64,000 nt of DNA. It comes from Candidatus Sericytochromatia bacterium. GTDB taxonomy: Bacteria; Cyanobacteriota; Sericytochromatia; S15B-MN24; UBA4093. Below the pieces are notes generated by a model, which ran no database searches, was not told where the DNA came from, and worked only from the letters and a program-made list of their open reading frames with translations. This document shows positions 1 through 64,000 of the stretch, piece by piece (the stretch's first letter is position 1; each line of letters begins with the position of its first letter). Location: contig JAKFCT010000029.1 of assembly GCA_036676495.1 (NCBI GenBank), positions 32,001 through 96,000 of the forward strand, read 5' to 3'. The position numbers were made by a program, and so were the translations under genes.

Positions 1-476
1 GTGAATTCCGGGCGCAGCAACGCATATCGAGACCCTAGCAAGAGTAAGGTCTCGGGTGGACACGAATAAGCAAGTTGCTCGGCTCCCAGGTTCTGGTTCA
101 GCAGAATGTCGGCGGAATACGACGGCAAATGGTTGTAGTCATCGAAGAGCAGCACCTTATGGCCTGCTAAGCGCACCCGCTGCGGAAAATTAGCATCGAA
201 ATGGTAACCGTCTAGCACCAGCCACGAGGAAGGGGAGGACTCCAGTTCCCTAAGTGTGATGTCCAGGTCAAGCGAATCGGGATGCGGGGCCGCCACCGAT
301 ACGAAGCGCGCCCCCATGGATATGATGCGCGATTGAAGTGAGTCACTGAGGGAATGACTCAAGAACACAACCTCTCCGCCACGTTGCCGCCAGGCCTGGG
401 CTAAAGCAAGGCAGCGCATGACATGCCCGCTCCCGAGTTGGACCGAAGCATCCGCTCGGAATATGAGGCTGGGCAA
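1..476 (-). CDS. pseG: UDP-2,4-diacetamido-2,4,6-trideoxy-beta-L-altropyranose hydrolase (PseG-like), 3' end beyond window
   Basis: Not in the ORF track. Manual minus-strand translation from TTG at 476 gives LPSLIFRADASVQLGSGHVMRCLALAQAW...WLVLDGYHF...LLFDD...ADILLNQN...LLLGSRYALLRPEF, the PseG/SpsG N-terminal signature. Directly follows pseC. Confidence 0.85.
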   Translation of the reverse strand, partial: MPSLIFRADASVQLGSGHVMRCLALAQAWRQRGGEVVFLSHSLSDSLQSRIISMGARFVSVAAPHPDSLDLDITLRELESSPSSWLVLDGYHFDANFPQRVRLAGHKVLLFDDYNHLPSYSADILLNQNLGAEQLAYSCPPETLLLLGSRYALLRPEF

Positions 477-480
477 GACG

Positions 481-1671
481 CTATGCAAGGTAGACCCTCA
501 GAACTTTTTTGATAGCCCTGACGACGTCTTCGGCATCTTCGTCACCCATGAGGGGGAAGATGGGCAGCGAAAGGACCTCCTCATAGGCTTGTTCAGCATT
601 CGGGCATTGACCGCGCCGGGTTCCGAATTGGTCTCGATAAAATGGGTGCATGTGCACGGGAACGTAATGAACATTCACGCCGACGCCCTCGGCGCGAAGC
701 GCCGCAAAAATGGTGGCGCGATCCGCCTTCAGGCGTTCGAGGTCAAGCCTAATGACATAAAGGTGATAGGCATGAGCAACCTCAGGAAGCGACCGTAATG
801 GCTGAAGCCCCTCGATTGCGCCAAACGCTCGATCATAGAGCATAGCAATGGCTTGTCTCCGCTGCAGCCACTCTGGCAGTTTCTTCAACTGAGATACTCC
901 CAGCGCGCATTGCAAATCGGTCAGGCGATAGTTGAAGCCCAACTCAACCATTTCGTAATACCAAGAACCAGCTTGCTCCCGGGCACGATGATCGCTCGTG
1001 ATGCCGTGGTTTCGAAAGGTCCGCAATCGTCGTGCCAAAGCGGGGTCGTCCGTCGTCACCATGCCGCCCTCGCCTGTCGTCAAGGGCTTCACCGGATGAA
1101 AGCTGAAGGCGCTCACGTCTGCCAGTGTACCGACGGGACGACCTTGGAAAGCACCGCCAAGCGAGTGGCAAGCGTCGGCAGCCAAGCGCAGGCCGTGCCT
1201 TTCGGCAAGCACACGAAGTGCCTGATAATCACAAGGCTGCCCCGCGTAATCGACGGCAAGTATCGCCTTCGTTCGTGGTGAAATCAGGGCCTCGACGCTT
1301 TCCGGGTCGATAAGCAAAGTCTCGGGCAACACATCAGCGAAAATGGGAGTCCCGCCCTGGTACACCACGGCGTTCGCGGTGGCGGCGAATGTCATCGCGG
1401 GCACGATCACCTCGTCGCCTGGACCGATTTCCAGGGATGCCATGGCGGCATGCAGAGCCGCAGTACCATTACTGACTGCGACTGCCTCACTGGCCTGAGT
1501 AATACCGGCAAAGGCGGCTTCGAACTCTGGAACTTTGGGCCCGGTAGTTAGCCAATCAGAGCGCAAAGCCGAAACGACGGCATCGATATCCGAATCGTCA
1601 ATGCTCTGCCGACCATAAGGGAGCAGCCGATCTCGAATCGGCGGGCCGCCATGCAGCGCCAGCTTATCCAT
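481..1671 (-). CDS. pseC: UDP-4-amino-4,6-dideoxy-N-acetyl-beta-L-altrosamine transaminase (DegT/DnrJ family)
   Basis: LPYGRQSID, SDWLTTGPKV, DACHSLG, FSFHPVKPLTTGEGG and VNVHYVPVH motifs. Start taken at MDKLAL, overlapping the pseB stop. Confidence 0.92.
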   Translation of the reverse strand: MDKLALHGGPPIRDRLLPYGRQSIDDSDIDAVVSALRSDWLTTGPKVPEFEAAFAGITQASEAVAVSNGTAALHAAMASLEIGPGDEVIVPAMTFAATANAVVYQGGTPIFADVLPETLLIDPESVEALISPRTKAILAVDYAGQPCDYQALRVLAERHGLRLAADACHSLGGAFQGRPVGTLADVSAFSFHPVKPLTTGEGGMVTTDDPALARRLRTFRNHGITSDHRAREQAGSWYYEMVELGFNYRLTDLQCALGVSQLKKLPEWLQRRQAIAMLYDRAFGAIEGLQPLRSLPEVAHAYHLYVIRLDLERLKADRATIFAALRAEGVGVNVHYVPVHMHPFYRDQFGTRRGQCPNAEQAYEEVLSLPIFPLMGDEDAEDVVRAIKKVLRVYLA

Positions 1672-2668
1672 GGCGGCTTCCCTCGAGGGGAGCAACCATA
1701 GCGCGCAACTCCTCGACAGTCAGCCAGTGCGTATTCATTTCGCTACTGTAGTAGAAGTCCTCCGAGCAGAGCTTCCCCCCAAACACCTGGGCGGCATCCT
1801 GAAATTCCCCGTCCAGGCCAGTAGGAAGAATAGCGAAGTAATCGTCGTACTCAATGGTCCGGCGAGCATCATCATGAGGCACCATGACCTCATGAAGCTT
1901 TTCTCCGGGGCGTATGCCCACGATCTTAGTTTCACAGCCAGGAGCTATCGCCGAGGCCAGATCCATGATGTTCATACTGGGAATCTTTGGAACGAAGACC
2001 TCTCCGCCCCGCATCCGCTGCAAGCTCTTCAGGACGAATTCAACGCCTTGATCCAAGGTAATCCAGAACCGCGTCATCCGAGAATCAGTAATCGGAATCA
2101 GCCCGGTTTCCCGCAGCTTCATGAAGAGGGGAACCACACTGCCCCGGCTACCGACGACATTACCGTAGCGCACGACGCTGAAGCGAGTCGAGCGTTGACC
2201 CGAATAGCTGTTACCTGCGGTAAACAGCTTATCCGAGCAAAGCTTGGTGGCCCCATACAGGTTGACCGGATTTGCTGCCTTATCGGTACTCAATGCGACG
2301 ACATGGCCCACCCCCCGATCGATGGCAGCATCGATGATATTTGCCGCTCCGAGCACGTTCGTCTTGATGGCTTCAAACGGGTTGTACTCGCAAGCTGGCA
2401 CTTGCTTGAGGGCTGCAGCATGCACAACCACGTCCACCCCATCGAAGGCGCGGTAGAGACGGTCGCGATCCCGAACATCACCAATGAAGTAACGAATGCA
2501 AGGAAAGCGTTCCTCCGGGAAGCGCTGGCGCATTTCGAACTGCTTCAGTTCGTCCCGGCTAAAGATGATTAAGCGCTTGGGTCGATAGTACCGAAGTACC
2601 GTCTCCGTGAACTTCTGCCCAAAGGAGCCTGTTCCGCCCGTTACCACTACCACTTTGTCATTAAGCAT
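1664..2668 (-). CDS. pseB: UDP-N-acetylglucosamine 4,6-dehydratase (inverting)
   Basis: TGGTGSFG, FSRDELKQFEM, HAAALKQVPACEYNP, STDKAANPVNLYGATKL, RYGNVVGSRGSVVP and GIRPGEKLHE motifs. Confidence 0.95.
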   Translation of the reverse strand: MLNDKVVVVTGGTGSFGQKFTETVLRYYRPKRLIIFSRDELKQFEMRQRFPEERFPCIRYFIGDVRDRDRLYRAFDGVDVVVHAAALKQVPACEYNPFEAIKTNVLGAANIIDAAIDRGVGHVVALSTDKAANPVNLYGATKLCSDKLFTAGNSYSGQRSTRFSVVRYGNVVGSRGSVVPLFMKLRETGLIPITDSRMTRFWITLDQGVEFVLKSLQRMRGGEVFVPKIPSMNIMDLASAIAPGCETKIVGIRPGEKLHEVMVPHDDARRTIEYDDYFAILPTGLDGEFQDAAQVFGGKLCSEDFYYSSEMNTHWLTVEELRAMVAPLEGSRHG

Positions 2669-2791
2669 GTCGGAGTTCCCATCTTTTCTGCTTAGTATCG
2701 CGCCTTCAAGCTCTATGTACGCGGCCCAGTTATTTTTTAAAAGCCTCACTTATTTGCTTCGACTGCGCGCAACCTAACTTGATGGCCTTTA

Positions 2792-3730
2792 TCAACTTAG
2801 CTGCCCGCTCAAATCGAGAAAGCAAGGCTTACCGGACTTGACCGGATAGCGCTTCAAGCCATCCTCAGAGAGGACGTAGGAGGCTAGGCCGTCCCAGCGC
2901 ATTGGAGTCTTGTCGATCGGGCAAGCCATTACGCGGTTGAGCAGAGTCAGATAATCCTCGCTTGGACCCTCTAGTAGGACTTCACCTGGCTTGGAAGCAA
3001 CCATGCAGTAGGCACCCGGATGCTGCTGAAGCACCGGAACAGACGGATATGGCACGCTCAGCGACTCGGACGATTGACGTTCGTAGAGCTCGAAGAATTG
3101 TTCCATCTGGTTTACAAACTTTAAGACAACCTGTCTTACGTCGGCATGGGGGATGTATGCTTGGCACTCGTTCAACATGTCCAGAGTCACGCGGAAGATA
3201 CCGTCGGTCGGGTACAACTGTTCGACGTGAAGGCCATTCTTCTCGGCAAAGGACAGCAACGCATAGCGGGTGTAACGGAAGTAATCGTGAGGGATCTGAT
3301 GCTCTCCCTGATGAAAGGGAACATAGAGAAATAGCTTGCCACCCGGCTTTAGCACGCGCGCCACTTCGGAGAAGAAGGCGCCCGGATCGGGGTAATGCTC
3401 AAGGCTGGTAAAATTCAGGCAGACATCAACGCTTTCAGTACGAATGGGAAGAGCTAGCGCGTCTCCGATTAAATCGAGTCCCGAGAAGTCCCAATTAGCA
3501 TCCCCAATCGCCGAGTCGATCGCTAAGTAGTGCGTATGCTCAAAGAACGGCTTATAACGCAGTTGCCCAGCTGAAATATCAAGCACGAGGGACTCGGAGT
3601 CGCAAGCGCTCCCAGCATCAAACAAAAAATTGAAAATTCGTTCGGATTGGACGTGATGGGGGTACATCGCCCATCCCATTTGCGTCTTGAAAGCGTGTTG
3701 AAGGAGGTCTCGGTCTAGGGCACTTTTCAT
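2792..3730 (-). CDS. Class I SAM-dependent methyltransferase with C-terminal Trm112-like domain
   Basis: VLDISAG motif I, GDALALP, SLEHYPDP...RVLKPGG; C-terminus MACPIDKTPM...RYPVKSGKPCFL resembles Trm112. Start set at MKSALD. Confidence 0.75.
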   Translation of the reverse strand: MKSALDRDLLQHAFKTQMGWAMYPHHVQSERIFNFLFDAGSACDSESLVLDISAGQLRYKPFFEHTHYLAIDSAIGDANWDFSGLDLIGDALALPIRTESVDVCLNFTSLEHYPDPGAFFSEVARVLKPGGKLFLYVPFHQGEHQIPHDYFRYTRYALLSFAEKNGLHVEQLYPTDGIFRVTLDMLNECQAYIPHADVRQVVLKFVNQMEQFFELYERQSSESLSVPYPSVPVLQQHPGAYCMVASKPGEVLLEGPSEDYLTLLNRVMACPIDKTPMRWDGLASYVLSEDGLKRYPVKSGKPCFLDLSGQLS

Positions 3731-3938
3731 GATGATGTCATCTCCGTCACGAAAGCATTGAAAGCCGCCCTCACGATAACACACCCCCGTTTCACCCTTC
3801 AAACCGAACAGCAGACCCACCCTCCTTTGCGACCGTGGTCATGACGCTTAGCGAAGTACACAACTCTGCGAAGAACGCAACTCGCTGAAGTGTATGCTTA
3901 GCTCGTTTGCGGGATCCTAGGGATCCTTAGGAGATCGC

Positions 3939-3967
3939 TTGCCAACCCATGCCTCCTGTGATAGTTT
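3939..3967 (+). promoter_or_regulatory. sigma70-type promoter for 6S RNA
   Basis: TTGCCA (3939-3944), 17 bp spacer ending TGn, TAGTTT (3962-3967), just upstream of the 6S 5' stem. Confidence 0.6.
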
Positions 3968-3971
3968 TAGT

Positions 3972-4153
3972 GCACCCTGTTGGGGTCCGTGAGGCGGTCC
4001 AATTCTTGGGCTACAATTATCTTGAAAAGGGCGCCCCAGCGCTCCGAGGATGGAAGTAGACCGCCCGCGTAGGCGGAAACGGAAACTCCTCGGGAGGGCA
4101 CCCACCTGCCAAAAGCAGGTTCAAGAATTCCCGCCCACGACCTCGATGGGGCT
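3972..4153 (+). ncRNA. ssrS: 6S RNA
   Basis: About 180 nt rod: 5' CCCTGTTGGGGTCCGTGAGGCGG pairs with 3' CCGCCCACGACCTCGATGGGG. Contains GAGGGCACCCACCTGC-AAAA-GCAGGTTCAA, as in Bacillus-type 6S RNAs. Followed by a T run. Confidence 0.85.
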
Positions 4154-4177
4154 CTTTTTTTCTCCCGAGACCATGCC

Positions 4178-4645
4178 ATGACCAAGCCGCAAACGCTGAA
4201 CCTGCCCGATGCCGATGCCACCCAGCGCCTGGGAAGGCTGCTCGGGCAGCTCGTCCAGGCCGGTGACGTCCTCTTGCTCCAGGGGGACCTCGGGGCCGGC
4301 AAGACCACCCTCACCCAGGGCCTGGCCCAGGGGATGGACATCGCCGATCGCATCACCAGCCCCACCTTCGCCCTCCTGCATGAGTACGAAGGCCGCCTTC
4401 CGCTCTTCCACTTCGACCTCTACCGGCTCGACGCTCCCGACCTCAGCCAGCTCGGCTTCGAGGAGATCTGGGAGGACGGGCATGGAGTCGTCGTGATCGA
4501 GTGGCCGGAACGGCTCGGGGATCAGGGTCCCGCCGAGCACCTGGACATCCGGATCGTCATCCAAGGCGACGGGCGGGTCGCCACGCTGACGGCCACGGGC
4601 GATCGCCCCCGCCGCCTCCTCCAGGAGCTCGAACAGGCCTGGTAA
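4178..4645 (+). CDS. tsaE: tRNA threonylcarbamoyladenosine biosynthesis ATPase TsaE
   Basis: GDLGAGKTT, ITSPTF, HFDLYRL and VIEW motifs. Confidence 0.96.
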   Translation: MTKPQTLNLPDADATQRLGRLLGQLVQAGDVLLLQGDLGAGKTTLTQGLAQGMDIADRITSPTFALLHEYEGRLPLFHFDLYRLDAPDLSQLGFEEIWEDGHGVVVIEWPERLGDQGPAEHLDIRIVIQGDGRVATLTATGDRPRRLLQELEQAW

Positions 4646-4648
4646 CAG

Positions 4649-5172
4649 CTACCGCGGCCCCGCCAGCAGCTCCTGCACCCGCTGCGCGCCCACGCGCCCA
4701 TGCTGCAGCATCGACATCGCCGACTGCGCCATCACCTGCGCCTTCGTCATGGCCATCACCTCCTGGGCCATGTCCACGTCCAGGATCCGCGAGCGCGACT
4801 GCTCATTCATGATGCCCATCCACATGACGTTGCTGAGGCGGTGGCCCAGCCCGTTGATCGTGGCCCCGATGCCCGCCCGGATCTCCATCACCTCTGCCAG
4901 CGCCGCGTCCGCCTTGAGCACCGCCTCCTTGGCGTGCTCCGCGCTCAGAACGAAGACGTCATTCAGGCTCAGCTCGTCGGCCCCTACGGGCGGGAGGCCT
5001 GATTGAAGCCCAGGACCTGGCTGCGCAGCTTCGCGGCGATGGAGAGGCCCGCGGCGTCGTCCGAGGCCTGGTTGACGCGCAGGCCGGAGGAGAGGCGACG
5101 CAGGGATCGATCGAGCGACGTGGCCTGGAGCGCGAGAGGCCGCATGGACAACTGCAGGCGGGCGGTGAACAA
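4649..5172 (-). pseudogene. Internally deleted, frameshifted flagellin
   Basis: Flagellin N-terminus ([42 protein letters not shown] start after AGGAG, stop at 4984) is in one frame. The C-terminus (IRAGIGA...SRILDVDMAQEV...QSAMSMLQ...VQELL) is in another. The junction is at about 4990 and the central region is missing. Confidence 0.75.
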
Positions 5173-5302
5173 GACGACGACTCCTGCCGGCACGCCGGGG
5201 CATGCCGATAGTCCGGCCGTCGTCGGGCTTGCCGACGGGCCGATGGACAACGATGAGGGCTTTGCGAGGCGCAAGGCGAGCTTGCGGTGAGTGGTAACCT
5301 TA

Positions 5303-5329
5303 TCGTCGGCAGGTCTAACCGGATCTTGA
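5303..5329 (-). promoter_or_regulatory. Possible sigma28 (FliA) promoter
   Basis: Minus strand TCAAG-N14-GCCGACGA upstream of the flagellin remnant. Confidence 0.35.
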
Positions 5330-5449
5330 GGCTCCCTCATGAAACGTCTTCCCGCGCGACGCTCCATGGCCGACGCTGCCTTGCTTTGACGGGCGCGCCC
5401 ATGGTAGGTTGAAGCGATCGCCCCCGTCCTCTCCTCAAGGAGCTCGCCC

Positions 5450-6172
5450 TTGCCTGGTAACTGGGTCCTCGGCCTCAACACCGCCTCCGAAACCCTCGGC
5501 ATCGCCCTCGTCCAGGGAGCGACCCTCCGCGCCGAGTTGGTCCTGGTTCCCGAGTCCTACCGCAGCGGCCACGGCGAGCGGCTGCAGCCCGCCATCGCCC
5601 AAATCTGCGAGCTCTCCGGCATCACGCCCTCCCAGCTCGCCGGGGTCGCCGTCGCTTCGGGCCCCGGAGGCTTCACCGGAGTGCGCACCGGCATGTCCGC
5701 CGCCAAGGCGATCGCCCTCGCCCTGGGCCTCCCGGTCGCCCCCGTCCCCACCCTCCTGGCCCTGGCCGCCCAGTCCCCTCTCGACGGGCTTGTCGCTCCC
5801 ATGCTCGACGCCCGCAAGGACAAGGTCTTCGCCGCCCTCTACCGCCGCGACTCCCATGGGCTGCATGAACTCATCCCGGGCAGCCTCATGAGCCTCTCGG
5901 ACTGGCTGGATCAGCTGGAGGAGTACAAGGGTGAGGCGCTCACCTTCCTGGGTGAGGGCGCCCAGCGGCAACGCGCGGCGATTGCCGCGCGCTTCCCCGT
6001 CCCCGCGCTGCCCGACTCCTCCCACCTCCTCCGCGCCGAATCGGTCGCCCTCCTGGGAGCCGCCATGCTGGAGCGCGGGGAAGGGGTCGACCCGCAGAAT
6101 GCCCTTCCGACCTACATGCGCGAGCCCACCGCCGTCGCCGGCTGGGAGGGCCTCTGCCCCCCGGGAACGTGA
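5450..6172 (+). CDS. tsaB: tRNA threonylcarbamoyladenosine biosynthesis protein TsaB
   Basis: [34 protein letters not shown] and PTYMR motifs. Confidence 0.94.
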
Positions 6173-6279
6173 TCCCCGCGAAGCCCCGCGTCACCAAACC
6201 GGCAAAGCGTCTTGGCGGTTGGCTCGGTTGCTCTCGGCAGACCTCATGTGCTAGAAACACAACAGGAGGGACTTGAACC

Positions 6280-6807
6280 ATGGCCGAGATCAGCTTCATG
6301 CGACACGACGATCTGATTGACGTCGTCCCTATCGAGCGGCTCTGCTTCGGGGACCGCTGGTCGGTTCAAGCCTTCGCCAACGAGCTCGAGAACCCCGCGA
6401 GCACTTACTTCGTCGCCCGAGAGAGCGGCAAGATCGTGGGCTATGCCGGTTTCTGGCTGATCCTCGACGAGGCGCACATCACCACCATCGCCACCCATCC
6501 GCAATGGCAGCGCCGCAGCATCGGCGAGCAGATGCTGCTCACCATGATCGACGCCGCCGCCGAAAAGGGCGCCAAGTGGCTCACCCTGGAGGTGCGCGTC
6601 TCCAACGCCTCGGCGCAGAAGCTCTACGCCAAGTACGGCTTCACGGCCCTCGGCCGCCGGCGGGGCTACTACCAGGACGACGGCGAGGATGCGCTGGTCA
6701 TGTGGACGGAAAACATCTGGGACCAAGCCTACCGCGAGCGCCTCGAGCGCAATCGCGCGGAGCTCGAGCGAAAGCTCGCCGCGAACCCCTTGGAGCAGGA
6801 ATCCTGA
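6280..6807 (+). CDS. rimI: Ribosomal protein S18-alanine N-acetyltransferase
   Basis: GNAT motifs EAHITTIA, LEVRVSN, GRRRGYYQDDGEDAL; follows tsaB; AGGAGG RBS. Confidence 0.93.
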   Translation: MAEISFMRHDDLIDVVPIERLCFGDRWSVQAFANELENPASTYFVARESGKIVGYAGFWLILDEAHITTIATHPQWQRRSIGEQMLLTMIDAAAEKGAKWLTLEVRVSNASAQKLYAKYGFTALGRRRGYYQDDGEDALVMWTENIWDQAYRERLERNRAELERKLAANPLEQES

Positions 6808-6825
6808 TCCCCGGTCGCCCCACGC

Positions 6826-8148
6826 TCAGTGGGCGATCGCCCCTTCCGACAACCTGAAGGTCTTGCCCGCGAGCCGGCTCGTCACGTGCAGCGTGCTGCG
6901 ATGGAGGGTCAGCTGGACCCCCGGGTAGACCTCGCCCTTCACCACGATTTGAGGCGTCGCACTGGGCTCCTGCTGTTGGAGTTCGAGCTGCTTGATCGCG
7001 AGGCCAATCGCAATCTGTTGCTGGATCAGCTTTCCGAGTGCGGGGTTCGGGTTCGCGCGCGCCTCTTGCAGTCGCGCCTCCACCGCGGCCAGGACCGTTC
7101 GCAACTGGTCGATCTCCGCCTGGAGCTCCTCGGGTTGCTTGCCGCCCTTGAGGAGCTGGATTTCCGCGTGAGTGGGGGTTTCGCTCGGATGGCCGATTTG
7201 CCCCGCCTCGATCTGCACTCCCGCGCTGGCGTGTCCACCGATGAGGCGCTGGCCAACGCTGATCTTGCCACCAGCCTCCAGCGTGCTCTGCACGGCATCC
7301 TTGTCGATCCGGAGATCTCCAAGCGCCTTCAAGGTCGATGAGGTGTCCACGTAGCGCGTGTGAATGCGGTCGGCCTCCAGCACGGCTTTGTTGCGGACCC
7401 CGCCCTTGACCTCGATGCTGCCGACGGCCCTGAGGGTCCCGCCTTCCACGAAGCCATGCACCTCGATGTTGGCGGTCGAGACCACCGAGAAGCCCGACAG
7501 GACATTGCCCTTGATGATCACGGATCCCTGGAAGGCGATGCTGCCGGTGGAGAAGTCGACGTCCTCCACCGTGTAGGCCGGTACCACGGTGAGCTTGCCC
7601 CCCTCGAAGATCGGAAGGCCGTTTATCCCGGCGAGCGCTTCGAGCTTGTCCTGGCTCAGGGTGACGTTCTTGCCGACATTGAAGGGAAGATCGGCACCCG
7701 GTTTGGAAGGAATGGCCTGGCCGGTGACGGTGGAGCCCGGGATCCCCTCCGTGGCCGGAATCTTGCGGGCGAGGACCTGTCCCTGCAGGGCCTGGGTCAC
7801 ATGGTTCTCGCGGAAATCGATCCGGGCTTCGTCTGAGGGGGAGTCAGCGTGGACGCTCTCTTGCTCTTGGAAGAGGTACTCAATCCGCGCGTTCTCTCCG
7901 GGTTGCGGAGGAGTTCCCCTGGCGACCAGCACCGGCTTTTCGGTCGGAGTCTCGGCGACTTGTCGCAGCAAGGCCGCGTCGATCCCATGACGGACGCCGC
8001 CCTGCTGGAGCCGAGCTTCGAGCTCGACCAGCGGAATGGGGCGAGGCGGCATGACGTGGATCCATGCTTCCATGCCGTCACGCTCGACGGAAACCGAGAT
8101 TTCCGGCTTGGAGGCTGACTCTACGGATTCATGTGCATCGGAGGACAT
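6826..8148 (-). CDS. FapA / DUF342 family flagellar assembly protein
   Basis: GVRHGID, VARGTPPQPGENA, LARKIPATEGIPG, DVDFSTGSIAFQGSVIIKGNV, beta-solenoid then coiled coil; AAGGAGG RBS before MSSDA. Confidence 0.85.
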   Translation of the reverse strand: MSSDAHESVESASKPEISVSVERDGMEAWIHVMPPRPIPLVELEARLQQGGVRHGIDAALLRQVAETPTEKPVLVARGTPPQPGENARIEYLFQEQESVHADSPSDEARIDFRENHVTQALQGQVLARKIPATEGIPGSTVTGQAIPSKPGADLPFNVGKNVTLSQDKLEALAGINGLPIFEGGKLTVVPAYTVEDVDFSTGSIAFQGSVIIKGNVLSGFSVVSTANIEVHGFVEGGTLRAVGSIEVKGGVRNKAVLEADRIHTRYVDTSSTLKALGDLRIDKDAVQSTLEAGGKISVGQRLIGGHASAGVQIEAGQIGHPSETPTHAEIQLLKGGKQPEELQAEIDQLRTVLAAVEARLQEARANPNPALGKLIQQQIAIGLAIKQLELQQQEPSATPQIVVKGEVYPGVQLTLHRSTLHVTSRLAGKTFRLSEGAIAH

Positions 8149-8309
8149 AGGCGACCTCCTTTCAGGCCATCGGAGAGGGGGATGCCCCAGGTTAGCAGAC
8201 GTCCTCATTGTGCCCAGTTGGAAGCGTTCCTACAAGCGTAGTTCTTGCCCAATGCGCGCAAGCCGAGCAGCGCGAGCGGGGGGCGCGGGCGCATGACGTC
8301 ATCGTTCCC

Positions 8310-8349
8310 AAAAAAAACGTTCCGCTGCGCGGGCCGCAGCGGAACGTTT
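8310..8349 (-). terminator. Rho-independent terminator
   Basis: AAACGTTCCGCTGCG/CGCAGCGGAACGTTT stem with an A8 run (U tail on minus strand), downstream of 8362..9186. Confidence 0.7.
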
Positions 8350-8361
8350 CTAAGGGGTGGA

Positions 8362-9186
8362 CTAAGAACCCGCCTTGGCTTCCGCCGCCTTCCGGTCCTT
8401 CTGAAGCTTGCCCAGCCAGAGATCCGCTCCCAGCGAGAGCAGGCCTGCTCCGAGGGCGATGCCCCCCGCAATCGCCGCGCCAATCCCCGTGGGCGCGAGG
8501 GCGAGCGTCGCCACGCCCGCCACGCCCGCGATTCCCGAGAGCGCTGCCTTGGTGTTGGCGAGCACCTTCTCGGTCGTGCTGGCCTTGGGATCCTGGTTGA
8601 CCTTCGTCGCGGAGTAGATGTCGTACCCCGCCACGGCCACGCCCGCGAAGGGAGCGATCCGCCCGAGGAAGCGGGTGGCAGGAGCGAGCACCTTGTTATG
8701 CTGGAACGCGGTCGCAATCGCTTTGCCGGCCTTGCTCTCGGCGATCGCCGTGAAGAACTTCCCGAGGCGGGTGCCGCCCTGAACGGCCTTGCCGATTCCC
8801 GGCAGCCGGGCCAGCTCGTCCGAGCTGGTGGCGATCCGCGCCCCTTCCTTGATCCCATCCATGAGCCCGATGCCGTCGGCAATCTTCTTCGCGGTGGAGC
8901 CCTCGTCCTCCGCCTTCTTCTCTTCCGTGGCGGGCTGGCCCTGGGCGGCCCTCACGGCTTGAAGGATCGTCTGCTGGCGCTCGGCCTCGGTCTGAGGCCG
9001 AGCGGCGATCAAGGCCTTGTCCGTCGGCGTCTTGGGCTTGGGCGCTGCCGGCGGGGAGACGGCAGGCTTGCTGCCCGCTGCGCTACCTGCAGCCGTGCTG
9101 CTAGCAGCCGCGCTGCCGGGGGCCGCCGCAGGACGACCTGCCGAAGCCTTGCGAGACGTGTTCAGATTCTCATTGACCGATGCCAT
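8362..9186 (-). CDS. Hypothetical protein, Ala/Pro-rich N-terminus and Gly/Ala-rich hydrophobic C-terminal helices
   Basis: Coding-like codon use, GGGAG RBS, own terminator; hydrophobic segments IAPFAGVAVAGYDIY and GIAGVAGVATLALAPTGIGAAIAGGIALGAGLLSLG. Confidence 0.7.
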   Translation of the reverse strand: MASVNENLNTSRKASAGRPAAAPGSAAASSTAAGSAAGSKPAVSPPAAPKPKTPTDKALIAARPQTEAERQQTILQAVRAAQGQPATEEKKAEDEGSTAKKIADGIGLMDGIKEGARIATSSDELARLPGIGKAVQGGTRLGKFFTAIAESKAGKAIATAFQHNKVLAPATRFLGRIAPFAGVAVAGYDIYSATKVNQDPKASTTEKVLANTKAALSGIAGVAGVATLALAPTGIGAAIAGGIALGAGLLSLGADLWLGKLQKDRKAAEAKAGS

Positions 9187-9359
9187 GCGGGACTCCCCAA
9201 GTATTCAGCGGCGGGCGCCAGGACTGGATCTCTTATGCCCCCCATCCGCCCCCTCCTGGCGCCAGGCAACGATCATTTGAACGGCGTTTAACCGAATCCA
9301 AATAAATACCGCGAAGCCCCCTCGCAAGGAGGGGGCCCAGGGGGTGATCAAGGGGGTGA

Positions 9360-9629
9360 TTACGGGTTTTGAGCCTTGGTCTTGGGACGCCGACCGATCT
9401 GCGAGTAGAAGCCGATGCCCCGCGTCGCCTTGATCGCTTCCCCGCCCTTCTTGCCGATCTCCGCATAGTGATCGGAGCCGTAGCGCTCCTTGGTCTTGCT
9501 GCCGCCCTTCCGCCCGATCTGGGCGAAGAACTCAGGGCCTCTCTCGGCAGCGAGCGCCAATCCGCCCCGACGACCGAACTCCTTCATCCGAGGATCTCCC
9601 TTCGCGGGACCCCGCTTCTTGCCTGCCAT
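9360..9629 (-). CDS. KGG-repeat stress-induced protein (GsiB/YciG-like)
   Basis: Repeats FGRRGG, FFAQIGRKGG, YAEIGKKGG, FYSQIGRR; GAAGGAGG RBS. Confidence 0.85.
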   Translation of the reverse strand: MAGKKRGPAKGDPRMKEFGRRGGLALAAERGPEFFAQIGRKGGSKTKERYGSDHYAEIGKKGGEAIKATRGIGFYSQIGRRPKTKAQNP

Positions 9630-9824
9630 CGCTTCCCTCCTTCATTACCTGCCGACGTCCCCCTGCAAAACCCCGAGGACTCGTCCCTTCAGGGCCCTGC
9701 ACGCCGGCAACCCTACCCACACCTGATTACTACATTAACTAAAGTATTTAGCCTGAGTGTGTCAGTTTAATTGCAATCCCATAAATGGCCGGGCGCTCGC
9801 CTGTGCTAGAATGGGGGCCGATCC

Positions 9825-9942
9825 CTTGCCTGTCGTTGCTTCAGGACAGCTTCGCTGTCTTGCGCAACAGCCGCGGGCGCTTGCCTGTCGTTGCTTCAGG
9901 ACAGCTTCGCTGTCTTGCGCAACAGCCGCGGGCGCTTGCCTG
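9825..9942. repeat. Tandem duplication of a 55-bp palindromic (REP-like) unit
   Basis: CTTGCCTGTCGTTGCTTCAGGACAGCTTCGCTGTCTTGCGCAACAGCCGCGGGCG occurs twice (9825, 9880) plus 8 bp. Internal hairpin GTTGC..CAGGACAGC/GCTGTCTTG..GCAAC. Confidence 0.9.
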
Positions 9943-9963
9943 CCGTCGCTGCCGGATGCCGCT

Positions 9964-12210
9964 ATGCCCCAGACGCTTTCGCCTGCTTCCAAGTTCCATG
10001 ACCGAGAAATCCTCGCCGGGTTCCCGGGGGAGGGGTTGAAACACGCCCTCTGGGAGCGATTCAACCGATTGCTGGAGGCCGGAGTGCCCAGCGAGGCCAT
10101 CCTCGTCCTGCTCGAGAGCCCGACGCGCTCCCGCTGGACCTCGCTCCTCAAGGGCGAGACGGAGAGCCATATCCAGCCCTCGGCCCGCAAAGAGACGTCG
10201 GATTCCGGTTTCAGCCGCGCCACCGGCCCTCAGCTCGTCTACACTCCCGCCGCGTGGATTCGCCACGAGCTCACCACGTACTGGCCCCTCGTCGAGGAGC
10301 GCCTGAGAGACTGGGGCTTCGTGTCCCCCGGCGCGGGCTATGCCGAGCCCCGAGCGGTCAGCGTGGACCTCGCCCAGTACCTGATGGTCTTCTTCACCCG
10401 CGATCACCGCGCCCAAGGCTGCTTCGAGCAGTCGCGCTCCCCGCTCTTCCTCCAGAACGTCCAGCTCCTCGACACCCTCTCGCGCGGCATCGAGAACGGC
10501 TTCTCTCTGCTGGACCCCATCACCGGCGAGGTTTCCGCCGCAGGCCTGGCCAAGCGACTTGCCGATCGCCTGCGAAGCGGCCACGCAGGCTCCGCCCTCG
10601 ATCTCGAGCTCCTCGACGGAGTCGAGGAGTGCCTCGAACGCTACGTCACCGGCATGCTCCGCCACCGCCTCCTCGACTTCGCGCTCCAGCTCGAACTCTT
10701 CGCGAGCATCCTCCTGAACGCCCCCCGCTACCAGCGCAGCCGCCTCGCCAAGCTCCAGCACGTCCTCGTCGAAAACCTCGACGAGACCTCTCCGCGCATG
10801 CAGGAGATCCTGCGAACACTTCAAACTGGCGGCACCCACCTCTTCGCCACCCTCCAGTCCCAGCTTCCCGCCGACCACCCCTCCCAGATCCTCGGAGGCC
10901 TCCGCGAGTACGTCGGCGCCGATCCCCTAGGCGCCTGGGCTTGGACCCAGGACTGGCACGCGCAGCCCTCGGACGGCCCGGTTCCGTTGCTGGCGGAGCT
11001 GGGAAACGCCCTGCACGACGCCTTGCTGGGAAATGCCCGGGCCGTGGCGCCGGATCCCGCCACGCTCATCATGCGGGGCTTCGACGCGCACCCCGAGATG
11101 CTCGACGCGGCGATCGCCGACCTTTCCGCCCTCCTGGACAAAGGCGTCGCCCCCGAGCACATTGCCTTCGTGGCGCCCGCCATCGACCCCCTGCTCATCT
11201 GGGCCATGCGCGACCGCCTCTCCAAGCTCTCGACCCGGAGCATGCCGCAAGGCGTACCCCTTTACGTCTTTGCCGGCACCAACCGCCTGGTGGACTACCG
11301 CCCCGTCCGGGTGCTGATCACCCTCGCGCGGCTCGCCTACGACTGGGGCGATCGCCCCGACCGCTTCGCCCTGATCGAGCTGCTCGAGCTCGTGACCGGC
11401 CTGCCCTCCCTGCCGCTCGCCAAGGTGGTCGACAAGCTCTGCCCCGACGGCCGCCTCGGCCTCCCCGAACAGCTCACCCTGCTGGGCCTGGACGTCCCCG
11501 AGGAGGCCATGTTCCGCTACAAGAGCCTGCTCTCCTGGCTGGACGAAGCGCGCGAAAGCCTGCCCCCGGAGCTCGCGGACTTCTTCCGGCGGGCCTTTGC
11601 CGAGGTCTACGCCCCGGCCCGCCTTGCGCGCATCGGGGAGGCCGCCGACGAGGCTCAGCAGCGGGAAATCAGCCAGATCGGGCAACTGATCGAGCTTGCC
11701 GAGCGGTTCACGGGGGTGGTCTCGCGCCTCAAGCCGGAGACCCCCGAGGCCTGGGGCAAGGATCTGGTGAGGTTCCTCTTCGGGGGGGCGATCGCCGAGC
11801 GCCCCTTCTTCCAGCGGGAGCCGCACCGAACCTCCATCATGCTCTCGACAGCCTCTCAGCTCGCCGAGAAGGGCTTCGCCCGCCGGGACGACGATCTCAA
11901 GATCTTGTTCATCCTGGACTTCGGCTCGGATCGCTGGTGGAAGAGTGATCGCCGGGAAATGACCAATAGCCGGGTCCTCTCGGTCCGCTGGAACGGCAAG
12001 CCCTACGACAAGGACACGGACGACTTCCAGTCGAACGAGAAGCTCGCCCGGGTGCTGCGCGCCTGCTGCCTCAAGGTCACGGGCCAGCTGCGGGTCTACT
12101 CCAGCAAGACGGACGCCGAAGGCCGGGAGTACTCGGACATCGACTTCGGAGAGCGGTTGCCGGAGCTGCTGGATGAGATCACCTCGTCCGGGAAAAAGGG
12201 AGGACGCTAG
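9964..12210 (+). CDS. Catalytically degenerate UvrD/SF1 helicase-like protein (AddB/AdnA-like partner subunit)
   Basis: Decayed Walker A (GFPGEGLK) followed by GVPSEAILVL; LLDFALQ; decayed Walker B (VLVENLDE). Start MPQTLS; the upstream ORF extension is translation of the 55-bp repeat. Confidence 0.7.
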   Translation: MPQTLSPASKFHDREILAGFPGEGLKHALWERFNRLLEAGVPSEAILVLLESPTRSRWTSLLKGETESHIQPSARKETSDSGFSRATGPQLVYTPAAWIRHELTTYWPLVEERLRDWGFVSPGAGYAEPRAVSVDLAQYLMVFFTRDHRAQGCFEQSRSPLFLQNVQLLDTLSRGIENGFSLLDPITGEVSAAGLAKRLADRLRSGHAGSALDLELLDGVEECLERYVTGMLRHRLLDFALQLELFASILLNAPRYQRSRLAKLQHVLVENLDETSPRMQEILRTLQTGGTHLFATLQSQLPADHPSQILGGLREYVGADPLGAWAWTQDWHAQPSDGPVPLLAELGNALHDALLGNARAVAPDPATLIMRGFDAHPEMLDAAIADLSALLDKGVAPEHIAFVAPAIDPLLIWAMRDRLSKLSTRSMPQGVPLYVFAGTNRLVDYRPVRVLITLARLAYDWGDRPDRFALIELLELVTGLPSLPLAKVVDKLCPDGRLGLPEQLTLLGLDVPEEAMFRYKSLLSWLDEARESLPPELADFFRRAFAEVYAPARLARIGEAADEAQQREISQIGQLIELAERFTGVVSRLKPETPEAWGKDLVRFLFGGAIAERPFFQREPHRTSIMLSTASQLAEKGFARRDDDLKILFILDFGSDRWWKSDRREMTNSRVLSVRWNGKPYDKDTDDFQSNEKLARVLRACCLKVTGQLRVYSSKTDAEGREYSDIDFGERLPELLDEITSSGKKGGR

Positions 12211-12212
12211 CC

Positions 12213-14471
12213 ATGGATCCGACCTCCTCAGCCGCAGGCACTCCCCGTCAAGCGGCGGGTGAGGGAGAGACCTTCCGGCCCGCCCAGGCGGAGGTGCTGC
12301 GCTACGCGGGTGGCAGGCTCGCCATCGCGGCCGTGCCCGGCGCCGGCAAGACCTTCATCCTCACCCGGCTCGCCTGCTGCCTCATCTCGGACCTGGGCGC
12401 AAAGCCCCGTGAAATCTTGATTCTGACGTTTATGCGGGCGGCAGCGACCACGTTCAAGCGCCGGATCAGCAAGGCCCTGCGCGAAAGAGGCCTTCCCTCC
12501 TACGGCCTCCAGGCCTCGACCATCCACTCCTTCTGCCTCTCGGTGGTCAAGCAAGCCTACGAGCGCTACGGAGACCGTGACTACGGGCAAGAAGGCCTGC
12601 AAGTGCTCGCTCCCCTGGAGCAAGCCATGATCCTCTCGGATGGCCTGGATCGCTACCTCAGCGATCCCGCCGCGCGCCGGGACTGGGAGAAGCGCTACCC
12701 GCAGCAGCGCGAGCAGGACGATCCCCGCAAGGCGACCACCGACGCCGCGGCCAAGATCATCTCGGCCGCCAAGAACTTCCGGCTCAAGCCCGCCGAGATC
12801 GACGCGATCGCGGGAATCCCGCCCGAGCTCTCCTACCTCTACCGCCACTACGCCATGGCCCTGCGCGAGCGGAACGCCGTCGATTACGACGATCAGATCC
12901 AGGAAGCGCTCCTCCTGCTCAAGACCAATCCCGAGCTGCGAAGCTACTACCAGAAGCGCTTCCGCTGGGTCATGGAGGACGAGGCGCAGGACTCGACCCC
13001 GGCCCAGAACGAGCTCCTGGAACTCCTGACCAGCCCCGACTGGGGCGGCTCGGGCAACCTGGTCCGGGTGGGCGACTCCAACCAGGCCATCATGGCCAGC
13101 TTCACGTTCAACGACCCGCGCTTCTTCCGGGAATTCTGCGACGCGCAGCAAGCGGAGGGCCGCCGCGTGACCATGGACGAGTCGAGCCGCAGTGCCCCCC
13201 ACATCCTCGACCTCGCCAACCATCTGATCCAGCTCGCGAAGACCCACCCCGATCCCGGCGTCCAGAAGGCCTTCGACCCCGTGCGCATCCAGCCGGCCAC
13301 CGCCGGCAAGGCCAACCCCACCGGAGGCCGCGTCACCTGGGCCATGTTCTCCAGCAAGGATGAAGAGCGGGCCAAGGTGCTCACCGAGGTCCGGGACTAC
13401 CTCAAGGCCCATCCGGAGCGGCGCGTGGCCATCCTTTGCGCCACCAACCCGATGGTCAAGGAGTACGCCGAGACCGCCCGCGACATGGGCCTGCGAGTCT
13501 ACCTGGAAGATGAAGCCAAGCCCAAATCGACCGGGCTCATCCACCTGCTCGGGCGCGTGCTCACGCTCCTATCGCTGCCTCCGACGGCCCAGGCAGCGGC
13601 ATTCTGGCAGGTTATGACGTCGCTCTCCGAGTTGCTCTCCGATCCCCTCGAGGACGAGCCGGCCGCGCATGCCTGGGTGACGCAGGAGGCCAACCTCTAC
13701 GCACTCCTCTATCCCAAGACGGGCCTGCCGCCCCATCGGCCGGCGGCCATTCCCGAAGGCGACTACGCCCGCCTCGTCATGGTGGCCGAGCGCATGCGCA
13801 AGCTGCTGGACGCCCGCCACCTGCCGCCCGTTGAACTGCTTCCGACCATCGCGCGCGAGCTGGTCCCCGATCCGACCGCGCAACTGATCGCGGGAAAGGT
13901 CGCGGCGATCGCCCGGACCCGCTCCACCCGCGCCCCTTACCTGCCGCTGACCGACGAGGAGGCATGGCTCGCCCCGACCTCTCCCCTCGAGGAGACGCGC
14001 GCCCTGCTGGACGAGATCCTCTCCCACACCAAGACCAAGGAGCTGCTGCCCCGCACCGGCGAGACCCGTCCCCCGCAGCCCGGCGAAGTCGAGATCATCA
14101 CCCTCCACCGCTCGAAGGGCGCCGAGTACCCCGCCGTCTGGATCCCCGGCTTGGGCTACTTCAACTCCAACGCCACCCTCACCCATTTCCCCTGGAGCCT
14201 CGACGAAGCCGGCATCCGGGATCTCGAAAGCTTCATGGCCGAGAAGGCCATCATCCACCGGAACGACGACCCGCCGCCCGTCTCGGAGACGCTGATCCTG
14301 GAAGCCCAGCGGCTGCTGATCGCCGAGAAGTTGCGCCTGCTCTTCGTGGGGATCACCCGCGCCGAAGAAGACCTGCGCCTTTCCTGCTACAGCTTCAAGG
14401 GCGCCGACGGAGCCGTCCCCATCGCCCCTCCCCACGTCATGGAGCTTGCCGCCAGATGCCAGACCTCTTAG
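12213..14471 (+). CDS. ATP-dependent UvrD/PcrA-like SF1 DNA helicase
   Basis: AVPGAGKT, ILILTF, STIHSF, MEDEAQD, VGDSNQAI, SSRS, ITLHRSKGAEY and RLLFVGITRA motifs all intact. Confidence 0.9.
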   Translation: MDPTSSAAGTPRQAAGEGETFRPAQAEVLRYAGGRLAIAAVPGAGKTFILTRLACCLISDLGAKPREILILTFMRAAATTFKRRISKALRERGLPSYGLQASTIHSFCLSVVKQAYERYGDRDYGQEGLQVLAPLEQAMILSDGLDRYLSDPAARRDWEKRYPQQREQDDPRKATTDAAAKIISAAKNFRLKPAEIDAIAGIPPELSYLYRHYAMALRERNAVDYDDQIQEALLLLKTNPELRSYYQKRFRWVMEDEAQDSTPAQNELLELLTSPDWGGSGNLVRVGDSNQAIMASFTFNDPRFFREFCDAQQAEGRRVTMDESSRSAPHILDLANHLIQLAKTHPDPGVQKAFDPVRIQPATAGKANPTGGRVTWAMFSSKDEERAKVLTEVRDYLKAHPERRVAILCATNPMVKEYAETARDMGLRVYLEDEAKPKSTGLIHLLGRVLTLLSLPPTAQAAAFWQVMTSLSELLSDPLEDEPAAHAWVTQEANLYALLYPKTGLPPHRPAAIPEGDYARLVMVAERMRKLLDARHLPPVELLPTIARELVPDPTAQLIAGKVAAIARTRSTRAPYLPLTDEEAWLAPTSPLEETRALLDEILSHTKTKELLPRTGETRPPQPGEVEIITLHRSKGAEYPAVWIPGLGYFNSNATLTHFPWSLDEAGIRDLESFMAEKAIIHRNDDPPPVSETLILEAQRLLIAEKLRLLFVGITRAEEDLRLSCYSFKGADGAVPIAPPHVMELAARCQTS

Positions 14472-15382
14472 CCGCAGGCGCTAAAGCCCAGGACCTTCCA
14501 CGCATCAGCGCCTACGCGCTGGGCGTATTCAAGGACTGCGCCCGCAAATACGCCCTGAGGTACCGGCAGAACCGCTACTGGCCTGCCCCAGAGGGCAAGG
14601 CACAGGATCAGCAGAGCGCCCGCGGCTCGACCCGTATCGATGACTCGGCAGGCGATCGCAGCTCGACGTTACAGCGGGGACAGCGCTTCCACGCGCTGGT
14701 GCAAGCCCACCAGGAAGGCCTTCCCCTCGGTTCGATCCTGGAGGCGATGGCGGCGGAGGATGAGGCGATCGCCCCCCTCTGGGCGGCCTTCCTCGCCCAT
14801 CCGGACGCGCGCCCCGAGGGAGAGGTCTGGTCGGAGGTCTCGCTCCACTTCTTCGTGAAGGACGTCCCGGTCATGGCGCGCTTTGACCGGATCGTCCGGC
14901 ATGCGGGACGCTGGATCATCGTGGACTGGAAGACCGGCGGCTCGTGGGAGTCCCTGGAGGAGTCCTGGCAGACCAAGCTCTATCCGTTCGCGCTGGCGCA
15001 TGCCGGCCACGTCCTCAACGACGGGGCGCCCATCCCGCCCGAAGCCGTCACCCTGCGTTACTGGGTCTGGAAGGGCGGTCAGGTCGAGACCCATACCTGG
15101 GATTACACGCCCGAGCGGTACGCGGAGGACCTCGCGACCTTCGAGCGGCAGGCCGAGATCGTGAGCGCTCCTCTGGACGACGCGCATTTCCCGGGGCACG
15201 GGGCCGGAAGCCGCGCCTGCTCGCGCTGCCAGTTCCTGACCCTCTGCCATCCGAAGCCGCTCCCCGAGCCCGAGGCTCCCGAGCTGCCCTTGCCGCGCTT
15301 CAGCGGTCCGCAGGCCCATGCCGCGTCAGTCCCCCCATCAAACGGGGGACAAGACGAGGAAGACTTGAAGGAGCGTGACTAG
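14456..15382 (+). CDS. PD-(D/E)XK (RecB/AddB/Cas4-like) nuclease with probable 4Fe-4S cysteines
   Basis: Start MPDLL (ATG 14456), ISAYAL..FKDCARKY, RGQRFH, E..L, ARFDRI, IVDWKTG, QTKLY, CSRCQFLTLC. Confidence 0.85.
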   Translation: MPDLLAAGAKAQDLPRISAYALGVFKDCARKYALRYRQNRYWPAPEGKAQDQQSARGSTRIDDSAGDRSSTLQRGQRFHALVQAHQEGLPLGSILEAMAAEDEAIAPLWAAFLAHPDARPEGEVWSEVSLHFFVKDVPVMARFDRIVRHAGRWIIVDWKTGGSWESLEESWQTKLYPFALAHAGHVLNDGAPIPPEAVTLRYWVWKGGQVETHTWDYTPERYAEDLATFERQAEIVSAPLDDAHFPGHGAGSRACSRCQFLTLCHPKPLPEPEAPELPLPRFSGPQAHAASVPPSNGGQDEEDLKERD

Positions 15383-17740
15383 ATGGGCATGTGGAACGTT
15401 CGTCAGGCCAACGAGGACGAGGTCGCCCAGCTCTCTCAGAAGCTGGACTTGCCGCGGGCGATCGCCCGCGTCCTCTGGCTGCGCGGCTACCATACGCCTT
15501 CGGAGGCTCAGAAGTTCCTGGCCTCGCGCAACTCGCTCGACTACCTCAACCACCCGATCATGACTCCGGGCATGGAGAAGGCCGTCCGGCGGCTCAAGCA
15601 GGCCCTCGCTGGCGGCGAGAAGATCGTCATCTACGGGGACTACGACTGTGACGGCGTGACCAGCTCGACGGTCCTCTACCGCTACCTTGCGCGCGGCCTC
15701 AAGGGCAACGTCGAGGCCTACCTCCCCGATCGGTTCAAGGACGGCTACGGCGTCACCCCCGCCGCCGTCGAGCGGCTCGCAGCCCAGGGGACGAGGGTGA
15801 TTTTGACGTGTGACAATGGCATTTCGGCCCATGCGGCGGCGGCCACCGCCAAGGCTAATGGGATCGACTTGATCGTGACGGACCACCACCAGGTGCCCGA
15901 GGAGCTTCCGGACGTGCACTCCATCGTTCACCCGCAGGTGGACTTCCCTCACCTCAAGGATCTGGCGGGGGTGGGCGTGGCCTACCTCTTGACCATCGCG
16001 ATGGAAGGGTCGTACACCCCGCGCATGGAGCATTTCCTGGACTTCGTGACCATCGGGACGGTGGCGGACATGGTGCCGCTCAACGGTCCCAACCGCCCGC
16101 TGGTCTGGGCGGGGATCGAGCGCTTCCGCGAGCGTTACGGCCATGGAGCCAAGGGCGTCTTCCCGGGGGTCAAGGCCCTGGGGGCGATCGCCAAGTCCTC
16201 CTTCGAGACCTTCACCCCCCAGGACATCGGGTTCCGCTTCGGGCCGCGCCTCAACGCCGCCGGCCGGCTGGAGACCCCGGATATCGGGTTCAAGCTGCTC
16301 ACGACCAACGACGAGCGTGAGGCCTATCGCTACGCGAGCGAGCTGGACGCCATCAACGTCCAGCGCAAGGAGCTGAACGCCGAGCTGGAAAAGGAAATCT
16401 GCGATCGCCTGGAGCGGGAATGGGACTTCGACCGGGAGCCCTTCGTGGTCCTGGCGGACGAGAGCTTCCACCACGGCATCACCGGAATCGTGGCCGGCCG
16501 GATCAAGGAGCGCTACCGCGTGCCGGTCCTGCTCTTCTCGGGTCACGGGGATTCGCCCTGGAAGGCTTCAGGCCGCAGCCCTGAGGGCCTTCACCTCTAC
16601 GAGGCGCTTCATGCGGTCCAGGAGCATCTCCTGGGCTTCGGAGGGCATGCGCAAGCGGCGGGATGCGCGGCGATGCGGGAATCGATCCCGCTCCTGCGCG
16701 AGGCGCTCAACCGTCACGTCCATGAGTTGGGCTGGACCCGGCCTGCGGACGTGGTCTGGCTGGATGCCGAGCTTCCCTTCGCCGAGGCCACCGAGCAGCT
16801 GATCCGGCAGCTCGATGATCTGGAGCCCTTCGGCCAGAAGAACCCGGCTCCGGTCTTCGGGTTGCTGCAGGCCAGGGTGGTCGGCAAGCGCGTGTACAAG
16901 CAGCATCTCTTCGTGCAGATCGACGACGGCCGCACGGTGGTGGAGATTCCGCTCTGGGGGCAAGCCGACAAGGCCAACGACTACCACGGCTGGGTGCGGC
17001 TCGCGTACGTGCCGGAGATCAACACGTACCGGGGCGAGCGCAAGATCGCCTACCGGATCCTGAGGGTCGAGCGGACCTCGGCTCCCCCGCCGGTGGAGAT
17101 CGCGGCGCCTCAGGCTCCCGCTCCCGTGGAGGACCGGCGCAACGACGATCCGGCCCGGATCCTGGACGCCCTGGCGACGGGGCGGCCCGTCTCGATCTAC
17201 GCGAACCGCCTGCCGTCGGATGCGGCCTTGCTGGCGGCCATGGCCCGGCTGGAGGCCACGCTCTACCTGCCGCAGACTACCCTGCCGCTGGGACTGGGGC
17301 ACCTGGTTTGCCTGGACGTGCCCTACGACGAAGAGGCCTGGACCACCCTTCGGAGCCGGGCGGACGTCGTCACGATGGCCTGGAGCGAGCGCACGGAGAT
17401 GGCCTCCTTGACGACCTTGCCGGCCCTGGACGACCTGCGCGAGGGGGAGTTGAATCCGCAATGGCTGAGGCGGTTCTACCTAGCGCTTTCCGAGCATCGG
17501 GGGCAGCCGCTGGGGGAAGTGGCCTTCCAGATTGCGGGGACGGGTGGGGAGATGCGGGCGATCGCCGCCCTGCGGATCTTCCGCGAAGCGGGCATCTTGG
17601 TCGAGCGTGGCGATTACTGGAGCCTACTCACGCCGCCCGATTGGGACATCCAGCTGCCGCACCTGAAGAGCTTCCAGGCCTACAAGGAGGCGCAGGCCTT
17701 CCGGGAGCGGTTCGCTCGCGGAGCCGTCGTCCCCGTCTAA
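15383..17740 (+). CDS. recJ: Single-stranded-DNA-specific exonuclease RecJ
   Basis: YGDYDCDG, TCDNG, TDHH, GTVADMVPL, PRLNAAGRL, GGHAQAAG and LEPFGQKNP motifs; long C-terminal extension. Confidence 0.95.
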   Translation: MGMWNVRQANEDEVAQLSQKLDLPRAIARVLWLRGYHTPSEAQKFLASRNSLDYLNHPIMTPGMEKAVRRLKQALAGGEKIVIYGDYDCDGVTSSTVLYRYLARGLKGNVEAYLPDRFKDGYGVTPAAVERLAAQGTRVILTCDNGISAHAAAATAKANGIDLIVTDHHQVPEELPDVHSIVHPQVDFPHLKDLAGVGVAYLLTIAMEGSYTPRMEHFLDFVTIGTVADMVPLNGPNRPLVWAGIERFRERYGHGAKGVFPGVKALGAIAKSSFETFTPQDIGFRFGPRLNAAGRLETPDIGFKLLTTNDEREAYRYASELDAINVQRKELNAELEKEICDRLEREWDFDREPFVVLADESFHHGITGIVAGRIKERYRVPVLLFSGHGDSPWKASGRSPEGLHLYEALHAVQEHLLGFGGHAQAAGCAAMRESIPLLREALNRHVHELGWTRPADVVWLDAELPFAEATEQLIRQLDDLEPFGQKNPAPVFGLLQARVVGKRVYKQHLFVQIDDGRTVVEIPLWGQADKANDYHGWVRLAYVPEINTYRGERKIAYRILRVERTSAPPPVEIAAPQAPAPVEDRRNDDPARILDALATGRPVSIYANRLPSDAALLAAMARLEATLYLPQTTLPLGLGHLVCLDVPYDEEAWTTLRSRADVVTMAWSERTEMASLTTLPALDDLREGELNPQWLRRFYLALSEHRGQPLGEVAFQIAGTGGEMRAIAALRIFREAGILVERGDYWSLLTPPDWDIQLPHLKSFQAYKEAQAFRERFARGAVVPV

Positions 17741-17771
17741 GGCCCGACCACACGGCAGGAGGCCATGGGGG

Positions 17772-17851
17772 CCCGTCATTCCCGCCCCTCACCCGTCATT
17801 CCCGCCCCTCACCCGTCATTCCCGCCCCTCACCCGTCATTCCCGCCCCTCA
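17772..17851. repeat. 4 x 20-bp tandem repeat CCCGTCATTCCCGCCCCTCA
   Basis: Exact units at 17772, 17792, 17812 and 17832, each a copy of the 5' half of the adjacent palindromic repeat. Confidence 0.95.
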
Positions 17852-17852
17852 C

Positions 17853-18354
17853 CCGTCATTCCCGCGAAAGCGGGAATCCAGGGCTACTCAACCCTAGAAT
17901 GAGCCCTTTGGCGACGACACCATCCAGAGTCAGCCCAATTCGTGAAACAGGTCCCTCCACTGGGGATTCACCTTTTCGATGAGCTCCAGTTTCCAGGAGC
18001 GGTTCCATTTCTTGATCTGCTTCTCGCGCTGAATGGCAGCGAGCATCGTGTCATGCAGTTCGAAGTATACGAGCATGTGGACGCCGTACCGACGGGTGAA
18101 GCCCTGAACCAAGTCGCTCTTATGCTCCCAGACCCGCTTCACAAGGTCGCTGGTAACCCCGGTGTACAAGGTGCCGTTCCTTTTGCTGGCGAGGATGTAG
18201 ACGGAAGGTTGCTTTGCCATCGCCCCCCCCAAATACAGAGTTCCCGCGAAAGCATCCCCCTGATTTGGGTTTCAGCCTTCACGGGAACGAGCCCCTGACG
18301 TTGTTTACGCGTCGCTGCGCTGCAACTGGATTCCCGCTTTCGCGGGAATGACGG
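17853..18354. mobile_element. GIY-YIG cassette bounded by perfect 29-bp inverted REP/dRS3-like repeats
   Basis: CCGTCATTCCCGCGAAAGCGGGAATCCAG (17853-17881) and its exact reverse complement (18326-18354) enclose one lower-GC gene. Confidence 0.6.
17930..18220 (-). CDS. Small GIY-YIG nuclease family protein
   Basis: VYILASKRNGTLYTGVTSDLVKRVWEHK...LVYFE...AIQREKQIKKWNRSWKLELIE..NP.WRDL. Confidence 0.93.
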   Translation of the reverse strand: MAKQPSVYILASKRNGTLYTGVTSDLVKRVWEHKSDLVQGFTRRYGVHMLVYFELHDTMLAAIQREKQIKKWNRSWKLELIEKVNPQWRDLFHELG

Positions 18355-18355
18355 T

Positions 18356-18985
18356 TCAGCCCTTGGCGGTATCGAGGTTGACCTCGCGAGCCAGGATGAT
18401 GGCGTCGGCGATTTCCTTGAGGGGCTTGCGCCGGTCCATGGAGAGCTTCTGGATCTTGCGGAAGGCGGCCGCCTCGGAGAGGCCGTAATTCTCCATCAGG
18501 ATGCCCTTGGCCTTTTCGACCAGCTTGCGGGTCTCGATGGTTTCCTTGAGGTCGCCGACTTCCTTTTGAAGGGCGTAGAGTTCGTTTGCGCGGGCGAGAG
18601 CGACCTCGATGGTGGGAAGGATGTCGGCTTCCTTGATGGGCTTGACCAGGTAGCCATAGACGCCGAGTTCGGTGGCCTGCTGAACCAGTTCGGGCTGGGA
18701 GTAGGCGGTGAGCATGATGACGGGGATGGTGCGCTCGGCGTTGATGTGCTTCACGGCCTCCAGGCCGTCCATGACGGGCATCTTGATGTCCATGACGATG
18801 AGATCGGGGTTGAGCTTCTGGGCGAGCTCGACGGCCTCCTGGCCGTTGGAGCCCTCTCCGACGATCTCGTGGCCCTGCTCCTTGAGCATTTCGCGCAGGT
18901 CCAGCCGGATGATCGATTCGTCGTCCACCAAGAGAATCCGTAGCTTCTTCGATTTGCTCGTCGCGGGGTTCGTAAAGCTGTTCAT
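18356..18985 (-). CDS. REC-ANTAR response regulator (PdtaR/EutV-like)
   Basis: VDDE, MDIKMP, YLVKP receiver domain; ETRKLVEKAKGILM...AFRKIQKLSMDRR ANTAR domain. Confidence 0.92.
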   Translation of the reverse strand: MNSFTNPATSKSKKLRILLVDDESIIRLDLREMLKEQGHEIVGEGSNGQEAVELAQKLNPDLIVMDIKMPVMDGLEAVKHINAERTIPVIMLTAYSQPELVQQATELGVYGYLVKPIKEADILPTIEVALARANELYALQKEVGDLKETIETRKLVEKAKGILMENYGLSEAAAFRKIQKLSMDRRKPLKEIADAIILAREVNLDTAKG

Positions 18986-18991
18986 GGGGGC

Positions 18992-20443
18992 TTATCCTCT
19001 CTCGGCCACCGGGATGGTGACGGTGATGATGGTACCTTCGTTCGAGGTGTCGATCTTGATCTCTCCGCGGAGGTCTTGCCTTGCCAGGGTGTTGATGATT
19101 TCCCAGCCCAGGTTCCCGTCGGATTTGGGGTCGAAATCCTTGGGCAGGCCGATGCCGTTGTCACTGAGCATCATGGTGAGTTCGGAGTCGGAGAGGGCGA
19201 GCCCTAGTTCGACGCGCCCCTGGGTGCGGCCGGTGAAGGCGTGCTTGAGGGTGTTTTGAAGCAGCTCGTTGATGATGAGGGCCATGGAGGTGGCCTGCGC
19301 GGAGGGCAGGGTGATGGGGTAGGACGGGCAGACCACGCGGGCGTCGATGTTGGAGTCGGGGGGAAGCATGCTCTGCAGGGCGGCGGAAAGCAGGTTGTAG
19401 GCCAGCTCCTTGATGTCGACCACTCCCACGTCGTCCTGGGAGAGGTACTCGTGGACCAGGGCGATGCTGGAGATGCGGTCGATGGACTCGTTGAGGATGT
19501 TTTTCACCTCGGCGTTGCGGCTGCGGCGCTGCTGGAGGCGCAGGAGGCCGGCGATGGTCTGGAGGTTGTTCTTCACCCGGTGGTGGACCTCGCGGATGAT
19601 GGTCTCCTTGATGGCCAGCTCGCGGTCCTTCTCCTTGAGCTCGGTGAAGTCGCGCAGGACCCGGATGGTGGCGACCGTCTCGTCGGCGGGATCCAGGGGA
19701 ACGGTGCGGACGGCGAGGGCCATGCGCGGCGAGAGCAGCTCCATGTCCTCGTAGACGACGTTGGTCTTGGTGGTGCGGCGTTCCCGGTTGGCCATCATGG
19801 TTTCGTCCCAGCCGAGGCCGTCGAGGAACTCGGGCAGGCCCATGCGGCGGGCGAGGTTGACCGCGGAATGGGTCGCGTGCTTGATGATGCCGTGGGAGTC
19901 GACCAGGAGCAGGGCGTCTCCCGGCTGCAAGGGTGGCAGGGAGACGTCGGTGGTCTTGGCCTTGTTGATGAGGGTGACGACCGCGCGAGAGATGGCCGTC
20001 CGGTAGATCTGGCGCTTTTCCTCGGTGTGCTTGAGCTCCTCGTAGAGGTTGCGCTCGACGACCAGGATGGCGCAGGTGCGCTTGCCGGTGCGCATGGGGT
20101 AGATCATCTGGCTCATGGGCTGGCCGTTGACGACCTTGCCGACGGCCCCCTCGGTGATCTCTCCGGACTTGAAGGCCTGGTAGAGCGCCGAGGCGGTGCC
20201 GGGGTCGGCCATCTGGCCGACCTGCGAGCGCCGGTAGAAGGATTCCCTGACGGTCGGCTTGGCCTCCGACACCACGACCAGCTTCTTTTCGGAGTTGGGG
20301 CAGTAGATGAGCAGGTCCGCCGGCATGATGTCGGCGAGGAACGCCAGGTGGCGGCTCATGTTCTGGATCCAGCGGCGATCGCCCTCCTGAGGGACGAGGT
20401 CCGCCAGGGTGGGGAAAGCGGGGGGCGTGGTGTTGACGGCCAT
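18992..20443 (-). CDS. Cytoplasmic HisKA_2 sensor histidine kinase (PdtaS/EutW-like)
   Basis: N-terminal LADI..ADLLIY domain, IREVHHRVKNNLQ, ELLQNTLKHAF, DNGIG; no transmembrane segment. Confidence 0.9.
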   Translation of the reverse strand: MAVNTTPPAFPTLADLVPQEGDRRWIQNMSRHLAFLADIMPADLLIYCPNSEKKLVVVSEAKPTVRESFYRRSQVGQMADPGTASALYQAFKSGEITEGAVGKVVNGQPMSQMIYPMRTGKRTCAILVVERNLYEELKHTEEKRQIYRTAISRAVVTLINKAKTTDVSLPPLQPGDALLLVDSHGIIKHATHSAVNLARRMGLPEFLDGLGWDETMMANRERRTTKTNVVYEDMELLSPRMALAVRTVPLDPADETVATIRVLRDFTELKEKDRELAIKETIIREVHHRVKNNLQTIAGLLRLQQRRSRNAEVKNILNESIDRISSIALVHEYLSQDDVGVVDIKELAYNLLSAALQSMLPPDSNIDARVVCPSYPITLPSAQATSMALIINELLQNTLKHAFTGRTQGRVELGLALSDSELTMMLSDNGIGLPKDFDPKSDGNLGWEIINTLARQDLRGEIKIDTSNEGTIITVTIPVAERG

Positions 20444-20446
20444 GAC

Positions 20447-21673
20447 TTATGCCTGGTGGACGGCGCGGCCGTAACGGCGCTTACCGACCTGGACGATCAC
20501 GCCGTCGCCCGAGACGTCGATGGGCTGGTTGATGTCGGTGACGGTCTCGGGCTCGGAGTCGCGGTGCAGCTTGACGCCGCCCTGCTGAACGAGCCGGCGG
20601 GCTTCCGAGGAGGTGGCGGCGAGGCCCATGGCGACGAGCAAAGGCACGGCGGGCATGGTCGCTTCGGGCACCGGGCAAACGGGGATGTCCTCGGGGAGCT
20701 GGCGCTGCTGGAACTGCCGGACGAAGGCCTCCTCGGCCATCGCGCCGGCCTCGGAGCCGTGGTAGCGGCTGACGATGGCCTTGCCGAGACGCATCTTGGC
20801 ATCGCGGGGGTGGGTCGTCCCGGCCTGAAGGCCGGCGAGCACATCCTGGATCTCGGCCAGGGGCAGGCCCGAGGCCAGGCGGTAGTAGTTGGATAGCAGG
20901 GCGTCGGGAATCGACATGACCTTGCCGTACATGTCCTCGGGGGCGTCGGTGAGGCCGATGTAGTTATTGAGGGACTTGGACATCTTCTGGACGCCATCGG
21001 TACCTTCGAGGATCGGGTACATCATCACGACCTGAGGGCTCTGGCCGTAGGCTTCCTGGATGTCGCGGCCCATGAGGAGGTTGAACTTCTGGTCGGTGCC
21101 GCCCATCTCGAGGTCGGCCTTGATGGCGACCGAGTCGTAGCCCTGCATCAGGGGGTAGAGGAACTCGTGGAGGGCGATGGGGTCGTTGCGCTCGTAGCGC
21201 TTGGCGAAGTTGTCGCGCGCCAGCATTTGAGCCACGGTCGCCTGGGCCGCCAGCTTGACGGTGTCGGCGAAGGACATGCGATCCAGCCACTCGCCGTTCC
21301 AGTGCACTTCGGTCTTGGAGAGGTCGAGGATGAGGCCGAGCTGGTCGAGGTAGGTCTGGGCGTTGGCCTTGACCTCGTCGAGGGACAAGGGGGGCCGGGT
21401 GGCTTCCTTGCCGGTGGGGTCGCCGATGCGGGCGGTGAAGTCCCCGATGATGATGACGACCTGGTGTCCGGCGTCCTGGAAGCGGCGAAGACCGTGCAGG
21501 ACCACGGCATGGCCCAGGTGCAGGTCGGGCTTGGTGGGGTCGAAGCCGAGCTTGACGCGCAGGGGGCGGTCAAGATCTTTGAGTTTGGCTTCGAGGCTGC
21601 CCTGGGGAAGGGTTTCGACCGTGCCTTGAGTGAGTTCGGCGAGGGTCGGGTTCTGCGAAAGCTGAGTGGACAA
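20447..21673 (-). CDS. tyrS: Tyrosine--tRNA ligase
   Basis: KLGFDPTKPDLHLGH, YPLMQGYD, GGTDQKFN, KMSKS, C-terminal S4 domain; TTG start after AAGGAG. Confidence 0.96.
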   Translation of the reverse strand: MSTQLSQNPTLAELTQGTVETLPQGSLEAKLKDLDRPLRVKLGFDPTKPDLHLGHAVVLHGLRRFQDAGHQVVIIIGDFTARIGDPTGKEATRPPLSLDEVKANAQTYLDQLGLILDLSKTEVHWNGEWLDRMSFADTVKLAAQATVAQMLARDNFAKRYERNDPIALHEFLYPLMQGYDSVAIKADLEMGGTDQKFNLLMGRDIQEAYGQSPQVVMMYPILEGTDGVQKMSKSLNNYIGLTDAPEDMYGKVMSIPDALLSNYYRLASGLPLAEIQDVLAGLQAGTTHPRDAKMRLGKAIVSRYHGSEAGAMAEEAFVRQFQQRQLPEDIPVCPVPEATMPAVPLLVAMGLAATSSEARRLVQQGGVKLHRDSEPETVTDINQPIDVSGDGVIVQVGKRRYGRAVHQA

Positions 21674-21805
21674 TCGGACGCTCCTTGTTTGGACCCGAAG
21701 GCCGAGATCCAGCGTTCGGACCCGGGCGGGCATGGTCGACGCGAGGCGAGGACGATCCGCTTGGATCGCCCTCATGATTATACCGCAGCATCCGTGGCGC
21801 GAGAC

Positions 21806-22198
21806 TCAGACCCCGCCTCCCACCGCGGGGAAGTAGACGAGGAGGAGGGCGCGTTGGTCGTCGTCCTCCGTGCGAAGGCGTTGCAGGGCCTTTCGCTCGC
21901 GGCCGGAGACGGCGGGGATCGTCCGGTCGTAGAGGTCCACGAGCTCTTGCTTGGTGGTGATGAGGGCTTCGGGGAAGTCCTCGGGGGTTTCGACCTCCGG
22001 GGTCTCGGGAGGGGCGATCCCGCGGTCGACCAGCAGCTCCCAGAGGGTCTGGGCGTGCCGGTCGTCTTCCACGGCATGCCGCTCGAGGATGTCGTAGACC
22101 GCGCTCCCGCGGCCTCCCTCATCGAGCCAGCGGCGGTCCAGGATGCCCGAGATCCGTTCGAGTTCGAGGGCGTGGACCAGGTCGTCTTCAACCGGCAT
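21806..22198 (-). CDS. Ferritin-like four-helix-bundle protein (putative)
   Basis: ALELE...EDDRHA...QELVDLY...TEDDDQ pattern; coupled to the DUF2267 gene. Confidence 0.55.
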   Translation of the reverse strand: MPVEDDLVHALELERISGILDRRWLDEGGRGSAVYDILERHAVEDDRHAQTLWELLVDRGIAPPETPEVETPEDFPEALITTKQELVDLYDRTIPAVSGRERKALQRLRTEDDDQRALLLVYFPAVGGGV

Positions 22199-22201
22199 GG
22201 G

Positions 22202-22606
22202 CTAGCTCTCCAGCCACATGACCTTGAGCTTGGCGGGGAGCTGGTCGGCGACGTCCCCGGCCTCGCCCTCGGAGATCTGCTCCTTGACCACGCGGAAGAC
22301 CGCGGTGGCGAGGGTCTGCGCTTGATCCCGGCTCTCGAGGTCGGCTTTTTCGGCCACCCGGTCGAGGAAGGCGTCGCGTTCCAGGCGATTGGGGCCGGTG
22401 ACCTGCTTGAGGAGGCCGACGAGGACGTTGCCCTGGCACATGGAGTCGATGCCGTTGGGGAGTTGCGCCTCGAGGTCCATGGCTTCGTCGCGGGTGAGGC
22501 GTCCGCAGAGGGTGCCCAGCACGGCGCTGGTGGCCTTCTCGGCGCGGTCGCGCTCGGCGATGCCCGTGAGGCCTTGAACCCGGTGAATGAATTCGCCCTT
22601 GTTCAT
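22202..22606 (-). CDS. DUF2267 domain protein
   Basis: EFIHRV...AEKATSAVLGTL..RL...EA.DL.AQLP; second repeat AVFRVVKEQISEGEAGDVADQLP. Confidence 0.85.
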   Translation of the reverse strand: MNKGEFIHRVQGLTGIAERDRAEKATSAVLGTLCGRLTRDEAMDLEAQLPNGIDSMCQGNVLVGLLKQVTGPNRLERDAFLDRVAEKADLESRDQAQTLATAVFRVVKEQISEGEAGDVADQLPAKLKVMWLES

Positions 22607-22863
22607 CTCGCTCCCCCTCTCATGATGAGGCGCCTGCTCGCTCAGGCCGGGCCCGCCTCCGGACGGATTCGACCTAGAAGCGTGGTGACCTGATCTTGCG
22701 GGAGGAGCGGAGCCGGGTCAAGGCGTGAATCCCCGCTGGTAGTCCCGGTTAACCCGTGGTAAACTACTGCTGATTGCTCCCCGTGGACTCGCGTCCCCAT
22801 GGCACATTCGGGGAGCCCCCATGGGGAAATTCCCACGCAGGACTGCGAAAGGAAATCTGCATC

Positions 22864-24009
22864 ATGGCTGAGAAAGTCGTCACTCCTGAGAAGCCCTACT
22901 TCCCGGGGCTCGAAGGCGTCATCGTCGCGATTTCGGGGTTGACCTCGATCGACGGTACCGTAGGCAAGCTCATGTATCGTGGCTACAACATCCACGAGCT
23001 GGCACAGAACTCGACCTACGAAGAAGTGGTCTACCTGCTCTTCAACGGCGAGCTTCCCACGGCCGCGCAGCTCGACGAGCTGAAGAAGACCCTGGCTGCC
23101 AACCGCGAGCTTCCTTCGCAGGTGATTGACCTCCTGCGCTTGATGCCCAAGGATGCTAACCCCATGGCGGCGCTGCGGACCGCCGTCTCGGCGCTCGCCT
23201 TCTACGATGCCGAGGCCGAGGACAACGCGCATGAGTCGGTCGTCCGCAAGGCGTACCGCGTGACCGCCAAGATGGCCACCATCGTGGCGGCCTTCGACCG
23301 GATCCGCAACGGCAAGGAGCCCGTGGCCCCCAAGACGGATCTCAGCCATGCCGCGAACTTCCTCTACATGCTGAACGGCGAGGTTCCCAACGATGTCTTC
23401 GCCCGGGCCTTCGACATCGCGCTGATCCTGCACGCCGACCACGAGATGAACGCCTCGACCTTCGCGGCGCGCGTCACGGCGTCGACGCTCTCCGACTACT
23501 ACTCGGCCATCACCTCGGCGGTGGGCACCCTGAAGGGCGCCCTTCACGGCGGCGCCAACACCAACGTCATGAAGATGCTGCTCGAGATCGGCGACGAGGC
23601 CAAGGTCGAGGATTACATCCGCACCGGCCTCGCCAACAAGCAGCGCTTCATGGGCTTCGGCCACCGGGTCTACAAGACCATGGACCCCCGCGCCATCGAG
23701 CTCAAGAAGGTCTCGCGCGACCTCGGCGAGCGCGCCGGCAACCTCAAGTGGTTCAACATGTCGGAGAAGATCCACAGCATGGTGACCGCGGAGAAGGGCC
23801 TGGATCCCAACGTCGACTTCTACTCGGCCTCGGCCTACTACATGATGGGCATCGCCCTCGACCTCTACACCCCGATCTTCGCGGTGAGCCGGATCGCGGG
23901 CTGGTCGGCCAACGTCATCGAGCAGTACGAGAAGAACCGCCTGATGCGGCCCGACTCGGACTACGTGGGGCCCTCCGAGCGCTCCTACGTTCCGATGAAC
24001 CAGCGCTAA
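22864..24009 (+). CDS. Citrate synthase
   Basis: GLEGV, LMYRGY, LHADHEMNAST, LHGGAN, MGFGHRVYK, PNVDFY motifs. Confidence 0.96.
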   Translation: MAEKVVTPEKPYFPGLEGVIVAISGLTSIDGTVGKLMYRGYNIHELAQNSTYEEVVYLLFNGELPTAAQLDELKKTLAANRELPSQVIDLLRLMPKDANPMAALRTAVSALAFYDAEAEDNAHESVVRKAYRVTAKMATIVAAFDRIRNGKEPVAPKTDLSHAANFLYMLNGEVPNDVFARAFDIALILHADHEMNASTFAARVTASTLSDYYSAITSAVGTLKGALHGGANTNVMKMLLEIGDEAKVEDYIRTGLANKQRFMGFGHRVYKTMDPRAIELKKVSRDLGERAGNLKWFNMSEKIHSMVTAEKGLDPNVDFYSASAYYMMGIALDLYTPIFAVSRIAGWSANVIEQYEKNRLMRPDSDYVGPSERSYVPMNQR

Positions 24010-24026
24010 GCGATAGACATTCAGGA

Positions 24027-24062
24027 AGCGGGGCCGGCAATCGCCGGCCCCGCTACTATTTT
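24027..24062 (+). terminator. Rho-independent terminator
   Basis: GCGGGGCCGGC/GCCGGCCCCGC stem followed by a T-rich tail, after citrate synthase. Confidence 0.7.
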
Positions 24063-24258
24063 GTCCCCCTTGCAGAATCCTCTTACGGGCGTAGCCCTAC
24101 CTCCGGATTCTGCATCGCCGCAGGCGATACCGGGGGGACCTCGATGTAGCCGAGAGGGGGGTGTTTGCCGGCGCAGCGATGGCGTTCCTCGTTTTAAGGA
24201 ACCTGGGAGCAGTGACACCCCCCTCGGCTTCGCCGGTCCCCCCGTCAAGGGGGGACAA
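24061..24258. repeat. REPIN/MITE-like inverted palindromic pair
   Basis: Right arm ACACCCCCCTCGGCTTCGCCGGTCCCCCCGTCAAGGGGGGACAA mirrors left arm TTGTCCCCCTTG[insert]CGGGGGGACC..AGCCGAGAGGGGGGTGT. Confidence 0.65.
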
Positions 24259-24269
24259 GATAGGGAAGA

Positions 24270-25067
24270 TTAGATCGACAAGTCGCGGCGGTTGAAGGCC
24301 AGCCAGGCCACGATCAGGCTCAGGACCGTGACTCCGCCGAGGTAAGCCCAGGCCAAAGGGTCGGGGGGAGTGCCTTGCAGCAGGACCTTGGGGTCGAATT
24401 GCTTGAAAATCGACCAAACGCGGTAGGGTTCGGCCGTCTTCCAGAACTGGCCGAGCGCATCGATGGCATACGAGCCGACGGCGAAGCCGAGCGCCCAGCC
24501 GAGGGCCTTGCCGCCTTCGCTCGACAGGGCCGAGCAGGCGAGCGCGAAGCCTCCGATGCAGCCAAACAAGAGGATCATGCCGACCACGGCCCAGAAGTAG
24601 CCGAGGACGCCGGCGGGAAGGGGTTCATGTTGGAAGGCCAAGCCGGCGGCGGTGGCGAGCACGGTGACGAGCGCGAGCGCGAGGATGCCGGTTGCGAGGG
24701 TGAGGGCCTTGGCGGCGACGAGCTGGCTGCGGGTGATCGGGTAGGCGAGCGTGAGGCCGAGGGTGCCGCGCTCGATGTCCGAGGCGATCGCCCGGGATCC
24801 GTAGCCCACGGCCCAGGCTCCGCAGAGGGTCAGCCAGACGGGGTGGGTGTAGACGATGGCGAGCACGCCCGAGAGGCCTTGGACCTGGAGGCGATCGCCG
24901 ACCAGCGGGCGAAGGAAGGACGGGATGATCTTGATCGCCTGGCTGAGCGTGTCCTGGATCGACGGGGCGATGAGGGCCATCACGAAGGCGAAGAGGCCGA
25001 CGGCGCCCGTCAGGGAGAGCATGACCCGGCGGTTGAGGCGAAGTTCATGGCGAAAGAGGTTCAGCAT
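24270..25067 (-). CDS. ABC-2 type transporter permease
   Basis: About six TM helices; IASDIERGTLGLTLAYPITRSQL; FNRRDL C-terminus. Confidence 0.88.
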   Translation of the reverse strand: MLNLFRHELRLNRRVMLSLTGAVGLFAFVMALIAPSIQDTLSQAIKIIPSFLRPLVGDRLQVQGLSGVLAIVYTHPVWLTLCGAWAVGYGSRAIASDIERGTLGLTLAYPITRSQLVAAKALTLATGILALALVTVLATAAGLAFQHEPLPAGVLGYFWAVVGMILLFGCIGGFALACSALSSEGGKALGWALGFAVGSYAIDALGQFWKTAEPYRVWSIFKQFDPKVLLQGTPPDPLAWAYLGGVTVLSLIVAWLAFNRRDLSI

Positions 25068-25957
25068 GCGGGTTCCGCTTCGTAGTAGCGCATGAAGATG
25101 TCTTCGAGGCTTGCGCGGGTGACCTGGAGATCGTTCACGGTATAAGCTGCCAGCCGCTTGATGAGCGGATCGATCCCACCGGTGACGGTGAAGGTCCAGC
25201 GTCCATCCCCGTGGGAAACGGCCTCGACTCCGTCGAGCGCGAAGGCCTCCATCGGGGGAGTTTCCGCCAGGGAGACCTCCACCTTGCGGGTGGCGCGGGC
25301 CTTCAGGGCCCGGACTTCCTCGGTGACGAGCAGGCGGCCGGCGCGAATCAGGGCCACGCGATCGCAGTTGCGTTCGACCTCGCTGAGGACGTGGCTGGAC
25401 ATGAAGACGGTGGCGCCCTGGTTGCGGGCTTCGGTCAGGAGTTGGAAGAAGGTGTGCTGGATGAGGGGGTCGAGCCCTTCGGTGGGCTCATCGAGGATGA
25501 GCAAGCGCGGGCGGTGCATGAGCGCCTGGACGATGGCGATCTTCTGCTTCATGCCCTTGGAGTAGGTGCGGATGGGGCGCGCGAGGCCGGAGGCGATGTC
25601 CAGGCGTTCGCAGAGCTCCCGGCGGAAGCGGGGATCGACGTGCTGGCGGAACCGGGAGAGGGTATCGAGGAGCGCCTCTCCCGTCAAGCGTTCCTCCAGG
25701 TGGACCTCACCGGGCAAGAAGCCGATGAGCTGGCGCACCTGGAGGGAATCCGCCTGGCAATCGAGACCCAGGACATGGGCCGATCCGGAGTCCGGCCTCA
25801 GGAAATCCAGGAGGACCCGGATGGTCGTGGTCTTTCCCGCCCCGTTGGGGCCCAGGAAGCCGAACATTTCGCCTTCTTGGACCTCGAGGGAGACGTCCTG
25901 GATGCCCTTCCCGGAGCCGTAGGTCTTGGTGAGGGCCCGGGTCTCGATGGCTGGCAT
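25061..25957 (-). CDS. ABC transporter ATP-binding protein
   Basis: GPNGAGKTT, YSKGMKQK, LDEPT, SSH motifs. Confidence 0.93.
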   Translation of the reverse strand: MPAIETRALTKTYGSGKGIQDVSLEVQEGEMFGFLGPNGAGKTTTIRVLLDFLRPDSGSAHVLGLDCQADSLQVRQLIGFLPGEVHLEERLTGEALLDTLSRFRQHVDPRFRRELCERLDIASGLARPIRTYSKGMKQKIAIVQALMHRPRLLILDEPTEGLDPLIQHTFFQLLTEARNQGATVFMSSHVLSEVERNCDRVALIRAGRLLVTEEVRALKARATRKVEVSLAETPPMEAFALDGVEAVSHGDGRWTFTVTGGIDPLIKRLAAYTVNDLQVTRASLEDIFMRYYEAEPAC

Positions 25958-25971
25958 GTTAGCCGCAGGCG

Positions 25972-26952
25972 CTAGGCGAGGAGGTGCGAAACGCCTTCGC
26001 GCTCCTCGTTGAGCTCGGCGAGGGTGGCGTCCATCTTCTCGCGGCTGAAGGCGTCAATCTCCAGGCCCTGGACGATCTGGTAGTCGCCGTTGGCGCAGGT
26101 GACGGGGAAGCCGTACATGACGCCTTCGGGGATGCCGTAGGAGCCGTCGGAGGGCACGCCCATGGTCACCCAAGCGCCGTTGGTGCCGAGGACCCAGTCA
26201 CGGACGTGGTCGATGGCGGCATTGGCGGCCGAGGCGGCCGACGAGAGGCCCCGGGCCTCGATGATGGCGGCCCCGCGCTTGGCGACCGTCGGGATGAAGG
26301 TCTCGCGGTTCCAGTTCTCGTCGTTGACGAGGCCCTTGACCGGCTGGCCGTCGACCTTGGCGAAGCGGTAGTCGGGGTACTGGGTGGTGGAGTGGTTGCC
26401 CCAGACGACCATCTGCGTGATGCCGCCGACGGCCTTGCCGGTCTTGGAGGCGAGCTGCGCGAGGGCGCGGTTGTGGTCGAGGCGCAGCATGGCGGTGAAG
26501 TTGCGGGGGTTGAGGTCGGGAGCGCTCTTCATGGCGATGTAGGCGTTGGTGTTGGCGGGGTTGCCGACCACGAGCACCTTGACGTCACGCTTGGCCACCT
26601 TGTTGAGGGCCTTGCCCTGGGTGGTGAAGATGGCGGCGTTGGCCTCCAGGAGATCCTTGCGCTCCATGCCCTTGCCACGGGGGCGGGCGCCGACCAGGAG
26701 AGCGACATCCGCGTCCTTGAAGGCCACCTCGGGATCATCCGTGCCGACCACACCGGCGAGCAAGGGGAAGGCGCAGTCCTCGAGCTCCATCATCACGCCC
26801 GAAAGCGCGGTTTGAGCCTGAGGGAGGTCGAGCAGCTGGAGGACGACCGGCTGATCCTTGCCGAGCATTTCGCCGCTGGCAATGCGGAAGAGCAGGCTGT
26901 AGCCGATCTGTCCGGCGGCACCGGTGACGGCGACAATCTTCGGGGCTTTCAT
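25972..26952 (-). CDS. mdh: Malate dehydrogenase
   Basis: [39 protein letters not shown] motifs. Confidence 0.96.
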
Positions 26953-27171
26953 CGTGGCATCTCCTTAAACTTGATACGTTGCTGCAGTTCGCGAGAGGAA
27001 GTCGCTGCAGGGACTCGGTTAGGGCGTTCGCTGACGCGGCGGGGCCTCATGAACCCGGCCTCCGAGGGAAAGCGCGTTGGCCGGGCCGCAAGAATGTCAA
27101 CCGGGAAGCGAGCGGAATCGGTCCTGATCGTATCACGAGGGCCCTGCCGAGCGGTAGGGGAAGCGTACGGA

Positions 27172-27999
27172 TCAGCGCCGGGACAGCTCCTCGTACAGGG
27201 CCTCGCGGTAGAACGTCTGGACGCCGCGGGTCACGGGGCCGGGCAGGCCGTTCCCGACGGGGCGTCCGTTGACGGCGACCAGGGGCACGACCCCCATGAC
27301 GGCGTTGGTGAGGAAGGCCTCGCTCGCCTCCTGGAAGGCCTCGGGGAGAATCGATCCGGTTTCGCAGTTCGACTCGTTCAGCAGTTCCAGCACCAGGCCG
27401 CGCGCCACGCCGGCGAGGCCGCCATGCCTGAGGGCGGGAGTGCGAATCTGGCCGTCCTGGACCACGAAGACCGAGGACGCCGCCCCCTCGGCAAGGTGTC
27501 CGGTGGTATCCAACAGCAAAGCCTCGTCAACCCCGGCCATTTTGGCCTCTTCGCGAGCCCAGCGGTAGGGAAAGTAGCTGAGCGTCTTGTGTCCGGCGAG
27601 AGGCGAGACGGGTGAGAGGCGCAGGGTCTCGCTGATGAGGGCCGTCATCGTTTGCGGAGCTGGGGGCAAGGGGACGGCGTGGATTGCAAGCATGGCGGGA
27701 AGCGCGTGGTCGGGGTTTCCCCGGGTCAGGGTCAGGCGGATGCGCGCGTCGTGGAGGCCGTTGGCCTCCAGCAGTTGGCCAATGTCTTCCAGGATCTCGG
27801 GGGCCTTCCGGGGAAGGGTCAGGGCAAAGCGTTCGGCGCTCTTGGTCAAGCGCTTGACGTGGCGGTCGAAGAGGGGAAGCTGGCCTCCGAAGGCCGCCAT
27901 GGTCTCCATGAGGCCGAAGCCTTGCAGCAGGCCCTCGTCGAGCAGGGGGATGGTGGCCTCTTGGGCGGGCAAGAGCTTGCCGTTCAGGATGACGTACAT
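27172..27999 (-). CDS. Aminotransferase class IV (4-amino-4-deoxychorismate lyase-like)
   Basis: GFGLMETM, HKTLSY, EGAASSVF, LAGVAR, EAFLTN motifs; directly downstream of pabB. Confidence 0.85.
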   Translation of the reverse strand: MYVILNGKLLPAQEATIPLLDEGLLQGFGLMETMAAFGGQLPLFDRHVKRLTKSAERFALTLPRKAPEILEDIGQLLEANGLHDARIRLTLTRGNPDHALPAMLAIHAVPLPPAPQTMTALISETLRLSPVSPLAGHKTLSYFPYRWAREEAKMAGVDEALLLDTTGHLAEGAASSVFVVQDGQIRTPALRHGGLAGVARGLVLELLNESNCETGSILPEAFQEASEAFLTNAVMGVVPLVAVNGRPVGNGLPGPVTRGVQTFYREALYEELSRR

Positions 28000-29411
28000 G
28001 CGGCCTCCGTGGGGGGTGTCGGGGCCGGGGGAGCAATCGCCTGCATCAGGGCGGCGGCCTTGTCGAGGGTCTCCTGGTACTCCGAGGCGGCGTCGGAGTC
28101 CGCCACGATGCCGCCGCCGACCTGGACGTAGGCGCGGCCGTCCTGGACGAGGGCGGTGCGGATCACGATGGAGAGGTCCAGGCTGCCGTCGAGGCCCCAG
28201 TAGCCGATCGAGCCGGTGTAGGGGCCGCGCCGCGTGGGTTCGAGGCCTTCGAGGATCTCCATGGAGCGGAGCTTGGGGGCTCCGGTGATCGAGCCGCCCG
28301 GAAAGCTCGCCCGGATGAGGTCGACGGCGTCCAGGCCATCCTTGAGCGTGCCTTCGACGGTCGAGACGAGGTGCCAGACGGTGGGGTGCGCCTCCAGGCG
28401 AAACCGCTCCGGAACGCGCACCGAGCCGATTTCACAGACCCGGCCCAGGTCGTTGCGTTCGAGGTCGACGATCATGAGGTGCTCGGCGCGGTCCTTGCGG
28501 CTGTTTTCGAGCTCTTGAGCGAGCCGGCGATCCTCTGACGGGGTCTGGCCGCGGGGTCGGGTGCCCTTGATGGGGAGGGTTTCGACGCGGCCGTCGCGGA
28601 GCTGGAGGAAGCGTTCCGGGGAGGCGGAGACCAGGGTGACGTCGGGATAGCGCAGGAAGGCCCCGAAGGGGGCGGGGTTGGCGTCGCGCAGGCGCAGGTA
28701 GAGGGCGGCGGGATCTCCCGTGACGGGGATCTCGAAGCGCTGGGAGAGGTTGGCCTGGTAGATGTCTCCGGCCGCGATGTGGGCCTGGACGTGGGCGATC
28801 GCCGCCTCGTACTCCTCCCGGGTGAAGGTCGAGCTCCAGGAGCCCGTGGCTTCGAAGGGGGCGAGAGGGGGCGCTTCCGCTTCGAGCCAGGCCAGGGTTT
28901 CCTCCAGGCGGCGCAGCGCTTCGCGTTCGCGCGACTCCGGGGCATGCGGCAGCCCGGAGCTGATGAGCCAGCCCGCTCCGTCCCGGAAGGCGAAGACGAC
29001 GTCGTACCAGGCAAACTGGAGATCGGGCAGGTTCAGGTCGTCCCGGGCGATGGTGGGCATGGCCTCGAGCTGACGGCCCAGGTCGTAGGAGAGGTAGCCG
29101 ACGGCACCGCCCAGGAAGGGGGGAGCGTCGGGGGGAGGGCTCTCGATCCGCCAGGCGGCGTGGACGTGACGGAGGGCCTCCAGGGGGTCCTCGGTGGAGG
29201 TCCAGGCGGCGGGAGCCGAGGAGCCATGGGGGATGGCATGGTGAACGGTCTTGCCGGAGGCTCGAAGTTCGCGGCGGGCTCCGAAGCCCAGGAAGGTCCA
29301 GGATTCCGAGCCTCCATCGAGCACGAAAGCGTCGGGCTGGGCCACGATCCGTCGGATGAGGGCCGAGAGGGATAGAGATGAGGGCAAGGGGGCGATGATC
29401 GGGGCTTTCAA
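27984..29411 (-). CDS. pabB: Aminodeoxychorismate synthase component I
   Basis: GDIYQANLS, SPERFL, PIKGT, AEHLMIVDLERNDL, FPGGSITGAPK motifs; TTG start after AAGGA. Confidence 0.88.
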   Translation of the reverse strand: MKAPIIAPLPSSLSLSALIRRIVAQPDAFVLDGGSESWTFLGFGARRELRASGKTVHHAIPHGSSAPAAWTSTEDPLEALRHVHAAWRIESPPPDAPPFLGGAVGYLSYDLGRQLEAMPTIARDDLNLPDLQFAWYDVVFAFRDGAGWLISSGLPHAPESREREALRRLEETLAWLEAEAPPLAPFEATGSWSSTFTREEYEAAIAHVQAHIAAGDIYQANLSQRFEIPVTGDPAALYLRLRDANPAPFGAFLRYPDVTLVSASPERFLQLRDGRVETLPIKGTRPRGQTPSEDRRLAQELENSRKDRAEHLMIVDLERNDLGRVCEIGSVRVPERFRLEAHPTVWHLVSTVEGTLKDGLDAVDLIRASFPGGSITGAPKLRSMEILEGLEPTRRGPYTGSIGYWGLDGSLDLSIVIRTALVQDGRAYVQVGGGIVADSDAASEYQETLDKAAALMQAIAPPAPTPPTEAACTSS

Positions 29412-29430
29412 GGGAAGATCCTTTACTATC

Positions 29431-29527
29431 GCACGCTTGAGGCGCAGCCGCACGCTTGAGGCGCAGCCGCCCGCTTGAGGCGCAGCCGCCCGCTTGAGGC
29501 GCAGCCGCACGCTTGAGGCGCAGCCGC
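29431..29527. repeat. 5 x 19-bp tandem repeat GC(A/C)CGCTTGAGGCGCAGCC
   Basis: Units at 29431, 29450, 29469, 29488 and 29507 in the divergent pabB/cutA intergenic region. Confidence 0.95.
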
Positions 29528-29599
29528 TCCCACTCTAACATGTAGACTGGTAGGGTCTGAAGCCCATGAAATCGCAGCCCATCAGAAAGGGGAGGCCCC

Positions 29600-29920
29600 A
29601 TGCGCATCATCTTGACGACGACGTCCCCGGCGGATGCCCCGCAGCTGGCCCGCGCGCTCCTGGAGGAGCGGGTGATCGCGTGCTGCAACGTCTTGCCGTC
29701 GGTGTCGAGCATGTACTGGTGGAAGGGGGAGATCGCGACGGACACGGAGGCGCTGCTGGTGCTCAAGACCGCCGCGGAGCAGGTCGACGCGGCGGTCCGC
29801 CGGATCGCGGAGCTGCATCCGTACGAGGTGCCCGAGATCGTGGTGATTCCGGTCGAGTCGGCCTTCGAGCCGTACGTGAACTGGGTGCGGGAGAGCTGCC
29901 GAGCGACCCTCGAGGACTAA
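29600..29920 (+). CDS. cutA: Divalent-cation tolerance protein CutA
   Basis: LLEERVIACCN, SMYWWKG, LVLKT, LHPYEVPEI motifs. Confidence 0.93.
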   Translation: MRIILTTTSPADAPQLARALLEERVIACCNVLPSVSSMYWWKGEIATDTEALLVLKTAAEQVDAAVRRIAELHPYEVPEIVVIPVESAFEPYVNWVRESCRATLED

Positions 29921-30155
29921 CAGGCTGCTGGAAAAGCTCACGAATTGAGCGACCTACTTGGAAGAGGCGCGGCGGGTCCCGAGATCTGGGGGCCCGCCGC
30001 GTCGTCCTCACGGTCGTCCCCAGGCCGAGCTAAAGAAGGGGCCCCCATCGACCATCCGCATCGCTGCGGCAGCCTACAACCTGGTGAGGATGAGAAAGCT
30101 GCTGGCGTCGCTCGCCCGCTCCTTCACTAAAACGCGGGGTTATTTCAGCCGCCTG
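29921..30155 (+). mobile_element. Internally deleted IS5-family element (MITE-like remnant)
   Basis: Imperfect TIRs CAGGCTGCTGGAAAA and TTATTTCAGCCGCCTG, flanked by CTAA/CTAG. Retains a transposase-like C-terminal peptide AAAYNLVRMRKLLA. Confidence 0.7.
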
Positions 30156-30965
30156 CTAGCCGCCGGATTGCTTCCAGCGGATCAGGATGGTCTCGCGCTG
30201 GAAGAGGCGGACGGCGATGGGCAGGGTGAGGGCCAGGAGGGCGAGGACCACGGCCCAGATGCCGAGGAGCCGGCCCATGGTGAGGGTCATGCCCTGGGTG
30301 CTCTGGATGACGATCATGGCAACCAGGGGAGCGATGAGCACGGCGCCGAGCTGGTTGGCGGTGCGGACCTCGGTGACCCAGGCCGAGACGATGACCAGGA
30401 ACATGACCGTGAGCAAGGTGAGACTGGGGCCGAGCACGCCGATCGCGAAGAGCCAGGGGGGCGAGAGCAAGGTCGCCGACAGGACCTCCGGGGTGGTCAG
30501 GCGCTTTGCGGCAACGATCAGGGCGGCGTAGGGAAGCCAGGTGAAGAGGAGGGCCGGAAGCACCGAGGCCAGGGCCTTGCCCACGAGGAGCTCCCAGGTG
30601 CGGATCGGGGTGGCGAGCAGGGGCTCGAGGGTGCCGGCTTCCTTTTCTCCGACGATGGAGGTGGCGGCGAGGATGCTGGGGATGGTGACCGGCAAGATCA
30701 GGCCGATCAGGAAGAAGGGGGAGAGGGCGGCGTACTGGGCGAGGGCCATGGGTTTCGCGCCTTCGAGCTGGGGAGGCAGGGAGAGATTCGCGGGAAGGGC
30801 CAGCAGTTCGGGGGGAAGTCCCGCCGGGGGATAGGTCGCCAGGTAGAGGCTGATGAGGGCGAGCGAGGGCAGCAAGAGGGAGGGGATGACGAGGGCGATC
30901 AGGATGCCCCAGTTGCGACGCAGGTCCTGAAGCTCCTTCGAGAGGATGATGAGCGCGCTAGTCAA
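30156..30965 (-). CDS. ABC transporter permease
   Basis: SIVGEKEAGTLEPLLATPI motif; multiple TM helices. Confidence 0.88.
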   Translation of the reverse strand: MTSALIILSKELQDLRRNWGILIALVIPSLLLPSLALISLYLATYPPAGLPPELLALPANLSLPPQLEGAKPMALAQYAALSPFFLIGLILPVTIPSILAATSIVGEKEAGTLEPLLATPIRTWELLVGKALASVLPALLFTWLPYAALIVAAKRLTTPEVLSATLLSPPWLFAIGVLGPSLTLLTVMFLVIVSAWVTEVRTANQLGAVLIAPLVAMIVIQSTQGMTLTMGRLLGIWAVVLALLALTLPIAVRLFQRETILIRWKQSGG

Positions 30966-31899
30966 GTTTCAGGCTCCCGGTGAGCGAGAGGTAGGCCTGT
31001 TCGAGGGAGGCCTGTTCTTCGCGGACGAAGCGGATTTCGGCGCCGTGCTCCACGAGCTTGCGGACGAGCAGGGGGTTCTGGGCGCGCGGATCGCCGAGGG
31101 CGACGGAGAGGGTGGGGGGATCGCCTGGCGAGGCGGCTTGCCAGAGGGCGCTCGTGACGAAGGGGAGGGTCTTGGCGGCCGCGAGGAGGGCGTCGTCGCG
31201 GCGGGAAAGTTCGATGAGGGTGCGGCTGCCGAAGCGGCCGCGGCGGAGGCCCTGCGGGGTGTCGATCGCGAGGATCTTGCGCCGGAAGACGGCGACCCGG
31301 TCGCAGAGGCGTTCGGCTTCCTCGAGGCGGTGCGTACACAGAAAGACGGTCTTGCCTTGGGCTTTGAGGCCTGAGATGAAGTCGCGGACCAGGTAGGAGG
31401 CTTCGGGGTCGAGTCCGGAGGTCGGCTCATCCAGGAAGACGAGCTGGGGGTCGTGGATGAGGGCCCGGGCGATGGCGATCTTCTGGGTCATGCCCTTGGA
31501 GAATCGTCCGACGGGCTTGTCCTGGTAGGCCTCCATCTGGAGCATGCGAAGCATGGCGCGGGCGCGGGCGTCGGCGGCCTGGGCGGTGAGGCCGTAGAGC
31601 CTGGCGTAGAAGCGCAGGTTGTCGAGCGGGGAGAGCTTGCGGTAGAGGCCGGGGGATTCGGTGAGGATGCCGACGCGCTGTCGGATCTGGTGGCCTTGCT
31701 TGCGGACGTCGAAGCCTGCGACATGGGCGTCGCCGTCGCTGGGGGAGATGAGGGCGGCGAGCATGCGAATGACGGTGGTCTTCCCGGCGCCGTTGGGTCC
31801 GAGGAAGCCGAAGACTTCGCCGGCGGGGACCTGGAGGGTGAGGGAGTCGACGGCGATGAAGGACCCGAACCGTCGGGTCAGGCGCTGGGTGGCGATCAC
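30958..31899 (-). CDS. ABC transporter ATP-binding protein
   Basis: GPNGAGKTT, FSKGMTQK, LDEPTSGLD; GTG start after AAGGAG. Confidence 0.92.
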   Translation of the reverse strand: MIATQRLTRRFGSFIAVDSLTLQVPAGEVFGFLGPNGAGKTTVIRMLAALISPSDGDAHVAGFDVRKQGHQIRQRVGILTESPGLYRKLSPLDNLRFYARLYGLTAQAADARARAMLRMLQMEAYQDKPVGRFSKGMTQKIAIARALIHDPQLVFLDEPTSGLDPEASYLVRDFISGLKAQGKTVFLCTHRLEEAERLCDRVAVFRRKILAIDTPQGLRRGRFGSRTLIELSRRDDALLAAAKTLPFVTSALWQAASPGDPPTLSVALGDPRAQNPLLVRKLVEHGAEIRFVREEQASLEQAYLSLTGSLKLD

Positions 31900-32115
31900 G
31901 GCGGGCTCCTTTTCATGGGAGGAGCGTAGGCAATCGAGCAAGCCCTGTCAACTCGCGGAGAACAACTTGGCCAAGCTCACCTAACCCTTTCTTCCCTCGA
32001 CCCCCTACGATGGCCCCGATCCCTCATCGACCGTTCCTTTTCTTGGGGGTCGTCGTCCGTTCAGGAGGGCGAGGGAAGGCGTGGGAGGGGAGGCCGCGAA
32101 GCAGGGAGGCTGGAC

Positions 32116-32913
32116 ATGGGGGTCACGGGGCGCCGGCGGATCGTGGGGGTTGGGGCGCTCACGGCGCTCAGCCTGCTGGCATGCAACAAGGAGATTTCGG
32201 CCCCCCCGAGCCGGGCGGCCGAGGCGAGTCCGGGGTCGGCGCGGGGGTACCGTTCGGCCTGGGCGAGCCTGCCTGCGGGGGCGGAGCCCGCGGAGTTCGT
32301 GGACGTGCGCAGCGAGGGGCAGCGCGCGCCGTGGCTCTACGGGGGAGGGTGGCGGATCGGGCGATACGGCCGGGAGGTGGTTTACGAGGTGCCGCTGGCG
32401 CTGAGGCAGCCGGCCGAGCCTTTGACGTTCCGGCGGTACCGCGGGGAGGTTTTCGGGGCGGACGGGGCCTTGCCGCGGAGGTACCGGGTGGAGGCGGAGG
32501 CGCGGTCGCTGGGCGGCTCGGCGCGCTTCGGGGGCTACGGGGAGCTGGCGATGCAGGTGCACTACGTGACTCCGACGACTTACGTGGAGGTCTTGCAGAC
32601 GGATGACGCGCTGCTCATGTGGGAGGCGGTGAACGCGCCTCCGATGCAGGGCTCGGGGTGGACGCAGCTGGCCCGCGTGGCGCATGGGGCCAAGGTGGGG
32701 CAGTGGGTGCGGTTCGGGGCCGAGGTCGACCGGGATCGCGGGACGATCACGGCGTTGCTGGACGGCAAGCCGGTCGCGACGGCGCGCGCCGGGTTACTGC
32801 AGGGGCCCGGTCCGGGGCGGCTGACGCTGCGGGCGACGGGCAATCGCGAGGAGTGGAGGTGGGTCGAGGTCACGGAGCTGGAGGGGCGCCCTTCGGGGAC
32901 CCTTCCGGAGTAA
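32116..32913 (+). CDS. Putative lipoprotein, possible concanavalin/beta-sandwich fold
   Basis: Signal with lipobox LLAC; beta-rich aromatic body; GGAGG RBS. Confidence 0.6.
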   Translation: MGVTGRRRIVGVGALTALSLLACNKEISAPPSRAAEASPGSARGYRSAWASLPAGAEPAEFVDVRSEGQRAPWLYGGGWRIGRYGREVVYEVPLALRQPAEPLTFRRYRGEVFGADGALPRRYRVEAEARSLGGSARFGGYGELAMQVHYVTPTTYVEVLQTDDALLMWEAVNAPPMQGSGWTQLARVAHGAKVGQWVRFGAEVDRDRGTITALLDGKPVATARAGLLQGPGPGRLTLRATGNREEWRWVEVTELEGRPSGTLPE

Positions 32914-33001
32914 GCGCGCCTGGGGGGACGCGCCCCGCGTGCCGCCTTGGGCGGTTGCGAGGGGCGGTCGCATGGTCTCGCCGGGCTGGTAAGGAGGCGC
33001 C

Positions 33002-34285
33002 ATGCCATCGCTTGAGCAGTGTTACCGCTCGGAACGTCCCGTAGCCGTGGTCTACCCGGCCTTTTCCCTGAACTGCTACGGAGTGATCCGGGGGCTGGGG
33101 GAGAAGGGGATCCCGGTGATCGCCCTCGACGAGAACCCCAATCCGCAGTTTCACTCCCGCTACTGCAAGGGGCTGCGCTGCCCGGATCCCAAGGAGGCTC
33201 CCGAGGCCTTCGCGACCTTCCTGGCGGAGCTGGGAGCGCGCTTCAAGACTCCGCCGGTCCTCTACATGATGGAAGACCTCTACGTCTGGCTGGCCCACCG
33301 CTACCGGGATCGGCTCGCGCCTTACTACCGCTTCTCGTTTCTGAGCGAGGAAACGCTTGAGGATTGCCTGGACAAGCGCAGGACGTTCCAGGTGGCGGAG
33401 CGGATCGGCGTGCCCACCCCGCGGACCTTCTACCCCCGCGATACCCGGGAGCTGATGGAGCTGGAGGGCCAGATCCCGCTACCGGCCATCGTCAAGCCGG
33501 TGGTGGCCCGCTTCGACTTCCGCAGCGGGGAGGCGAGCAAGATCTGCACCTTCCCGAAGGTCTTCGGCTCCAAGGCCGTGCGGGCCGACACCTTCCCCGA
33601 GCTGGTGAAGCAGTTCCAACGGGTGGCCGCTCTCGGGATCGAGGCCTGCGTGCAAGAGGAGATACCCGGAGGGCAGGACCTCCTCTACGGGTCGACCCTT
33701 TACGCCAACGCGGACTCGGAGGCGCTGGGCGTCTTCGTGCGGACCAAGCTGCGGCAGACGCCGGCGGACTTCGGGACGATGACCCTGGGGCGGGCGATCG
33801 CCTCCGAGGAAGTCCGGGAAACCTCCGTGCGCATGGCCAAGGCCCTCGGCTTCAAGGGCATCTGCGGCATGGAGTACAAGTACGATCCGCGCGACGGCCA
33901 GTACAAGTTCCTGGAGATCAACCCCCGGGGCGAACTCTGGATGAACCTCGCCAACCACTGCGGCGTGAACCTTCCCTACCTCAAGTACCGGGACCTCACC
34001 GGAGACCCCGTCAGAGCCACGCAGACCAACTTCACGCGCAAGCTCGTGGACCTCAGGGACGACTTCTCGCTCTACTACCAGCGCTACCGGAACGACCCCC
34101 AGTACGGAGTGGGCTTCTGGGACTGGTTCGAATCGCTGACCCGCGGCGAGATCGAGGAGGTCGTCTTCAACTGGAAGGACCCCCTGCCGGGACTCCTGCG
34201 CTACTGGGAGTACCTGCAACGCGTGGCCGCCAAGCGCGCAGGAGCCCTGAAGGAGCCGCGTCCCACCCTCAAAGGGGCCCCTTGA
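33002..34285 (+). CDS. ATP-grasp carboxylate-amine ligase (D-aspartate ligase-like)
   Basis: IRGLGEKGIPV, SRYC, DKRRT, PAIVKP, VQEEIPG, EYKYDPRDG..KFLEINPR motifs. Confidence 0.85.
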   Translation: MPSLEQCYRSERPVAVVYPAFSLNCYGVIRGLGEKGIPVIALDENPNPQFHSRYCKGLRCPDPKEAPEAFATFLAELGARFKTPPVLYMMEDLYVWLAHRYRDRLAPYYRFSFLSEETLEDCLDKRRTFQVAERIGVPTPRTFYPRDTRELMELEGQIPLPAIVKPVVARFDFRSGEASKICTFPKVFGSKAVRADTFPELVKQFQRVAALGIEACVQEEIPGGQDLLYGSTLYANADSEALGVFVRTKLRQTPADFGTMTLGRAIASEEVRETSVRMAKALGFKGICGMEYKYDPRDGQYKFLEINPRGELWMNLANHCGVNLPYLKYRDLTGDPVRATQTNFTRKLVDLRDDFSLYYQRYRNDPQYGVGFWDWFESLTRGEIEEVVFNWKDPLPGLLRYWEYLQRVAAKRAGALKEPRPTLKGAP

Positions 34286-34286
34286 G

Positions 34287-34393
34287 TTAAGGGCAGATTA
34301 AAAACCAGACAAATAGGTGTTAACCCTCTTCCCGCCTGGCGGAAAGCCCGCTAGGCTTGGGAGAGGGTTAACCTTTCGTTAGGGAGTTCATAG
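34287..34393. promoter_or_regulatory. 11-bp-period TTAA boxes (Pho/OmpR-type) around a long palindrome
   Basis: TTAA at 34287, 34298 and 34320 (ACAA at 34309); TTAA/TTAG/ATAG at 34368/34379/34390. Hairpin TTAACCCTCTTCCC...GGGAGAGGGTTAA spans 34320-34371. Confidence 0.5.
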
Positions 34394-34572
34394 CAAGTTT
34401 TCTCGCGAAGGGTCGACAACCTGTTAAGAGCGCTTCAAGAGGCCCCCGCAGTTCGGAGGCCCGGAGCGCGGCAGAGGTCGTCAGAGCGCGTGCCGGAATT
34501 CCCGACAGGCCCCCGGCACCCCCGCTACCTGAATAGGGATAACCGACGTAAGGCTGAGGAAAGGATCTACTC

Positions 34573-35034
34573 ATGCGTCATTACCGAAACCCGCTCGCTG
34601 CCATCGTGACGGCCTTGGCCCTCGGCGCCACTCTCGCCGGCTGCGGCTCCATGCCCATGGGCTTCTCGACCAACTCGGTCGACCAGTTCTCCGCCGACGC
34701 CAAGAACGGCAACCAGAACAAGCCCCCCCGCATCATCAACTTCGTCACCGTCACGGGCACCGTCTCCGAGCTGCTTCCGGATGACACCGTGGGCAACCCC
34801 CACCAGCTCTTCCGCTTCAAGGGCATGGTCAAGGGCAAGATGGAGACCATCCAGGTCGCCCACAACACCGCCCTCGCCCCCTACGTCCCCCTCAAGGTCG
34901 GCGACACCGTCGAAGTCAAGGGCGAGTACATCGACGAGAAGCCCTACGACATCCTCCACTGGACCCACTACAACCCCCGTGGCGGCGACGGCGGCTACAT
35001 CTCCCACAAGGGCAAGAAGTACGAGAAGCTCTAG
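34573..35034 (+). CDS. DUF3465-like lipoprotein
   Basis: LAGC lipobox; G.V..LLPDD..G..HQ.F, VAHN..LAP, GEY, HWTH motifs. Confidence 0.8.
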   Translation: MRHYRNPLAAIVTALALGATLAGCGSMPMGFSTNSVDQFSADAKNGNQNKPPRIINFVTVTGTVSELLPDDTVGNPHQLFRFKGMVKGKMETIQVAHNTALAPYVPLKVGDTVEVKGEYIDEKPYDILHWTHYNPRGGDGGYISHKGKKYEKL

Positions 35035-35045
35035 AGCACTCCTCC

Positions 35046-35070
35046 GTTGGCGCCGCAATGCGGCGCCAAC
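35046..35070 (+). terminator. Probable terminator hairpin
   Basis: GTTGGCGCCGCA/TGCGGCGCCAAC stem after the DUF3465 gene. Confidence 0.5.
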
Positions 35071-35099
35071 CTTCTAGGAACCCTCCCGGAGAGTCCAGG

Positions 35100-35169
35100 G
35101 TAAGACCGGATTAAGCTTCAGGTAAAACCCGCAAGCTGGAGCTCCGGCAAAGCGATAACACGGTATTAA
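35100..35169. promoter_or_regulatory. 11-bp-period (G/T/A)TAA boxes upstream of the 5'-nucleotidase
   Basis: GTAA 35100, TTAA 35111, GTAA 35122, ATAA 35155 and TTAA 35166, all in one 11-bp register. Confidence 0.5.
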
Positions 35170-35216
35170 CATCCGCAGGAATCGTCAAAGCTAGGATTAG
35201 GGGAAAGGTGTCGTCG

Positions 35217-36968
35217 ATGAGGCAGATTAACTGGCTAGTGAGTCCTACCAAGAGTCTCTCCGGCTCCCAGCACTCCAAGAACTCCCTGATCCGCCACGGA
35301 CTCGGCCTCGCCGCCGGCGTCTCCATGCTTCTGGCCTCCGGCTGCGGCATGTTCGGCGGAGCCCCGCTCGCCAACAACCCGGACGATCTCGACTTCCACA
35401 CCCACGGCAAGAACGGCATCCCCACCTCCGCAGGCGTCCCCAAGCTCGGCCAGCAGCCCTTGGTGCCCCAGGACCCCTCCGTCGCAGGTCGCGCCGTTCC
35501 CTTGACCCTCCTTTACACCGCCGACGTCCACTCCCGGATCGATCCCTTCCCGGAAGCCTTCTACCACAAGACCTACGCCGGCAAGGGCGGCCTCGCCCGG
35601 ATCGCCTCCATGGCCCGCGAGCTCAAGCGGCAGAACCCCAACGCGCTCTTGCTCGATTCCGGCGACTACCTGCAGGGCACCCCCTACTTCAACTTCTTCA
35701 AGGGCGAAGTCGAGCTCAAGGCCTACCAGCAGGCCGGCTTCGACGCCGTGACCATCGGGAACCACGAGTTCGACAACGGCGTCCCCATGCTCCGCAAGGC
35801 CCTCGGCAACTACACCGGCCCCATCATCACCACCAACGTCACCTTCTCGCCCGACATGGGACAGCGCTACGCCGTCCTCAAGGCAGGCAACCTGCGGGTC
35901 GGCCTCTTCGGACTCATGACCGAGGTCTCCGGCCTGGTCACCCCCCCCAACTTCCAGACCGCCAAGTACTACGACCCCATCAAGGTCGCCCAGGCCGCCG
36001 TCGAGAAGCTGTCGAAGGAAGCCGACGTCATCGTCTGCATGTCCCACGTCGGCATCGTCCCGCCCTGGAGCGAAGAGGATCCCGCCGCTCACAGCTCGTC
36101 CAAGATCACCGATGAAGTGATCGCCCAGAAGGTCCCCGGCATCGACGTCATCCTCAGCGGCCATACCCACGCCATGGTCAGCAACCCGATCGTGATCCGC
36201 TCGGGCTCCCACCGCACGCTCATCGTCGCCCCCGGCTACGGCGGAGGCTACCTGGGCAAGCTCGATCTGGTCGTCAAGGACGGTCAGGTGCAGCAGTACG
36301 ACAACAAACTGGTGCCGCTGACCGCGAACGTCGCCCCGGCGCAGGACATCGAGAGCCTCGTCTCCCCCTACCGCGCCCAGATGAACCAGACCATCAAGCA
36401 GAAGATCGGCACCGCCCAGGGCGACTTCCGCCGCTACGCCGGAGCTGACTTCGAGTCCTCCCTCAACAACCTCATGGCCGACGCCACCCTGGCTGCCGCC
36501 CGCAAGATCGACCCCGCCGTCGAGTTCGGCATCTCGAGCTCGGGAACCCCCCGCAACTACATCGTCTCGGGCCCCATCACCATCGAGGACGCCTACTACG
36601 CGCTGCCCTTCGACAACAAGATCGTCATCGTCGAGGCCAAGGGTGACAAGGTCGTCCAGATGCTCACCACCCAGCGCCGCTGGACGGACAACAAGCGCCA
36701 CTCCATCGCCAACGCCTCCTACACCCTCAACCCCTCGGCCCGCAAGATCTCGGACATCGTCATCAACGGCAAGCCCTTCGACCCCTCGAAGACCTACAAG
36801 GTCGCGGTCAACGACTACATCGCCGACGGCGGTTCCGGCTTCAACATGGTCCCCGGCCTCAAGCGCATCAACACCGACGTCCTGCAGCGCGATGCCCTGA
36901 TCGACCACATCAAGCAGGTGGGAGTCCTCTTCCCCCAGACCGGCCGCATCAAGGTCATCGGCCAGTAA
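35217..36968 (+). CDS. Bifunctional metallophosphatase / 5'-nucleotidase lipoprotein (UshA-like)
   Basis: TADVHS, LDSGD, GNHEFD, SGHTH motifs, C-terminal 5'-nucleotidase domain (LPFDN, NDYIADGGSG); lipobox ASGC. Start uncertain. Confidence 0.9.
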   Translation: MRQINWLVSPTKSLSGSQHSKNSLIRHGLGLAAGVSMLLASGCGMFGGAPLANNPDDLDFHTHGKNGIPTSAGVPKLGQQPLVPQDPSVAGRAVPLTLLYTADVHSRIDPFPEAFYHKTYAGKGGLARIASMARELKRQNPNALLLDSGDYLQGTPYFNFFKGEVELKAYQQAGFDAVTIGNHEFDNGVPMLRKALGNYTGPIITTNVTFSPDMGQRYAVLKAGNLRVGLFGLMTEVSGLVTPPNFQTAKYYDPIKVAQAAVEKLSKEADVIVCMSHVGIVPPWSEEDPAAHSSSKITDEVIAQKVPGIDVILSGHTHAMVSNPIVIRSGSHRTLIVAPGYGGGYLGKLDLVVKDGQVQQYDNKLVPLTANVAPAQDIESLVSPYRAQMNQTIKQKIGTAQGDFRRYAGADFESSLNNLMADATLAAARKIDPAVEFGISSSGTPRNYIVSGPITIEDAYYALPFDNKIVIVEAKGDKVVQMLTTQRRWTDNKRHSIANASYTLNPSARKISDIVINGKPFDPSKTYKVAVNDYIADGGSGFNMVPGLKRINTDVLQRDALIDHIKQVGVLFPQTGRIKVIGQ

Positions 36969-36981
36969 CCCCCAAACCGAA

Positions 36982-37019
36982 CGCCGCCCCCTCTGGCTCA
37001 GAGGGGGCGGCGCTTTTTT
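36982..37019 (+). terminator. Rho-independent terminator
   Basis: CGCCGCCCCCTCTG/CAGAGGGGGCGGCG stem followed by T6. Confidence 0.8.
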
Positions 37020-37028
37020 GAGAGGGGA

Positions 37029-37625
37029 TCAGGCCTCGGGCTCCTCGGGAGGCGGATCGCCCTGGTGCTTGAGGTAGCGGGCGAAGTCCGAGGCCGTCAC
37101 GTTGTCCACGAAGGTCCGGAAATCATCGGTATCCTGGTTGTAGCGGTCGTTGAGGGCGTCGATCTCGTCGATGAACTGGCTGACGTCCAGCTGAAGCAGC
37201 TCCAGCGCCGCCAGCATCGGGATGCCCTCGACGATCGCGATCTGGATCGCCTCGGTGGCGGTCATCGGGATCCGCCGCACCCGGCCGCGCGGCGTGCGCA
37301 GCACCAGAATGCCCTGCACGAAGGTGCCCTCGGTCGGATCCACGATCTTGCCGATCGGCTTCAACTCGACCCGGATCAGCGCGCAGTCCAGCTCTTCGAG
37401 AAAGGTGCCCAGCGACAGGGGAAGGCGCAACGGAACTCCGGGAGGCAGGGCGGGATTGCCCGCGGTGACGATCTGCTCGATGTTCTCCCGACTCGTCTCC
37501 AGGACGAACCCCCGGCCCTCACGGCGGGAACCGAGAAAGATCCCGTCCCGAACCGGGCTTTCGACATCCTCGACGATCTCAAACGCGCCCAAAAGGGTGA
37601 CGCGCCGCATTTTGCTCGTTGCCAC
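37029..37625 (-). CDS. Divergent bifunctional-nuclease (DUF151/BFN)-like protein
   Basis: FLEELDCALIRVEL...TFVQGILVL...MTATEAIQIAIVEGIPM follows the DUF151 layout; acidic tail FRTFVDNVTASDF. Confidence 0.6.
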   Translation of the reverse strand: MATSKMRRVTLLGAFEIVEDVESPVRDGIFLGSRREGRGFVLETSRENIEQIVTAGNPALPPGVPLRLPLSLGTFLEELDCALIRVELKPIGKIVDPTEGTFVQGILVLRTPRGRVRRIPMTATEAIQIAIVEGIPMLAALELLQLDVSQFIDEIDALNDRYNQDTDDFRTFVDNVTASDFARYLKHQGDPPPEEPEA

Positions 37626-37947
37626 GTTGGATCCCTGACTCCTTTGACCGTTTTGCCCCGGGTAAAGATGTCCATTGTAGCATAACCACCGGATCTCCAC
37701 GGCTTCAGCGGCTGGAAGCGCGCATCGGCGCGGCGTGACGCGGAGACCGGGGGGGCTCCGTTTGGAGTGGCGAGCGGGCGGGTATGTGAGGGGCAGTCCC
37801 TCGGGTCGAGCCACCCGCGGCGTTACCGTCCGCGGCGGTGCCGTCCGCGGCCCTGCCGCTCGCGGCCTTGCCGCCTCCGGCACGCGCGGGTGATTCGGTA
37901 CGGCTCACCGAGCCATTTCCCGGACTTACTGACAGGAACCTGCGTCA

Positions 37948-38496
37948 ATGACCCGATCCTTGCAACGCGCCATGGCTGCCAGCGCCCTCGTCGCCGCCCT
38001 TCTGACGAGCGGCTGCTCCGATCTTCCCGTCGTGGGGCCTGCCGTCGCATCGCTCAAGCCCATGCTCCAAGTCCTGGATCCGGTCCTCGGCCCGATCAAG
38101 GGCATGCTCGGCATGGCCGAGGAAGCCCCCCCGGCCGTCACGCCGACCCCGCGGCCCCGGGTGCGCCGGGCACGGGCACAAGCCCAAGCCCAGGCCCAGG
38201 CGGAGGCCGCCAGCGGATCGGTGGGCGCGGCCCCGGTCGAGACCTCCGAGGCGCACTTCGCCCGGGTGGTGGCGCGCAACAAGGAGTTCGATCGCCTGCG
38301 GACCACGGGGCTGATGCAACTTTACGGGGGCGAGACCCGGATGGCGATCGCCACCTTCGAGGAAGCCGCCAAGCTTCGCCCCGACGACGCCCATATCCGC
38401 GAGCTGATCGAGCTCGCGAAGCATCCGCCGCGCCCCGAGGGCGGCGGCGCGTCCTCGGGTGGGGTTCCCGCCCTCCCCGAGGGCTTCCTGCAATGA
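37948..38496 (+). CDS. Lipoprotein with a TPR-like helix pair
   Basis: TSGC lipobox; AIATFEEAAKLRPDD; first gene of the Bat-like cluster. Confidence 0.7.
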   Translation: MTRSLQRAMAASALVAALLTSGCSDLPVVGPAVASLKPMLQVLDPVLGPIKGMLGMAEEAPPAVTPTPRPRVRRARAQAQAQAQAEAASGSVGAAPVETSEAHFARVVARNKEFDRLRTTGLMQLYGGETRMAIATFEEAAKLRPDDAHIRELIELAKHPPRPEGGGASSGGVPALPEGFLQ

Positions 38497-38518
38497 GCGT
38501 CGGGGGGGTCTCACGCCG

Positions 38519-39058
38519 TTGATCCCCTTTCCCCTGGTCGCCGCGTCGGATGATATCCGCGGCCTCAAACCCTTCATGGCCACGGATCCCAACTGGCCCC
38601 TGATCGCCCTCTTCGCGCTCGTGGGCGTCGCGGCCCTGGCCTACGCCCTGTCGCTGCTCGTCCGGCCCCGCAAGAAGCCCGCCCGCCCCCCGGCAGCGGC
38701 CCCACTGGATCCCCCGCAGAGCATCCGCGGCCGCCTGGATGCCCTCAAGGCCAGCGACCTCTTCGATGCCGGCTCGGCCGTTCCCTTCTGCGACCAGCTC
38801 TCCGAGATCCTGCGCGACTTCCTGCGCCAGCGCTACGGCCTTTCGAGCCGCCGGCTCACCACCTCCGAGATCATGCAGTCGCTGCGCCCGCGCGGCCCCG
38901 AGGCCCTCTGCCGCTCGGTGGAAGACGTGCTGGTCAGCTGCGACCTGGTCAAGTTCGCCAAGGTCGACGCGGACGCCATGGGCCTCCAGCAGCTGCTCAC
39001 CACGGCTTACCTGGTGCTGGAATACGCCGACACCGCCCCCCGCCGAGGTGAGCCGTGA
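38519..39058 (+). CDS. Bat-cluster-associated membrane protein
   Basis: DIRGLKP, TM helix, LSEILRDFL, LTTSE, CDLVKFAK, typical of genes preceding BatA. Confidence 0.75.
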   Translation: MIPFPLVAASDDIRGLKPFMATDPNWPLIALFALVGVAALAYALSLLVRPRKKPARPPAAAPLDPPQSIRGRLDALKASDLFDAGSAVPFCDQLSEILRDFLRQRYGLSSRRLTTSEIMQSLRPRGPEALCRSVEDVLVSCDLVKFAKVDADAMGLQQLLTTAYLVLEYADTAPRRGEP

Positions 39059-40095
39059 GCCTCGCGAATCCCGCTTGGCTGCTCGCGCTCGGGATCCTTC
39101 CGGTCCTGGCGTGGCTGCTGCTGAATCGAAAACCCAAGGGCCTTCCGCTCTCGACCTACGGCCTCCTGGACGCCGCGTCCGGCAGGCGCGCCCGCCGGAA
39201 CCGCCTGCTCACGACGCTGCTGCGGCTGGGGGCGATCGCCTGCGTCATCCTCGCTCTCGCCCGTCCCCAGGCCCCCGGCCGCTGGGTCGAAGAGAAACAG
39301 CTGGGCATCGACCTCATGCTCGCCCTCGACGTCTCGGGCTCCATGCGCGCCGAGGACTTCCAGCCCGAGAACCGCCTCGCCGCCGCCAAGCGCGTCCTCA
39401 AGGACTTCGTGCAGCGCAACGCCAGCAACCGCATCGGCCTCGTCGCCTTCGCCGGCCGCTCCGTCACGCTCTGCCCGCTGACCACCGATACTCCCATCGT
39501 GCAGCAGGCCATCGACCGGATCCGCTTCGGGATCGCCGGCCAGGACGGCACCGCCATCGGGGACGGCATCGGAAACAGCCTCTACCGCCTCGAGGATCAG
39601 GCCGCCAAGAGCCGGGTCATCGTGCTCCTGTCGGACGGCGAGAACAACTCCGGCTACCTCCAGCCCCTGCAGGCCGCCGCCATGGCCAAGGCCAAGGGCG
39701 TGAAGATCTACACCATCGCCGTCGGCAAGCCGGGCGGCGCCGCCGTGCCCGCCGTGGATCGCGACGGCCGGGAGATCCTCGACGCCGCAGGCCGCAAGGT
39801 CTACCTCCGGAACCGGGACGGCAGCCCCTTCCTCACCGCCATGGACGAGATCACCCTCGAGCGCATCGCGCAGCTCACCGGAGGCCGCTACTTCCGGGCC
39901 ACCGACACCGCGGGCCTCCAGGCTGCCTACGCCGAGATCGCCAAGCTGGAGCGCACCGAGATCCCCAAGGAGCGCCGGCAAGTCCCCGACGAGCGCTACC
40001 CCTGGGCGCTGGGGCTCGGACTCGTCTTGGTGGTCACGGAGATCCTGGTCTCGCGCGGTCGCTGGCTCGTGCTGCAGGGAGGGAGAAATGCTTAG
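39055..40095 (+). CDS. BatA-like VWA domain protein
   Basis: LARPQ, DVSGSM MIDAS motif, GTAIGDG, LLSDGENN, GGRYFRA. Confidence 0.9.
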   Translation: MSLANPAWLLALGILPVLAWLLLNRKPKGLPLSTYGLLDAASGRRARRNRLLTTLLRLGAIACVILALARPQAPGRWVEEKQLGIDLMLALDVSGSMRAEDFQPENRLAAAKRVLKDFVQRNASNRIGLVAFAGRSVTLCPLTTDTPIVQQAIDRIRFGIAGQDGTAIGDGIGNSLYRLEDQAAKSRVIVLLSDGENNSGYLQPLQAAAMAKAKGVKIYTIAVGKPGGAAVPAVDRDGREILDAAGRKVYLRNRDGSPFLTAMDEITLERIAQLTGGRYFRATDTAGLQAAYAEIAKLERTEIPKERRQVPDERYPWALGLGLVLVVTEILVSRGRWLVLQGGRNA

Positions 40096-41812
40096 CTGGG
40101 ACCGCCCCACGGCGCTCTTCGCCTTCCTCTTGCTCTTGCCCTTGCTGGCCTTGATGGCGAGGGCGATCGCCCGCCTCCGCCACCGCCGCGATCGCTTCGC
40201 CGAAGGCCCTGCCCTCGACCGGATGGCCGTTTCCGGGAACGAAGGAGAAATCCTCGTTCGCATGGCCCTGACCTCCGCGGCCCTCGCCCTGGGGATCCTC
40301 GCCCTGGCGGGACCGCGCTGGGGCGGGCATCTCGGCAGCCTCCTGCCCGGCGAGTCGCCTTCCCTGGTCGTCGCGCTGGACGTCTCCCAGAGCATGCTCG
40401 CCGACGACCTCGAAGGAGGCCGCTTCACCCGCGCCCGGGCCGTCATGACCGAGGTCGTGGAAGGGCTTCCCGGCTGGCGCGTCGGCCTGGTCGCCTTCGC
40501 CGACGAAGCCCAGGTCTTCTGCCCGATGACGACGGATGCGGGGGCGCTGATCACCCTGGCGCAGCGAGCCCGCCCCGGCGCGGAGCTGAAGGGGGGCTCG
40601 AACCTGGAAGTCGCCCTCGCCACCAGCCAGGAGCTCCTGGGCAACCGTCCCGGCGCCATCCTTCTGCTGACCGACGGGGAGCAGCTCGCGGGCGACGCCT
40701 CGAAGGCCCTGCGGACCCTCAAGGAATCGGGAACTCAGCTGCTCGCCCTCGGCATCGGCACCGAGCGCGGAGGCAAGATCGCCTCGGGCACGGATCTCTT
40801 CGGCCAGGCCATCTACCGGACGTACCGGGGCGAACTGGTGATCAGCCGGCTCGACGAGCGCGGCCTCAAGGCCCTCGCCGGCAACGCGGGAGGGCATTAC
40901 CTCAACGCCCATGCCCCCGAGGCCGGCCCCCGGGCCGTGCAGCTCCTCACGGAGCGCTGGGGAGGAGCCCAGAGCGGGGAGGCGGGCCTCTCGCTGGCCG
41001 CCTGGCCCATGGTCCTCTGCCTTTTGCTCTTGATCGCCGAGACGACCTTCTCCGCCCGGCGGCGACTCGCCAAGCTGAGCTTCCCGCGGGTGCTGGATAG
41101 CGTCCTGAAGCGTTCGGGCCATCTGATCGCCGTCCTCGCGCTCACCCAGCTCGCATGGACCTGGCCCTGGAGCGGCGCCCTCGGCGAGGCCGCCCGGTCC
41201 TACGAGAAAGGCGATTACCCCGCGGCCGTCTCCCAGCTGGAGCGCGCCGTCGCGGCGAAGCCCGACGATCCGCGCTTGCTGTATGACCTGGGATGCAGCC
41301 GGTACCAGAGCGGGGACTTTCCGGGGGCGGCGATCGCCTTCAAAAAAGCCCTCGATCGCCTTCCGCCCGACTCGAAACTCCTCCCGTGGGCTCATTACAA
41401 CCTTGGCAACGCCCTGTTCAGGCAGTCAGAGCAAGCCAAGGACGGGAAGGGACTGTTGAAGGAGGCCGCGAAATCGTACGAGGCGGCCCTGGAGATCGCC
41501 CCGGAGGACGAGGACGCGCAGCATAACCTGGCGGTGGTCAAGGCGCGCCTGAGCGACGAGCCCGGCCGCCCCAACCCGCCGAGCGCGTCGGGGCAAGGGA
41601 ACTCGACGGGCTCGGGCGACGTCCCTGATCTACCGGCCCCCGATCAGGCCGAGATCGAGGCAACCCTGGACGCCCTGGAGCATGACGAGCGGCAGCGGCA
41701 GTCGGAAGCCGCCGAGGCGCCGCCGCAGACCCCGGCGACGGCGGGAGACCTGATGCGGCAATTGCTGCGCCAGGGTCCCGAAAGCTCCCAGCCGGACCGG
41801 AAAGACTGGTAG
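40088..41812 (+). CDS. BatB/BatC-like VWA-TPR fusion protein
   Basis: LAGPRWG, DVSQSM, LLTDGE, then TPRs (YDLG, YNLGNALF, DAQHNL). Confidence 0.85.
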   Translation: MLSWDRPTALFAFLLLLPLLALMARAIARLRHRRDRFAEGPALDRMAVSGNEGEILVRMALTSAALALGILALAGPRWGGHLGSLLPGESPSLVVALDVSQSMLADDLEGGRFTRARAVMTEVVEGLPGWRVGLVAFADEAQVFCPMTTDAGALITLAQRARPGAELKGGSNLEVALATSQELLGNRPGAILLLTDGEQLAGDASKALRTLKESGTQLLALGIGTERGGKIASGTDLFGQAIYRTYRGELVISRLDERGLKALAGNAGGHYLNAHAPEAGPRAVQLLTERWGGAQSGEAGLSLAAWPMVLCLLLLIAETTFSARRRLAKLSFPRVLDSVLKRSGHLIAVLALTQLAWTWPWSGALGEAARSYEKGDYPAAVSQLERAVAAKPDDPRLLYDLGCSRYQSGDFPGAAIAFKKALDRLPPDSKLLPWAHYNLGNALFRQSEQAKDGKGLLKEAAKSYEAALEIAPEDEDAQHNLAVVKARLSDEPGRPNPPSASGQGNSTGSGDVPDLPAPDQAEIEATLDALEHDERQRQSEAAEAPPQTPATAGDLMRQLLRQGPESSQPDRKDW

Positions 41813-41863
41813 AATGTCAAACATTGGGCTAGCCATCCCGCATGGCACTGGAAGGAGGATCCC

Positions 41864-42493
41864 TTGAAGCAGTTGATTCCCGCCCTCGCGCTCGTCGCGG
41901 TCGCGCCGCTGGCGCTCAGCCCGCTCTCGGCCATGGCGGCTCCCCCGGCGGCCTTCACCGCCACGGGAACGGCCTTGCTGCATGCCAACGGCAAGACGAC
42001 TGAGACCCGGACTCCCGTCAAGGTCTACTACCAGCAGGGGCAGATGCGCCTCGAGCTGAAGAATCCGGATTACGGCGACTCGGTGGTCCTCGTCCAGAAG
42101 GGCAAGAGCACGATGACGCTGATGGATCCGAAGCAGAAGATGGCCTTCACGGTGACTCCGGACGCCATGTCCCAGGCCGACAACCAGATCGCCATGAAGC
42201 AGCTGACGGATTTGACCGGCTGGAAGGGCCTGCTCCAGAAACAGGGCAAGCGTCTTGGCGGCACGCAGGTGATGGCGGGTCAGACCTGCTCGCTCTGGCA
42301 GACCACCCAGGGCAAGGCCACGACCAAGGTCTGGTTCGCGGATGCCCTCGAGCTGCCGATGCAGATCGAGACCGTGGTTTCCGGCAAGCCGACCTTCTCG
42401 CTCACCATCCAGTCGATCTCGACCGGCGGCAGCCACGGAGCCAACCTCTTCAAGGTCCCGGCCGACTTCACCCGGGCCGAACTCCAGAACTAG
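41864..42493 (+). CDS. Secreted DUF4412/LolA-like beta protein
   Basis: Signal peptide; MRLE, G..C..W, VWFA...LPMQ, LFKVPADF motifs. Confidence 0.7.
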   Translation: MKQLIPALALVAVAPLALSPLSAMAAPPAAFTATGTALLHANGKTTETRTPVKVYYQQGQMRLELKNPDYGDSVVLVQKGKSTMTLMDPKQKMAFTVTPDAMSQADNQIAMKQLTDLTGWKGLLQKQGKRLGGTQVMAGQTCSLWQTTQGKATTKVWFADALELPMQIETVVSGKPTFSLTIQSISTGGSHGANLFKVPADFTRAELQN

Positions 42494-42509
42494 CGCCCGC
42501 CGCACGCGC

Positions 42510-42556
42510 TCCAAACCGAACGCCCCCGAGCCAGGCTCGGGGGCGTTCGGTTTGGA
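42510..42556. terminator. Bidirectional terminator hairpin
   Basis: TCCAAACCGAACGCCCCCGAGCC/GGCTCGGGGGCGTTCGGTTTGGA between convergent genes. Confidence 0.75.
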
Positions 42557-42558
42557 AT

Positions 42559-42786
42559 TTAGTCCTCGTTGGGCTCGGGCATGTTGTCCAGCAGGGTCTG
42601 GACTTCGTCCCGGTAATCCTCGTAGTCCTCGATGCTGAGGGTCTCGCCCTCGGCGGCATCCTCTTCGAGGGCCTTGGGGTTCTCGGTGTAGAAGGTGATC
42701 TCCTCGTCGATGTCCTCGAGGCGCTCTTCGAGCAGGTCGCGGAGGATGTTGAGCTGTTGGTCCGTAACGGTGATGGTGTGCTTCAT
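42559..42786 (-). CDS. Small highly acidic hypothetical protein (75 aa)
   Basis: ATG at 42786 with AAGGA RBS, overlapping the upstream stop; 25 of 75 residues are D/E. Confidence 0.75.
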   Translation of the reverse strand: MKHTITVTDQQLNILRDLLEERLEDIDEEITFYTENPKALEEDAAEGETLSIEDYEDYRDEVQTLLDNMPEPNED

Positions 42787-43520
42787 TGAGGGTTCCTTTC
42801 GTTGAAGAGCACGGTGGCGGCAACCTGACGGGCTGCCCAGGCACTGGCGAAGAGCATGGCGATCGCCGTCGCGTCCACCACTCCCGCCAGGGCCCCGAAG
42901 TGATCGCGGGGCATCAAGGGGACGAGCGAGAGCCTGATCGGAATCACGATCACGGCTCCCATCCAGCCCAGCAGCACGGCCTCGGCGCGGTGGATCCGAT
43001 CCTTCGGCAGCTCGGTCCCCCACCAGTGCCAGAGCGCCACGCAGAAGACCGTGAGGCCCCAGGCGTAGACCCAGCCCCAGTGCACCAGGGGATCGGCCGG
43101 CCAGGCGAGATCCGACATGGCCAGGAAGAAGGCCAGTGCCAGCGCCAGGGTCGATCCGAGCGGCAAGCCCATGCCGAATCCCGGTCCGAGTCCTGGCAAG
43201 CGAATGACCGGATGCGCCGCCGCCAGCGCCCAGAGCGGCAAGCCCAGGAGCGCGGCGAACACGACGCCATGCGTCCATCCGCCAGCATACCCCAGAAGCT
43301 GGAGTCCGAGTAGTAGCAGACTCGCCACGCTCCAGAAACTCCGGGAAACGGGGCTCGTCACCCAAGCCACGGCGATCCACCCCAGCGCGAAGGCCGTGCC
43401 CAGGGCATGAAAGGGGCTTCCGAAGAGTCCGTTCCCCAGGAGAAGGGCCACTCCGTTGAGCAAAAGGGCGAAGAGCGCCCCCAGCAAGAGCCAGAACAAG
43501 CCCTCCTGCGGCCTAGTCAT
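42783..43520 (-). CDS. Hypothetical multi-pass membrane protein
   Basis: Seven to eight hydrophobic helices; start MTRPQ after GGGAGG. Confidence 0.65.
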   Translation of the reverse strand: MTRPQEGLFWLLLGALFALLLNGVALLLGNGLFGSPFHALGTAFALGWIAVAWVTSPVSRSFWSVASLLLLGLQLLGYAGGWTHGVVFAALLGLPLWALAAAHPVIRLPGLGPGFGMGLPLGSTLALALAFFLAMSDLAWPADPLVHWGWVYAWGLTVFCVALWHWWGTELPKDRIHRAEAVLLGWMGAVIVIPIRLSLVPLMPRDHFGALAGVVDATAIAMLFASAWAARQVAATVLFNERNPQ

Positions 43521-43692
43521 GAGGCCCTCCCAGCAGCCAGCCCGCCTCCAGCCCCAGAGCAAGCAGCGCCAAGGGGATCAGCAAGAGCAACAAGAGCCAG
43601 GAAAGGCCGATCAGCCAGGTATTCAGGGACGTGGATCGCTCGGCCGCGAGGGCATCGGGGTCTCGGACGGGGGAAGGCGGGTTCAGGGCCAT
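43513..43692 (-). CDS. Small single-pass membrane protein
   Basis: AAGGAGG RBS before MALNPP; one long Leu-rich helix; overlaps the next gene start. Confidence 0.55.
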   Translation of the reverse strand: MALNPPSPVRDPDALAAERSTSLNTWLIGLSWLLLLLLIPLALLALGLEAGWLLGGPHD

Positions 43693-43811
43693 GGGGGGGG
43701 CCTCCTTCGATCGCATGCCGTTCGCTGATGCTACCTCGCTTGCTTGGTTCGAGCTTCTTGGGGGCGGCCGAAAGGCATCGGCCAAAGCGCCCTAACTCGC
43801 CAAGCCCGTCG

Positions 43812-45251
43812 CTACCCGACGTTGCGCTTGGCCTGCTGCCAGAGTTCCTCGAGGGCGTCGAGGTCCAGGGAGTCGTAGCGATCGCCCGCCAGCTTCTCCA
43901 TCTCCCGGAAGCGCCGCAGGAAACGCGCGTTCGTCTCGCGCAGGGCCTCCTCGGGATCGACCTTCAGCCAGCGCGCCAGGTTCACGACCGCCATCAGGAC
44001 GTCGCCCACCTCGTGCGCGAGCTTCGCGCGATCGCCCGACGGCAGCTCGGCCTCCACCTCGCCGAGCTCCTCGCGGATCTTGGCGAGCACGCCATGGACG
44101 TCCGGCCACTCGAAGCGGGCCTTGGCCGCCTTGGACTGGATCTTCTCCGAGGCCGTGAGGGCCGGCAGCGGCAAGGGAACGCCAGAGATCCGCGACTCGG
44201 GCTGGGCCGCTTGCAGCTGTGCGGCCTGCTTCTCCTCGGCCTTGATCTCCTCCCAGCGCTGCTTGACCTCGCCGGCGGTATCCAAGGTGTCCTCCCCGAA
44301 GACATGGGGGTGCCGCCGGACGAGCTTCACGGCGAGCCCTTCCGCCACGTCCTCGATGTTGAAGAGGCCTTCCTCCTCGAAGATCTGCGCCTGGAGCACG
44401 ACCTGAAGAAGCAGGTCTCCCAGCTCCTCCTCGATCGCGTCGGGATCGTCCCGGTCGATGGCGTCGACGACCTCGTAGGCCTCCTCGAGCACGTACTTGC
44501 GCAGGCTCTGGGGAGTTTGCTCGCGATCCCAGGGGCAGCCGCCGGGAGCTCTCAGGCGGGCGATGATGTCGACGGCCCGGTACAGCCCCCGCTTGGCCCG
44601 AGGCGGGACGTAGAGGCTCGTGAGGTAGTCGATCCAGGGAAGCCGATCGATCTCGTAGAGCGGGACGGTCACGACCCGCTCCTGGCCCTCGATGCCCGCC
44701 GCGCGGATGATCACCACCTCGGCGTCATCCGGCAGGTGGCGCATCAGGGCGAGCTTGACGTCGGAGGCGACGGCCGGGGAGTAGAGCTGCAGGATCAGGG
44801 TGGGAACCTCGGGCTGCAGGGTCGCGCCTTCCATGGCGAGCCCGTCGAGGATCCGCAGGCCCTGGTTGGGGTCGATGCCGAGGCGGGCGTAAATGACCTC
44901 CAGGGCGCTCATGCCAGGCACGATCCGGATGGGGACCTCGGTCTGCTTGAGGAGCATGTGGACCGTGTCCTCGGCGACCAGGGGATGGCCGGGAACGGCG
45001 TAGACCAGGTCCGCGTCGGCGCCCATCGCGAGCAGGCGGGAGACGATGGTCGCGTAGACCTCGGAGAAGGCGCGGCCGTCTTCGTAGCAGTCGTCGAAGC
45101 TCTGCCAGGAGAGGCCCCAGTCCTTGAGGGCGCTCACGGTGGGGTGCTTCTCGGTTCGCAGCCAGAGGTTGGGGAGGCCGAGGGCGTCCCGGGCGGCGAG
45201 GGTGATGAGGCCGGGGTCTCCGGGCCCCAGTCCGACGACGGTGATGGCCAT
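43812..45251 (-). CDS. mazG: YabN-like tetrapyrrole methylase / MazG nucleoside triphosphate pyrophosphohydrolase
   Basis: VVGLGPG, LRT..HP, YAVPGHP; LRAPGGCPWDREQT, EEAYE, EELGD, RRHPHVF motifs. Confidence 0.92.
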   Translation of the reverse strand: MAITVVGLGPGDPGLITLAARDALGLPNLWLRTEKHPTVSALKDWGLSWQSFDDCYEDGRAFSEVYATIVSRLLAMGADADLVYAVPGHPLVAEDTVHMLLKQTEVPIRIVPGMSALEVIYARLGIDPNQGLRILDGLAMEGATLQPEVPTLILQLYSPAVASDVKLALMRHLPDDAEVVIIRAAGIEGQERVVTVPLYEIDRLPWIDYLTSLYVPPRAKRGLYRAVDIIARLRAPGGCPWDREQTPQSLRKYVLEEAYEVVDAIDRDDPDAIEEELGDLLLQVVLQAQIFEEEGLFNIEDVAEGLAVKLVRRHPHVFGEDTLDTAGEVKQRWEEIKAEEKQAAQLQAAQPESRISGVPLPLPALTASEKIQSKAAKARFEWPDVHGVLAKIREELGEVEAELPSGDRAKLAHEVGDVLMAVVNLARWLKVDPEEALRETNARFLRRFREMEKLAGDRYDSLDLDALEELWQQAKRNVG

Positions 45252-45312
45252 GTCCATTGCTCCAATCAATCATGATTCCGCGGAAGATCCGCCCTACCAG
45301 CATACCAAGAGA

Positions 45313-45341
45313 ACGAGCCTCCCGGATCCCGGGAGGCTCGT
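45313..45341 (-). terminator. Hairpin after prsA-like gene
   Basis: ACGAGCCTCCCGG/CCGGGAGGCTCGT stem. Confidence 0.55.
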
Positions 45342-45355
45342 CTTGGGACTTGAGT

Positions 45356-46480
45356 TTAGTCGTGGCTGCCCTTGGGGTGGCCGTGCTCGTCGAGCTCGAC
45401 GGGAGCGCCGCCTTCGCCGGTGGGGGCTCCGGGCATGCCGGGAGGCATGCCGCCGTGGGGGTCAGCGGGCTTCTGGTATTCGGGCTTGATGACGATCTTG
45501 GCGTCCTTCTTCTGGGCGTCGACCCAGGTCTGGAAGGCCTGATTGCGCTCCTGGGAAAGGAGGTTCTCGCGGATCTGCTCCTTGACCTGCTCGAAGGTCT
45601 CGGTGCGGGCGGGGCGGTACTCGCCGCGCTTGATGATGTGGTAGCCGAACTGGGTCTTGAAGGGCTCGGAGACCTCGCCTTCCTTCATGGTGAAGGCGGC
45701 CTTCTCGAACTCGGGCACCATGCGGCCCTTGCCGAAGAAGCCGAGGTCGCCCCCCTGGGCGCCGGAGCCGGGGTCCTCGGAGTTCTTCTTGGCGAGCTCG
45801 GCGAAGTCGGCGCCGCCGCGGATCTGCTTGAGGAGGTCCTGGATCTTGGCCAGGGCCTTGGCGTCGTCAGCCTTGGCATCCTTGGCGGTGGCGTCGGTCT
45901 TGATCAGGATATGGGCCGCCGAGACTTCTTCGTCATGCTTGAACTGGGCCTGGTTCTCGGTGTAGAAGGCCTTCAGGCGCTCCTCGGGGACCGAGAGGTC
46001 CTTGGTGACGTCCTTCATGAGGGTCTCGATGGTCACGCCCACGGTCACCTGCTGACGCAGCTCGGCCTCGGTGGTGCCGAACTCGCCGAGGGCCTTCTTG
46101 AAGGCGGCGTCATCGGGGAATTGCTTCTTGATCTCGGCGATCTTGGCGTCGATTTCTTCCGCGGTGGGCTTGATGCCCTTCTTTTGGGCTTCGGCCAGGA
46201 GGAAGGTCTGCTCGACGAGCTGCTCGACGACTCCGGCCTTGAGCTCGGCCAGCATCGGCTTGCCCTGGGGCGAGTTGAAGTCGACGCCGAAGCGCGCCTG
46301 GTACTGCTTCTTGGCCTGTTCGAAGGCCTTGTTGTATTCCTTGGCCGAGACCTTCTGGTCGTTGACCGTCGCCACGTAGGCGTTCTGCTGGCTGACGACG
46401 TACGTGCCGCCGGCCGCTCCTCCGCCTACCAGGACGGCAGCCGCCAATCCCAGCAGGACCTTCTTCGCGTTCTTCAACAA
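45356..46480 (-). CDS. PrsA/SurA-like parvulin peptidyl-prolyl isomerase
   Basis: VATVN, AAHILI, FAELAK.NSEDPGS..GGDLG, FEKAAF, FGYHII motifs. Confidence 0.9.
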   Translation of the reverse strand: MLKNAKKVLLGLAAAVLVGGGAAGGTYVVSQQNAYVATVNDQKVSAKEYNKAFEQAKKQYQARFGVDFNSPQGKPMLAELKAGVVEQLVEQTFLLAEAQKKGIKPTAEEIDAKIAEIKKQFPDDAAFKKALGEFGTTEAELRQQVTVGVTIETLMKDVTKDLSVPEERLKAFYTENQAQFKHDEEVSAAHILIKTDATAKDAKADDAKALAKIQDLLKQIRGGADFAELAKKNSEDPGSGAQGGDLGFFGKGRMVPEFEKAAFTMKEGEVSEPFKTQFGYHIIKRGEYRPARTETFEQVKEQIRENLLSQERNQAFQTWVDAQKKDAKIVIKPEYQKPADPHGGMPPGMPGAPTGEGGAPVELDEHGHPKGSHD

Positions 46481-46640
46481 TCTCTCTCCTCTATCGCAAC
46501 CCGGGGGGTTGCCTCATGGTACGCCTGATGTCGAACTCGCGTTGGTCCGTCATGGCTCAAGCGTTTTGGCAGGCGTTATGAGCCTTCTGCGGCTCATCTT
46601 ACCAGAGCCTCGACTCCTCCGACAGGGGGACCGTTCCGCC

Positions 46641-49600
46641 TCACCCGACCTCCGCCAAGGCCGTGGCGCCGAGGGCATCCAAGAGCCGATCCACAGCCCC
46701 AATCAAGTCCTGGCCGTCGCGGCCCAGGGTGAGCTCCCCTTCGGACCAGTTCCAGCGGGACAGTCCCGGCGTCTTCAAGCTGAGATCCGCCCAGCGCGTG
46801 CGGGGCAGGGAGGTGGAGACCCGGATGAGCTTGGCGTCGGAACGGACCGTGCTCACTCCCACCTCGGTGGCCTTCAGCTTCAGCGCGACCACCCGCAGGA
46901 GGTTCTTGACCGCCGGGGGGGGAGGCCCGAAGCGATCGCGCCAGTCGGCTCCGAGCATGTCCAGCTCCTTGAGGCTGGCGACCACGGCCAGGCGCTTGTA
47001 CTCGTCCATCTTGCGCGCGGGCTCCTCGAACCAGTCGTCGGGAAGGTAAGCCGCCACGTTGAGGTCGATCAAGGCCTCCTCCCGCGCCGTCACCACTTCT
47101 TCGCCCTGGGCCTCCTGCACCGCCTCTTCCAGGAGCTGCATGAAGGTCTCGTAGCCGACGGCCAGCATGTTGCCGCTCTGCTCGGGGCCGAGGATGTTGC
47201 CGACGCCACGGATTTCCATGTCGCGCAGGGCGATCTGGTAGCCGGAGCCGAGGGCCGTGAACTGCTGGAGGGCCTGAAGGCGGTCGCGGGCTTCCTCCGT
47301 GAGCTCCTTGCCCGCCCTGTAGAAGCAGTGGCAGTAGGCTTTCACGTCCGAGCGTCCCACCCGGCCGCGGATCTGGTAGAGCTGCGCCAGGCCCAGGCGG
47401 TCGGCGTCGTCCACGATGATGGTGTTGGCGTTGGGGATGTCCAGGCCCGACTCGATGATGGTGGTGGCCACCAGGACGTCGTACTCGCGGTCAAGGAAGC
47501 TGAGCATGACGTCTTCGAGCTCGTGTTCGTTCATCTGGCCATGGCCCACGACGACCTTGGCCTGGGGGACCAGCTCCTGAATCTCGGCGGCCACCCGGTG
47601 GATCGAGTCGATCCGGTTATGCAGGACGAAGGCCTGGCCGCCGCGCTCCAGCTCGTGCAGGACGGCCGTGCGCAAGATCTCGGGATCGTAGGGGCTGACG
47701 GTGGTCTTGACCGGCTGGCGATCGCGCGGAGGCGTCGTGATCAGGCTCATGTCGCGGGCGCCGGAGAGGGCCAGGTAAAGGGTGCGGGGGATGGGGGTGG
47801 CGCTCATGGTGAGCACGTCGATGCTGGTCTTGAGCTGCTTGAGGCGCTCCTTGTGCGCGACGCCGAAGCGGTGCTCCTCGTCGATGACGACCAGGCCGAG
47901 ATCCTTGAAGGCGACGTCCTTCTGCAGGAGGCGGTGCGTGCCCACCACGATGTCCACTCCGCCGGTCCCGAGGGCGCGGAGGGTCTCCTTCTGCTCCTTC
48001 GCCGTACGGAAGCGGCTCATGAGGCCCAGCTTCACGGGGTAAGGGGCGAAGCGTTCGCGCAGGACCTGGTAGTGCTGGTGGGCGAGCAGGGTGGTGGGGG
48101 CCAGGACGGCGACTTGCTTGCCGCTCATGACGGCCTTGAAGATGCCGCGCAGGGCGACCTCGGTCTTGCCGAAGCCGACGTCGCCGCAAATCAGGCGATC
48201 CATGGGACGCGGGGCCTCCATGTCGCGCTTGACCTCGGTGATGGCCCGGAGCTGGTCCGGGGTCTCGTCGTAGGGGAAGCCTTCCTCCATCTCGGCTTGC
48301 CAGACCGTGTCGGCGGGGTGGGCGAAGCCGGGCTGGGCGGCGCGCTGGGCGTAAAGCTTGAGCAGGTCGAAGGCGAGCTCCTGGACGGCCTTCTTGACGC
48401 GGCTCTTGACGTTGGCCCAGTCGGCACCGCCCATCTTGTTGATGCGCGGCGCGCCGTCGGCGCCGCCGCGGTAGCGGTGCAGGAGGCCGATCTGGTCGAC
48501 CGGGACGTAGAGCTTGTCGTCCCCGCGATAGGAGATGAGCAGGTACTCGCGGGCGAGGCCGTTGACCTCGAGGCGGCGCATGCCCTGGTACTGGCCGATG
48601 CCGTGCTTGGCATGGACGACGTGGTCGCCGACGACGAGCTCTCCGATGGTGGCGATCTGGGCTCCGGCGTGCGTCGGCCGCTTTTCCTTGCGGCCGGGAC
48701 GTTTCTGCCAGCCGAAGAGCTCGTGATCGGTCAGGAGGGTGATGCCGAGGTCGGGCCAGGAGAAGCCGGCGCTGAGGCTCTCGCGGACGATCCAGGTGCC
48801 TCCGTAGGGAGCTCCGGGTTCGGGGAGGCGGCCGCCGTAGGTGGCATGGGCGCCGCGCTCGTCGAGGATGGCGAAGACGCGCTGGGGCTGGACGCTCGCG
48901 ATGACGAGGGTCTCTCCGGCCTTGGCGGCGGCCTTCACCGAGTCGGCCAGGCGGTCGAACTGGTTGCCGAAGGAAAGCGGTGCCGAGGTCTGAAGGGCGA
49001 TCGTCCCGTCGTTGGGGGTGAGGTCCAGCTGCGCGTAGGGGGCGAGGGTGTTCTGCAGTTCGTCCCAGGTGAGGTGGAGCAACTGGGGCAGCTTCGGCAT
49101 GTCGTTGGCGTTGAGGCGCTTGGAGTAGGTGTCTCCGAGCAGCTTGTTCCAGGAGGCGTACTCGCTGGCGAGGGCCTGTTTGTCGGCCCAGATGACGGGA
49201 TACTGGGTCGGGACGTAGTCGAGGAGGGTGCCGAGCCTGCCGAAGAAGGGGGCGTAAAGCTCGCAGCCTTCGAAGTACTGGAAGGAGCCGAGCTGGTCGA
49301 GGGCGGCGTCGACGATCCGCTTGAGCTTGTTGGCCTCTTCGGGGCGGCCGCCGCCGTTGAGCATGTTGACCTTCTCGCGCGTGGCGGCCTTGATGCGCGC
49401 GGCGGCCTCCTCCCAGCCCTCGGCGGGGAGGATCAGCTCACGGGTGGGCCAGAGGCGCAGCGCGTCGAGTTGTTCTTCGGAGCGCTGGGTGGCGGGGTCG
49501 AAGACGCGGATGGCGTCGATCTCGTCGCCGAAGAACTCGATGCGGGCGGGACGATCGCTCTGGGGGGGGAAGACGTCGAGGATGCCGCCGCGGCGGGAAA

Positions 49601-50105
49601 ATTCCCCTTTGTCGGCGACGGCGGGGCTGGGGCGGTAGCCGAGCTTGACGAGCTGCTGGGTGAGGGCGGCGGGGGCGAGGGTGTCGCCGACCGAGAGGGT
49701 GAGGGCAGCGTCCTTCCAGGCCTCGGGGGTGGGGAGGCGCATGGCGATCGCCTTGGGGGTGGTGATGACGCGCTTGGCTTCACCGGAGACCATGGCCGCG
49801 AGGGCGCGCTGGCGCGCATGCAGCAGCTCCTCCTCGGGGGAGACGCCCTGGTAGGGGGGGACCTCGACGGGGAGGAAGGTGACGGCGTCGACTCCGAAGG
49901 CGGCGAGATCGGATTGCCAGCGGCGGGCGGCGTCGGCGCTGGGGGCCACCAGCAGCCAGCCGTCAGCGGGAAGGCCGCCGGCCACGAAGAGGGAGGCCAT
50001 GGGGGTGAGGCCGCCGACCGAGACGGTCTTTCCGGGGGTGAGGGCGTCGGTGAGCCGCGCCGCGTCGGGATGGGCGAGGAGGTGGGCGAAGAGATCCGAA
50101 AGCAT
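46641..50105 (-). CDS. mfd: Transcription-repair coupling factor
   Basis: RGGILDVFP, CarD/RID region (HGIGQY), [40 protein letters not shown] domain. Start may be 50111 or 50126. Confidence 0.97.
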
Positions 50106-50201
50106 GCTCAAGGGGCGTCGATCCATTTTCCAAGAGAATCCGGGCAAAGTGCCAGTTTACCACAGGGGAAAGCGGGGCGCGACGCGCGTCCCGCCGCGGG
50201 C

Positions 50202-51410
50202 TCAGTCCTGGGGGGGATGGGCGCCGAGGGCTCCGAGGGCCTTGGCGATGCGTTCGCGCAGCAGGGGTTCGCGTTCGGCCTGGCGGAAGGCGATCTCGAA
50301 TTCGCGGATGGCTCCGGAGGTGTCTCCGAGGCGCTGGTAGAGGCTGGCGATGCGGAAGTGGAGGTCGGGATCCTCGTAGCCGAGGACGGCGGCGCGCTCG
50401 TACTGGGTGAGGGCCTCGGAGAGGGTGCCGCGTTCCTGCAGGAGGGCGCCGAGCTGGATGAGGGCGGCGCGGTGGCGGGGGTTGAGGCCCAGGGCCTTGC
50501 GGTAGGCGGCGAGGGCTTGATCGGGATCCCGCCGGATCTGGTGGAGCATGCCGAGGCGGTAGGGGAGGTCGGCGTTGGCGGGTTCGAGGGGCATGGCGCG
50601 GCGGTAGTAGCCGATGGCCTCGTCGTAGCGTTCGTCCTTGACGTAGCAGTCGGCCAGGAGGGTGAGGGCGGTGGGGTTGGCGGGGTCGAGGCGGGAGGCT
50701 TCCTTGAGGTTTCGCTCGGCGGCGGGGAGGTTGCCGCGTTTGAGGAGGAGGCTGCCGAGGAGCAGGTAGGCGTGGGCGCTGCTTTCCTTGGCCACGAGCG
50801 CTTCATAGGTGGCCTGGGCTTCGGCGAGGTTGGCGTTTTCCTCGTAGAGGCGGCCGAGCCGCTTGAGGGCGGCGGGGTCGGGGAGGGGTTTGAGGAGGGC
50901 GATGGCGGCGGGGAGGTCTCCGCGGTCCTCGAGGTGCATGGCGCGCTGGAGGGGGTCGCGGGTGGACTGCCAGAGCCACCAGGCGAAGCCGCCTCCGGCG
51001 ACGAGCATGACGGCGAGGAGGATCAGGGCGAGGGTCTTGGGGGGGAGGGGGGGGCGGTGCTTGGGGGGGAACTTGGGTTTGCCGATGGGTTTCTTGCAGC
51101 GGCCGCAGCGGGCGACGAGGAGGCCGGTTTCGGAGCGGACGCGGTTGTAGGTGCCGCACTGGGAGCAGACGGCGACGATGAGGGAGGGCCCGGTGGGGGC
51201 GTGGGGGTTGCGTTGGCGGTCGTAGGCGTCGCGGAGGGCGGGGTCGGAGAGGACGCGATAGGCTTCGGTGAGCAGTTGGGTTTGCTCGGAGTTCCCCCCC
51301 TTGTCGGGGTGGGTGCCGGCCAGTAGTAGGGTCCGGTAGGCCTTCTTGATGATGAGGGGGCTGGCCTTGGGGTGGACCTGCAGGACCTCGTAGTAGTCTG
51401 GCTCGGACAT
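50202..51410 (-). CDS. DnaJ-domain / Zn-ribbon / TM / TPR protein
   Basis: DYYEVL...HPD J domain; CSQC..CGRC; one TM helix; multiple TPRs. Confidence 0.85.
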   Translation of the reverse strand: MSEPDYYEVLQVHPKASPLIIKKAYRTLLLAGTHPDKGGNSEQTQLLTEAYRVLSDPALRDAYDRQRNPHAPTGPSLIVAVCSQCGTYNRVRSETGLLVARCGRCKKPIGKPKFPPKHRPPLPPKTLALILLAVMLVAGGGFAWWLWQSTRDPLQRAMHLEDRGDLPAAIALLKPLPDPAALKRLGRLYEENANLAEAQATYEALVAKESSAHAYLLLGSLLLKRGNLPAAERNLKEASRLDPANPTALTLLADCYVKDERYDEAIGYYRRAMPLEPANADLPYRLGMLHQIRRDPDQALAAYRKALGLNPRHRAALIQLGALLQERGTLSEALTQYERAAVLGYEDPDLHFRIASLYQRLGDTSGAIREFEIAFRQAEREPLLRERIAKALGALGAHPPQD

Positions 51411-51663
51411 GAATCCTTAGCTTAGCTTGGCGGGGGGACAGCCGCTCCAGTATACCCGCTAGGCGTTAAGCTTTCACGCTTGTCTGGCGAGAGGCGGGCA
51501 TCTTCCGGGAAAGGGGCGGCAGGGGCGCGGTTCTCGCGGCAAAACCCCTAGGGCATTTCGTCGTGATTGGCCATGCCTCCCGGGGGCGGCTCCTCCTAGG
51601 ATGGGGGGGATTGGGGGTTGCGGCAGGCCTTTCGCGGCCGGAACTCGAAGGAGGGTGCAACGG

Positions 51664-52071
51664 ATGGAATCGACGCCCCGTCCCATCACGGGATACCCGT
51701 CCCAGCGGCTCGCGCTTCCCTTGGCGACGCTGGGGAAGGGGTTGCAGCGGCTCTTGCGGCCCGCGCGGCTGGCAGTGGTCATGGTGCAGGCGCAAGGCGA
51801 GCAGGCGATCGTCGAGGTGCATGGGGCCCTGGACGTTCGGGGGTCCGAGCGGCTGAAGCGGGCGGTCGCCCTGGCGTTCGAGGAAGGGTCGAGCCAGGTG
51901 ACGATCGAGCTGTCGAAGGCGACGCGGGTCACTCCGGCGGGGGTGGCGGCGTTGGTGGAGGCGAGCGAGCGAGCGGGCGCGGGCGCGGTCCAGCTGGCGG
52001 GGTTGAGTCCGGAGTTCCGCTGGCTCTTGGAGAAGGCGGGCTTGCACATGGTGCTCGAGATCATGGAGTAG
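51664..52071 (+). CDS. STAS-domain (anti-anti-sigma-like) protein
   Basis: VEVHGALD...VTIELSKATRVTPAGVAALV...LAGLSP..RWLLEKAGL; AAGGAGG RBS. Confidence 0.75.
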   Translation: MESTPRPITGYPSQRLALPLATLGKGLQRLLRPARLAVVMVQAQGEQAIVEVHGALDVRGSERLKRAVALAFEEGSSQVTIELSKATRVTPAGVAALVEASERAGAGAVQLAGLSPEFRWLLEKAGLHMVLEIME

Positions 52072-52074
52072 CCG

Positions 52075-53577
52075 ATGAAGGCGATCATTCTGGCGGCCTC
52101 GCCGGGGGGGGCGACGGAGGGCTTCGGCTTCCAGCTCCACGAGGCGCTCTGGCCCTTGCTGGGGCGGCCGTTGATTGATTTGCAGCTGGAGGCCCTGGGC
52201 GAGCTGGGGGCGCGGGAGGTCTGGGTGAGCCTGCGGCATCGGCCGTTCGGGCTGGATCGGCACCTGCAGGGGCGGCATGCGCCTCCGCTGACGGTCGTGC
52301 GCTTGGAGCGGCAGGATCGGGGGCTATTGGGGACGCTCTCGCGGGCGCGCCGCTTCCTGACGGAGACCACCTTGCTCTTGCCGGCGGACATGGTGCCTCC
52401 TGCGGAGCTGGGGGCCTTCCTGGCGGATCACCTGGCCTCGGAGGCCTGGCTGAGCGAGATTCTCGATCCGGCGGGGAACGCCTGCTACCTGGTGGAGCCG
52501 GCGCTCCTGGCGTTGCTGGGGACGGAAGGAGAGCTTTGCCCGGAGGTGCTGGCGGCGGCGGGGCATCCCGTGCGGAGCGTGCTTCACCCGGGCCTGGCCC
52601 GGCTGGGGACGCCGGGGGGCCTTCTTGCGGCGCATGCCCAGGCGTTGCAGCGGGGCTACGTGGATGCGACGGCGAAGGTGCATCCGGCCGCGCGGGTGGC
52701 CGAGCGGGTTTGGATCGGGCCGGGCTGCCGCGTGGAGCGCGAGGCCAAGCTTTCAGAGGGCACGGTCCTCATGGAAGGGGTGCGGGTGGAGCGGGGGGCG
52801 ACGCTCTCCGGGGTCGTGGTGCTGCCGCATGTGCGGGTCGGCAAGGCTTCGAGCTTCCAGCAGGCGATCCTGACTCCCGAGGGGAGTTTCACGGCCGGGG
52901 GCTTCACGCCGGAGCCGGACGCGGAGGTGCTGGGATCGGCGCGGCAGGCGAGCTGGGGGGAGCGCGGGCATCAGGGGCTGGACATGGTGCTGGCGGGCCT
53001 GGCGCTCCTGGTGCTGGCACCGCTGCTGCTCGTCCTGGCCGTGATCATCCGGCTGGACTCACCGGGGCCGATCTTCTACTCGCAGCTGCGGGTGGGGCAG
53101 GATCGGCGCGGCAAGCTGCGCGGCCGGGTCTTCGAGCTTTACAAGTTCCGGACCATGCACGTGGACGCGGACGCGCGGCTGGCGGAGCTGAAGGCCCAGA
53201 ACGCGTACGGATCGGGGCCGTTCTTCAAGCTGGAGCATGATCCGCGGATCACGCGGGCGGGGGCGTTCCTGCGCAAGACCAGCCTGGACGAGCTGCCGCA
53301 ACTCTTGAACGTCCTGCGGGGGGATATGCGGTTGGTGGGGAACCGGCCGTTGCCGGTCTACGAGGCGGCGGAGCTGGCCGAGGAGTGGCAGCGCATGCGC
53401 TTCAACTGTCCGGCAGGGATCACGGGGCTCTGGCAGATCAGCGGGAGATCGGATCTGAGCGAGCACGAGCGCATGGTGCTGGACACGGTTTACGCGGTGA
53501 CGCGGAATTTCTGGACGGACTGGCTCATCTTGCTCAAGACCTTGCCGGCGCTGCTGTTGCGGAGGGGGGCACGCTAG
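52075..53577 (+). CDS. Priming sugar transferase fused to degenerate nucleotidyltransferase and left-handed beta-helix domains
   Basis: MKAIILAA...PLLGRPLI; hexapeptide region; [45 protein letters not shown]. Confidence 0.9.
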
Positions 53578-53610
53578 CTCTGGGAAACGTCGGGTGAAGA
53601 AGGAGGAAGC

Positions 53611-54381
53611 ATGATCCGCAAGACGCTGATGGCGCTGGCCCTGGGTTTCCCTTTGCTCGGCGCCCCGATGCTCAGTGCAGAGGCCTGGGCGGCAGAGCGG
53701 GTGATCATTCCCACGCCGCCGGCGAACCTGTCGCTGGAGGAGGCGCTGGCGCGGGCGATGCGCGAGAGTCCCGAGGTGAAGGTGGCCGAGTCGGAGCTGG
53801 CGCGGGCGCAGGCCGAGGCAGGCAGCCAGGCACTTTGGCCGCTGCGCTCATTGACGGCGAACGTCTCGATCGTGCGCCAGCTGGACGGCTCGGGGCTGGG
53901 GCTGGCTCCGGGGCAGACTCCCGGGGCGATCGGCTTCGGGGGGCCGACGGCGGGGGCGTATCTCAACCTGAACGTCGGGGAGCTGATCGGCGGGGCGTTC
54001 ATGATGCGGGCGGCCCATGCCCGGATGGTGACGGCCGAGGAGAATTTGCGGCTGGTCAAGCTGCAGGTGGCGACCGGGGTGACGGAGGCCTACGCGGCGT
54101 GGAGCGCCCAGAAGAAGCTCATGGCGCTGCGCCAGGAAGCGATCAAGGCTTCCCAAAGCGACGTGGTGGTGCTGGAGCGGCTCTTCGGGCGCGGGGGGGC
54201 GAACATCAACGACCTCCTGAAGGCCCGGCTGGCAGTCAGCCAGTCCCAGGTGGATCTGCTGACGGCCGAGGGGGAGTACAACCGGGCCTGGACGACCTTG
54301 CTGCAACGCATGGGCCAGTCGGCCTGGCTGGAGCCCCAACGCCAGGCGCCTACGGGAACCGTGAAAAAAGGAGCGCGCTAA
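53611..54381 (+). CDS. Short TolC-family outer-membrane efflux protein
   Basis: Signal peptide; LSLEEALARA; a single OEP-like repeat of amphipathic helices. Confidence 0.75.
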   Translation: MIRKTLMALALGFPLLGAPMLSAEAWAAERVIIPTPPANLSLEEALARAMRESPEVKVAESELARAQAEAGSQALWPLRSLTANVSIVRQLDGSGLGLAPGQTPGAIGFGGPTAGAYLNLNVGELIGGAFMMRAAHARMVTAEENLRLVKLQVATGVTEAYAAWSAQKKLMALRQEAIKASQSDVVVLERLFGRGGANINDLLKARLAVSQSQVDLLTAEGEYNRAWTTLLQRMGQSAWLEPQRQAPTGTVKKGAR

Positions 54382-54384
54382 CTC

Positions 54385-56073
54385 ATGAAGCAGCCTGAAA
54401 AGCGGGCTCTTGAGCGTTTCGAGGCCCACCTTCCCCTCTTGAAGCACCTGGTGGCCCGGGCCCTGGCAACCGGCGGGGGCACCGCGCGTTCCCTGGTCTA
54501 CGCGGGAGCCCATGGGTTGTGGCAAGCGGCCGTGGACTTCGGGGACGGAGCGTTCGGGGAGGCCGCCGAGGTGGCGGTGACGAGCGCGTTGCTCGATCAC
54601 TTGCACTTCGGGACCGCCAAGCCGCTGCCGGAAGCGCTCTCGGGCCTGACTCCGAAGCTGGACGCGATGGCCGCGCAACTGCAGGCCGAGCAACCTCCCC
54701 AGGCGCTGGCGACCTACGGGGCCCTCATGCGGCGCCCCAACACGTTGCCGATGCCCGAAGAGGAGTTCCCGGTCCTGGTCAACGGGTCCGAGGGGGCCTT
54801 GCTGTCGGCGATCGCCAACCTCTTCCGGCGCCACTGGCCCTTGATGGTGGCGATCGCCCTGGTCACGGAGGTCGCCGTCTTCGCGATGGTCAAGACCGCC
54901 CCCAAGACCTACAAGGCCGAAACCACGGTCAACACCGGGATCGCCTCGGGGATCTCGGCCACCGGCGCGCCGATCGACTGGTTCAAGGCCGGCGCCCTCA
55001 TGGGCAACCTCACGGAGATCCTGCTGAGCCGGGCGGTGCTCGACCGAACGCTCAAGGCGATGAACTGGGATCTCCCGGCCGAGAAGCTGGCCAAGCGCCT
55101 CGAGGTCGAGCGGGTGAACCAGACCGACCTCCTGAAGATCTCGGCCACGGCCCTCTCGGCCGAAGAGGCGAGCGAACTCGCGAACGTCCACGTGCGGGAG
55201 TTCATGGCTTACTACTCCGGCATGACGGGCCGAGATGCCGGCAAGACCAACCAGTTCATCTCCGAGCAGGCCCAAGAAGCCGAGAGCCGCTTGCGCACGG
55301 CCGAGGAGCGGCTGCGCCGCTTCAAGGCGGAGGCCTTGCCGGAAGCCCAGCTCGCGCTTTCCGAGCAGCTGGCGGATACGCGGCGGCTGCGCGACGAGAC
55401 CCAGCAGCTGATCGCCGCCGCCCAGTCGGGCCTCAGCATGGTGGAGTCCGAGTTGAAGCGCCTGAAGGCCGATCCGGGGCTGGCCGCGACCGTCATGATG
55501 AGCCCGGAGGTGGACGCGGCCGGCGAACGGCTGAAGTCCCTTAAAGAAAACCTGGCGGACGCCCGCAGCGTCCTGGGCTCGAACCATCCCTCGGTCAAGG
55601 AGCTGGAGGCCCAGATTGCCAAGGCCTCGGGCCAGTTGAACGTCACGACCCGCCGGGTGGCGGGAGGCGAGGAGGGCATGGCCGACGTGATCGCCCGACG
55701 GATTGCCCTGAAGGTGGAGCTCGCCCAGAACCAGGCCAAGCTCGCGGCGATCGACAGCACCTTGCGGGAGCTCGAGCCCAAGGTGAAGTCGGCGTCCTCG
55801 GAGCAGGTGACCCTCGCGCAGCTGCAGCGGGAAGTCGAGATCGCGGCCGCGGACTACCAGCGCCTGAGTCAGCGCGCCGGGGAGACCCGGGTGGCGGCCT
55901 CGGGGGCGGCGACCCTGCCCTTGACCATCATCGACCCGGCCATTCCTCCCAGCCGCCCCGAGAGCCAGAAGCTTCCGGTCAAATTGGCCCTGGGCCTCAT
56001 CGTGAGCCTGCTCTTCGGGGGAGTGATCGGCTACCTCCTCGAATTGCGGAGGAAGCCCGAGCCCGAGGTGTAA
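54385..56073 (+). CDS. GumC/Wzc-type polysaccharide co-polymerase with N-terminal sigma-70 region-2-like domain, no kinase domain
   Basis: TM1 then PKTYKAET, long coiled coil (NHPSV), IIDPA.PP..P and TM2. Residues ~10-75 resemble FliA-type region 2. Confidence 0.8.
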   Translation: MKQPEKRALERFEAHLPLLKHLVARALATGGGTARSLVYAGAHGLWQAAVDFGDGAFGEAAEVAVTSALLDHLHFGTAKPLPEALSGLTPKLDAMAAQLQAEQPPQALATYGALMRRPNTLPMPEEEFPVLVNGSEGALLSAIANLFRRHWPLMVAIALVTEVAVFAMVKTAPKTYKAETTVNTGIASGISATGAPIDWFKAGALMGNLTEILLSRAVLDRTLKAMNWDLPAEKLAKRLEVERVNQTDLLKISATALSAEEASELANVHVREFMAYYSGMTGRDAGKTNQFISEQAQEAESRLRTAEERLRRFKAEALPEAQLALSEQLADTRRLRDETQQLIAAAQSGLSMVESELKRLKADPGLAATVMMSPEVDAAGERLKSLKENLADARSVLGSNHPSVKELEAQIAKASGQLNVTTRRVAGGEEGMADVIARRIALKVELAQNQAKLAAIDSTLRELEPKVKSASSEQVTLAQLQREVEIAAADYQRLSQRAGETRVAASGAATLPLTIIDPAIPPSRPESQKLPVKLALGLIVSLLFGGVIGYLLELRRKPEPEV

Positions 56074-56074
56074 G

Positions 56075-57751
56075 ATGGCCCTGCGCGCGCGCGGTTCCGA
56101 TCTCGGCCCCCAGGGGGGCGGCCCCCCGGGGGGCGGACCCCAGCGGGGCGGAGCCCGGGGCGATCGTCAGCGGCCCTTCGGGTTTCAGCCGGACTGGCTG
56201 AAGCCGCTGCTGCTACCGCTCCTCTGGGCCCTGCCCTTCCTCCTGGCGGTCGCCCACGCGGTGGCCGACTTCCAGCGCCTGCAGATCGTGCTGCTCGCGG
56301 TGGCGCCCCTGGCCCTGGTGGTCTTCCTCAACATCGAGTTCGGCCTCTACACGGTCCTGGGCTACGCCACCGTCGTGATCTTCATCAAGCGCCTGATGCC
56401 CAACCTGGACTCCAACCAGATGGGCGTCGTCCTGGACGGGCTCATCTGCCTGATGGCCCTGCGGCTCGCGCTCGACCTCCTGCGGACGAAGCGCTGGGGA
56501 GCGTTCAAGTCTCCCTTGACCCTGCCGGTCATCGCGCTGGCCGGCTACCTGCTCTTGCAGGTCTTCAACCCCTCGGCGCCGGGCCTCAAGTTCGGCATCT
56601 ACGGCAGCCGGGATACCCTGCGCTTCCTGGGCTTCTTCCTGGTGCTTTTCTACATGCGCGCGACCCCCAAGATCAAGCGCTTCATGCAGGTCTTCCTCTT
56701 CCTGATGGTGGGGGATGCCCTCTACGGGATCTGGCAGCACCACCACGGCCTGCTCTACCAGGAGCACCAGTGGCTGCTCGAGTCCAAGGCCTACCGGACC
56801 CACGTCCTGAAGGGCTACGTGCGGGTCTTCGGGACGGTCGGGGACGCGGCCACCTTCGGCTTCATCAACATCACCGCGGCCCTGCTCCTGATCGGCCTCG
56901 CCCTGACCTCCAAGGGCTGGAAGCTCTGGGCCTTGCTGGGCCTGACCATGCCGTGCCTGTACGCGATGGTGCTTTCGTACTCGCGCGGCCCCATGGTGGC
57001 CGTGGTGGCGGGCGTGGGCGTGATGCTGCTGGTGAGCCGGAACTGGAAGCTCGCCATGGCCTGCGTGGTGGCCGGGGGGCTCGGGCTGGGCGCCCTGGCC
57101 CTCAACGGCGACACGCGGCTCTTCGACCGCCTCATGACGGCGACCAACCCGGTGGAGGACGCCTCCTTCCAGGTGCGCATGGGCTACATCGACACGTACA
57201 TGCCGCTCATCTTCGAGCGCCCCTTCGGCGGAGGGCTCTACACGGCAGGCGCCTCGGGGCTGTCCATCACCGGCGGCGAGCCCATCCCGGGCACCACCAT
57301 CGGAGTGCCCACCGATAACCTCTACTTCAAGTACGGCCTGGAGCTGGGCTGGGTGGGGCTCGCGATCTTCTTCTGGTTCCTGGCCTCCATCTGGGTGGTG
57401 ACGCTGCGCAGCTACTTCGCGCTAAAAGATCCGTTCCTCAAGGCGACCGCGCTGGGCCTGCTGGGCGTCTTCAGCTGCTACATCGTGGGCGCCTTCTCCA
57501 ACGACATCCTGGTCCAGAAGCCGCTCACCGAGTTCTTCTACATGGCCGTCGGGCTCTCGGCGCTCCTGAGCCAGCACCGGGACGCCGTGTCGGCGTCGCC
57601 GGCCCGCGCTTTGCCTTCGGGCCCGAGGCCCATGGGGCTCTTGGAGCCAGGCCCCTCGACCACTTCCGGGAACGGACCCCAAAGGGGCGGACCCCAGCCG
57701 GACGGGTCCCCGCGGACGGGCCGCCGGGACAAGAAGGGAAGACCGGGATGA
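56075..57751 (+). CDS. O-antigen ligase / Wzy polymerase family protein
   Basis: About 12 TM helices; RVFGT, SYSRG, TDNLY...ELGWVG motifs. Confidence 0.85.
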   Translation: MALRARGSDLGPQGGGPPGGGPQRGGARGDRQRPFGFQPDWLKPLLLPLLWALPFLLAVAHAVADFQRLQIVLLAVAPLALVVFLNIEFGLYTVLGYATVVIFIKRLMPNLDSNQMGVVLDGLICLMALRLALDLLRTKRWGAFKSPLTLPVIALAGYLLLQVFNPSAPGLKFGIYGSRDTLRFLGFFLVLFYMRATPKIKRFMQVFLFLMVGDALYGIWQHHHGLLYQEHQWLLESKAYRTHVLKGYVRVFGTVGDAATFGFINITAALLLIGLALTSKGWKLWALLGLTMPCLYAMVLSYSRGPMVAVVAGVGVMLLVSRNWKLAMACVVAGGLGLGALALNGDTRLFDRLMTATNPVEDASFQVRMGYIDTYMPLIFERPFGGGLYTAGASGLSITGGEPIPGTTIGVPTDNLYFKYGLELGWVGLAIFFWFLASIWVVTLRSYFALKDPFLKATALGLLGVFSCYIVGAFSNDILVQKPLTEFFYMAVGLSALLSQHRDAVSASPARALPSGPRPMGLLEPGPSTTSGNGPQRGGPQPDGSPRTGRRDKKGRPG

Positions 57752-58926
57752 GAATCACCCTGATCGCCTCGGACGAGTCGACCGCTCCCCTGTACCGCGT
57801 GCGCCTCCTGGCACGGGTGCTGGCCCGGCGCTTCGAGGTGGAGGTGCTGGGCTACCACTTCGACCCCGCCGAGCTCGACCCGCGCGCCCCGCGGGACTTC
57901 CCTTACCGGGCCGTTGCAGCCCGTCCGCTCCCGGGCTTCCTGGAAGACGCCCGCAAGCTGGCCTCCATGGTGAGCGGGGACGTGCTCTACGCCATGAAGC
58001 CGCGCCCGACCTCCTTCGGCACGGCCCTCGCACTCGCGCGGCGGCGCGGGATCCCCCTGGTCGTGGACGTGGACGACTGGGAACCCACCATGATCCACCC
58101 CTACTCCCGGCATGCCCTCAAGAACGCCGCCTACGCCCTGCCCCGGCTGAGACATCCCAACAACTACCTCTTCACGGCCGCCTTCGACCGCTTGATCGGC
58201 CTGGCCGACGGCGTCACGACGGTCTCGCGCTTCTTCCAGGAGCGCTACCGCCGCGGCGCGCAGCCCTTCGTCCTGGCTCCTCAGTACGTGGACACCGTGC
58301 GCTTCGATCCCGCCCGTTACGATCGCGAGGCCTTGCGCCGGGAACTGGGCTGCGCAGGCTTCACGCTGGTCTTTGCGGGCATCGCCCAGCCCAACAAGGG
58401 GGTGGGAGAGATCCTCGAGGCGCTCAGGCGGTTGCCGGATCGCCCCTGGGAGCTGCTGATCGTGGGTCCCAAGACGCCCTATGCGCTCTCGCTGGCCGAA
58501 CAGGAGCCTCGCGTGAGGCTCTTGGGCACTCAGCCTCCCGAAGAGACGCCCAAATACCTGGCCCTGGCGGACGCGGTGGCCCTTCCGCAGCGCGCCGAGC
58601 CCGCCTCCCTGGGGCAGATGCCGATGAAGCTCTTCGAGGCGATGGCCATGGGCTGTCCGGTGGTCTCGACGCGGCTGGCGGACATCCCGGAGGTGCTGGA
58701 CGGCTGCGGCATGGTGGTTTCACCGGGGGATCCGGCGGCCCTGGCCGAAGCCCTGGCGGCGCTCATGACCCATCCCGCGCAGGCCCGGCAGCTCGGAGAG
58801 GCCGCCCGCCGGAAGGTGCTCTCGGCGTATAGCTACGATCGGGGCGCCCAGGTGCTCGGGGACCTGATGATGGAGGTGGCGGGGCGTTCCGGCGTTCCGC
58901 GGACCGAAAGAGAGGCGTCATGCTGA
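57748..58926 (+). CDS. Glycosyltransferase family 4
   Basis: PNKG, PMKLFEAMAMGCPVV, GT-B fold motifs. Confidence 0.9.
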   Translation: MRITLIASDESTAPLYRVRLLARVLARRFEVEVLGYHFDPAELDPRAPRDFPYRAVAARPLPGFLEDARKLASMVSGDVLYAMKPRPTSFGTALALARRRGIPLVVDVDDWEPTMIHPYSRHALKNAAYALPRLRHPNNYLFTAAFDRLIGLADGVTTVSRFFQERYRRGAQPFVLAPQYVDTVRFDPARYDREALRRELGCAGFTLVFAGIAQPNKGVGEILEALRRLPDRPWELLIVGPKTPYALSLAEQEPRVRLLGTQPPEETPKYLALADAVALPQRAEPASLGQMPMKLFEAMAMGCPVVSTRLADIPEVLDGCGMVVSPGDPAALAEALAALMTHPAQARQLGEAARRKVLSAYSYDRGAQVLGDLMMEVAGRSGVPRTEREASC

Positions 58927-60173
58927 CGAATGAGCAGATCATCTGCCTGTCGATCACGCCCTGGGAGACCCATCTGCCGAGCTCGGGGCATTACCTCATG
59001 CGGGAGTTCGCCCGGCGAAACCGGGTGCTCTTCGTGGATCGCCCCTTGAGCGTGAAGGATCTCTGGACGCATCGGCAGAACCCCGAGATGGCCGCGCGGC
59101 TGGCGCGGACGCTGCGCCGGGAGAACCCCTTGCGATCCTGGGGGATCGCGGGGCTGGACGGCTGGGTGCTCACGCCTCCCCCCACCCTGCCCATCAACGG
59201 CCTGGACTCCGGGGCCCTCTACGAGAGCGGCTTCGTGGCCAATTCCCAGGTGCTGCGCCACAGCGTCCGCTGGGCCATGGACGCGCTGGAGATGGAGGAG
59301 CCGATCCTCTGGATCTCGTTCGAGCTTCCCATGGGGGCGGGCCTGCTGGGGACGCTGGGGGAATGCCTGAGCGTCTACCATTGCTTCGACGAGGTGCTCG
59401 GAGAGCCGTACCTGGCCCGCCATGGGCGAGAGCTCGAGGGGATTCTCTTCGAGCGCGCCGACCTGGTCTTCGCGAGCTCGCGCAAGCTGGCTCGGGACCG
59501 GGAGGCGATCCGGCCGGATATCCAGTTCGTGCCGAACGGCGTGGACTTCGCGTCCTATCACCGGGCCGCCGACCCCAAGCTCGCCATCCCCGACGAGTTG
59601 CGGGCGATCCCCCGACCTCGGATCGGCTACCTGGGCAATCTCGAGGCAAGGGTGGATTACGCGCTGATCGAGCGGGTGGCGCTGACGCGTCCGGACTGGT
59701 CGATCGTGCTGGTGGGGCCCAGCGAGGGCTACTGGAGAGAGAAGCTGGCCATCTTGGAGAAGCTCTCCAACGTCTACTGGCTGGGCAAGCGAGCGCCGGG
59801 GGAGGCGCCGGCGATCCTGAAGGCCTTCGATGCGGCGATCATCCCGTTCGTGCGATCGCCGCAGACCGAGGCCATCTATCCGCTCAAGCTCAACGAGTAC
59901 CTGGCGGCCGGCAAATCGGTGGTGATGACCCCGTTCGCCGACCTGCGGGAGTTCCAGAACGTGGCCTGGATCGCCCCGGATGCCGCGTCCTTCATCGGTG
60001 CCCTGGAGGAGGCGATCCTCCCGGTGGATCCCGGCATGCTCCGCATGCGCTGGCGCGTCGCGCAGGAAAATGACTGGCGCGACCGGGCGACGGTCATCGC
60101 CCAGGTGCTGGCGCAGCGGTTGAGCGCGCGTCCTCCGAGGCGCCGGCTCGCAGGAAGGAGGAATCTCGCATGA
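58920..60173 (+). CDS. GT-B glycosyltransferase (TuaH-like)
   Basis: VYHCFDE, VPNGVD, PRIGYLG, PLKLNEYLAAG motifs. Confidence 0.88.
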   Translation: MLTNEQIICLSITPWETHLPSSGHYLMREFARRNRVLFVDRPLSVKDLWTHRQNPEMAARLARTLRRENPLRSWGIAGLDGWVLTPPPTLPINGLDSGALYESGFVANSQVLRHSVRWAMDALEMEEPILWISFELPMGAGLLGTLGECLSVYHCFDEVLGEPYLARHGRELEGILFERADLVFASSRKLARDREAIRPDIQFVPNGVDFASYHRAADPKLAIPDELRAIPRPRIGYLGNLEARVDYALIERVALTRPDWSIVLVGPSEGYWREKLAILEKLSNVYWLGKRAPGEAPAILKAFDAAIIPFVRSPQTEAIYPLKLNEYLAAGKSVVMTPFADLREFQNVAWIAPDAASFIGALEEAILPVDPGMLRMRWRVAQENDWRDRATVIAQVLAQRLSARPPRRRLAGRRNLA

Positions 60174-61036
60174 GCGCTCCCGTCCTCGACATCATCATCG
60201 TGAACTGGAACACCCGGGACCTGCTCTCCCGGACCCTCGACTGCGTCGAGGCCACGGTCTGCACGCCCCATACCTGCTGGGTGGTCGACAACGGCTCGTC
60301 CGACGACTCCGTCGCGCACGTCCGGGAGCGCTTCCCATGGGTGCAGATCATCGCCAACTCCGACAACCTGGGCTTCGCGGCCGCCAACAACCAGGCCATC
60401 CTCGAGGCGCGCGGGCGGTACGCGCTCCTCTTGAACTCGGATACCGAGGTGCAGCCGGGGGCGATCGACCGGCTGATCCAGTACATGGATGCCAACCCGG
60501 AAGTCGGACTTTGCGGCCCCAAGCTGCTCAACGCCGATCGCAGCCTGCAGCCTTCCGCGCGCAACTTCTACAGCACCTTCGGATCGCTCATCGAGAACAA
60601 GCTGATCGCGCAGTTCTGGAAGACGCCCCGCTCCCAGACCCGCTTCCTCAGCTACTGGGACCATTCGTACACCCGTCCGGTGGACTGGGTGACCGGGGCC
60701 TGCATGCTCGCACGGATGGACACGATTCGCCGGGTCGGCCTTCTCGATACCGCCTTCTTCATGTACGGCGAGGAGATCGACTGGCAAATGCGCATGCAGA
60801 AGGCCGGCTACCCGATCCACTTCGTGCATGACGCCGAGGTCATCCATCTGGGAGGCGGCTCCTCGCAGCAGGCCTTCCAGAAGATGCGGCGCCAAGAGTA
60901 CCTGAGCCGCCAGATCCTGATCGACAAGCACTACCCGCCCCATACCCGGGCCGTCTTCCGGGTCAAGACCGCTGTGGGCATCGGCTTCTGGAAGGCGCTG
61001 GCCACCCTCTCCGGGAAGAAGCTGGAGCAGGTTTAG
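60170..61036 (+). CDS. Glycosyltransferase family 2
   Basis: IIVNWN, VVDNGSSD, NLGFAAANN, LLNSD, GACML, FFMYGEEID motifs. Confidence 0.93.
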   Translation: MSAPVLDIIIVNWNTRDLLSRTLDCVEATVCTPHTCWVVDNGSSDDSVAHVRERFPWVQIIANSDNLGFAAANNQAILEARGRYALLLNSDTEVQPGAIDRLIQYMDANPEVGLCGPKLLNADRSLQPSARNFYSTFGSLIENKLIAQFWKTPRSQTRFLSYWDHSYTRPVDWVTGACMLARMDTIRRVGLLDTAFFMYGEEIDWQMRMQKAGYPIHFVHDAEVIHLGGGSSQQAFQKMRRQEYLSRQILIDKHYPPHTRAVFRVKTAVGIGFWKALATLSGKKLEQV

Positions 61037-61149
61037 ATTAAATTTTGATTAAATCGATCACGGGGCCAGCATTAACGCGAATTTAACGCCCGATGAGACG
61101 CATGTGGACCTGAGCCTCGGTTCGGGACCCCACGCTTTCCCTTTGTCGT

Positions 61150-61193
61150 GTGTGACGGCGCCCCCAGTCTCTGGGGGCGCCGTCGCGCGTTTG
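61150..61193. terminator. Strong terminator hairpin
   Basis: GTGACGGCGCCCCCAG-TCT-CTGGGGGCGCCGTCGC stem followed by GTTT. Confidence 0.7.
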
Positions 61194-61241
61194 GCTCCCG
61201 CGCAGGCAGAGACGCGCAGGCAGGGACGCCTGCGCCACTGA

Positions 61242-61940
61242 TCAGGGCAGGTCGAAGAGCAGGACTTCGCCGGAATCGGGGGTCTCCAGCCGGAGCTGCT
61301 CCTCGTCGACGAGCTGGGCGCCGTCTCCCGCCGCCATGGGCTGACCGTTCAAGAGGACGTTGCCGCGGGCCACGTGGAGGTAGGCCTTCCGGCCGGGCGT
61401 CAGGGGCTGCGAGAGGCTCTCCCCGGCCTGGAGGAGGGCGATGGAGAGGCGGGCGTCCTGGTGAATCGTGACCGAGCCGTCGCGACCGTCGGGCGAGGCG
61501 ACGAGGCGCAGCTTGCCGCGCTTGGAGGCCTCGGGGAAGGTCTTCTGCTCGTAGCTGGGAGGCAGTCCCTTCCGGTCGGGAAGGATCCAGATCTGGAAGA
61601 AGTGGACCGGGTGATCGGGAGAGGGGTTGAACTCGCTGTGCCGCACGCCGGTGCCGGCGCTCATGCGCTGGACGTCGCCGGGCCGGATGACCGAGGTATT
61701 GCCCATGGAGTCCCGGTGCTGGAGTTCGCCGTCGAGGACGACGGAGACGATTTCCATGTCGGCGTGGGGGTGGGTTCCGAAGCCCATGCCGGGGGCGACG
61801 GTGTCGTCGTTGAGGACGCGCAGCACCGAGAAGCCCATGTGGCGGGGGTCGAAGTAGTCCGCGAAGGAAAAGGTGTGATAGGTGTCGAGCCAGCCATGAT
61901 GGGCATGGCCGCGCTCATGGCTGGGGCGCAGGGTGATCAT
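61242..61940 (-). CDS. Pirin family protein (YhhW-like)
   Basis: [50 protein letters not shown] motifs. Confidence 0.94.
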
Positions 61941-61971
61941 GAGGGACCTCCGGGTTGAAGCCGCCAAAAAG

Positions 61972-62007
61972 AGTTCTAATTAGAACTAATTTCTTTTTAG
62001 CTGTCAA
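61972..62007 (-). promoter_or_regulatory. Pirin promoter with overlapping 16-bp palindromic operator
   Basis: Minus strand TTGACA-N17-TCTAAT; the perfect palindrome AGTTCTAATTAGAACT (61972-61987) covers the -10. Confidence 0.7.
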
Positions 62008-62264
62008 CCCCATTTTGCTCAGGATCAGAGCCATGGCGGGCGCGGAGGCCCGCCCCCCGGGCACATCGGCTTGGGTCGCGCACCAAGGCTGCGGCTTGGG
62101 GCGGCATCCCCAGGATCTGCCGGTGGCGCGGGCGTCTCTGCCGCGATCTCAACATTGGGCATCGCAGCGCGGATCGAGTAGAATGGTGAGGATTGGCCTG
62201 CGGAAGCGCCGGGGAGCGCGTCCCGCAAGGTGAAGGATACCGCAGCGATTAGGAGGTCCTCTCA

Positions 62265-64000
62265 ATGTCCCAGACCATGACCCCGCCGGTTGCCCGCCGT
62301 TTGCCGAACGCCGGCACGACGTTCGACCTGGATCAGCTCACGTCCGGCATCCGCGAGTTCAACGACCGCGGTCAGCTCGGCCTGGATCCGCTCGCCGAGA
62401 TGTACCGGAGCCGCCGCGAGACCTGGAGCCTGTTCACTCCGGGCATGCGCGACGAGGAGATCGAGGCCCTGCGGGAGTACCTCTTCCCCTACCGCGAGCT
62501 GCCTTCGACTCCCCAGTCCGAGCCCATCGCCGTTTACAACTTCACGGCCGGCCAGTGGCGCAAGCCCAAGAGCGGCAAGACGATGGCCTTCAACTCGCTC
62601 TACGACAAGCGCGTGCCGTTCGCCTCGGTGCCCGACTCCCAGGCCGAGGACGTCGAAGAGGCCATCTCCTACGCCTACGACTTCTGGACCTCGCTCGAGT
62701 GGAGCACCGAGACCGTGGCGTACCGCAAGTGGGTGGTCTCCAACTGGTCGCGCATGATGGAGTACTTCTACGAGGAGGTCATGCGCGAGATCCGGCATGA
62801 GATCCCGAAGACCCGCCTCGAGGGCAACAAGGACTACTGGGAGGCCAAGCGCGCGGCCGATCACATCGCGGGGAACGCCGAGAAGGCCATGCGCGGCGAG
62901 ATCGTCCCCCAGATGGTCGCGAACCAGACTTACTGGAAGAACGCCTACATCCCGGCGGGCGTGTCGGCCGTCATCACCCCGATGAACTTCATCTACGGCA
63001 TCCCCGGCATCCAGATCATCGGCTGCTACATGGCGGGCGCCCCCATGATCTTCAAGGGCCACCCCTTCGGGGCGGTCTCCAACACGGTCATGATCCGCAT
63101 GCTCCTGGCTGCCGGCGCCGATCCCCGCGCCGTCCAGAAGCTCGAGGGCGGAGCGGGCATCACCAGCCTTTCCTCCGACGAGCGCATCGCCGTCGTCTCC
63201 GTGACCGGCTCCGAGATGACCGCCCTCAAGATCACCGAGAGCCGCGGCCTGCGCCCGACCAAGTTCGAGGGCGGCGGCAGCAACTGGGCCTGGATCGACG
63301 ACGGCTACTCCGATGCGGAGCTGGAGAAGATCGCCATCCGCCTGACCTACTCCAAGCTCGGCTTCTCCTCGCACAAGTGCACGACCCTTCACGGCATCGC
63401 CGCGTCGCCGGCCACCCTGGCCAAGGTGATCGGCTACGTCAACGCCGAGATGGACCGCTGGGTGATCCGGAACCCCGCCCTGGTCAGCGATGAGGCCACC
63501 AAGGTGATCGGCCCCAACATGGTCCACAAGGCCCAGACCGTCACCAACATCCAGGAAGCGGCGCGCCAGGCGGGCTGCGCGATCCTGCGCGAGGGCGGCA
63601 AGGTCACCGGCAGCGCCTACGGCTACGAGGTCGATCCGGACTACGCGGCCAACGCCGAGGTCATCGCCCCGGTGATCCTCAAGGTCACCCCGGACGTCAA
63701 GCTCACCTGCGACTGGGACGGCAAGGGCGAGCTGACGTTCGCCCCGGCCACCACCGAGTACTTCATGCCGATCCTCTGCGCGATGGAGGTCTCCTCCTTC
63801 GAGGATTACCTGCGCTTCTCGCTGGTCACCAACCCGCATGACCTGGCCAACTCGATCTGGACCCGCGACGACGCCAAGCTCGTCAAGGCCCGCCAGATCC
63901 TCGGCGGCATGCTCAAGGAGAACGACGGCACGGATTCGGCCCTCGAGTGGGAGGAGTTCGGAGCGTCGGGCATCGGCGGCTCGGGCAACATGGGCGTCGG
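62265..64000 (+). CDS. Divergent aldehyde dehydrogenase family protein (3' truncated by window)
   Basis: Not in the ORF track because there is no stop. AGGAGG then ATG 62265; ITPMNF, IFKGHP, VTGS, FEGGG (catalytic Glu), HKC (catalytic Cys), EYFMP, FGASGIGG. Confidence 0.85.
   Translation, partial: MSQTMTPPVARRLPNAGTTFDLDQLTSGIREFNDRGQLGLDPLAEMYRSRRETWSLFTPGMRDEEIEALREYLFPYRELPSTPQSEPIAVYNFTAGQWRKPKSGKTMAFNSLYDKRVPFASVPDSQAEDVEEAISYAYDFWTSLEWSTETVAYRKWVVSNWSRMMEYFYEEVMREIRHEIPKTRLEGNKDYWEAKRAADHIAGNAEKAMRGEIVPQMVANQTYWKNAYIPAGVSAVITPMNFIYGIPGIQIIGCYMAGAPMIFKGHPFGAVSNTVMIRMLLAAGADPRAVQKLEGGAGITSLSSDERIAVVSVTGSEMTALKITESRGLRPTKFEGGGSNWAWIDDGYSDAELEKIAIRLTYSKLGFSSHKCTTLHGIAASPATLAKVIGYVNAEMDRWVIRNPALVSDEATKVIGPNMVHKAQTVTNIQEAARQAGCAILREGGKVTGSAYGYEVDPDYAANAEVIAPVILKVTPDVKLTCDWDGKGELTFAPATTEYFMPILCAMEVSSFEDYLRFSLVTNPHDLANSIWTRDDAKLVKARQILGGMLKENDGTDSALEWEEFGASGIGGSGNMGV

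Follow-up and report, generated by a model that had tools for sequence, protein, structure and literature searches.

The polysaccharide co-polymerase (PCP) considered here, from a Candidatus Sericytochromatia bacterium, begins with a domain, referred to below as sigma2N, whose homology to sigma-70 regions 1.2-2.4 and the region 3.0 helix is distant but statistically supported. The gene was analysed in a window of 64,000 nucleotides, i.e., the whole stretch of DNA under study. Tentatively, and with somewhat less than even confidence, we interpret sigma2N as a genuine, strongly diverged sigma domain 2 that was exapted as a protein-docking module on a kinase-less PCP.

The combination of sigma domain 2 with a PCP was described nowhere that we found: a full-text search of the literature, with subscription journals and supplements outside its coverage, returned no description of a sigma-like domain on a PCP. 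Sigma domains do occur in fusions, as in ECF sigmas extended at the C- or N-terminus (PMC8103513).

Results

Homology to sigma domain 2

The original prediction had proposed a region-2-like domain at the PCP N-terminus from the spacing of residues, and the similarity has turned out to be homology rather than a mere pattern. A profile made from the alignment of 15 orthologous N-termini was compared with 177,635 PDB sequences and matched FliA (E 4.1e-6) and SigA (1.4e-5, 1.6e-5 and 3.1e-5), with sigma factors accounting for 58/60 of the matches listed. Among 1.84 billion representatives the same profile had 471 matches at E<=1e-3, and Pfam Sigma70_r2 was found on 85 of the 86 non-family matches scanned (86 of the 140 listed). 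Within the 24,442 six-frame ORFs of the bacterium's own genome it matched only the PCP and six sigma-factor-like ORFs (E 7e-9 to 2e-3), the top scorers being SigF/B-like ORFs on contigs C30, C102 and C88. Compared with Pfam, the PCP sequence alone gives no match in sigma2N, and Sigma70_r2 is touched by 7/15 family members (best E 0.0017).

The domain is modelled as five helices (residues 3-14, 16-28, 34-51, 57-75 and 83-102) with pLDDT >88 for residues 1-100. Usable fold scores came from VIA-align, by which 48,161 PDB chains were compared without Foldseek. The AlphaFold model of sigma2N fits sigma domain 2 with Z 10.4-11.0 and rmsd 1.2-1.9 A over 70-75 residues, and every one of the 15 chains reaching Z>=8 is sigma domain 2; one of these is an engineered scaffold whose residue range equals that of the Taq SigA entries. 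The top matches are the SigE N-terminal domain (Z 10.7, rmsd 1.9 A, 75 residues) and residues 372-446 of E. coli sigma70 (Z 10.4, rmsd 1.2 A, 70 residues). Foldseek alone gave E of only 0.05-0.9, yet 50/50 of its listed matches are sigma factors; a search of the ESM Atlas for look-alikes of PCP residues 1-115 returned no usable match.

The fold and sequence homology thus covers regions 1.2-2.4 and the 3.0 helix, with group-3 FliA and SigF/SigB nearest, and the motifs FE-x-H-LPLL, G-x-x-x-L-x-x-A, G-x-F-x-x-(Y)A and LP-x-x-L are common to both sides. In a tree of 105 sigma-2 sequences (101 columns), 14/15 family members form one clade, and L017, which has diverged furthest, joins two sigma factors on a long branch (support 0.73); the signal is too small to name the donor sigma group from these sequences.

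Gene, start and reading frame

The PCP ORF occupies 54385-56073 (+), starts with the ATG at 54385 and encodes 562 amino acids. It contains the peptide quoted in the original prediction, where the domain was placed at 54385-54620 (residues 1-79); the homologous domain goes beyond this to about residue 105 (about 54699) and takes in the region 3.0 helix. Other features are collected in Table 1.

Table 1. Features of the co-polymerase gene and its neighbourhood (positions are those of the window)
Feature	Position	Strand	Description and basis
DnaJ / zinc-finger / TM / TPR protein, divergent	50202-51410	-	Pfam; conserved beside the operon
STAS protein, first gene of the operon	51664-52071	+	Pfam STAS_2 8.5e-10; orthologue alignments
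Phosphoglycosyl transferase	52075-53577	+	NTP_transf_3, left-handed beta-helix domain, Bac_transf 3.8e-56; two genes 5' of the PCP
Half-size TolC-like outer-membrane protein	53611-54381	+	256 aa, one OEP repeat; PF02321 2.9e-20; TIGR01844 210-399 of 414
Ribosome-binding motif GGAG	54370-54373	+	11 nt 5' of the PCP ATG; read from the sequence
sigma2N	54385-54699	+	Residues 1-105; sigma-70 regions 1.2-2.4 and region 3.0 helix; sequence profiles, models, alignment with the genome's own sigma factors
Pro-rich linker	54700-54792	+	Residues 106-136, predicted disordered; pLDDT 35-54 in both models
Juxtamembrane helix (137-149) and TM1 (151-171)	54793-54897	+	Weak Wzz match starts at residue 142
Periplasmic PCP body	54898-55971	+	Residues 172-529; alpha/beta base, long helical hairpins; TIGR matches, Foldseek
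End of GNVR region, TM2 (530-555), 7-residue cytoplasmic tail, stop codon	55972-56073	+	No kinase domain
Wzy_C/O-antigen-ligase-like polymerase	56075-57751	+	Wzy_C 1.3e-13; ATG 1 nt past the PCP stop codon
Three glycosyltransferase genes with overlapping ends	57748-61036	+	GT4 57748-58926; GT4-like 58920-60173; GT2 60170-61036

The OEP-like gene upstream ends with its stop codon at 54379-54381, just 5' of the PCP ATG, so that the two genes are tightly coupled. Translation is assigned to this upstream start rather than to MRRPN or MPEEE further downstream: besides the GGAG 11 nt 5' of the ATG, a GGAG/GAGG-type motif is found at most 25 nt from the PCP start in 16/16 orthologues, the N-terminus is conserved among them, and dN/dS is 0.10-0.54 for residues 1-110, compared with 0.13-0.55 for the PCP body (8 pairs). 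As far as sequence comparison can show it, sigma2N is translated and under purifying selection.

A wrong start codon, a frameshift or a chimeric assembly could in principle have produced the fusion; nothing was found in favour of such an artefact, and we consider it already refuted, with practically no probability left to it. The single frame is open and free of stops in 17 genomes, the start context is conserved across orthologues, the domain is under the purifying selection just described, and the junction of the upstream gene with the domain is bridged by contigs of two studies. One of them, an identical 1540-nt contig of run X1 (possibly the source run of the assembly), covers 53865-55404; the other, which is 692 nt long and belongs to a related strain of a separate study (run X2), covers 54104-54792. 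Runs X3 and X4 gave short, diverged pieces only, and none of the runs listed as holding the locus is an RNA run.

The co-polymerase and its distribution

The original assignment of the protein as a PCP that lacks a kinase domain is supported. The PCP body matches TIGR03007 (2e-29) and TIGR03017 (8.6e-22), both below the cut-off and the former far below it, and by Foldseek resembles Wzc (8.4e-11), KpsE (1.1e-5) and WzzE (1.3e-4). Wzz (PF02706, 20.5 bits against a cut-off of 25.5) and GNVR (PF13807, 25.3 against 27.7) stay below gathering in the window PCP; its orthologues carry precomputed PF13807 and/or PF02706. The model has the order TM1, alpha/beta base with long helical hairpins, TM2. Databases label the family only as 'uncharacterized protein involved in exopolysaccharide biosynthesis', 'hypothetical' or 'Wzz/FepE/Etk N-terminal domain-containing'. 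Two transmembrane segments, the alpha/beta base and long periplasmic helices are common to this protein and the known PCPs (Wzz, Wzc, KpsE, GumC and the PEP-CTERM TIGR03007 type), as is a gene position beside a Wzy-like polymerase and a phosphoglycosyl transferase; the window PCP differs from them by an N-terminal cytoplasmic extension of about 136 residues with the sigma fold.

By homology with Wzc and Wzz, sigma2N, being placed before TM1, is cytoplasmic, in agreement with the original prediction. The full-length model has pLDDT 81.9 but pTM of only 0.39, although the domains themselves are confident; together with the linker, where residues 106-137 have pLDDT below 50, this suggests that sigma2N is an independent tethered module. 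In the linker, Tyr111 is conserved in most family members and Pro129 is invariant.

Wzc (PCP-2a) has a C-terminal BY-kinase (tyrosine-kinase) domain, which the window PCP lacks, and the ORFs of the operon that were scanned include no separate BY-kinase gene. The earlier suggestion that sigma2N stands in place of the missing kinase holds insofar as the kinase is absent; the correspondence is loose, since sigma2N is N-terminal and the Wzc kinase C-terminal. The same genome encodes a separate Wzc-like PCP paralogue with a kinase-like domain on contig C98, the only place with a kinase-like match, and the kinase-less state is therefore specific to the sigma2N-PCP machine.

The fusion is not confined to one assembly. 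PCP orthologues spanning the N-terminus were found in 17/41 related Candidatus Sericytochromatia genomes, always in the same operon (f1 9/10, own genome included; f2 1/1; f3 7/8). All 17 have sigma2N, down to 34% whole-protein identity, while identity within the sigma2N family falls to 26-30%. Library clusters matching the sigma2N profile at E<=1e-10 are in 10/10 cases PCPs of 555-602 aa or fragments. No outgroup PCP without the extension was found, all 26 matches of the PCP body at E<=1e-10 being family members of 560-605 aa. In the bacterium's own genome the fusion is present on this PCP only. The organisms with the sigma2N-PCP are uncultured soil Sericytochromatia.

Residues changed relative to sigma factors

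Residues were counted in the PCP family and in a sigma set, with positions numbered on the window protein; the family set consists of 36 sequences of one order, some of them near-duplicates of genome-derived ones, and because these sequences are kin the counts overstate independence. The roles of the sigma positions (core binding, melting, -10 recognition) are those we take to follow from the work on E. coli sigma70.

In region 2.2 an acidic residue occurs at R35 in 0/36 family members vs 68/83 sigma factors and at S36 in 10/36 vs 83/85, i.e., the E/D-D pair of the sigmas is replaced by R/L followed by P/D/A; Gln at Y39 is found in 1/36 vs 53/85. The conserved polar residues of this region (E/D-D-L-x-Q), presumably the core-binding ones, are thus mostly replaced in the family. 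The aromatic and basic residues of regions 2.3/2.4, presumably responsible for melting and -10 recognition, are not kept either, and the predicted loss of promoter-melting and recognition residues is largely borne out: an aromatic residue at A60 is present in 18/36 vs 81/84, a basic one at H74 in 3/34 vs 68/84 and at E83 in 0/34 vs 60/77. A basic residue at D51 is found in 3/35 family members vs 64/84 sigmas, and 24/35 of the family are acidic there. Two acidic residues are specific to the family, E59 (29/36 vs 0/84) and E62 (31/36 vs 1/84). The hydrophobic core of the sigma fold is kept, and Gly41 and Leu45 are conserved in the PCP family and in sigmas alike.

Region 4, whose absence had been stated earlier, is indeed missing: Sigma70_r3, r4 and r4_2 have no match at E<=1 in the 562-aa PCP, and everything beyond residue 105 is linker and PCP. 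Members of the sigma-70 family possess regions 3.1-4 and the core-binding, melting and -10 residues, whereas sigma2N lacks them and is fused to a bitopic membrane protein. Because these residues are replaced, several with reversal of charge, and region 4 is missing, sigma2N is not a sigma factor.

The same counts bear on the possibility that sigma2N binds the beta-prime clamp helices and holds RNA polymerase at the export machine, or competes there with sigmas, so that transcription of the operon would be coupled to a membrane site. The helix that in sigma factors contacts beta-prime is intact in fold (rmsd 1.2-1.9 A) and retains its conserved Gly41 and Leu45. However, polar residues near-universal in sigmas have been exchanged where region 2.2 begins (the E/D-D pair; Gln in 1/36 vs 53/85), and a single domain without region 4 or 3.2 would be expected to bind weakly; we regard this as very improbable. 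The original statement that region 2 binds RNA polymerase is weakened for sigma2N accordingly, since the canonical core-binding residues of region 2.2 are replaced, while the likeness to region 2 itself stands.

The conserved positions of the family belong mostly to the core of the sigma fold, and the surface varies apart from R11, E59 and E62; therefore no clearly conserved interface is visible, and a mere spacer would show the same. It is accordingly conceivable that a sigma fragment was captured once and is now a folded spacer or stabiliser without a specific partner, which also agrees with family identity as low as 26-30%. We consider such a vestigial passenger quite unlikely: the domain is present in all 17 orthologues even at 34% whole-protein identity, its dN/dS (0.10-0.54) is like that of the PCP body, and it conserves E59 and E62 at positions practically devoid of acidic residues in sigmas (0/84 and 1/84).

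Operon and STAS protein

The tight operon STAS-PGT-OEP-PCP-Wzy-GT-GT2 is conserved in 12/12 relatives' loci, a Wzy-type polymerase and an initiating phosphoglycosyl transferase being encoded together with the PCP in each of them; an OEP match is found in 11/12, and STAS in 11/11 of the loci that reach its place. The divergent DnaJ-TPR gene adjoins the operon in 10/12, the other two loci ending at contig ends. In the window the start of the STAS gene was set at the conserved MESTP (135 aa) and not at the listed ATG 51601; the N-terminus of the TolC-like protein resembles a signal peptide. A promoter and terminator scan of 51300-54500 revealed no promoter for the operon and one promoter-like site on the minus strand, directed towards the DnaJ-TPR gene; Rfam gave nothing at E<=0.1 in 50000-62000.

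According to the original prediction, the STAS protein could form a partner-switching circuit with the sigma-like domain; the data do not support this. At the phospho-serine column, which we take to be the position known from SpoIIAA, Ser is present in 1/12 operon STAS proteins, the others having P, A or G and the window protein lacking it; no HATPase_c_2 kinase of the RsbW type and no PP2C were found among the operon ORFs scanned. In one relative (G015, L028:7673-8722) a single ORF combines STAS (37-128) with Bac_transf (147-344), whereas in the window STAS and the transferase are separate adjacent genes 3 nt apart. This fusion has the All4160/XssP architecture and suggests that STAS acts on the transferase. 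A complex prediction for residues 1-115 with the operon STAS, run without controls, returned 'no answer' (score 0.00) and speaks neither for nor against binding.

SypA of Vibrio fischeri, a STAS domain at the top of an EPS pathway, reportedly targets the biosynthetic machine and not a sigma factor. For the cyanobacterial STAS-glycosyltransferase proteins All4160, All2285 and XssP, STAS action on the EPS machine and not on a sigma factor is described in 10.64898/2026.04.08.717354. The window STAS differs from the All4160/XssP type in being a separate gene and in lacking the phospho-serine. As in those proteins and in SypA, STAS stands at the head of an EPS pathway in the window operon; no sigma-like domain on a PCP is reported for those systems, as far as the accessible part of the source goes, and the window has one.

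Without the STAS protein, the original idea would take the form of a membrane-tethered sigma decoy: sigma2N would bind an anti-sigma factor (RsbW/SpoIIAB-like, FlgM-like or other) or another regulator that binds domain 2, and how active a real group-3 sigma is would then depend on the state or abundance of the export machine. By sequence, sigma2N comes closest to sigmas of group-3 type (FliA at the top in PDB, SigF/B-like ORFs on C30, C102 and C88 in the own genome), the domain includes regions 2.1 and 3.0, reportedly contacts of this anti-sigma class, and the genome has three strong RsbW-like genes (contigs C41, C53 and C69). Each of these kinase genes, however, is located elsewhere beside a STAS gene of its own, and no anti-sigma gene was found within the operon or next to it when the window and the 12 relatives' loci were searched with the window genes as probes. 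Furthermore, the operon STAS is non-phosphorylatable in 11/12 copies and fused to the transferase in one genome, and the sigma surface residues are widely replaced in sigma2N. Thus we think a decoy unlikely.

Discussion

We believe that the exapted docking module accounts best for these observations. A sigma domain 2 was fused to the cytoplasmic N-terminus of the PCP in an ancestor of one Candidatus Sericytochromatia order and has been retained since then under purifying selection. It probably hangs beneath the membrane on a flexible tether of about 30 residues and may function in docking or assembly within the Wzy-dependent export machine. Its candidate partners would be adjacent protomers in the PCP ring or else a cytoplasmic component of the machine, such as the sugar transferase together with its STAS regulator, or the glycosyltransferases. 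Sigma2N may thereby have taken over the organising role of the Wzc-type cytoplasmic kinase ring.

The protein partners of sigma domain 2 include RNA polymerase beta-prime, anti-sigma factors, Crl, RbpA and GcrA, and a transcription-linked role of sigma2N is therefore conceivable. That sigma2N is a working sigma mimic, capturing an anti-sigma factor or RNA polymerase such that assembly or activity of the machine feeds back on sigma-dependent transcription, seems to us doubtful, though worth keeping in mind.

Domain 2 can exist as a separate unit, as illustrated by partial sigmas, namely the two-part SigO-RsoA of Bacillus and gp55 of T4. These proteins, as well as the ECF fusions, remain transcription factors and keep or recruit the function of region 4. 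Unlike all of these, sigma2N sits on a subunit of an export machine, and no region-4 partner is encoded in its operon.

A transcription module, sigma domain 2, has thus been recruited without its DNA- and core-contact residues onto a polysaccharide export subunit, and an order of non-photosynthetic cyanobacteria has retained it throughout its history. Direct regulation of polysaccharide enzymes by STAS, and not via sigma factors, is an emerging theme in Anabaena, Synechocystis and Vibrio fischeri, to which this operon adds a further example. Should sigma2N still bind RNA polymerase or an anti-sigma factor, it would represent a new coupling of envelope assembly to gene expression; as a sigma mimic it would make a checkpoint like FlgM/FliA in which a co-polymerase carries the decoy sigma domain. 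A docking module would show how the cytoplasmic side of a co-polymerase can be organised without a kinase, and would be a clean natural case of sigma-fold exaptation.

The N-terminal domain of the co-polymerase

The N-terminus of the polysaccharide co-polymerase (PCP; residues 1-105, hereafter sigma2N) is homologous to domain 2 of sigma factors, in line with the region-2 resemblance that the original prediction had proposed from the sequence. We regard this homology as established because the sequence and structure statistics agree.

Residues 1-152 taken alone matched no Pfam family. Orthologues were gathered from related genomes, and 15 N-termini were aligned into a profile. Searched against all PDB sequences, it found FliA at E 4.1e-6, three cyanobacterial SigA chains at 1.4e-5 to 3.1e-5, SigB at 2.9e-4 and sigma-K at 3.9e-4; sigma factors make up 58 of the 60 PDB matches listed, and the alignments span sigma regions 2.1 to 2.4, followed by the LP-x-x-L helix of region 3.0. 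In scans of single members, Pfam Sigma70_r2 was matched by 7 of the 15, with a best E of 0.0017. A search of 1.84 billion representatives with the profile yielded 471 proteins at E<=1e-3; ten of these reach E<=1e-10, and they are the sigma2N-PCP family itself. Of the 140 further hits listed, 86 were scanned with Pfam; Sigma70_r2 is present in 85 of them, Sigma70_r4 in 58 and Sigma70_r3 in 57. The search of the window's own genome (24,442 ORFs in six frames, minimum length 80 aa) returned the PCP itself at 3e-50 and six further ORFs (7e-9 to 2e-3), which by their sequence read as ordinary sigma factors; nothing else matched in this set. Both in the library at E<=1e-10 and in the own genome, sigma2N is found on this PCP only.

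AlphaFold models residues 1-150 with five helices and with pLDDT >88 over residues 1-100. The best 50 rows of Foldseek contain only sigma factors, yet at E of just 0.05-0.9; VIA-align on this list gave the N-terminal domain of SigE (Z 11.0, rmsd 1.7 A over 75 residues), E. coli sigma70 369-446 (Z 10.9, 1.4 A over 75) and FliA (Z 10.7). In a Foldseek-independent search of 48,161 chains, all 15 that reached Z>=8 are sigma domain 2, including an engineered scaffold that covers the residue range of Taq SigA; a terpene synthase (Z 7.9, rmsd 3.3 A) is the highest-ranking unrelated fold. By the program's own warning, structural similarity between helical bundles is sufficient by itself only at a Z of about 13.

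A side observation concerns the nearest sigma factors: in 12 of the 86, regions 2-4 are followed by a C-terminal HicB (antitoxin-like) domain (for example, P0023, P0024, P0027, P0030, P0032, P0034, P0046, P0047 and P0102 of the library).

Residues kept and lost

The 86 sigma hits and 36 family sequences were aligned to the same profile; of the latter, which are related to one another and partly redundant, 15 come from genomes and 21 from protein libraries. The family retains the core positions L16, P17, L18, G41, L45, A48, F/W52, G55, F57, A61, L/I69, P82, L85, L92 and L99. Seven positions that we take, following work on E. coli sigma70, to be functional surfaces differ, and E59 with E62 forms a conserved acidic pair specific to the family.

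Positions at which the sigma set and the PCP family differ
Position	Property	Sigma set	Family
R35	acidic	68/83	0/36 (basic 23/36)
S36	acidic	83/85	10/36
Y39	Gln	53/85	1/36
D51	basic	64/84	3/35 (acidic 24/35)
E59	acidic	0/84	29/36
A60	aromatic	81/84	18/36
E62	acidic	1/84	31/36
H74	basic	68/84	3/34
E83	basic	60/77	0/34

Aromatic and basic residues for promoter melting and recognition are largely lost (A60, H74 and E83), in line with the prediction made for the melting aromatics; the predicted lack of region 4 also holds, since the Pfam scan of the 562-aa PCP found no regions 3.1-4. Sigma2N therefore has a sigma fold without the sigma working surfaces. We rejected the PCP as a sigma factor on the same grounds, and we consider it very unlikely that sigma2N binds RNA polymerase.

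The protein, its start and its operon

The body of the protein is a polysaccharide co-polymerase. Its Wzz (residues 142-224) and GNVR (473-548) matches are weak, just below the Pfam gathering scores, and those to the chain-length determinant TIGR03007 (2e-29) and to TIGR03017 (8.6e-22) are under their cut-offs. The full-length AlphaFold model (mean pLDDT 81.9) places an alpha/beta base and long helical hairpins between TM1 (151-171) and TM2 (530-555); its Foldseek matches are Wzc (E 8.4e-11), KpsE and WzzE. Only 7 residues follow TM2, so the kinase domain is absent. The same genome has a conventional Wzc-like PCP on another contig (C98:4220-6217, minus strand; one 1042-aa open frame), with a kinase-like match to TIGR01007 (8e-26, under the cut-off).

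The PCP gene is the fourth in a tight operon.

Genes of the operon in the window
Feature	Coordinates	Strand	Remarks
STAS	51664-52071	+	
Phosphoglycosyl transferase	52075-53577	+	N-terminal nucleotidyl-transferase / beta-helix part
TolC-like protein	53611-54381	+	half-size
PCP	54385-56073	+	562 aa; sigma-like stretch at its start
Wzy-like polymerase	56075-57751	+	
Three glycosyltransferases	57748-61036	+	

The start ATG 54385 lies 3 nt after the preceding stop codon and has GGAG 11 nt before it; GGAG/GAGG precedes the corresponding start in 16/16 complete orthologues. Of the 41 genomes searched, 17 have an orthologue that includes the N-terminus (9/10 in the own family, 1/1 and 7/8 in two further families of the order, 0/8 in a fourth, 0/14 in other families of the class), so the fusion is not a one-off; in the relative G021 the contig ends within the gene. 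Eleven further genomes match through Wzc-like paralogues only, and these are similar to the PCP body. Sigma2N is under selection: in eight pairs dN/dS is 0.10-0.54 for residues 1-110 vs 0.13-0.55 for the PCP body. An identical 1540-nt public contig covers 53865-55404 (run X1, perhaps the source sample), and one of 692 nt, which belongs to a related strain in a separate study, covers 54104-54792. The start motif, orthologue coverage, dN/dS and bridging contigs show that MRRPN or MPEEE, named as possible downstream starts, is not the start. That the fusion is an artefact deserves practically no credence, given these contigs, the conserved start motif and a dN/dS like that of the PCP body.

Several observations are made in passing. 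Run X1 also has a second, ~12% diverged version of the same genes (window 53865-56086; records 3 and 6), therefore two related strains coexist in that sample. Some public MAG records with the Sericytochromatia-type operon are labelled as the oxygenic cyanobacterial genera Stenomitos and Pantanalinema (L041; P0174, P0176); in the search this same contig (G006) is assigned to the family of the window, and these may be labelling conflicts. The TolC-like protein (256 aa) has one OEP repeat, half a TolC (TIGR01844 positions 210-399 of 414), and no Poly_export/Wza-like or Wzx-like match was found among the operon ORFs scanned with Pfam. The transferase consists of NTP_transf_3 and a left-handed beta-helix (GlmU-like), then a membrane helix, then Bac_transf; in the relative G004 the matches are limited to the beta-helix part and Bac_transf. 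The order Mfd, divergent DnaJ/zinc-finger/TM/TPR protein, EPS operon is kept across families of the order (window 46641-51410; L019, L020, L021, L024); DnaJ-TPR adjoins the operon in 10/12 loci and Mfd in 4.

Discussion

A partner-switching circuit with the operon STAS protein, as originally proposed, finds no support. STAS heads the operon in the window and in 11/11 relatives' loci reaching that place; Ser occupies the canonical phospho-site column, which we assign by the SpoIIAA position, in 1/12 operon copies, and no RsbW-type kinase is found among the operon ORFs. The genome has three strong RsbW-like genes on other contigs, each adjoining its own STAS gene. In the relative G015 (L028:7673-8722) STAS (residues 37-128) and the Bac_transf sugar transferase (147-344) form a single ORF, STAS standing in place of the nucleotidyl-transferase / beta-helix part of the window's transferase; in the window the two genes (51664-53577) are adjacent, 3 nt apart. 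This fusion has the architecture of All4160, All2285 and XssP, whose STAS domain is argued in a 2026 preprint to regulate the polysaccharide enzyme directly, not via a sigma factor (10.64898/2026.04.08.717354). The economical reading is that the operon STAS belongs to the transferase rather than to sigma2N. That sigma2N binds an anti-sigma factor as a decoy seems unlikely to us.

Homology of PCP topology places sigma2N in the cytoplasm. Its tether is disordered and about 30 residues long (pLDDT <50 for 106-137; full-length pTM 0.39). In the linker (residues 106-136; 54700-54792), which otherwise varies, all 15 aligned members have Pro129 and most have Tyr111; several also have an acidic-aromatic patch, EEF, ahead of Pro129. 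This may act as a short motif for docking or modification. We tentatively presume, at somewhat less than even chances, that sigma2N serves the export machine as a module for protein-protein docking or assembly. It may stand in for the missing kinase ring as an organiser, with neighbouring protomers, or cytoplasmic parts of the transferase, STAS and glycosyltransferase set, as putative partners. The main weakness of the docking reading is that the conserved positions are mostly fold-core and the partner is putative. A vestigial spacer would also keep such a core; considering the selection on sigma2N, we find it quite improbable. The rest of our credence goes to explanations beyond those named here.

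Databases label the family as 'uncharacterized protein involved in exopolysaccharide biosynthesis', 'hypothetical protein' or 'Wzz/FepE/Etk N-terminal domain-containing protein', and our full-text literature search brought up no paper that describes a PCP with a sigma-like domain. Sigma domain 2 and the PCP are each well known; their combination appears to be undescribed, as does the exaptation of sigma domain 2 outside transcription.
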